Source: Macrostomum lignano
Taxonomy: Eukaryota
Length of the DNA stretch: 52,414 nucleotides
Direction of reading: 5' to 3'
NCBI GenBank assembly: GCA_002269645.1
Contig: NIVC01002980.1
Coordinates: 1 to 52,414, forward strand
Shown one piece after another: positions 1-52,414 of the stretch. The notes beneath the pieces are model-generated. The model made no database searches and was not told the origin of the DNA. It saw nothing but the letters and a program-made list of their open reading frames with translations. Made by a program: the position numbers and the translations under genes. Numbering within the stretch: the stretch's first letter is position 1; each line of letters starts with the position of its first letter.

Positions 1-52
1 TGTACTTTCTGAAGTTGCAGTAATAGAAATTCCAATTGGTTGAAACTTAGCA

Positions 53-1276
53 ATGGCGCAAGACGAGAAAATAGTCAGGAATCGAAGTCAGTTGAGATTA
101 GGAACGAAGGCGAATAGATGGCCGAACATTTGAGAACGTAGTGAGAGAACTGCAGGGATCGTAAGAAGAATGGAAACCGAAAATCCTGAACCTAGAGTGA
201 TTTTGAAGTCGCATAACAGCGTAGCAAGCCAAAAGCCATACCGACTTGGCTCAGATTTCGAATTGTTTCTAAGAATCTTCAACAAACTACTGTCAAGGCA
301 ACGGTATAGATGAATCGGCCAAAGTGTATCAGCTATTGTCGCTCTAGACGAAGACGCCTATAGGTTTACATTAACTTAGGCCTAGCGAGCACCGTCAATT
401 TGAAAGCATCGAAAGACTTTAAAGGACAAATTTAAGCCCGTAGGACAGAAGGAAGAAGCGAAGCTAGAGCTGATGAACCGCAAGCAGAAGGAAGACGAAT
501 CATTAGAAGAATTTTACGACGCATTAGTTGAATTAGTTAGGAAGCAGGACTAGAGAATCAGGCTCGAGAGCGAGTTTCTGAACGATTTGAAGCCGGCATA
601 GCAAATTATAAAGTCAGGCGCGCAGTTATTGCCTATCGTAGAACCCATGAATCGAAGTATCAGACTCAAGATTTATTGACTGCAGCTAAGAACGAGGAGA
701 TCCTCGAAGAACTCGCAAACCCAGGTAGCCAAAAGAGTAGAAGGAAGCAAGAGGGCTCGAATACGTTAACGGCTCAAGTAGGGAAGGAACAGACGCCTGT
801 AGCAGCACCCAGCACGGGGCAAGGCCACCAGTCATTTGGACCTCAGTTTGCTTCCCCGAGCAACTATCCTTCGCAGTACCAATCGTACCAGAATTATCAG
901 CCTCAGTTCGACTACAGGCAATGGCAACCCAGGTTTGCCCATAGACAAATGAACCCAAGCTATAGGCCACAGGCACCAGTGCAGCCTCAGAATAGCTTCC
1001 GGCCACAGCATCATATGAGCAGCTACTCAAGACCCTATAATAGGCAGTCTTCGCCTTTTGTCAGGCCCGCCATGACACGCCCGCCACGCTTTGGTCACGA
1101 GGCCGGAGGGGCCAATGACAGGTTCAAACCTTCGGGGCGAACGCGCCAAATGCGAGAAAGGCCTGTTATGAGTGCGGCGAAGAAACTCACCTGGCCAGAG
1201 ACTGCCCAGTTAGACGAAATTCTTTAAACTACCGACGGGCGGCACCAAGGGAGGGCCAACCGCCCCCAGCCATTAA
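53..1276 (+). pseudogene. gag: Gag, broken by several 1-bp indels
   Basis: Fragments KPYRLGSDFELFLRIF and LELMNRKQKEDESLEEFYDALVELVR (retrotransposon gag motif), a Q/P/R-rich linker, and zinc knuckle CYECGEETHLARDC at 1164-1205. The knuckle is in frame 3, not the frame of the listed 676..1227 ORF. Confidence 0.8.
1223..1265 (+). promoter_or_regulatory. Putative -1 programmed ribosomal frameshift signal
   Basis: T TTA AAC heptamer (1223-1229) in phase with the zinc-knuckle frame, a 7-nt spacer, then a GGGCGG (1237-1242)/CCGCCC (1260-1265) stem. Confidence 0.65.
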
Positions 1277-4200
1277 ACCGATTCACTCCCAATAGAAGAG
1301 CTGCAGCAGTAGAGGACCAGCAAGACAGCTCAGTCAATGTAGAATATGGCAACTTAGTTTGGTACAATTATTACAGAGGCTACGGATTTCTGCGAGATAG
1401 CGATAATAGAGATATATTCTTTCATGTGACTAATACTAATATAGCAACTGATTACGAAATTATGCATTTTCTGCGCCAGAGGGCGACAGTAAAATTTATT
1501 CGCACTAACGATACTACTCATAGTAGGAAACAGAGAGCGGTCAATGTTAAAATTTGCTCAAACGAGGAACGCAGATTAGCAGAAATTGACAAACAGAAGT
1601 CAGCGAGCTTAGCTAGACAGTCAGAGGCGTTGACAGAAGAATTAGAGAAACGAAGCGAAGCTGCAGCAGCTCAGAGAAGTGCATTAAACAGCATAGACTT
1701 GCGACTTAGTGAAGTAGAAGGAAAGAAAGCTTCAGCAGACGAATCTAAGGTAGTAAAAGAATTATCAGATCTAAGAACCGAATTGAAGGACTTGCGCCAA
1801 TGCTTGGTAGAGAAAGTCCAAGAAGAATCAACGAAAGAAGAACCTGACAAGAGTGCGACGACAGCAGAACTTAGAGCTGAACTTAGGGAAATGAAGCAAG
1901 AATTAAGGAAGTTAGAGACAGCCATCCAGCGAGATGTGGCAGCTGAAAAGAAAGCGACAGAGAAGCAGGAGAAGACCGTAGAAGCAGACATATCTAGCCA
2001 ATTAGTGAATTCAGGATTATTCCTCGATAGCCAGATTAACGGATTAAGCGAAAAAATATTAGTTGACACCGGCGCCTCGAATTGCCTAATTGATAGTAAA
2101 TTATATCAGCGCCTCTATCCGGCAAATCATAGTTGAAGCCATGCTCAGTGAATATGCGATCCGCCAATGGCCAGACTTCAAATTTATTAGGCCAAGTAGC
2201 ATTGCGCGTCAGATTTGGGGACTGCGAGATTACGCACCCATTCTATGTTGCTGAAGGCTTACTAACATCATCAATAATAGGCATCGACTTGTTAACTAGG
2301 CATAAAATTAAATTAGATATAGCAGGAAAATCCTTAGAATTTAGTGATCGCAGAATTCCGCTTGTAACAACGAGTGATGAAACGCGTTGCGTCCTACTGC
2401 AAGTAGTCAAGAAAGTATCTATAGCACCGATGAGCGAAATTTATGTCAAGGCTAAATGTAAAGATATTCCAGAGACTGCAGAACTCGGCTTCATTTCAGG
2501 CCGCAGTCAAATTAGCGAGAAAGATGAGCCATTAGTAGCTAAAGCTATTACTAGATTGGACGAATTCGGCGAAACTTACGTTAGATTAATGAACCTGACA
2601 GAAGAGGCACAGACAATTCATAAGGATGAGGTAGTTGCGCAGTATCAACCGCTGAAGGAAGATGTAGAACTTTTCGCAATGTCAGAAACTGATTTAGAAG
2701 TAGGTGCGCAGAAGCAATCGAAGGCAGCAATTACGGTGCAAGAAGCTGATAGACTTAGGGATCAATTCCGCTTAAACGAGACCGATTTAAGTGAGGCTCA
2801 GAAGAGAAAAGTAATTGAATTATTACATCGTTATCAAAATATAGTTTCAAAGGATCAGTGGGATATCGGAAAGACCAGATGGGCGAATTCAAGATTGAGA
2901 CTACCGATGAAATTCCAGTCAGAATTCCCCTGCGCAAGCAAAGCCCTGAGCAACGAGAATTTGTTAGCGGGCATGTGCAGCAGCTATTAGAGCACGATTT
3001 GATTGAGCCCTCAGAATCTGAGTGGAGTTGCCCTATTGTTCTCGCCCGGAAGAAGTCCGGAGAATTCAGATTTTGCTGTGACTTCAGACAGTTAAATAAT
3101 AAGACTAAGAAGGACAGTTTTCCGTTACCGCTAATTCAAGAATCGCTGGAATCCCTGGCAGGCAACATGTACTTTAGCACCCTAGACATGGTCGGCGCTT
3201 ATTGGTCAGTGAAGGTCAGAGAGACTGACCGCGAGAAATTAGCGTTTCGAACCCATGATGGCCTGTTCCAGTGGAAAGTTTTGCCTTTCGGAGTCACGAA
3301 TGGACCCGCTTGCTTTCAGCGCATAATGCAGAAGATCTTAGGCGATTACGCTTATAAGTTTGCCTTACTCTACCTAGATGATGTAATTTGCACAGGCAAG
3401 AATTTCGAAGAAATGCTAGGAAATTTAGAATTAATTTTCTCTCGATTAGCAGATGCTGGAATGAAAATCAAGCCAGAGAAGACCTTTCTGTTTCGGAAAG
3501 AAGTCACCTTCCTAGGGCACACCGTCTGCCAGCACGGTATCTATACCAGCAAAGATAAGATAGAAAAAGTCCAGACATGGCCCCGGCCAGAGAATATCTC
3601 TGAGCTGCGCGGATTCTTAGGCTTAGCCGGCTACTATCGCAGATTTATTAAAGACTTTGCGCGAATAAGTGAGCCCTTGAATAATTTAACTAGAAAAGAT
3701 GTCAAGTATAAGTGGGATGACAGTTGCCAGAAGGCATTTGATCTATTAAAGCAGAAGTTAGTAAGCGCACCTGTGCTGAGCTACCCCAGGTTCGATAGCG
3801 ACGCGGGACCGTTCATCCTCGATGTCGACGCCTGTGACGTAGCTATAGGTGGAAATTTATTACAAGAGCAAGATGGGGAAGAAAGAGTAATAGCCTATGC
3901 TTCGCATCCGTTAAATGAGCATCAGTTGAATTACTGCACTACGATGAAGGAAATGTTTGCGCTGATATATTTCTTAGAACATTACCGGCCTTATCTGGTC
4001 GGCCGTCGTTTCAAGGTCAGGACAGACCACGCGGCCCTCCAATGGCTACGCAAGTGCCACGGTGCAAAAGGCATGTTAGGTAGTGGAACATGATCCTTGA
4101 GCAGTTTGATCAGTTTGAAGTTATTTCGAGAATGGAAGAATATGACTTTGCAATTCAGTACCGCCAAGGGATTGCCCATGGTAACGCAGACGCCCTGAGT

Positions 4201-6000
4201 CGCAGACCTCAGCGGGATGGTCCCCCGAAACGCTACCATGAGGAATGCCCCACTTGCAGTGCGACGAAGACAGCAACAGTCCACTGCGGTGCAATTAATA
4301 TCGATACGCCAGCGGGAATTGTAGAACTGCAGGAGAGCCAGCCAGAGTTGCTGCTGCTCAAGCAAAAGCTCAGACAGGGAGAGCCCTGTCCGCCCAAGAA
4401 TGAATGGGTTGGAATGAGCCGCAGTTATAAGTCTTTATTTAGCGATTATGAGCAGCTATTAGTGAAAAATGACATAATTTACAGGAATTGGATAGATTCC
4501 GAAGGCCGAAAATTTGAGCAGACTGTACTGCCGGAAAACCAAGCCCTGGAGCAGCAGTTGTTTAGAGCTTACCACGATCAAATGGCTCACGGCGGTATTT
4601 CGAAGACTAAAGATTTGATTCGACAGAGATTTTGGTGGCCAAACTATTCAACGAACTTAGATAGATATATTAAGACTTGTACTGAGTGCCAGACAAGAAA
4701 GAAATACGGGCCGAAGCCACGAGCGCCCTTAGAGCCAGAAGTCAGCAGTTACATGGGCGAGAAAGTACATATAGATTTCGCCGGTCCGTTCAACGCCACA
4801 GCACGGGGGAACAAGTACCTCCTGCTGATGGTTGATCACTTTACGGGCTGGCTAGAGGTAAAAGCGCTGAGAGATTGTACAGCTGAGAGTACAGCTTGGG
4901 CCCTGTACACAGAGTGGATCACTCGGCATGGTGCTCCTGAAGCGTTCATATCAGACAGAGGTACATCATTTACTGCAGAATTAGTGAAATCGTTAACCGA
5001 AAATTTCCGAATAGATTTGCGCCATACTACTAGCTACCATCCGCAAGCTAACGGTCGCTGCGAGCGCATGGTCAGAGTAGTGAAAGATGGAATCAGATTA
5101 GCCCAGAGTGAACTCAGTTTGGCATGGGATGAGGTGCTTCCGCACGCTTTGATGGTTCAGCGAAGCACAATCAGTGAAAGTAATAAGTTTAGCCCGTTCG
5201 AATTAGTCTATGGTCGAAAGATGCGGCTACCGGTTGATGCTGAGCTCGGATTGCCTGCACCGGAGCGCAAGACCCGTGATAAACATTTACATGATCTGTA
5301 TAAGAAGTGCATGGAATCGTATAGAATCGCCAGAGAAAAGCAGCAAATATCAGTCAGGCGGCAGAAATCTAATTATGACACGAAAGTATTCCAGCAGTAT
5401 TATCAGCCAGGTGACCTGGTCTGGATAGCGAATACGCAGAATTGTTATGATACGAATAGGAAATGGGTAGGTCCGTACCGAGTGCTAGAAGTAAGAAATA
5501 ATGGAAAAAATTTAAAGATTGAGCCCGGTCCAAAGGTTGACCGAATAGAGCAACCCGTCAGAATTCATGACGTAGTGACAGTAGACAGAACAAAGCCCTG
5601 CTACTTGTCAGAAGAAAAGTTGCGTCAATATCGAGAAGAGGAAGCTGTAAGTGCTAGTGATGACGGCTCGGAGGAGTCAGAAAGAGTCCAAGTGGAGATT
5701 CAGAGACCAGAGAGAATTAGATTTTTGCAACGTGAGAGAACTCACGAAGCTACTGGAAGTAATATAGATAGAACAGTGGAAAATACTCAGACAGCGGCCA
5801 ATGCAAACCAGCAGGCGCAGGCGAGTCCTGCGGGGTCTCAGGCCAGGCAGAGTCCTGTGCGCACTCCACCGAATTTAATGCATCTGAGCCCGGTGCACAG
5901 TACGCCCCCGCAGCGGGCAGGCACGAATAACGTTAGCTGGATACCGCGGCTGCGGAACCGCGCGGCGATTAGACCCCCGGAACGATACGGTTATCATTGA
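1223..6000 (+). pseudogene. pol: Pol polyprotein: cold-shock-like domain, coiled coil, aspartic protease, RT, RNase H, integrase (split by 1-bp deletions)
   Basis: Motifs ILVDTGASN (~2065), LYLDD (~3371-3382), DVDACD...EMFAL...TDH, YHDQMAH...CTEC, HIDF/ISDRG/CERM and WVGPYRV. One added base at each of ~1265, ~2133, ~2879 and ~4085 joins the ORFs. Confidence 0.9.
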
Positions 6001-6594
6001 ATGGAGTCTATAGAAACGAAAGTACTGTCGAGACGAAAATTTCAATTGTATTACTAATAGTAACTTGTCGAGACATACGCGAGAAATTTGTTGAACGAAA
6101 ATGGAACCGGAGAAAAATAGTCAATAGAAATTACAATAAAGACTTGGAAGCGCTGATGTTGACACTGCAATTGAGGGAGTTGAAGACGAACTGCTCGAGC
6201 TGCCACACCTGGTAGATTCCAGGACGCTAATGAAAGAGAAATACCATAGACGACCATAGAAGATATGAAACGATTGGAAGTTGCAAATAGAAATTGGAAT
6301 TGAATTGAGCCCAGATTGAAGTCGTCTGCGGTTCCATCGGCCAGTATATCCGGAATTATTATTATGGGAAAATTATTAAGGAATAAATATTATTATTTAA
6401 ATTATTAAAAACAGTCTTGCAGTAGAACTGACATGCGTGAATATTCGATAAAAACATAAAAATTGTAAAAGCTTCATAAAAACAACACAAAAATATTATT
6501 CAGATTGCTTCAGTCAGAAAACTGCTTGACACAAAAAATATTAAAAACTCACAGTAGACCGACATGTTACATGTTGCAGCTAGAAATGTCTGAA

Positions 6595-6898
6595 GCGTCC
6601 TGGGCACGACGTTAAACTGCAGCCGCTGGAAAGGAAGTTCACTAGAGCCGGCGTCCTGGGCACGACGTTAAACTGCAACCGCTAGGAGAGAAACTAACTA
6701 ATGATGCGTCTTGGGCACGACGTTAAACTGCAGCCGTAGGAAGAGAAATTACCAAAAGAAGAATGAAGTGCGAGAAAGGAGCCCGGTCGGGTGAATTTAT
6801 AGTTTTGTCCTGGGCACGACAGAAAACTGCAGCCATTGGGCGGTGAATTTCGCCACGGGGATTGGTCCTGGGCAAGACCGTAAACTGCAGCCAATGGG
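6595..6898 (+). repeat. Five ~35-nt hairpin repeats with variable spacers in the retrotransposon 3' UTR
   Basis: Core GTC-YTGGGCAM-GAC-nnAAAC-TGCARCC-nnn-GG at 6595, 6651, 6706, ~6805 and ~6863. Confidence 0.85.
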
Positions 6899-7653
6899 CA
6901 ATAGACTTCGCTGAGTGGATGGAACGCCACGGGAGCGTGGGCGTGAATTAAATTATCGTCGAGGCATCCAATTAGAGATAAGCGTCGTGGTATATTGCGA
7001 TAAGAATTCCGCTGTGGAGACAGTGAGGGTCGTAGCGCCCACCCTACCTTTTTTTAGGAGGGGGAGGTGCGGACAATTAAATCAGCGAGTAATAAAATTT
7101 TGCCAGCCGATAAGGTTGATCTTGGCATGTCGAAAATGTGTAATTTAATTGACTTCTGTAAAATTGTGTAAAATGCGTCAACGCGTTATTTGTTCTTGGT
7201 GATGGGTAGCATGCGTTTTGCTTTAAGTTTTCGATTGTAGGAAGTCGTGCCATAGTTTGTGCAAACGTTGCGTTCCGTCGCGATTTGTTTCGATTTATTT
7301 ATTGATTTGCTTGTGTTTTGTCGTGTCGCGTATTGAATAGTAGCTTTGCTTATGTATTTGATTGCGTTTTTGCCGTGTCATAGAATTGTATTTGTGTTCT
7401 TGTTTGCGTTTCATTGTCGTGTCATGTTTCGCATAGTGAATTACGTTGTGTTCCCATTTGCGTTTTTTTCCCAGTTGCTATAGTTATACCCTTGTTATAG
7501 TGCTCTTGTTCTTGAATTTTGAATTTTGCTTTCCGCGAATGCGTTCCGTGCTGTACTGTACCAACTTGCTTACTAGGAGTAGTATGTCGTGAATATGACG
7601 CAAATTTTCATTTGTTGTAAAAGTTTTTTCTTCTTTTGTACTCTATTTCTTTT

Positions 7654-7665
7654 AGGAGGGGGGAG
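7654..7665 (+). promoter_or_regulatory. Polypurine tract (PPT)
   Basis: T-run, then AGGAGGGGGGAG, directly followed by TGTAGTG. Confidence 0.8.
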
Positions 7666-8789
7666 TGTAGTGTGAGCATCTTTGCGTTTATTTTGTTGTA
7701 AATTGACTGCATTAGTTTCTATATTGTTATTGAATTGTTATTTTGCTTTAGTTTAGTCATGCGTTTTTTGTGTACTTTTTCTAGTTGGTTGAAATCTAAA
7801 ATGGTAAACAGGTTAGAGTTAGACGCCGTTTGTGACTCAGCGGAGGGTTGAGTTTGTCTGCGAACCCCAGCTTTGCGCGGCCAGCCAATCAGAACCGGCC
7901 TGGACCCTGGCACGCGGCAAGTTTCAATTCTACCCGGCGCCGCGGGCACAGTGCAATTCGGCTTAAGCAAGCGGCCGGCCAGACGACCACCACCCGGCTT
8001 GAGGGGGTTTTGAGGGGTTGCGACTCTGACTATATATGAAAGTGCGTTTTGGCAATCGGATCTCGCTTCTCTCTCCTTTCCCCGGTTTTGTCTTGTCCAG
8101 TTCCCGGCCGGTGGCCCGACTTTTCCTCCCCTTGTTGGTTCGCGCTTTGAGGCGTTTTGATTTCATCACCCCCGGTCCATATCTTTGTTCCCGCCCAACC
8201 GCAGTAGTCTTGTGGCGTAACGTCTACGGCAAATTCCTGTCTGAAGTCGTCGCTATCAAGCGCGGTTAGATAGAGACTGTCGGATCTGATCAAGTACGCG
8301 GCCTCGACCCCGAGGGCCTCAGTGTTACACTGAAGGGCAGTGCCGATAGAATTTAGTCGGTACTCCGTTGAACGGTCGGTTCGGCAGGGCTCTCGTTTGA
8401 GAGTAGGTTCTGGCTTAGGCCAGGGGTTAGGAGTCTTCTCCGTGGTCGTGTTCGGTTCTTCTCCTTCTTCTTCAAGCTGAGATCCGCTTGTCAGTGCGTA
8501 TGCGTAATATAATCATTATTATTAATCGTTACTATTCGTTATCATCAGTCTAATTATCTGCGTCGCGAAATTGCTTGAATCCTGTAACTCGTATAACCGA
8601 ATTAAACCGTCTAGCCAATTATCAGTTGTATCACATAGGATTATCACTCTCTAAATCTTTCGGTTTGTGTTCCCTCGTGTTCTTTATTTTCTTGTACCGT
8701 ACCTGCGGCTATTGGAGAAAGACTGGTAGGACTCGCCGACCGGCGATAGGCGATTAGGATTAATAGCTTTAAAATCTTCGAACGCTCCA
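7666..8789 (+). repeat. 3' LTR (right end uncertain)
   Basis: Starts with TG right after the PPT and has TATATA at ~8031. CpG-rich composition changes to AT-rich, CpG-poor DNA after ...GCTCCA at 8789. TTACA at 8329 is an alternative end. No 5' LTR is available for comparison. Confidence 0.55.
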
Positions 8790-10379
8790 AGTAGGTTTGT
8801 CTAGGGCCTAAAAAAAATTGCTCACCGTGCATGCTATTATCTAATTGCCTATTTATCACACTGACCTTTATGGAAAGTCAGACAACATTATAATAACAAT
8901 TACTTTAAGCTACACTATGCTATATACATTACAAAAAAGACTAGGGCTTAATATAGTAGGCCTTGCAACATTTAATGTCAATATATAAACTACATACAAA
9001 CAACTGCATGATCTTAGGCATGGGGATAAGCTGAAAATTATTGACATGAATCCATGTGGATAAAATTGGAATTATTGATATGGCCTACAAACTTGAATAG
9101 TGCAGTGGTAGGCCTAGCTATTTCAATAAGCTGCCATTGGGATAAGCTAGAAATTATCAACATAGATCTATCTATGTTAATGTAGATAAAATTGGAATTA
9201 TTGGCATAGGACCATGGGGATAATCACTTCCATCTGTAATCAGCCTAGAACTAGGCCTAGCACTAGGCATAAAAATTGATTGAGTAGGCCTAATTCGAGG
9301 CTTAAGAAGTTAAAGAAATTAACTTACTTGTGATTTGTACTTGTACAAGTTGTAGCTTTTATTTTTACTTATTGTTATTTTTATTTATAAAAAACATTTT
9401 GCCAAAAAATGATGGACATTTGCATGGATATCACCTAAAGCAAAGGTTATAAAAGAATGCCTAATAAGCAAAAAATGCATTAGGCAGCTTAGGCCCTATG
9501 CCAACTACAATTTGTGTTGCATTGAAAATTTTAGATATAAAAAGTCTTTTATACCTTCAGTATAATTTGAAAAAAAATTCAAAAGACAAAAGTAAGGACT
9601 AGCCCTACTAAGGTTTCTTTTTACTTAGGCAAGAGAGACTTATCAAATAGAACAAAAAGGACAAAGAATAATATTAACATAATAATATAAAAATCAAATT
9701 TAAATTCTCACTGGAGTTCCAACTCTCAACCTATGTGTAAAATATGAGATGTAAAATTTGCATTTGTTCCATTTCATTTGAATTAAAATTTGCATATTAT
9801 ATTACAGTAACCAACAATAATTACTCGTAGCGTCTAGCATGTGTTATTATAATTTATAGGCCATATTTAAGGGCAAAGCATATTTATTTTATTTACCAAT
9901 AAAACTATGTACACTCGTACAGTCTTACAAAACATGATACAAGAGAAGTAGTATGTGCAAGATACAACCCAAAATATAAAATTACAATGCTGCTATGCCA
10001 TTTTTGTTAGGCTTAAAATTTTTAACGTTTAAAGTCTAATCTATAGAGCACTAATTTATTTGCACTTTACTTGCACACAATTTTCCGGCATAAGCAGCAC
10101 GAAATATGCGGCAAGCTCTAACCAAGGAAACGTAACTATACCTTTTTTAGAAGTATTACAATAGTTAGATAATAACTTTATTAAAAAAATTATTCAGCTT
10201 TATTGTACGCTAAGTATTAGAAGTCTAGCTCAAAAAGTTTGACAGTAATTTGTTTAAATTATTAAAACTATTTTATATATATACAGAGGCGGCAGCCATA
10301 TTGATTTTTCAGCCCCTTAATTTCTTCGACGCCAGTTCGTAACCAGTTTGTACATTTATCTGCGCTTCTGTCGGTTACA

Positions 10380-11474
<1,095 letters not shown>

Positions 11475-12897
11475 GGGGCAATTCATAACTGAACTGAACT
11501 CAGTGTTCATGCCATAACCTGCATACCCATGTTGCCACTAAGACTAAGTACAGTGAAAAATAACAATAAGCTAAGTAGGAAGTTTTATTTAGGGCTTTAA
11601 GTATAAAATATACCTTTTAATGATATTTCTGAACAATATCTATCCAGACATTGGAGTGGCAACTTGGACAAATGCAGTCAAGTCGTTTTTACAAACTCAA
11701 AATTCTCTTTTTCAAACCCAAAAATGTCTTTTTAAAGCCTCATCGAATATTAATGCGAACCTATCGCTGTGCGGGGTCGCATGCTTGTCATCGACTGAAA
11801 AATTGTCTTTTTCGATCCAAAATAAACTTTTTAAACTATAACGTTGTTGCGTTGTTTTACTGTCTTCACTTAGGCTTTGTTAAAGCGAGCTTTAAAACTG
11901 AGAGCGCTAGACGAAAAGCCTGTTTAGGAAATCAAAATCACAAATCGTACACACAAGGCGGGTTAGGCAAACAATGAATTGGTATTCCAATGCAATAACT
12001 TGTAAAGTACACGTAAACTTGTTTACTAAATACAGGTAATAAAAGTACATTTGTTAAGAGATGTTCAGTGAGCAGACCTATATATTGTAATAAAGGCTTT
12101 AAATGTTTAGTTTAGCGAATAAGGTGACTTCTCGTGTTGGCTAGGGTCGTTTCTAGCTTAATTTGTGTAGACCAACTATAATTACTATATAATATTAATA
12201 TAGATACATGTAAGCTCTCGAAACGTCCGTTTAACTAACAAGTGTTAAACTAATTAACGCACAGCTACCCTTTACTTGAGAGGTGCAGTTAAGTGATATC
12301 AAATTAATTAAGTCGTGAAATTAGGGCTGCAAATAAAACCTGGACTGTGAAGACGCCTGCATTGCCCCCCAGTCAATTAAAACGCGTTATCTCTCATTTC
12401 CACACCTTGCAGTTCAGCATGTTTATAGTTGAAGATAGTGATAATTGAGGATAAAATATATACTTTCTTATCTATACATGTATTCAGCAAAGCACAACAA
12501 GACGTACAGGCGTAGATTTTCAACTGCTGACGCTTTCTCAGTTTCCAAAGGCATGTAATATAGTAGCTTGTAGTATTAGCTCGTACATGTATATTTGCTC
12601 CAGAAAACTGAGAAAAGCAATTAAACAGCTTCGAGTATTGTTCTAAGTCTAACAAAGGCCGCGATCGAGTATGAAGCGGAATGTACAAAATCAGGTACGT
12701 TATATGCATGTGCATCGCATAGGCGCGTAGGAACGGGGGGACAGTGGGCGCCATGGCCCCCCTATACTTTTAAAATAGGGGAGGTGGGCAGTAATGGTAT
12801 ATTTAAATGTAAAATGTAGACTTTTTTGCTTATTTTTGGTTTTTGCTGCTTTTGCATGAATGCATTTTGCTGCAGGGCGACAAAATATAGCGCTGCA

Positions 12898-13005
12898 GCG
12901 CCAAATTGAGTGCCTGCGTCGCTAAAATGAGTGCCTGCAGCGCTAAAATGAGTGCCTGTGACGCTAAATTTAAATTGAGTGCCTGCGGCGCTTTAAAATG
13001 AGTGA
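12898..13005 (+). repeat. ~21-bp minisatellite inside a probable non-autonomous element remnant (~12720-13140)
   Basis: About five copies of gcgctaaaatgagtgcctgc, flanked by G/C-run-rich ends. Confidence 0.6.
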
Positions 13006-13193
13006 TGACAAGACGGGTTCTGAAAAGAATCGGTACATGATGTGCATTTTCCATAAAAAAATTAGGAAAAACACATTTTCATACTCGACGGGGCACTGTA
13101 CGCTCCGGCCCCCCTTACATGTAAATCCGCCACTGAACCTGGCTCCCCACTTTTTGAAACGTTCCTACGCCAATGTTTCACGTAGATCCGCGA

Positions 13194-14777
13194 ATGAAGC
13201 ATCGCCTTCCAAATCCGATGCTGCTGGCAGTCGTCATTATGGTGGCGGGCAGCTGCCTGCAGGCCGCCGGCGCACCCAGCAGATCGCCGACGCCAGCCGA
13301 GGAGTCGGCAAACCGCTACATTGACCTGCTGATGGCCAAGCTCGGGCCGCACCTGCGCGAGAACAACATGGACCCGCTGCCCCTGGACAACCTGGTGATT
13401 GACTTCTCCAAGAAGATCCTGCTGGTCACCGTGCACGGCAGCATCGGCCTCACGGATGGCCGGATGCACGGCCTGTCCACTCTGCACCGCTCCGGCGACT
13501 GCCGCATTGAGACACAGGGAAACACTCTCACCATTGATGCCAATGTAGGTGCATCGCGTCCTTTAACTGTCATTATAGACATGCACCTGCTAATTTAGAG
13601 CCCTCTCTTTGGAAGCAAGTCTCGAACACAGTTGCTAAACTTGCATGTACATGTAGTGTACAGATGTGAAGATGGGAAGATGCATGTAGGAAAAATTCTC
13701 CTTTCTTCATCACAGAATCAATTTGATAGCATTTTTTCTGGGGCCAGGGAAGATTGCCAGTTCTTTAATTTAACATGTACAGCATGTCACTCTGCTGTGT
13801 TTTATATGGTAAATTCTGTGATGAGTTTCATTTTTATATTGTTTTTTATTTCATAAGCTTGGATGAAGTATATTTGTAATAAAAATGTTGCATGTAGGTC
13901 GCAACAGCAATTACGAGCTATAATTAAACTACGAGTTTAATTATATCTACAATTAATAGATTGAGAGTACCTGCATGCAATACTTCTTTATCTTTTCAAG
14001 AAGCAACAAAACAAAAATTTCACTCGAGTACATGTACTTACAACTTTGGCTTGGGCTTATCAAAAAGCATGAAAATGATACTTACACCACAACTCCACAA
14101 CTATATAATAATATAAAATACAACAGCACCAGAGTAACATGCTGTACATGCTTAATTAAAGAAATGACAATCTTCACTGTTCCAGATCTAAATATGCAAA
14201 CAGTGATTTTGTGATGAAAACAGTTCAATTTTCCCATCTCTGAAGTGTATTTTTCCGACGTTGTGAAATTTCGACCTTGTGAAAGCACCACCTCCAGTGG
14301 TCCTTGTGAATCCACTCCATGCACATGTGTAACAGCTAGTAGGGTTCCCTCAGCCTTCCCATCATGACATTATACATGTACATTATAACGATTAACCTCC
14401 AAAATAGAAAACCCAAACCGAACGCCCAGATCGGGGTCAACAACCTCTGGGGCGCCTTCAACGGGCATGCAAAGTTCATGGGCATCGGCGTGGACTCGAA
14501 GCTGAGCCTGACGGTGGATCGGGTCACCGTGGACGCCCGGATCAGCGCCACTCTAGGCTCCGGCGACAGTCCCGACCTGGAGAGGTTCTCCATCTCGAGT
14601 ATGTCCAGCATCACGGTGCGGTTCAGCGGCCTGGGCCCGCTAGACTGGATCATCAACCCGGTGACCAACGCGCTGGTCAATGCGATCCGCGGCGCACTGG
14701 TCAAGGTGATCGAAGTCCTGGTGCGCATTCAGGTCAGGATGCTGCTGCAGGACATTCAGCTGCCGCTGCTGGCCTGA
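13194..14777 (+). CDS. Secreted Group 7 allergen (Der p 7)/TULIP-like lipid-binding protein; exons 13194-13544 and 14430-14777
   Basis: Signal-peptide-like N-terminus and ANRYID...DPLPL...GRMHGLSTLHRSGD motif. Phase-0 GT (13545) and AG (14429) join IDAN|IGVNNL in frame. Confidence 0.7.
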
Positions 14778-14989
14778 ACTGTCGGTGTATTTCCATGGTA
14801 ACAGACAGCCCAATGGCTAAGTAAATCCCGTGCGCGCTTGCGGTCTCTGAATGAATAAACCAACTCAGCAATAAATAACCAAGGTCATTGCATTGTGCAG
14901 TTGCCACGCAGCCCTGATTGCATGGGATCAAGATTTACACGCAAGAGTAGAATAAGTTTTCCCATCTGATCCCCTCCGTATGCGTCTTA

Positions 14990-15543
14990 ATCCCACTAAT
15001 CTGCATCTCCCCTCCAAGCCTCCCATAAGTTCCATCAATCTGCATGTCCCCTGCCGGCTCCCAGCCTCTCATTATTCCCATCAATCTGCATCTCCCCCCC
15101 CCCAGCCTCTCAATAATTCCATCAATCTGCATCTCCCCTCCCAGCCTCTCATTAATCCCATCAATCTGCATCTCATTCCCAGCCTCTCATTAATCTCATC
15201 AATCTGCATCTCCCCTCCCAGCCTCTTATTATTCCCAATCCCATCAATCTGCATCTCCCCTCCCAGCCTCTCATTAATCTCATCAATCTGCATCTCCCCT
15301 CCCAGCCTCTCATTAATCCCATCAATCTGCATCTCCCCCCCAGCCTCTCATTAATCCCATCAATCTGCATCTCCCCTCCCAGCCTCTCACTAATCTCATC
15401 AATCTGCATCTCCCCTCCCAGCCTCTCATTAATCCCATCAATCTGCATCTCCCCTTCCCAGCCTCTCACTAATTCCATCAATCTGCATCTCCCCTTCCCA
15501 GCCTCTCACTAATCCCGTCTGTCTGCATATCCCCTCCCAGCCT
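14990..15543. repeat. ~39-bp minisatellite, ~14 copies
   Basis: Unit aatcccatcaatctgcatctcccctcccagcctctcatt. Confidence 0.95.
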
Positions 15544-16215
15544 ATTAGTCAAGTACATGGTAAAAAATGAATTGCTTAAATACACAAACAGGTTTCAGTT
15601 ATGGCTTTAAAGTTGAAGAGCTCCGCGCAACCAGGACGGAGAATAAGCAGTCCGGAGAGAGTTACACACCAGTTTATTCTGCAAAAAACACAAATAAAAT
15701 ATTCGGCCCGGTCAAATTTTGCATTGTCACGTGACAATAGTGAAGGCAGTATTAACTGAATTTGGGTGATCAAATCAGCTGCTGACAGACTCAGCTCAAA
15801 GCCATGGCAATAAATAAATAAAAATCAGGAATGAACCAAACTGTTTCACAGTCACAATAAAAAGGCTGCAATATTTCTACTAACTAAAATTGCTACAGTA
15901 TTCAATCGCCCCGGTACAAAGCAATAAAAAAAGCAAAAGTGGCTACTGAACCGCTCTATGTAAGTAGTGCGGATAGAAAAAGAACGCACAAGATTAGCAT
16001 GTTAAATATTGTGCGATCTGTGGGCTCTGTGCAGGTTTTGGAGATTGGCTTCAACAACTGTGGATTTTGGAGTTCATGAAATTGCTTGCACCGCATTGGG
16101 GAAGTGAAATACGGCTGGTGCATGAAGCTACAGGGAATTTGAATGTCTGGCAGAAATGAATGAAGCCTGCCAGCTTGGGGAATGTGCAAGCGAATGTCGT
16201 GAACGGCCCGGCCGG

Positions 16216-19200
16216 TCAGTCCAGCAGGTGCGGCGCCAGCAGGCCGCCAGAGTGGGCGCTGTACAGACCTACGTGGCGCAGCAGGCTGGGGTACACCGCC
16301 AGCACCCGCCTGCCGGCCGACCGCATCGCCGCGTCCACCTGCTCGGCGCCCCAGCAGCCAGTCAGCGGCGAGGCGCGGCCGCCGGAGCCGTTCAACAGCA
16401 GCTGTGACTGGCGCGGCAGCAGCACGGCGGAGAAGTTGGCGGACAGCGGCTCGTCCAGGCTGTAGATGCGGGTGAGGGCGTGGCGGGCGGCCAGCCAGTT
16501 GGGGCGGCCCACCGCCACGGCCACCGCCAGCGAGTAGATGAAGAGGAAGCTGGCCAGGCAGAGGTTCGGCAAGAACAGCATGGGGTTGCAGAACATCCGG
16601 TAGTACAGCATGAAGCAGGCGCCGCCGATGCAGCCGCCGATGAGCATGAGCTCCAGCCAGGTGCCGGCGTCCAGCCAGCGGTAGCGGAGCTCGCTGGCCG
16701 GCGAGTGCAGGTGCACCAGGCCCACCCGGGCCAGGCGCTGGTCGCCGTACCTGCGGGCCAGCTTCGAGTCCATGATGTCGTGCAGGGCGGAGACCGCGTC
16801 CAGCCTCGCCAGCTGGTCGTCCTCCACCACAGCCAGCCAGTCCGCGTCGGGGCTGGCGGCGGCCAGGGCGCCCAGGCACCAGGCCCAGTCCGCCTTCGGC
16901 CGGCAGCGGCTGGCGCTGGCGCTGACGGGCAGCGGCAGCTCGGGCGGGTGCTGGCGGGACAGCACCGGCAGCGCCTGGAGATGCGAGGGGCTCAGCTACA
17001 GACTCAGCTACAGACTGACCAACAGACAGCTACAGACTGACCAACAGACAGCTACAGACTGACCAACAGACAGCTACAGACTGACCAACAGACAATTATA
17101 GACTAACCAACAGACAATTATAGACTAACCAACAGACAATTATAGACTAACCAACAGACAATTATAGACTAACCAACAGACAATTATAGACTAACCAACA
17201 GACAGGTAAATACTTACCTACAGGCACTCCAGCTACATTACAGATATCTGTGCTACAAAGATCACAGCTACAGGCACCCAATCTACAGACCCTGAAGCTA
17301 CTCTAGCAACAGACAGACACTCCAGAAACAGACACACTCCAGCTACAGACACACAGCTACAAACGAACACTCCAGCTACAGACAGACACTCCAGCTACAG
17401 ACACACTCCAGCTACAGAACACACTCCAGACACTCCAGCTACAGACAGACACTCCACTCCGGCTACAGACAGACACTCCAGCTACAGACACACTCCAGCT
17501 ACAGACAGACACTCCAGCTACAGACACACTCCAGCTACAAACGAACACTCCAGCTACAGACAGACACTCTAGCTACAGAGAGCCAATCCAGCTACAGACA
17601 GACACTCTAGCTACAGAGAGCCAATCCAGCTACAGACACTCCAGCTACAGACAGACACTCCAGCTACAGACAGACACTCCAGCTACAGACAGACACTCCA
17701 GCTACAGACAGAATCCAGCTACAGACAGACACTCCAGCTACAGCTACAGACACACTCCAGCTACATACAGACACACTCCAGCTACAGACAGACACATCCA
17801 GCTACAGACAATCCAGCTACAGACAATCCAGACAGACAATCCAGCTACAGACAGACACTCCAGCTACAGATAGACACTCCAGCTACAGACAGACACTCCA
17901 GCTACAGCAATCCAGCTACAGACAGACACTCCAGCTACAGACAGACACTCCAGCTACAGACAATCCAGCTACAGATAGACACTCCAGCTACAGACAATCC
18001 AGCTACAGATAGACACTCCAGCTACAGACAGACACTCCAGCTACAGACAATCCAGCTACAGACAGACACTCCAGCTACAGACAGACACACTCCAGCTACA
18101 GACAGACACACTCCAGCTACAGACAATCCAGCTACAGACAGACCTGCTCCCAGCGCTTGGCCTCGGCGAACCGGTGCGGCTGCTGTTCGGCATTGCAGAC
18201 GGCCACCTGCAGGGAGCGGAAGCGGCCGCCGTAGAGCCGTTTGTCCCGGTCAGCGGAGGCCAACAGGGAGTGCAGAGTCTGCGTCAGGTAGTGTGGCTGG
18301 TAGGCATCAATGCGCCGGTTATTGCGGTCCACGGCCAGCACGGCCACGGCGAGTCGCGGGCCCTGCGAATGGGATAAATTTAACCGCAGTAACATAGCGG
18401 CCCTGAGACCTGTTAAAAACATTAGGACAAAAGATCCCAAAATGATGCCTCGCTTAAAATTGAAATCCGCAAACATTAACAGTCCCACTTTTGGGATAAA
18501 ATAGAAATAATATTTTTGAGCCCTAAAAAGGGCCGTTTCAGTATTAGCAAAAATCTGTTTGAATGTCAGAGCCAGACGCAAGTTTTTTAATCCTTACAAT
18601 TTCGATTAAATTTCCCCAAAAAATCTTCCGAATCACAGATTCTCTGATCTGTTGACTTTAAAAAAGCCAATCGAATTGAAAAAAAGATTTCCTAGAGTGC
18701 AACAACACCTTGACTTCCAAGCCATACCTCGGTGGTAACTGATAAACAAAAATTCCCAGTAGGGAATGGCCGTTTCAAACATCGATGTTTCAAATACAAA
18801 ACTTCCTGAAATTCTACTTATGTGGGATAAAACCAAAAAACATCATAAAGGTATATGAGCCTAAAAAGGGCCGTTTTAGCCATATCAAAAAAGGCTGTCT
18901 GAATGCCGAATGCAAATGCAGATTTCAAGGCTTACGGGAGGAGGGGCGCTGAGACGTCAGGGCTTACGGGAGGGGGAATTGCTGAGATTTCACGGCTCAG
19001 AGGTCAGAAGGTACATGTAGTTTATTCAATTTTTTTATTTCATTCTTTGTTGGCTCCCCAACGGGGGGACGCTGATTGCTAGTATATCCTTAAAACCTCA
19101 TTCGTCATTCGTTCAGGCCGGCGCACCTTGGCTCCCTCATCCGGCAGGTAGGCCCAGCGCTGGCCCTTCAGCGCGGCAATATAGCTGTTGCCCTGGGCGA

Positions 19201-19417
19201 CGCGTCTCTCGTCCTCGTTGCGCAGGTGGAAGTTGGTCTTGCGCAGGTCGCCGGGCCAGTAATAGGCGGAGTGGGGCAGCCCGGCGCACAGCAGCGGCAG
19301 CAGGACGCAGAAGGTCACGAGCACCTGCAGCAGCATCACCCGGATTGGGAGGCCGCGGCTGAAGTTGCGCCAGACTATGCGGGCGGTGAACAGGGCCCGC
19401 GCCAGCTTGAGCTGCAT
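16216..19417 (-). CDS. PGAP4: PGAP4/TMEM246-like GPI-GalNAc transferase; exons 19127-19417, 18144-18362, 16216-16974
   Basis: TM segment followed by LPHSAYY; AVLAVDR...HYLTQ...VCN; VVEDD; two internal TM helices; C-terminal PSLLRHVGLYS. All junctions are phase-0 GT-AG and keep the frame. Confidence 0.75.
16990..18143. repeat. Compound minisatellite filling PGAP4 intron 2 (22-bp units, then ~16-20-bp units)
   Basis: (acagactgaccaacagacagct)n at 16990-17204 and (ctacagacagacactccag)n at ~17310-18143. Confidence 0.95.
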
Positions 19418-20266
19418 GCTGGCTGGCTGGCCTGATGCTGGAGGCTGCAGTTGATTGGCAGGTGCGGGCTGCTCAGACTGAAGATGGATTTGAATGAGAT
19501 CCTAGCAGCCAAGGGAGCTAATCGTGCCTAGTTAAACAAAATTTATAACATTGGTCAAAATTGGGATTCTAGTTATTGTTGGGATCTCAGGATGTGAATC
19601 AGGATTCTATGACATGCTCATAATCCACATTAAAATATTTCACTTACAAAAAATGCACTCATTCTACTCATTTTTCAGTAGCAAAGTTTGCATTTTTCCT
19701 TAATATTAAAAAAATTAAATTAGCATCTTCTATCTTGTTTTACCAACTCCAGACTGCTTCAGGAGTCTATATTAAAAAAAAATTTTGCTGCAAGATTAAA
19801 TTTAAGTCACATTAGCATAGACAACAATTGTCAGGATGGTGCATAGTGCTGGAGTGCCGACCTCCAAGGCCTGCAGTCCAACATTTCCTTAGGTCTATTT
19901 TTAACACTTTTTGCACTAAACCAAAGACTGCTATGAGAAGATTTTGGCATAGCTATTTCGAATGAAGCATGATGACATCACTTTTAATATTGATTTTGAT
20001 TATAGCTGTTATAGCAGTCAAAAGTGTAGCTAAAGTACAACAAATATGAAATAGACAATGCTTCCACAATGGCATGAATTTGGGCAAAAAGGACTTAATA
20101 ATAAGGTAATCTAAAAGTCCAATTTCTGGGACTTCACAATTTTTTTAACTTAAAAATTCAAGCCAAAAATCAAAAGCTTTTTTGCATTTTAGCATTTGTT
20201 CTTTTGCTTGCATAGATTTTTAATTCAAGCTTCCCTTTATTTTAGACACTTCTAATCTTATATCCA

Positions 20267-20541
20267 TACATGCGCAACAGTCGGCCGACCGATTTGGCAG
20301 CCAACCAAGGAAGTCGCAAAAATGCCCACCCGAAAAATTAACCAAGTAGTAGTACTAAGTAGCTGACGAGGCATTTTGGCTTAATAGGACAGTCATAGTT
20401 ACTCCTGCCGTTTACCCAAAGTTGCGTTAATTTTGCTTTAGGGTTTTTTTACATGTAAGTCACATTTTTGGCCAAAAACTACGTCGCATTTTTGTTAAAA
20501 CTAAGTTGCATGGCTGACGAATTTCGGAGGTTGCGCATGTA
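20267..20541. mobile_element. MITE (~270 bp) with short TIRs and TA ends
   Basis: TA-CATGCGCAAC ... GTTGCGCATG-TA. It keeps CpGs inside a CpG-poor region. Confidence 0.6.
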
Positions 20542-20689
20542 TGCTTATATCTAAATCTAATGATTGATCATTAGTAAATAAATTCAATGGGATAGAATTG
20601 ACATATATAAGTTTAGATATTGCATTATCTACATGTTTTGCTCTTCAGTTGATATGTTTGTTTATTGATATTTTATAAAGATTCAGTCA

Positions 20690-21420
20690 ATAAATCTGAA
20701 TGATACTTTTAGCCCTGATTATCATCATGTGACATGTCATAATTTTTAGCCAGTTGCCTAAAATGGCCAAGTCTAAGAATATAAAATGGAATTTAGAGTG
20801 GCTCAAAGAGATAGATAAGAATGGCAATAAAATGACCTCTAGACATACTAAAGTGGCAAATTCAAATTAAAGTGCAGCTAGTGCAAAATAAAAAAGAATT
20901 TTAGCATTTGGAGCAGAGTGGTTTTACAAATATTCAAAGCTATTTATGTTCTAAGTAGCCTCTTTCCTAACCAAAGTAACATTAATAACCTTGAGCATAA
21001 CAATTTTTTTATTGGCTTCAGTAATGTCTATGGCATGAGATTATAACTAAAAAAGTGAAGCATTTACTTGGAGGATGATCTTGTTGAGGACCTCAAAACC
21101 ATCTGTAGCAACTTGTGAATACTTGCCAAGATATAGATTTGTGCAACCAAAGGTAACATAGCTGCTAACTGAGGCTCTACTTATACCTTTGCAATCTTAT
21201 CCTTGCCAATATATGAAAATTTCAGTGGTACTCCTTGCACATAGATGAGTTTAACAAAAAAGCCAAGTACCTTGGCATTATAGTGCACTTTTTTGTTGCA
21301 AGACTTATTCAGTATTACTGGCTTTTTGCATTATGTTGCAAGTTTGATATCAACTATGGCTACAAATCTAGATAAAACAATTTTTAAAATGACAATGAAA
21401 TTCCAATTGAATAGATTATC
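20690..21420 (+). pseudogene. Highly decayed non-LTR retrotransposon RT relic
   Basis: YLEDDLV (~21065-21085, YADD-like) followed at a plausible distance by KYLG (~21266-21277). No open frame. Confidence 0.4.
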
Positions 21421-21703
21421 TATAATGATAGACAATTGCAATATAATACAACATTCTAAGAGTGGAGTTGTTGAGTGAATCTTGAAGGAAAACCTTGGCT
21501 TTATAGGACTTGTCAACATGGCTATTTGCTGTATCATATCTATAATATGGTACAATATGTCTATGATACATTTGCCTTACAAAGTTCATTGAGATATTTA
21601 TCCACGACATTTATTGTCACTTTAAGTCAGGGGCCAGCAAACTTTTATACCTGAAAGACCAAATAAAGAATCTAGCTCATGACCATAAGCCAGATGAAAA
21701 TGG

Positions 21704-21862
21704 CAGAGAGAGAGAGAAAGAAAGAAGATTTGAAAGAAGAAAGTAGAAGAAATAAGAGAGGAATAAAGGAGATAAGAAAAGAAAAGAGATGAGAAGGGAG
21801 AAGAAAAGATAGGAGAGGAAAGGAAGAGAAAGAAGAAAATAGAGAAAACTAAAAAGAGACAA
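21704..21862 (+). repeat. Purine-only (GA-rich) low-complexity tract
   Basis: About 160 nt almost exclusively G/A. Confidence 0.85.
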
Positions 21863-23775
21863 GCCTTGGATAGATTAGATTGTTATTCTAAAGTGCCTAA
21901 AGACCCAAAGGCTAGATAGAAAGGCTTTGTGGGCCATATATAGCCTATAGGCCAGAGTTTACTAACCTCTGCTTTAAGTTTTCTATTAATGAAGAGGACC
22001 ATTTTTTTCATGAATGTTTTAAATTTTAAAAATGCTTGCCTTTTTACAAGTTGCAAATATTTGTTTGCTGTCAACAACAGTATTTATTATTGAGCATGTC
22101 CCAAATCAGTTTGTTTCTACTACATAAGAAAAAGCTAGACAAGAAGACTATGCTAGTATGCTTTTCGGTCAATATTTTGAAGCCACTGGAGCAATTTTAG
22201 CTTCTGTTCTAATAAGAAAGCTACCATGTGCATAGACTATATACATTACAATTGATCTTCAATGTTATAAAGCAATTGGCTTCTTTGTTTTATTAAGCCA
22301 AATTGTCAATTAAAATGTTTTTATCCTGTAAATAATAATGACACTACAATTCAACTGTTACTATATTTATAAGGACATTAGTAAATAAGCAAAATGAATT
22401 TTCTATCTGTCTACTATGCATGGGGAATTCTTTTTGGTTGGGACTATTAATTTGCACAATATATATATTTTTGGCAACTCTTGCACCTATCAAGTTTTAG
22501 ATGCTTTGAAGCAAAAGGATTTACATGCCATTTAGGCTTGGTTTTTTTGCTTATAAGCTCTTTGCCATGATTCTAAAGGCTAATATTGCCAACCTAGAAG
22601 GTGAGGTACAACTTTAGCAACTTAAGTTGGACAAGGCATAGCTTAATGACAATTTAATAGTTGCTTGGATCTAGAGTGCTATAGGTGACTGGCAAATGAC
22701 TATTATTTAACCATCTAATTAGAGCACTACTGGTCTTTCTACATGGTAATGCTAAGGTAGAATATATTTTCAAATAGTTTAATATTTATTTTATATTATA
22801 TATATATTATATATATTTTATACTAGATATATTTAAAATAGCTTAAACTACTAGGTCATGTGCTATAGATTTAAGAGCAAGGAACAAAAAGTCAAAAGTG
22901 CTCCTACCAAGGATAAATTGATTTTTGCATGCTAAACATTGGCTTCCTTAGGGCCTATCATCTAAGCTTAGGTTGCTGTCTAAAAATGATAAGAATAACA
23001 CTCTTACCAAACAAAATTTGGCCCTTAAAGGCTTAAAATCTTGATTAGGAGTGCAGAGCTAGTTTAGTTAATATCTGCATACTAGAGTTAGGAAGCATTG
23101 GTTGAAGAAATCTACTATTCAAGATAGATATAATTGAAATTGTCACCTTCAAAATTGTCATATGATGATAGGCCTAACAACTTGACCAAATGCAGCCAAA
23201 ATTGTCACATTCAAAGTTGTCATATGATGATGACAACTTAAACAAGTCTGGAAGACATAAAAATTTAAATATAACAACTTTGACCAAAGGCAAGGGTGTA
23301 ATAATCTAGGATTTTCTTACTTTTAGGCAAAAATCCCTTGTATACACCCATAATTTTTATAACAAGTGTAGAAGGGGTTAAATTTTATTCTAGGAAATTA
23401 TTATTATTCTTAAAGTTGAATTCTCACCAAAATAACATCTATTGTATAATTTGTTTTAATGTATAATTTTGTTTTAATGTAGAAATTTTGTTTTAATAAG
23501 GCGAAATAATTTTTGTTTTAGTTTGATGTTGTTTTATTGCATGTTACACGAGCCAATTAGACAAGATGTTAACCACTATAAATACAAGGCAAAAATTACA
23601 TTCTTTCTTTAACCTCAACCTCAACCTTTCGGGTTCCTAACTCAGTTAATAGGAAATTAAGATTTCTTGGTTCTACTGAATTAGTCCTTTGAAGCAGTAT
23701 TGCAGACTAAGTTACTGTGTTGGATAGCAAAGAGCGTTTTGCCAGTACAGTGATAAGCAGGGATTGCCAGTAAAG

Positions 23776-23877
23776 AGGGTGGAATACCCAATGTAAAGGG
23801 TGAAATACCCAGTGTAAAAGGGTGGAATACCCAGTGTAGAAGGGTGGAATACCCAATGTGAAAGTTGGATTACCCAG
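23776..23877. repeat. ~22-bp tandem repeat, 5 copies
   Basis: Unit aagggtggaatacccagtgta. Confidence 0.85.
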
Positions 23878-24849
23878 GAAGGGAGAATTTTCAGGTTGCT
23901 CAGATTAGTGTGATGCAGTTCTAAGTCATGAGAGACAGTAATAAAAGAAGCCGGAAACCCCTCAGTCTATGGTAAACGCCGTGTCTGGACTGGATAATTT
24001 TAGGAATTTAGCAGTAGTCAGCAGTGTTTTGCCGCTCGGGCACTGAAGCTACCAAGGGTAACTCGTAGCGACGATAGCCCATAACGTAAAAGTACATATA
24101 AGTATAGAAATAGGATTCTTAGAAATAGCAAACTTAGCAGATTTAGTACAGTTCAGTGATTAAACTTTAGAATTAAATAGAGAGCCAGAAGGCCTGCTAC
24201 AACTTGGTAATAGTAGTAGGATAGTTAAAATTAGGGAGTCTAACCCCTGGTACACAAGCATGTCAATTAATGCCGATTGCTAACTATTGAGACAAATATA
24301 TAATAGAATAGTAGAGGGGTGACAAATATCAAAACAAATTGATGCAAAGAGAACAATAGCAAAGAATGCAAGTTTAAACTTATATTTCTTTCATTGATAT
24401 AAATATTAAAAATTGGCCAATTAAGTAAAACACAAGGATAAAAATGAACTAACTACACTAGCTGACATTTTTATAAGGCTAGTAGTGATGATGCAAAAAA
24501 AATAGTTTAAAGTTAAAAGTAAATGTCATATTTCAATTTCAGTAGATAAAAATGTTACAAATTAAAAACTTTAATCAAAAGCTTGCAACCCTTAATGCAA
24601 TCCTTTAGACTAAAGCTGACTGCAGGCACGTAGGAATCTACGGATACTTAGCTGCCTAGCTGTGTACAATGTCCATAGCTCACTCTGAGTCACATATTTA
24701 GTTCAGTGTATTTAGCACGATGGTCCCAACTTTTGAAGCCCTGTAGTACCAGTTCTGCCTGCAAAGCAACAACATTGGTCTCTTTGTATAGTAGCTGGAG
24801 TAGCATATACAATAGAAGCTTTGCATAGCCTGTTCTGTTCTTTAGCTAA

Positions 24850-25185
24850 CAATTGTTACAGGGGGTTGCTTCCCTCTTTAGTTATCCCACTGCTGGTACC
24901 AAGTTGTAACAGTGGTGAATCCTATACACTGAGAATCCCACCGCTGAGACACTAAGTTGTTACAGGCGTTTTACCTCCTACTTTATCAATTTTAATCCCA
25001 CCCGCTGGCCGCTGATACCAAGTTGTACAGGCCTTTTGGCTCTCTATAAGAATTCCACTGTTATGCCACCACGTTGTTCCAGGTGTGTTTCCTGTGCACT
25101 GAGAATGCCACCAAATTGTAACAGGGGTGATTCTTTCTTCTTAATAATAATTTCACACTGTCACCAAAAGCTATCACAGGGCTAA
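24850..25185. repeat. Degenerate ~55-bp tandem array
   Basis: Recurrent ccac...ccaagttgtaacagg core, about 6 times. Confidence 0.6.
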
Positions 25186-27678
25186 TTTACTAATCTCTTA
25201 AGTTGGTAGCTGCCACCAGGATTATCCTATTAATAAATTGTGAGTTTATCAATCTTAGAATAATCCGAGAAATGTTTCTTAGAATAGGTCTGGGTATTTA
25301 GTCTGAGTATTTAGTCTGAGTATTATTCTTAGAAAAACTATTAGCCCTGAAAGATCTTAGGCCTACTCTTCTATTATTCTGGTAGCGTTCTATTTTCCTG
25401 GTAGCGTTCTATCTAATAATGGCCTGAGCGGTATTTTGGCTTACTGGCATATGTATTTCATGTACTTTGCAAGTCCTTGGGCGTTACCGAGATCAGAGGG
25501 TCACAGCCTCCGTTATTCTTACACGTATTACTTCAGATCTACTTCGCAACTTCTTACTATTCAACACTTTCCTTCTCAGTAGTATATATGGTACACACTT
25601 CTGTCTACTTCACTCTTACTTCTTAAAAGGAATTAACACAGAAAACACTTCTTCAATTCTTATTTTCTCGGAACTCTTACTATTCATTATAACTGTATTA
25701 TTAGTGAACCGCGATGCGCGAGGTTGCTTTTTCCTCCGCCAAATTTGCTTGTATTTATACTAATTTTACTTGGAGATTAAAACAAAAATTATATTTGTAA
25801 AATATTATGAGAAAATTGTACAGTATAACAAACTATTTACTTAGCGTTTAGGCACGAATTTAAAAACATTATTACGCGTACAATTATAGATCGCCCTGCA
25901 CACAATGCTAGCTTACTTCATTATACACTTTCTATCGAAAAATGCTAATATTTGTCTTAGGCCTAGTCCACACATAATGTGTTAGCCAAGTTGTCTCAAT
26001 ATATTCTGCTAGCCAAAGCAGCCTGGCATCATTTGTGAATCTAATAATGTCACCAAATCTGATCTCCATATGCTCAGCTAGCAGAAGCGAAAGTGCTATC
26101 AGCTGATTTGCATCAAAGTTGAGCAATGAGCTGAGCATCAGGCTGCTCATCTAGTGCTAGATTCACATTATCAAGTTGAGTGATGAGCCGAGTGTTAGGC
26201 TTAGGTCTTTTGTCATTAAGAATATTCTCATAAAATCTAGTTTAAGTGCTTCAGGTGTCATCCTAGCTCCGTTTTATCTAATAGAATTAAGAATAGTCCA
26301 ATCATTTTAAAATGTCCTATTTGGAAAAAAAATTGTTGGTCATTTTTGATAGGCCTAATGGTAGGATAGACCTAACTCTGACTTAAATCAAATTGACAGA
26401 ACTAAGTTAAATATGATTAGCCTTTCACAGTTAATCCTTCAAAGGTATTGCTTAAAAATAGTTCAAAATCACTGTGTTTTAGCTGCAGCTTCTGGCATCT
26501 TCTATGACTACACAAAACTAATAACTGAAGCCGCAGTTGCCGAACATCTAAGGCACATAGGCACTCGAGTGAGAAAGCAGAGTGAAAGGTTGCTACCTAG
26601 ACACTAGACTAAGCCCTAGTGCCGCAGCTGCTAAAGCTTCAACAATTTTGAGTGGTAATTTGAAGGACAATGCTGTGAACATAGAGGAGGATCTTCTATG
26701 TGAAATGTATAGCTAAGCCACTTAAAAACATAAACATTTAATAGTATCCACCGATCCATATCAATGGTTTATACAGTAATTGCTATGCTTATATAAAAAC
26801 TCATTGACTAAAATTTTATCATCAGAAATGGTCAGCAACTCAATTTTTTATAGGCTGACAGAGCAAACTCTTAACTACTTTTAGTAAGCACATTTGTAAA
26901 CACTACTTTCCTGTATCCTATATAAACTTATTTTAGCTAAAATGAATCCTTGGGCCTTTTCAATTTGTGAAGTATAGCCTAACTTTTTGTCTCCATATCT
27001 AGAGAGAGATACGTGCTATAAAGTTTTTATTATTGAATGACAATCGTCAAGAAGAAAGTGAAAAATTGTGCTAAGTGAGGTTGTTAAGGCAGTCAAATAT
27101 TAACAGAGTTAAATAGTTATACTGCTGTTTTTCTTGGAATTCCGAACCAATTCTGGTTCTGGAATTGGTAATATGAAAAGGCTCATTATAGGCGGTACAA
27201 ACTAAATTGTTGCGGAAACGGATGTGGATACAGAATGGATTTGTATACTAAAATGTAGATATGGAATTTTTCAGGCTTTCATATAACATATTTTTTACAA
27301 TAATCGCCAAATATTTACATAAATTTCATGCAATACTTGTCTTTTTTAATTCCTTACTTATCTTACTTCGTTAGTCGTTAAAGCTTGTTCAAAGTTTCGT
27401 TAATAACATTTACGCGCTCTTTCAAATACTATATTGCAAAACTCGTATAGGCTCTTCATATTGCTTGTTCTGGTTCTAGAACGAGAACCATTTTGTAAAG
27501 TATAACTTTTTGTCTCCTAAACTAGAGGGATATTAGTGCTTTAAAATTGTGATTATTGAATGGCCAAAGCCAAGAAGAAAGTGAAAAATTGTGCAAAGTA
27601 AAGCTGTTAAAGCAGTCAAACATTCAACAAAGTTAAATAGAATGCTGGTAGAGTTGCTCGCTTGGCGAGAAGAATAAA

Positions 27679-28322
27679 TAGAAAGCTTAATATCAACATT
27701 TGAATGTGATTTCAATTTCTAACAACTTCAACGCATTTCGCACGCCATGGTGCATCGTCAGGATTTTATTAGAACGATTTGAGAAATTGAGATTGAAAGC
27801 AATTGATTAAATATTGGTTTTTGCAACGTACACAGGTAAGGAGGGTAAGAATGAAAACAATTGATTACAACTTGGCTTTAACAACATACATAGGTATAGT
27901 AGGTAGGAGAGAGAATTATAGATTGAGAATGAAAGTTAAACCAAATGTACACAATTCTTGTCCAGTGGTCAAAAGGCAGAATCAGGGGCGGTAGCTAGCT
28001 TAGGTAATTGAACGTCAAGCTAAGTGTACACAGCGTGCACGACTGTGTCACTCACTGTTCAGAAAACGCGGAGAACCTGACCTGCACCACTATGTTGTAA
28101 TTGGGTGTTGAGATTCGGGGTCTGAGCTTTTATGTGCAGGGCCTCGAACCTCGTACCCTCCTTACCTGTGTACGTTGCAAAAACCAATATTTAATCAATC
28201 GCTTTCAATCTCAATTTCTCAAATCGTTCTAATAAAATCCTGACGATGCACCATGGCGTGCGAAACGCGTTGAAGTTGTTAGAAATTGAAATCACATTCA
28301 AATGTTGATATTAAGCTTTCTA
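27679..28322. mobile_element. Foldback/MITE with ~169-bp TIRs
   Basis: 27679-27847 is the reverse complement of 28154-28322; I found two mismatches, both at CpG sites. Confidence 0.9.
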
Positions 28323-28918
28323 AAGTTAAATAGTTATACTGCTTTTTTTCTTAGAAATCCGAACCGATTCTGGTTCTGGAATCGATTGCCGTGAAGAGGC
28401 TCGTAATCGTACTTAAATAACTCATGCATAAATATTTCCTTCTATTCTTGAATTATTCTTAAATGCACTAAAATATATTGGCCAAACAGCAGGCTTCTTG
28501 CCTGAGCCAAACTTACTTACCATTCAAGTCTATATAGGCCGTGTCAATAATTTCAATTTTATCCACACGGATCCGTGTCGATAATTTCCAGCTTATCCCC
28601 ACGACAGCTTATTGGAATAAAGAACCTTAAAATGAATCTGTTCAAAAACTGTCTTTTTGTTTTTACTGTTTTACAAATCTTCCAAATAAACTACATGTAT
28701 TGAATAGTATCGGGTACTTTGTTAGAACTTTTAGTCATTAAAAGGGTTAATTTTAAATATTTGCATGGCTGCCGGCTTTACTTAGAACGACCAAATGACC
28801 CAAAGATCGAAGCGAATGAGACTTTCAAAATTCAACTTTCAATATATAATAATAATGAAATATTACTAATAATAATGACAATATCGATTTAACGTCAGTA
28901 CACAAAACTAAGCACAAT

Positions 28919-31758
28919 TGGGGAATCTCGGACGACGCCCAGAAGCAGGAAATCCTCCTGTATACCGCGGGAAAAGAGGTTGCAGACATCTTTAAAGAGA
29001 TCTCACAGACGCGTCCCGCCACTGACCAGCCGGAGCAGCAAACGCTTGACTCACTCATAGCGGCGCTAACTCAGCACTTTCAAGGACGCGACAATGTGGT
29101 GTTCACCCGGTACCAATTCTGCCAGTGCACGCAGCTAGACGGCGAAGGCATCGACAGCTGGTACAACCGATTGTGCAACGCGGCTGAGGCCTGCCAGTTC
29201 GGAAAGCTGCGCCACAGTCCTTCATCCGCGACCAGATCGTCGCCTGCTGCCGCAGTGAATCCCTCCGAAAGCGGCTGCTCAACGTGCCCAACATCAGCCT
29301 CCCTGATGCCCTCCAGCTGGCGAGAACAAACGAAGCAGCCAGCCAGCAAGCGGCAATCATGGAGCGCTCGGCAGCCGGACCAGCTGAAGAAGTACATGCG
29401 GCTCGCGACAAGCGCCCCACCAGGCGCCCGCCAGCCAGCCCGGCCGACAAATGCCTGCGGTGCGGAGAGCCCGGCCACCGCACTTGCAACTGGGCCCAAG
29501 GCAATTAGCGCTGCAGCAACTGCGGCAAGCTGCACCACCTGGCGAAGGCCTGCCTAAGCGGCCGCGCACGCATTAACATGGCAGAGCCTGAGCCAGAGGA
29601 ACCAGCAGTCGTGTGGCGCACCTGGCGGAGGCGGTATTCTCCAGCCTCGACCCCAGCCGCAAAAGCGCCACCTTCAAAGCGGTCATCAACGGCGCGAACG
29701 TACCCGTCCTGATCGACAGCGGTGCGAGCTGCAACGTGCTCAGCCAGCGGACCCTTCATCTAACGGGAGCATCCGAGCGGGCGCTTCAGCCCACGCACAC
29801 GAGGGTCCATCCTCTCGGAGCAGCGAGGCCCCTGACACCCGCTGGCCAGATCACTCTGCACACGAAGATCAGCGGCAACTCGGAGAGAGTGCGCTTCATC
29901 GTCATCAGAGAGGACTGCATCACCATCCTAGGCCGCGAGACAAGCACGCAGATGGGGATGCTGAGGGTCGGACCGCAGGCCGAGACAGCTCTCACCGCCG
30001 GACTGACACCAACGGTTAACGACCTGCACCTTCCGCAATACTTGCGACTGTCATCGATCATGAAGGAGTTCAGCGACAGGTTTCAAGGAATCGGCTGCAT
30101 CAAGGGCGTCTCAGTCAGCATCCAGCTGAAGGAAGAAGCGGTGCCAGTCTGCCACCCTCCGTCTCGAGTTCCGGTGCATCTTCGAACCGCCGTGGAAAAG
30201 GAGCTGAAGGGCCAGCTAGCAGCCGGCATCCTGGAGCGAGTGACGGAGCCCAGCGCTTGGAGTTCACGCATGGTGGTCGTTCCAAAGGCCTCGCCAGGCG
30301 AAATCCGCATCACGCAGGACCTGAGGGACGTCAATAAGTACGTCATTCCAGAAAAGCAGCCAATACCGACATTCGAAGAAGTCACCGACGAGATGGCCGG
30401 CTCCACCTATTTCTCCGAAGTAGACGTTTCCAAGGCCTTCATCGAAGTCATCTACCAGCCGGGGGCAGATAACCCGGCAGATGTCCTGAGCCGCCAGCCA
30501 CGACCAACACCACCGAACAACGAGGGCGAGGATCTCGACACGGCCTACATCGCAATGACAGCACAGGCAGCAGCGCCGAACAGCATCAGCCTCGACACGA
30601 TCAAGGTGGCCGCCGCAGGCGACAAGGCGATCCAAGCCGCCGTATCCGGGCTCCGGTTCCATCGGTGGCAACTCGATAGCCACGACACGCGCAGCCTGCA
30701 CGGCCTGCGGCACGAGCTCTCACAACTCGTAGCACGAGCGACTCGTACAGCGATGCAACCGAGGCCTCAACAAAGCAATCAGAGCGGCGATTTTGGAAGG
30801 CAGCGACTGGCAGGCGGCACTGGACGACTACCTGGCTGCATACCGGCGAACACCGCACGCAGCAACCGGCATGGCCCAGCCGACCTGCTATTCGGCCGAC
30901 AGCTCAACGACACGATCCCCAGCTTGCGCCACTCCCGGCCGGTTGACGCCAGGCGACAGACCGTCCGCGGCCACGACTACAGGGCGAAGGAGCGGATGAA
31001 GGCCTTCGCCGACAGCAAGAGGGGCGCCACCGACCACCAGATCACCGTAGGCGACCTCGTACTCCGCCGGCTCACCAACCGCAGCAAGACCGACCCCTTC
31101 TTCGAGGCCTCGCCATGGACCGTGACAGAAGTCCGCGGCAACACCCTGCAGCTTCAACGTGCCTGCCAGAGGTGCTCCAGGCACGCCACCCACGTCAAGC
31201 GAGTCTCCCAGGCAGCCGACGAGTGGCCGGGTGACCCCGGAGAACGCGACAGCGGACAGGACAGCCGGCCGGATGAACCAACCGGCCCGCCCGAGCCAAC
31301 CGGCAACCAGGACGTCCCTCTCGCCAACAGGCCGCACCCCCGACAGGCCAAGGAGACGCCGAAACGCTACGAAGAGGGCGACCGGCGAAAGGCTCTGGAC
31401 ATCTGACAGCTGGCGGAACAGCAGCAAGGACTGATCATTGACTCTAATGACTGACACTGATTACTCGATCGCGCGTAACATGAACCCAACGTTGTACCCA
31501 ACCCCACCCCGGGTTCCAATCCACCAGACGAGGGATGTAGCATGCGCAGGCAGGCAGTTCGGGCACCTAGTTTGCACTCCGTGACCGCCATCCAGCCTAT
31601 CCACTTCGCTCTGCTCGAGCACATCCCAACGCGCACTCAATGAACCGGAAATCTGTGTTCTACCAGACAATAAATACAGGCACAGGCACATTCTATTTCT
31701 CCACCTTTTTGAGTGGCTAACTAACACTCGCAACAACCAGCTAGAGTTGCTCGCTACA
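28919..31758 (+). mobile_element. 5'-truncated, internally deleted Ty3/Gypsy (Mag-like) element
   Basis: Gag QEILLYTAG...RYQF...Q...IDSW...RL; two Cys/His knuckles (CLRCGEPGH, CSNCGKLHHLAKAC); PR IDSGASCN; RT start joined directly to IEVIYQPG...ADVLSR; IN C-terminal part YRRTPH...PADLLFGR. Confidence 0.88.
31536..31758 (+). repeat. 3' LTR (223 bp) of the Mag-like element
   Basis: Follows purine tract GACGAGGGA, has perfect TGTAGC...GCTACA termini and AATAAA at ~31669. Confidence 0.8.
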
Positions 31759-33306
31759 CTGCTGTGCACATAAAATTAAATAACTAGGTGGACGGCTACC
31801 ATGCACGCAAGCTCTCCGCGACTTCCTAGAACGACGAATTTAAGCGTTAAGGCAAGTATAAAGCAATCATGGACTACTGGAGGAAGGTAATCGGAAAGGC
31901 AGTACAAGGAACCCAGTACGTATAGCATTGAGCAATTTAGTGCATGGTCCTGCGGGACCGGAAAACAATTCGTAGTACATGTATAGTCACTGCTGGATGG
32001 AATATCAAAGGAAATGGAAAGAAGGCTGTGGATGATAAGAGCACGGCGGCCGTCATGCCAATTAAATGACCAATTCAAGTGAGAATAAACCACACGAAAG
32101 ACAAACGCGCTGTACCATAGATTAAAGAACACCAGGATTTGCACCGAGAATGCACCAAGAGGAGAAAAGTGCTCAAGATGAGGTGAATATTACTAAGAAA
32201 CAAGGCAAGCAATTTAACTAGAAGAATCATTTTAACACATGCATATATAGTGCCCCCAAAAGGCACTACTGTACATGTATACTATACGTAGGGGTCCATC
32301 CATATTGACTGACCCCAAAAAGTGTTACGAGCGTACATGCAGCAACATGGCGAGGTAACAGCCTGGGCAGTCTGACATAGTGTAGAGCGCTATTTGCCTA
32401 TTTTTGTTTAAATCTGTAGGAACGTCATGTAAATAAATCAAAGAAATCAGTGACAGCAAGAAAAAACGATACATTGTTCGATCTGTAGTTAGAAGTTATA
32501 GTAATATTAATTAAAAGCAAAAAATCTTGACCATTGTGGTTATGCTGATCAGTAAAGTAAAAATCAAAGAATAGACTCGAGTATTTTGGCAAGAAATTCA
32601 CGCTCACGACGAAGTTTCTTGTACATTGTCAAGAATCGATATATAGTAGTAATTGAAACTTCAGGGAATACAAATCGCATATCTAGCTAGATAGATAGAA
32701 AAAAATTGATTTTTGATAAATAGACTAGAACGTTACAATCAATTCATATAAGGTTAGATTTATTGCCGTTTGAAGATGGACGACACAAAATGTATGCATG
32801 CAAACTATGCAGCCCGCATAGCTTGTACTCGTAAAAGTGTAGAAAGAATGGAGAGAAACCAAAGTGTATCAACACGGTTACACAAGTAACATAGGTTGAA
32901 TTGAAGTTGATCCGCTGTAAGGTAGCAAGTGGTGGTCAAATTTACGGCGAATTACACAACCACAGGTGTTGCGTGCAATGTCTGTGAGTTCTGTGTTCAC
33001 ACTGCCATCAATTCACACGACTGATGTATACAATGGAAAGACAAAAATACTTGTTGGATTGGTAGGTTGGAACACGGGACCAATTACGGTCTTGCAGCCA
33101 TAGCATTTGAGAGATTCATCACTATACGTTTTAGCCCCCCCCCCAGTTTCCATTTGGTTCAAAATGTTAAACTACTTCAGTAGTTAAAATCGTTAAATAT
33201 TTTAATTTAGGTCCCCTTTTCTGCACTTGAGACCACCCCTTGCACTTTTAGCAATGAGTCCTAGAGGTCTAATGTTGCAAAAATACTTGCTAAATAGATA
33301 GGTCTT

Positions 33307-36300
33307 TCATATTTTCACGCATAACTCCTTGTGTTCCTTCCAATGTTTCCGCTGGCAAACCCGGTCGCAGTAGTGGGCGTCCTTGCATCTGCTGCAGCGG
33401 AAGTGGGCATCGGGCAGGCCGCAGGCTGCGCACTGAGCTCCACTCAGCTGAGATGAAGCTGAGTCTTTAATGGGACCAAGCAGCTTCAAATCTGCTGCCA
33501 GATGCATGGCTTCGAGCATGGATTTAACCTGATTCTTTGGAGGGAAATCCTTGATTGGTGGAAAGCACGGAAGCCTCACCTCTGCACTCTCAGCGCGCAG
33601 TGCCTTCTCAAAGTACTCCCTTGCCTTGCGCTCGTCCATCAATTGAATATATTCACGACTGATGCAATAGAGGGCCTCCGGGACCTTGCGATTGTCGGGC
33701 TCGTTTGAAGAAATAAATTTCTGGTAGGCTTCAATGACTGCTTTTGGGTTATTCCGACCCTGCATTCTCAAGCACGTCGCTCGTTCATAAAGCCACGCTG
33801 GCTCACTCTCAAGCTCCCGAGCTTGGTCGATAGCTCTTAGACAGCTATCAAAGTCACCAATAGTGCAGTACATTTGGATCAGGAAGGTGTGGTAGTCAGC
33901 GACAGCTGGGTCCAGTTCGGTGCACGTCTTTGCCATTTCAAGTAGCTCGGCGTCGCTGCTAAGTTGACGTGTCTGATGGTAGCGCATGATTACAAACAGT
34001 GCAGCGGCATCTCTGTCATCGTTCCTAAAGGCTTTGGTTGCAGCAGAGTAGAAACTTTCCCAAGTCAAAGCATCAATATCAAGCGGCTGCCAGGTACTTC
34101 CAGCTTTCCGAAACAGATGAAATGCTTCAGAATGCTCGCCGCCTTGCAGGGCTGTGTAGGAATCAGCCAGAAGGCCCAGGCCAACAAAATACTTTTTTGC
34201 CGTCTCAGACCCCGTGATTACCCTTTCGGCCATCACGTTGATCTCATGATTCAAATCATGAAAGCAAAGACCTGGTGCTGGACTTGCTTGTCGAGGTGTA
34301 AAATACTTGCGCAGCTTTTTAATTGCATCTCTCAGCGATGGATCTGGCACCGAAGAGTCGCAGTATCTCTCACATCTCTCGTCGCATGAAAGTCCTTCTT
34401 GCGAAAGCCCATTGATGCCTTCAAACTTTATAATTTCATTGAAAAATTCAATCACGTCACTGATGACATCTGGAGTTTCTCGCTTGGATCGAATCATCCA
34501 TCTGCGTGCTTGATCCACATCTCGCTTGCAGCCTTGCCCCAGTGACAGCAGACGGCCCAGAATCCATTGCGCATCAGCATTTTCCCATTCAACAGCCTTT
34601 GAAAGAAAAAACACTGCTTCTTCGCTTCTATTCTGCTGCAGAAGCAAGCTGCCCAGGGCAACAGTAGCCTTCTCGTGACCCATATCCGAAGCTTTTTTGA
34701 AGTATTCCTCCGATTGCTTCAAATTTGTTCGGAATCCGCCTTTACCCCTCATGTAGTTTTCGCCCAGAAGAAGCAGTGCTTCTTTGTCGTTTTTTTCTAC
34801 CCTTTGCATAATAACTTTTTTTGATTCATTAATTCTCGCACCAAGAGCGCCGCTCTGTGAAAGCTTCTGCAGAGCTCTCAGAGATCCTGGGAGGCCCTGA
34901 TCCGCAGCGGCTTGAAGCAGCTCCGTCGCTTTTACTGTGTCCACGGGTCCTCCCCGCCCTTCCGCAAGCATAAGTGCGAGGTTGTATCGGGCCTCAGCCT
35001 GGCCCAGATTGGCAGACTCCTGGTACCACCAGCGCGCTGACGCCAAGTTTTGCTTGCAGCCGGTGCCGTTTTCGAGTGCCACGCCGAGGTTGTTCATACC
35101 TGACGGGCAGCCGTGCTGAGCAGATTTCACAAACCATTCGAAGGCGAGCTTATTGTCTTGATCAACGGTCAGACCGTCTCTGTAAGCCATTCCGATTGAG
35201 TTCTCCGCTTCAGCAACGCCAACATTCCGAAAAATCGCGGAGCCGTCATCCAGATAGGGCTTCTGCCCGGCGGCTTGGTGGCACAAATTGATATATTTCT
35301 TTGAGTCACGAGCCAGCCCAGCTCTGCCGTCTTTGTACATCACAGCTAAATTGTACAGCCCATTTGCGCACCCACGCGTTGCAATTGATTGGAATATTCT
35401 AAGCGCCCTCTGCTCTTCAGCAAAATTGCCCCTGCCGGACTGCAGGATCTGATGAGCCTCAATAATTTCGGTGTAGCTTTCGCTTTGATAATCGTTCATT
35501 GGGCTGACATCGCTAGGAGAAACATTGGAAGATTGTTGAATTATGTTCATTTGAGAGTGGCGGGCAACTTCAGGATCATTCAGCTCCCCAAGACCACCAC
35601 AAAAGGCTGCTTTCTCACTCTTTCATCAATTAAATAAGCTTGACAATCTCTCTTCCTCAGAAGAAGAATATCATCTCTGGGATCGCGGACCAAGCCTCCG
35701 TTGCAGATGGCCAATGCTTCTTTAAAGAGCCGAAGCTTTACAAGAGCTTCCGACAGAATTCGATAGAACTTTACCGGCTTTGGGTCCAGCTGGATTGCAT
35801 CTTCCGCATCTTCACGGGCCAGGTTAAATTTGGATAGTCTGAGCTCGCACAGAGCTCGGTTTGAGTACAAAATGGCCAAATTTGCATTGATTCTGATGGC
35901 TTTTGTGTAGCAGTCCATGGCATCCGCCCATCGCTTATTTCCATAATGCTTGTTCCCCTCGACCTTCAGCTTCTCCCAGTCTTCGCCAGAAACGCCAGCA
36001 AACTTCAATATTTCTCTTCTGCAGTCGCTCAGCCCCATCAACTCCGCCAGCTTTAGAAAGCACTCGATATCATGCTCGAACCGGTTTGCATCGAAATCGT
36101 GGTGAGAATACTGGTTCCTAACGGCCCTGGCTCTCTCCAAGGATCCACGCAGTTGTCTCTGAACAGCCGGGTCAGGAAAGAGTTTCTGCAGCTCATCTAC
36201 AATCATTTTTAGCGAGTTGTTGAAATCCAGAGTGGTATTCAGTCCCAAGGCCGTCTTGAGTATCTGATTCATGCCGTGGGTGAGCAGCGAGACTGCAAAC

Positions 36301-36347
36301 TGGATTTTCGATGTGGCTTCGGCACTCTCCATTGGAGCTGCAGCCAT
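33307..36347 (-). CDS. HEPN-like / TPR / Sel1-repeat / TPR / zf-MYND protein (~1010 aa; one 1-bp frameshift at ~35600-35625)
   Basis: RNQYSH at 36102-36119; TPR GNKHYGNKRWADAMDCYTKAI; Sel1 repeats (AENSIGMAYRDG...AFEWF, ARYNLALMLAEG); MYND CAACG...CSRC...YCDRVCQRKHWKEHKELC. Adding one base makes the two ORFs continuous. Confidence 0.8.
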
Positions 36348-36670
36348 TGTATTGCAGGCGGATTCTGGAATTTGAAACGGAAGGTTGAATTTTTGGAAGA
36401 AAAGGCACGTCGAAACATAGCCCTAAGGGAACCGAGTAGATGGTCAAGCAAGCAATGATACTATTGCCCACAAGCTTTTTTCTTCTGTTTCTGCTTGAGT
36501 AAATGGGTTTGGAGTGCCAGCGTGGGGTCTCGCAGAGGGGAGACGGTCACTTAAGCAACTGGCAACTGTCCCTGGACTGAACAGCCGTATGCAGCCTTCA
36601 GATGTAAGACGCAATAGCTGCGGCTGAGCTGTCGGTTGCACATCTGGCCCATTGAGGCTAGTGAAATCAA

Positions 36671-36680
36671 TTACTATTAC

Positions 36681-36743
<63 letters not shown>

Positions 36744-36805
36744 TACTATTATTAATATTAATAATATTATTATTATTGTTAATATTCTTTTTATTATTAT
36801 TAATA
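36671..36805. repeat. (ATT)n microsatellite
   Basis: Long ATT run with degenerate flanks. Confidence 0.97.
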
Positions 36806-37269
36806 TTGGCGTTACACGCCTCGAGTATTATCAAAAGCGCTGACTGGGTAACATCCGGAGCCGGGTCTTGACCAGATCCGTCAGACAGACGGATATCAAT
36901 GGTAATTAAAGCTGTCAAAATTAGATTGGGGTGCACTTAAATCGAAATGGAGGGCCGCCAGGAATCTAATGACCTAAATATAGGAATGCTTGCATTAGGC
37001 AGGAAATAAGTCAGGACACAATCGGAGTTCGAGGCCATCAGCTTGTCTGTAAGTCGGTCTGTATTGTATACGAATAGAGATCAGTATACAGAAGCAAATT
37101 TGGGGCAATTTGGGCAGCAAAGCCATTCAGTCAGTAGCACAAGTAAAAACGGAAGCTTTGATATCGTTAAAAATCGATGTACAAATAAAAAATCTGAAAG
37201 TGTATAGCTCGTTCAACGTTAATCATCATTAAGTAGACAAATGTTTGTATCAACATTAAGAAAAAGTAA

Positions 37270-37700
37270 AAAAATTGAAGATCAAATCACCATTAAAATC
37301 AGCGTCGACATCCAAAAACGGAAGTTTCTTCCCTCCAATCTCAACGGTACTAGTAAATTGGATATTTTTATGTGAGTAGAGCTTAAAGAATTTAGAAATT
37401 AAAGAAGTGTTGGCAATGACTATCAAGAACAGCAAAGGTTTCGTCAGCATTGCACTTGCAACAACAAGGAGCGCAGCCAAGAGCCATTCATTCTTTATTA
37501 TCTGTATGCGATGTAGGCGATGTAGGTGTCTTCAAACACAAAAATGCCTGAGGTAGAAAAGCTAAGGAGTTTCTTGCATGCCGCTTTAAGAAGCGCTTCA
37601 GATGCACTATATTTCCACCATTTTTGTCGGGGCAAGATGCACGAAAATCCCGTGTGAGACATAGTCTAGCCAAGCGAGGGGGGTAATTAAGGCTTAGCAT
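37270..37700 (-). pseudogene. Penelope-like element RT relic
   Basis: HKNIQFTSTVE...KKLPFLDV matches the PLE RT C-terminal signature. Upstream DKNGGNIV resembles the PLE DKG motif. Confidence 0.5.
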
Positions 37701-38251
37701 TACCGGCCTGATCTTGTAGAATTTATTGTATTGCTACTGTTATACGTGATTGCGTTAACTGACCCTTACGAGTACATATAAACGTAGTGAACGTTCACAA
37801 GATGGTTCCAAAATCATGTCACGCTCAGTCTACGCGTAACCCAAGATGGTGATATCCGTGCAAAGCAACGGAGCACTTGCAGTGGCTTGGTTGTGCACAA
37901 AGGAAATATACTTAGACTCGATCCAAAAGGGTGGGTGAGCATCAAGCCACACTCGTGTGTATAGTAAACTGCTTCCCACGCAATTTTCAGTGACATCATT
38001 CACTGACATTTAGTACCCAAAAATTTCTGCGCATTAAAAGCAAAGTAAAAAATATCTTCAAAATGTTGGAAATTTAGAGACAATACAAAAATCACCAATA
38101 ATTGAATAATCAGCTACAGCTCATATAACTGTTATACTGTGGTAATACTTTTTATCAAGACGAATTTTACATACATAGTTGAGAAAAATATTGTTTAAAA
38201 AATCCGTGAGCCCTCGGAGAAGCAAATTGAGTAGCAATCAAGCCTCATTTA

Positions 38252-49719: not shown

Positions 49720-52213
49720 TCAGTCGCTCCTGACCGCCGCCGAGTCCTCCTCGCCCACCTCCTCGATGCTGGCGATCTGCCTGGCGTCCGCCTCCGCCCG
49801 GCTCCTCCACCGCTCCTTGTTGCTCGCCAGCAGCTCCAGTGGCCGCCAGGTCGCCTCATTCGGCGGCGTTGACTGCGGTGGCGGGGGCGGCGAAGTCGGC
49901 GGCTCCGGCGGCGGCTTCGCTTCGTCGGCGTTCTCGGGCTCCGCGGCCTCCTCGCTCTGCTGCTCGTCGATGTCGTCGCTGGCCTTCTTGCTGAGCTCCT
50001 GGACGCCGTTCAGCAGCTGCAGCAGGGTGCGGAAGCACGGCTCCACGATGTACTCGATGAAGCCTTCGGGAGGGATCGGACAGGTGAAAGTCATGGACAG
50101 CTGAACGCGCAAGGACGCCGCGCTTCCAAACCGTACGAAATGGACTGGAGAACCTTTAAGCCTATAGCCGAAGCTAAAATCGGGTTTCTAGAGTTAAGCA
50201 GAGGTGGTCGCGGTTAGTACGCAGTTAAATGGGATCATTATTACATGTTCGACCCTCGAGGTGGCCGCAGTGAGCCCGCAAGGCTGATCGGCAGGAGTTT
50301 CTGTGTTTCCAGTGTGCATTTGTCCTGAATTTACATCCTTCTACATAGTACAGAGGGCAAGAATATCGGTTTCAACAGCTACTCTCGCTTCCCTGGGCAT
50401 CTCCTGAGGGCTTCCCTACCCCCTATCAATGATTCAGGAATTTGAGAAAGCCAGAAGCCGGAGCTGGAGATGCTCAGATACTTCCCCATAGCCCAGCCTC
50501 CTTGCGGGGTTGGGATGGATTTTTTTTGAAAGAATGAATTGAAGAGCGGGGCTGCAGGGACTCCAGCCACAAGATCCTTGTCTGCCTGTCCGCTGCTTCC
50601 CATCCGCTGCTTCAAGGCGCTCTGCCCGGTGCTCACACGGCAGGAAAAGGGCAGGAATCCCCGCAGCTGCGCAGCCTGCGGAAGACAGCTGGGCCAATCT
50701 TCCCGTTCCCCAGCCAAGCTTTTATCTCGCCTCTCGATTCCCCTCCCCCACTCTGTCCCCCCGCCTCGCCCGCGAAGGCAGATCTCAGCCAGTTATTCAG
50801 TTGCCACAATTCGATTGCAGGTGTCCCCTCGCCTTGGTTTCCCGTCACCGCGTCGAGCTGAAATCGAATTATTCAGTTCTCTGTTCGACACGATTTGCGC
50901 TTCGCGAACTCTGATTTACTGATCAGCTGAGCCTCTGCGTCCCCTGAGCGTCCTCTACTCAGCGAGCCAGGTGAGCAGTAAGGTCACTGAGTGATTGGGG
51001 GAGTGAGCAGGGAGGTGACTGAGTGATTGGGGAGTGAGCAGGGAGGTCACTGAGTGATTGGGGGAGTGAGCAGGGAGGTGACTGAGTGATTGGGGGAGTG
51101 AGCAGGGAGGTGACTGAGTGATTGGGGAGTGAGCAGGGAGGTGACTGAGTGATTGGGGGAGTGAGCAGGGAGGTGACTGAGTGATTGGGGAGTGAGCAGG
51201 GAGGTGACTGAGTGATTGGGGGAGTGAGCAGGGAGGTGACTGAGTGATTGGGGGAGTGAGCAGGGAGGTGACTGAGTGATTGGGGGGAGTGAGCAGGGTG
51301 ACTGATCCAGTCTCTTTTTCTCTCTTATCTGCAAGCTTCAATCCAAAATTCCCAAGCCCCAGGCGCCATTCATTATCATACAAAAATTTCATTCAAAGCG
51401 ACGGCTCGCAGCCAGGAAATCCCTATTATGAAATCCCTCTGGGGACTGCGAGACTTGCGCGGACAATCTTAGGGAGAATTATCCTCATAACTGAAGGCAG
51501 CAGACCGGCTACCTCGATAAATTACTGTTGCTGGCTTCGAGAAAATTTCTCAGTTACGAGCTACGTCCCGAGTTCTCTAAGAATACCAGCTGCCTTCCGA
51601 AATGTCAATAATGTCATTGCCGTTACTGAGAGCAACCAGTCTCCACGGATGCCCTGATCCCCACGGATGCCCTGATCCCACGGATGCCCTGATCCCCACG
51701 GATGCCCTGATCCCCACGGATGCCCTGATCCCCACGGATGCCCTGATCCCCACGGATGCCCTGATCCCCACGGATGCCCTGATCCCCACGGATGCCCTGA
51801 TCCCCACGGATGCCCTGATCCCCACGGATGCCCTGATCCCCACGGATGCCCTGATCCTTTCCAGTCTCACCGACTTGCGAGGCAGCTATCATCGTCTTCT
51901 CCCGGTCGCACAGCGGGCTGCACTGCATCCCCAGCTGCTTCTCCTTGTCGCCCTGGGCAAAGAACTCCTCGCTGAGCAGGTGCGTCCAGCGCTCGTGCAG
52001 CGACCAGCCCTTGGCGGGGTGGCTGATGTCGGCCGAGTGCAGGATGTAGGACAGAATTTCCACCCGGGCAGGTTCTCCGGACACAGGCTGCCCTCCTTCA
52101 TGGCGGACACCTGGGCAAAGTGGGTGGACATGTCCGTGGCCAGCACCATGTCGATGACCATCGAGCGGAACTGACGGAACTCCACGTGGCCCATGTTCTG
52201 CAGGATGTTGCAC
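49720..52213 (-). CDS. PDE1: 3' exons of a PDE1-like 3',5'-cyclic nucleotide phosphodiesterase (51871-52213, 49720-50063); upstream exons outside the window
   Basis: MVLATDMSTHF...ILHSADISHPAK.W.LH.RW...EEFF.QGDKE..LG...SPLCDR...SQVG|FIEYIVEP.F with a phase-1 GT-AG junction. One 1-bp deletion at ~52066. The end of the last exon is inferred from the stop codon. Confidence 0.85.
50975..51302. repeat. ~32-bp G-rich minisatellite, ~10 copies (PDE intron)
   Basis: Unit gtgactgagtgattgggggagtgagcagggag. Confidence 0.95.
51644..51857. repeat. ~18-bp minisatellite, ~12 copies (PDE intron, next to the donor)
   Basis: Unit ccacggatgccctgatcc. Confidence 0.95.
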
Positions 52214-52414
52214 CTGCGGGGTAATTGGTTGTGGACTCGTTGCCAAGCGAAGCTGGTGCCGCAACAAAATCTGCTGCTATGTTTCTTTAGTTTTTCTGGC
52301 AACGAGCTGCTGACGCTACAGGCGCCCTACTGGCGCGAGGACAGGGGCGCTCTCAGCGTCTGCCCGCATTCTGTCGGCGGCATGACCGATGTTCGCGCCT
52401 TTGAACTGGTGTGT

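Follow-up and report, generated by a model that had tools for sequence, protein, structure and literature searches.

Gene organization and domain architecture

The window analysed here, a stretch of 52,414 nucleotides from Macrostomum lignano (contig NIVC01002980.1 of assembly GCA_002269645.1), contains the Mlig026018g1 locus on its minus strand, at exactly the position given for it in a preliminary description of the sequence (Table 1). The gene is covered by two open reading frames (ORFs) that lie in different frames. The upstream ORF (36347..35580, 255 aa) contains a HEPN domain and three TPRs, and the downstream ORF (35550..33307, 747 aa) contains about eight Sel1 repeats, a TPR superhelix and a MYND zinc finger. 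All of the domains listed in the preliminary description are to be found at the locus; its statement that they are apparently in one exon does not hold, since the two ORFs are out of frame with each other. The protein encoded in the window is a 100% match to M. lignano PAA54040.1, an NCBI model of 690 aa that spans part of the downstream ORF only. Like its relatives, Mlig026018g1 is intronless.

Table 1. Features of the Mlig026018g1 locus, numbered from the first nucleotide of the window.
Feature	Position	Strand	Basis or remark
Whole gene, Mlig026018g1 locus	33307..36347	minus	about 1,013 codons with the missing base counted in
Swt1-like HEPN domain, aa 1-120	35988..36347	minus	Pfam HEPN_Swt1 via homologue P0015; AF2 model
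D41, acidic residue at start of helix 2	36225..36227	minus	invariant, 32/32 homologues
R77-N-Q-Y-S-H82, putative catalytic Rx4H (R-N-x3-H)	36102..36119	minus	translation; kept in 31/33 homologues
Three-TPR domain, Hsp70/Hsp90 co-chaperone ('carboxylate clamp') class	35643..35984	minus	PDB sequence matches
One-base (G) deletion splitting the two ORFs	35603..35604	minus	alignment with sister copy at locus L004
About eight Sel1-like repeats, downstream ORF aa 45-356	34483..35418	minus	Pfam Sel1
C-terminal TPR-like superhelix, downstream ORF aa 438-692	33475..34239	minus	AF2 model and Foldseek
MYND zinc finger, C4-C2HC	33319..33432	minus	Pfam zf-MYND and translation

The data are best explained by an intact product of about 1,010 aa in which a Swt1-like HEPN domain is followed, in order, by a three-TPR domain, a linker, about eight Sel1 repeats, a TPR superhelix and the MYND finger. 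The domain identities are assigned with high confidence; everything past them is inferred, and this copy of the gene is broken in the assembly. Neither a signal peptide nor a membrane segment is found in the predicted protein, which is therefore probably cytosolic or nuclear. The HEPN-TPR-Sel1-TPR-MYND combination is real and undescribed, an architecture that is new but belongs to a known kind. The preliminary description had not recognized it as characterized, and a TPR-Sel1-TPR-MYND fusion is indeed absent from the published HEPN census (Anantharaman et al., 2013; PMC3710099).

The predicted N-terminal HEPN domain

The N-terminal region of about 120 residues is helical and carries ERARAVRNQYSH. 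Its AF2 model is all-helical (pLDDT 85.4), with helices predicted at residues 5-34, 42-56, 60-81, 87-103 and 107-117. In this model the R-N-x3-H motif is located at the end of helix 3 (60-81), with H82 as the first residue of the following loop, and D41 is found at the start of the helix formed by residues 42-56. The end of helix 3 is the published position of the HEPN motif, and HEPN domains have likewise been described as having, within helix 2 and close to the motif, an acidic residue that is conserved (PMC3710099).

A lone Rx4H motif within 125 residues has little meaning. The signal in the sequences lies in its conservation at one alignment column, together with the invariant D41. R77 is present in 32 of the 33 homologues, while position 78 is Asn or His in 31 and H82 is kept in 31; P0040 and P0042, both M. 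lignano paralogues, are the two exceptions to R-[N/H]-x3-H. The preliminary description had proposed a survey of paralogues and had named lack of conservation in paralogues and orthologues as counting against it; the motif is conserved in the orthologues and in most paralogues, and its HEPN proposal is not refuted on this point.

Comparison with the Pfam HEPN_Swt1 profile (PF18731; cutoff 27.5 bits) gives scores below the cutoff for the HEPN domain of the window, both within the ORF (13.5 bits, E 0.093) and as the domain alone (15.1 bits, E 0.029). P0015, a homologue with the full-length architecture and 38% identity across 92% of the 255-aa ORF, is above it (41.6 bits, E 1.8e-10). HEPN_Swt1 is the best or only weak Pfam match in 12 of 16 family members (E <= 1), and the sub-threshold Pfam matches of the family are to Swt1, DZIP3, Cthe_2314, HepT, Apea, RiboL-PSP and LA2681. 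Weak PADLOC matches are almost only to HEPN-containing families (CARF-HEPN, Cas13c and Csx1/Csm6). In contrast, scattered noise was all that came from a scan of NCBIfam, a library without comparable models. The score of P0015, the agreement among family members, the PADLOC matches and the conserved motif all bear out the earlier HEPN call, and a Swt1-like HEPN domain is the best reading of the N-terminal region.

As the preliminary description had proposed, the HEPN model was compared with PDB structures by Foldseek, a method that is weak on small helical bundles. The search returned generic helical bundles with a best E of 0.5 and no HEPN domain in the top 50, so that the fold is not confirmed by a solved structure. 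The placement of the motif in the AF2 model is that of HEPN domains. Searching PDB sequences with the family profile gave noise only (E 0.03 or worse), the matches being chiefly to poxvirus L1-type proteins and T4 lysozyme. Conservation across the HEPN domain (0.35-0.5) is lower than that of the adjoining TPR block (0.6-0.77), where the protein is conserved most strongly.

The TPR, Sel1 and MYND regions

The HEPN domain is followed by three TPRs (Pfam TPR_1, E 4.8e-10). The best sequence matches in the PDB are STIP1/HOP (E 1.8e-23) and SPAG1 (1.7e-22), with RPAP3, Sti1, OEP64, CHIP, PP5 and SGT also matched, and the block is 35-40% identical to the TPR domains of co-chaperones. Scheufler et al. 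(2000) reportedly identified K8, N12, N43, K73 and R77 as the carboxylate-clamp residues of HOP TPR1. Four of these five have counterparts in register in the window protein, K128, N132, N163 and K193 aligning with HOP K8, N12, N43 and K73, and at the fifth position residue 197 is Ile, with an Arg displaced by one residue at 196. Judged by sequence, the block belongs to the Hsp70/Hsp90-binding class, which the preliminary description had missed, and chaperones are therefore a likely partner.

The Sel1 region gives a strong Pfam match (PF08238; 126.8 bits, E 1.8e-37, against a cutoff of 30.7 bits) with five stretches passing, and 7-8 repeats can be counted by eye. Pfam TPR matches to the C-terminal TPR-like region are weak only. 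An AF2 model of this region forms a TPR superhelix (pLDDT 83), for which Foldseek gives a probability of 1.0 and an E of 6e-7 to consensus TPR, MamA, KLC2 and OGT. The zinc finger scores 36.1-37.2 bits against zf-MYND (PF01753; cutoff 22.7), and its ligands can be read from the translation as CAAC...CSRC...CDRVC...H...C.

Family, paralogues and distribution

Mlig026018g1 is best explained as one copy of a small, lineage-expanded and intronless M. lignano gene family. A search of 1.84 billion proteins identified 20 representatives of the wider family, which is patchily distributed across eukaryotes and tandemly duplicated, with tandem copies at loci L003 and L001. One of its sources is a contig labelled 'Aphanomyces stellatus', which may reflect either horizontal transfer or contamination. 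A profile search with alignment A1 against a set of 5.8 billion proteins found two proteins only and added nothing. A viral origin was considered and rejected, relatives not being found in IMG/VR contigs. No paper was found that mentions the gene identifiers of the family or the assembly of locus L001. The proteins carry public names such as 'hypothetical', 'TPR_REGION domain-containing' and 'MYND-type domain-containing', and one precomputed HEPN_Swt1 assignment exists among the homologues found; nothing in the public names and domain lists examined thus points to RNA cleavage.

Among the M. lignano members there are many frame breaks, one truncation and two copies that have lost the motif (P0040 and P0042). 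The P0040 cluster (five copies, 1014-1015 aa) is the sole M. lignano paralogue group found complete, and it has lost the histidine. In one copy the MYND finger is out of frame past a T10 run, and another copy is without the HEPN domain and adjoins a transposase-like ORF. Such turnover, with tandem, motif-lost, out-of-frame and HEPN-less copies, is typical of conflict genes. Elsewhere, complete relatives that retain both an intact motif and the MYND finger are P0045 (1046 aa), encoded in GCA_025491035.1, and P0083 (1058 aa). The distant relatives P0054 and P0058 have an additional segment at the C-terminus, for which an OB fold of the TTC5 type was considered and then dropped, as it had no Pfam support.

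The frame break

The upstream ORF ends at a stop codon at 35580-35582. A sister copy that is nearly identical (Mlig026018g3, P0100, locus L004), from the same assembly, is open across the junction, where it reads CCTGTTTG. The window has CCT-TTTG instead, and one G is thus missing between 35604 and 35603. The relatives P0040, P0045, P0080 and P0083 are also uninterrupted at this site. A short intron (35 nt, GT...AG) would restore the frame; it was ruled out on two grounds. The conserved peptide K-x-x-P-[VF]-x-G-G runs across the break, RKQPF being encoded in one frame and GGLGEL in the other, and a single additional G is the exact difference in the sister copy. The sister, on contig NIVC01002981, has a separate deletion of 7 nt with a stop ahead of the MYND finger, and the frame-breaking deletions of the two copies are different. 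Between them there are 11 non-synonymous and four synonymous changes, a pN/pS of 0.79 that is indistinguishable from neutral.

The split of the window copy after the first TPR block may be either an assembly error or a real and recent inactivation. If the deletion is real, Mlig026018g1 would be a dead or dying pseudogene whose product, if there is one, is no more than a HEPN-TPR stub of 255 aa, and other copies, if any, would be the functional ones. We consider this a serious possibility, somewhat short of even. It is consistent with the broken frame itself, with the independent 7-nt deletion and stop in the sister copy, which are atypical of homopolymer error, with the pN/pS value and with the truncation or loss of the motif in other paralogues. 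Against it, some 1,000 codons are otherwise free of stops in both ORFs, and the 15 substitutions are too few to distinguish neutrality from constraint. In addition, an ankyrin gene near 42573 in the same window has a single-G frame break of the same kind and one paralogue breaks at the T10 run, which together resemble the indel errors of long-read assembly.

Proposed function and alternatives

Several HEPN RNases, including RNase L, Ire1, Cas13 and Csm6, are switchable RNA cutters that act in immunity and stress. The best overall reading of Mlig026018g1 is that of a ligand- or chaperone-controlled HEPN endoribonuclease, a reading to which we would give roughly an even chance. The HEPN domain would be a metal-independent endoribonuclease, active only on the pairing of two HEPN domains that brings their Rx4H motifs together, as in other HEPN RNases. 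This pairing would be governed by whatever is held by the peptide-binding scaffold of about 900 aa. Candidate partners are an acidic C-terminal tail, e.g. the EEVD of Hsp70/Hsp90, for the first TPR block, proline-motif proteins for the MYND finger, and unknown ligands for the Sel1 and TPR solenoid. As to the separate parts of this reading, catalytic competence is slightly favoured, gating by bound partners, in line with the sensor-gated ribonuclease of the preliminary description, is offered tentatively, and an immune or anti-transposable element (anti-TE) role, as suggested in the preliminary description, is plausible though rather unlikely. Tandem duplication, copy decay and patchy distribution fit a conflict gene without showing it to be one. 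If the reading is true, such an enzyme would be under a new mode of control, its eukaryotic HEPN domain being connected to chaperone-type TPRs, Sel1 repeats and a MYND finger. As M. lignano is an established laboratory flatworm, knock-down should be feasible.

Several observations run against this reading as a whole: the lower conservation of the HEPN domain relative to the TPR block, the window score below the Pfam cutoff with no significant match to a PDB structure or sequence, and the broken frames of both the window copy and its sister, with their pN/pS of 0.79. RNase activity in particular has to be set beside the missing histidine of the only complete M. lignano group (P0040) and the HEPN domain of Swt1 itself, which is thought to be inactive (PMC3710099).

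These last two points count in favour of the rival view that the protein is a non-catalytic scaffold or co-chaperone adaptor, its HEPN-like domain binding RNA or protein without cutting, which has also been proposed for that of Swt1, and the whole bridging Hsp70/Hsp90 and the partners of the MYND finger, and the co-chaperone class and strong conservation of the TPR block point in the same direction. However, R-[N/H]-x3-H and D41 are retained in 31-32 of the 33 homologues, from very distant hosts; short of catalysis, or of some other role for these residues that is equally specific, such retention is difficult to account for, and we regard the scaffold as unlikely. The N-terminal domain might also not be HEPN at all but an unrelated four- or five-helix bundle in which a conserved Arg and His happen to occur. 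The generic bundles returned by Foldseek (E 0.5 or worse), the position of most members under the Pfam cutoff and the lack of a PDB sequence match are in keeping with this explanation. It is nevertheless very improbable, as one member (P0015) is well over the cutoff, weak matches from two independent libraries (Pfam and PADLOC) converge on HEPN families while NCBIfam, without comparable models, gives scattered noise only, and the motif is placed in the predicted topology as in the published description (PMC3710099).

Taken further, the reading as a controlled endoribonuclease leads to a more speculative model, which we consider improbable. The family would be an independently evolved HEPN RNase docked on Hsp70/Hsp90 through its clamp TPRs and MYND finger. 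Once unfolded, viral or transposon proteins had titrated the chaperones away, the RNase would be released or dimerized and would go on to cut RNA. This would amount to a stress-to-RNA-decay switch like Ire1 or RNase L, built from entirely different parts and occurring in a patchy manner among flatworms, rotifers and several lineages of protists.

Comparison with known systems

The Swt1-like HEPN family (PF18731), part of the Abi2/Swt1 group (Anantharaman et al., 2013; PMC3710099), provides the best and sole above-threshold profile for the family described here, by way of P0015, although the window sequence alone is under the family cutoff. The two share R-N-x3-H where helix 3 ends, together with the acidic residue in helix 2. 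Swt1 itself combines its HEPN domain, inferred to be inactive, with a PIN nuclease, and eukaryotic Swt1-like members with lineage-specific expansions (Daphnia, CXorf38) have already been predicted to be defensive RNases (PMC3710099). The eukaryotic Swt1-like domains in the census are fused to dsRBD, NACHT, Death, CARD or ankyrin domains, or stand alone (PMC3710099).

The DZIP3/hRUL138-like family (PF18738) is similar in that an animal HEPN domain is fused to TPRs and zinc-binding modules, with lineage-specific expansions in invertebrates. DZIP3 differs in having a RING E3 ligase domain, and not Sel1 or MYND. Its HEPN profile (cutoff 27 bits) has no match in the window protein or its close relatives; P0058 and P0054, the most distant relatives, match it weakly (22.8 and 16.8 bits).

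RNase L and Ire1 (KEN-type) offer an analogy only, that of a HEPN RNase kept inactive until a repeat or sensor region binds its ligand and drives dimerization. Ire1 ties a HEPN RNase to protein-folding stress. In the present protein the HEPN domain is N-terminal, neither ORF has a Pfam match to a kinase, pseudokinase or KEN domain, and the TPR, Sel1 and MYND parts are unrelated to the ankyrin repeats with 2-5A or to lumenal sensors.

The co-chaperones HOP/STIP1, SPAG1, RPAP3, CHIP and PP5 resemble the first TPR block, but none has a nuclease, and the fifth clamp Arg is displaced by one position in the window protein. Sacsin differs in that its HEPN domain is C-terminal and lacks the RNase motif, and in having DnaJ and Hsp90-like ATPase domains in place of clamp-type TPRs. 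It nevertheless combines a HEPN domain with chaperone-linked modules, and thus sets a precedent for linking such a domain to the Hsp70/Hsp90 system.

Domain organization of the window gene

Pfam finds every domain that the preliminary description had listed for 33307-36347, in the order and at the coordinates claimed. Its statement that they apparently lie in one exon is wrong for the window copy (Mlig026018g1), in which they are divided between two ORFs whose frames differ. The window is an entire contig of 52,414 bp from Macrostomum lignano (GCA_002269645.1), and PAA54040.1 ('hypothetical protein BOX15_Mlig026018g1') matches its downstream ORF at 100% identity.

Features of the window gene, with the Pfam matches in its two ORFs, and of neighbouring sequence
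Feature	Position	Strand	Remarks
Upstream ORF	36347..35580	minus	255 aa
HEPN_Swt1	upstream ORF		Pfam, 13.5 bits, below cutoff 27.5
TPR_1	upstream ORF		Pfam, E 4.8e-10
Downstream ORF	35550..33307	minus	747 aa; frame differs from upstream ORF
Sel1	downstream ORF		Pfam, 126.8 bits
TPR	downstream ORF		Pfam, weak matches only
zf-MYND	downstream ORF		Pfam, 36.1 bits
AAT/ATT microsatellite, long	36667-36936		~0.3 kb upstream of the HEPN gene start codon; translation poly-Asn
Mab21/cGAS-like nucleotidyltransferase gene (by appearance)	38252-40853	minus	directly upstream, same strand; apparently spread over several frames or exons
ORF of this gene	38252-39637	minus	Mab-21_C, 24.0 bits (cutoff 24.1)
ORF of this gene	40395-40853	minus	GS...DxD-type motif (TGSFADGW...SDIDWTV); faint NTP_transf_2 match, E 0.08
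Ankyrin-repeat gene	41424-43702	minus	two overlapping ORFs (395 aa, 413 aa)
Small heat-shock protein gene	46523-47167	minus	HSP20/alpha-crystallin, E 3e-22
Contig-end exon	51623-52267	minus	cyclic-nucleotide phosphodiesterase-like motif (HSADISHPAKGW...); adjoining 21-nt coding tandem repeat, PTDALI x10 on opposite strand
LTR-retrotransposon-like element	676-6000	plus	by visible motifs; five ORFs (183-636 aa): Gag-like, protease, reverse-transcriptase/RNase H and integrase-like, successive, frames mutually shifted
Polyubiquitin gene	10557-11474	plus	four perfect head-to-tail units and a single extra Asn at the end; spurious 320-aa antisense ORF
LTR-retrotransposon-like fragment, second	29613-31406	plus	by visible motifs; GC-rich; protease-, RT- and integrase-like pieces fused

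The N-terminal domain

The Rx4H motif (R77-N78...H82) on its own proves little. An exhaustive HMMER search with residues 1-123 returned only 20 proteins at E <= 1e-3 among 1.84 billion representatives, and further homologues came from word-indexed searches. Of 33 aligned homologous domains, 32 keep R77, 31 have N or H at position 78 and 31 keep H82; the acidic residue D41 is present in all 32 homologues covering that position. The exceptions to the motif are two M. lignano paralogues, P0040 (RDRHSR) and P0042 (TSRLST).

The homologue P0015, which has 38% identity over 92% of the query and the same layout of N-terminal domain and TPRs, matches Pfam HEPN_Swt1 (41.6 bits, E 1.8e-10). This profile is matched at E <= 1 by 12 of 16 family members, and most of the remaining weak, scattered Pfam matches point to further HEPN families (DZIP3, Cthe_2314, HepT, Apea, RiboL-PSP, LA2681 and MAE_28990). 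Nine of the 11 families weakly matched in PADLOC contain HEPN (CARF-HEPN, Cas13c, Csx1/Csm6, Cas13-ApeA); an NCBIfam scan of the family gave unrelated noise only.

The AlphaFold2 model (pLDDT 85.4) consists of helices 5-34, 42-56, 60-81, 87-103 and 107-117. The third helix carries R77 at its end and the loop after it opens with H82, in keeping with the motif position described in PMC3710099. D41 lies at the start of helix 2, the helix in which the conserved acidic residue of HEPN domains is located (PMC3710099). Comparing this domain with the PDB by Foldseek gave a best E of 0.5 and no HEPN entry, and the family profile matched no PDB sequence. Taken together, conservation, profiles and predicted topology support the assignment well, and the N-terminal domain is very probably HEPN. 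P0015 exceeds the Pfam cutoff; the window sequence itself does not.

The TPR, Sel1 and MYND scaffold

No part of the protein is better conserved than the first TPR block (aa 122-235), whose identity to paralogues is 0.6-0.77, that of HEPN being 0.35-0.5. Among solved structures, the best matches to this block are without exception TPR domains of Hsp70/Hsp90 co-chaperones (STIP1/HOP, SPAG1, RPAP3, Sti1, CHIP, PP5, SGT and Tom70). K128, N132, N163 and K193 align with K8, N12, N43 and K73 of HOP TPR1, which, with a fifth residue, Arg, make up the carboxylate clamp; the Arg is displaced by one position here. A poorly conserved linker then leads to 7-8 Sel1 repeats. In the model of the C-terminal 396 residues (pLDDT 83) a TPR superhelix is joined to the MYND finger, and Foldseek relates this model with probability 1.0 to consensus TPR proteins, MamA, kinesin light chain, OGT and Pex5. 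The protein thus joins a small putative nuclease head to a peptide-binding scaffold of ~900 residues.

The frame break and family turnover in M. lignano

The peptide K-x-x-P-[VF]-x-G-G is conserved across the junction of the two ORFs and all relatives read through it. In the window, RKQPF and GGLGEL fall in different frames. The near-identical second genomic copy, Mlig026018g3 (g3; PAA54034.1, contig NIVC01002981), encodes ...ERVKKQPVCGGLGELNDPEV... here in a single frame. The DNA alignment pairs CCTGTTTG in g3 with CCT-TTTG in the window, and therefore one G is missing between window 35604 and 35603. A short intron was ruled out as the cause because the break sits inside conserved coding sequence.

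Two observations favour an assembly error as the origin of this deletion. The ankyrin gene of the same window has a frame break of like kind near 42573, apparently caused by the loss of one G (atgaag-gtcacgtg; expected ...AAMKGHVEILSELL...) and relevant to whether such breaks are assembly errors, and the paralogue P0043 drops out of the MYND frame at a T10 run. The alternative is real decay, which three observations favour. The sister copy has its own 7-nt deletion and stop, before a MYND segment that is otherwise 99% identical. The NCBI model, of only 690 aa, is confined to the downstream ORF and lacks the MYND finger as well as the HEPN-TPR half. Between the two copies there are 11 non-synonymous and 4 synonymous changes (pN/pS 0.79), so few that the ratio is indistinguishable from neutral.

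The family occupies at least 7 loci in M. lignano, within transposon-rich DNA, and some are tandem (L003 holds two copies 7.7 kb apart). The family shows turnover. None of the M. lignano copies examined in GCA_002269645.1 is both complete and motif-intact. The motif is intact in the window copy, whose frame breaks past the first TPR block, in g3 (P0100) and P0043, with MYND lost and out of frame respectively, and in P0044, an incomplete model of 866 aa that stops short of the C-terminal TPR and MYND. The P0040 group (5 copies, 1014-1015 aa) keeps R, has lost H and is otherwise complete; P0042 has lost the motif and its MYND is shifted. P0041/P0106 have no HEPN domain and start directly downstream of a mariner-like transposase ORF. 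At locus L005 (7868-9181 and 9956-12691) P0041, which retains TPR-Sel1-TPR-MYND, starts ~0.8 kb downstream of that ORF, suggesting that its HEPN-coding 5' part was lost through transposon insertion.

Homologues outside M. lignano

Intact copies encode a single continuous polypeptide. Complete proteins with an intact motif are P0045 (1046 aa, GCA_025491035.1), one of three tandem copies at locus L001, and P0083 (1058 aa). In another L001 copy (38-1510) the first TPR block is followed not by Sel1 repeats but by a casein-kinase-I-like catalytic domain, the Sel1 part returning in another frame at 1584-2024; this copy represents a domain swap or else a pseudogene, chimeric or retro-inserted. Other named hosts are the rotifer Didymodactylos carnosus, the ichthyosporean Sphaeroforma arctica, the amoebozoan Nematostelium gracile and 'Aphanomyces stellatus', whose member, on a 10.5-kb contig, is possibly contamination. 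A search of IMG/VR returned no relative. Of the full-length relatives, P0058 (1127 aa) is the most distant; it comes from a metagenome contig, where a Peptidase_C14 (caspase/metacaspase-like) gene adjoins it on the opposite strand (L002 5980-6816).

Possible function and comparison with known HEPN proteins

By analogy with RNase L, Ire1, Csm6, Cas13 and HepT, the HEPN domain would be a metal-independent endoRNase whose active cleft needs two HEPN domains, and the scaffold would control when these come together. The most concrete candidate partner, because the TPR is of co-chaperone type, would be an acidic C-terminal tail, e.g. the EEVD tail of Hsp70 or Hsp90; short proline motifs are ligands of MYND fingers. 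The main rivals to this reading are a family of non-catalytic adaptors and a window copy that is simply a pseudogene. Expansion, decay and patchy distribution would be consistent with a possible role in defence or against transposons, which also fits the defence role proposed for other Swt1-like HEPN domains expanded in eukaryotes (PMC3710099).

The family is closest to Swt1-like HEPN. By way of P0015 it counts as a member; the window sequence, scored alone, does not. Fusions of Swt1-like HEPN to PIN, dsRBD, NACHT, Death, CARD, ankyrin and AAA+, among others, and of DZIP3 to TPR and RING are recorded in the 2013 census (PMC3710099). A fusion to TPR-Sel1-TPR-MYND is not listed in that census and literature searches found no description of the HEPN-TPR-Sel1-TPR-MYND architecture, in agreement with the earlier remark that it was not recognisable as characterised. 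It is also one more among many eukaryotic HEPN fusions, and the window copy is interrupted. The architecture is real and had gone unremarked, and its putative chaperone link is testable.
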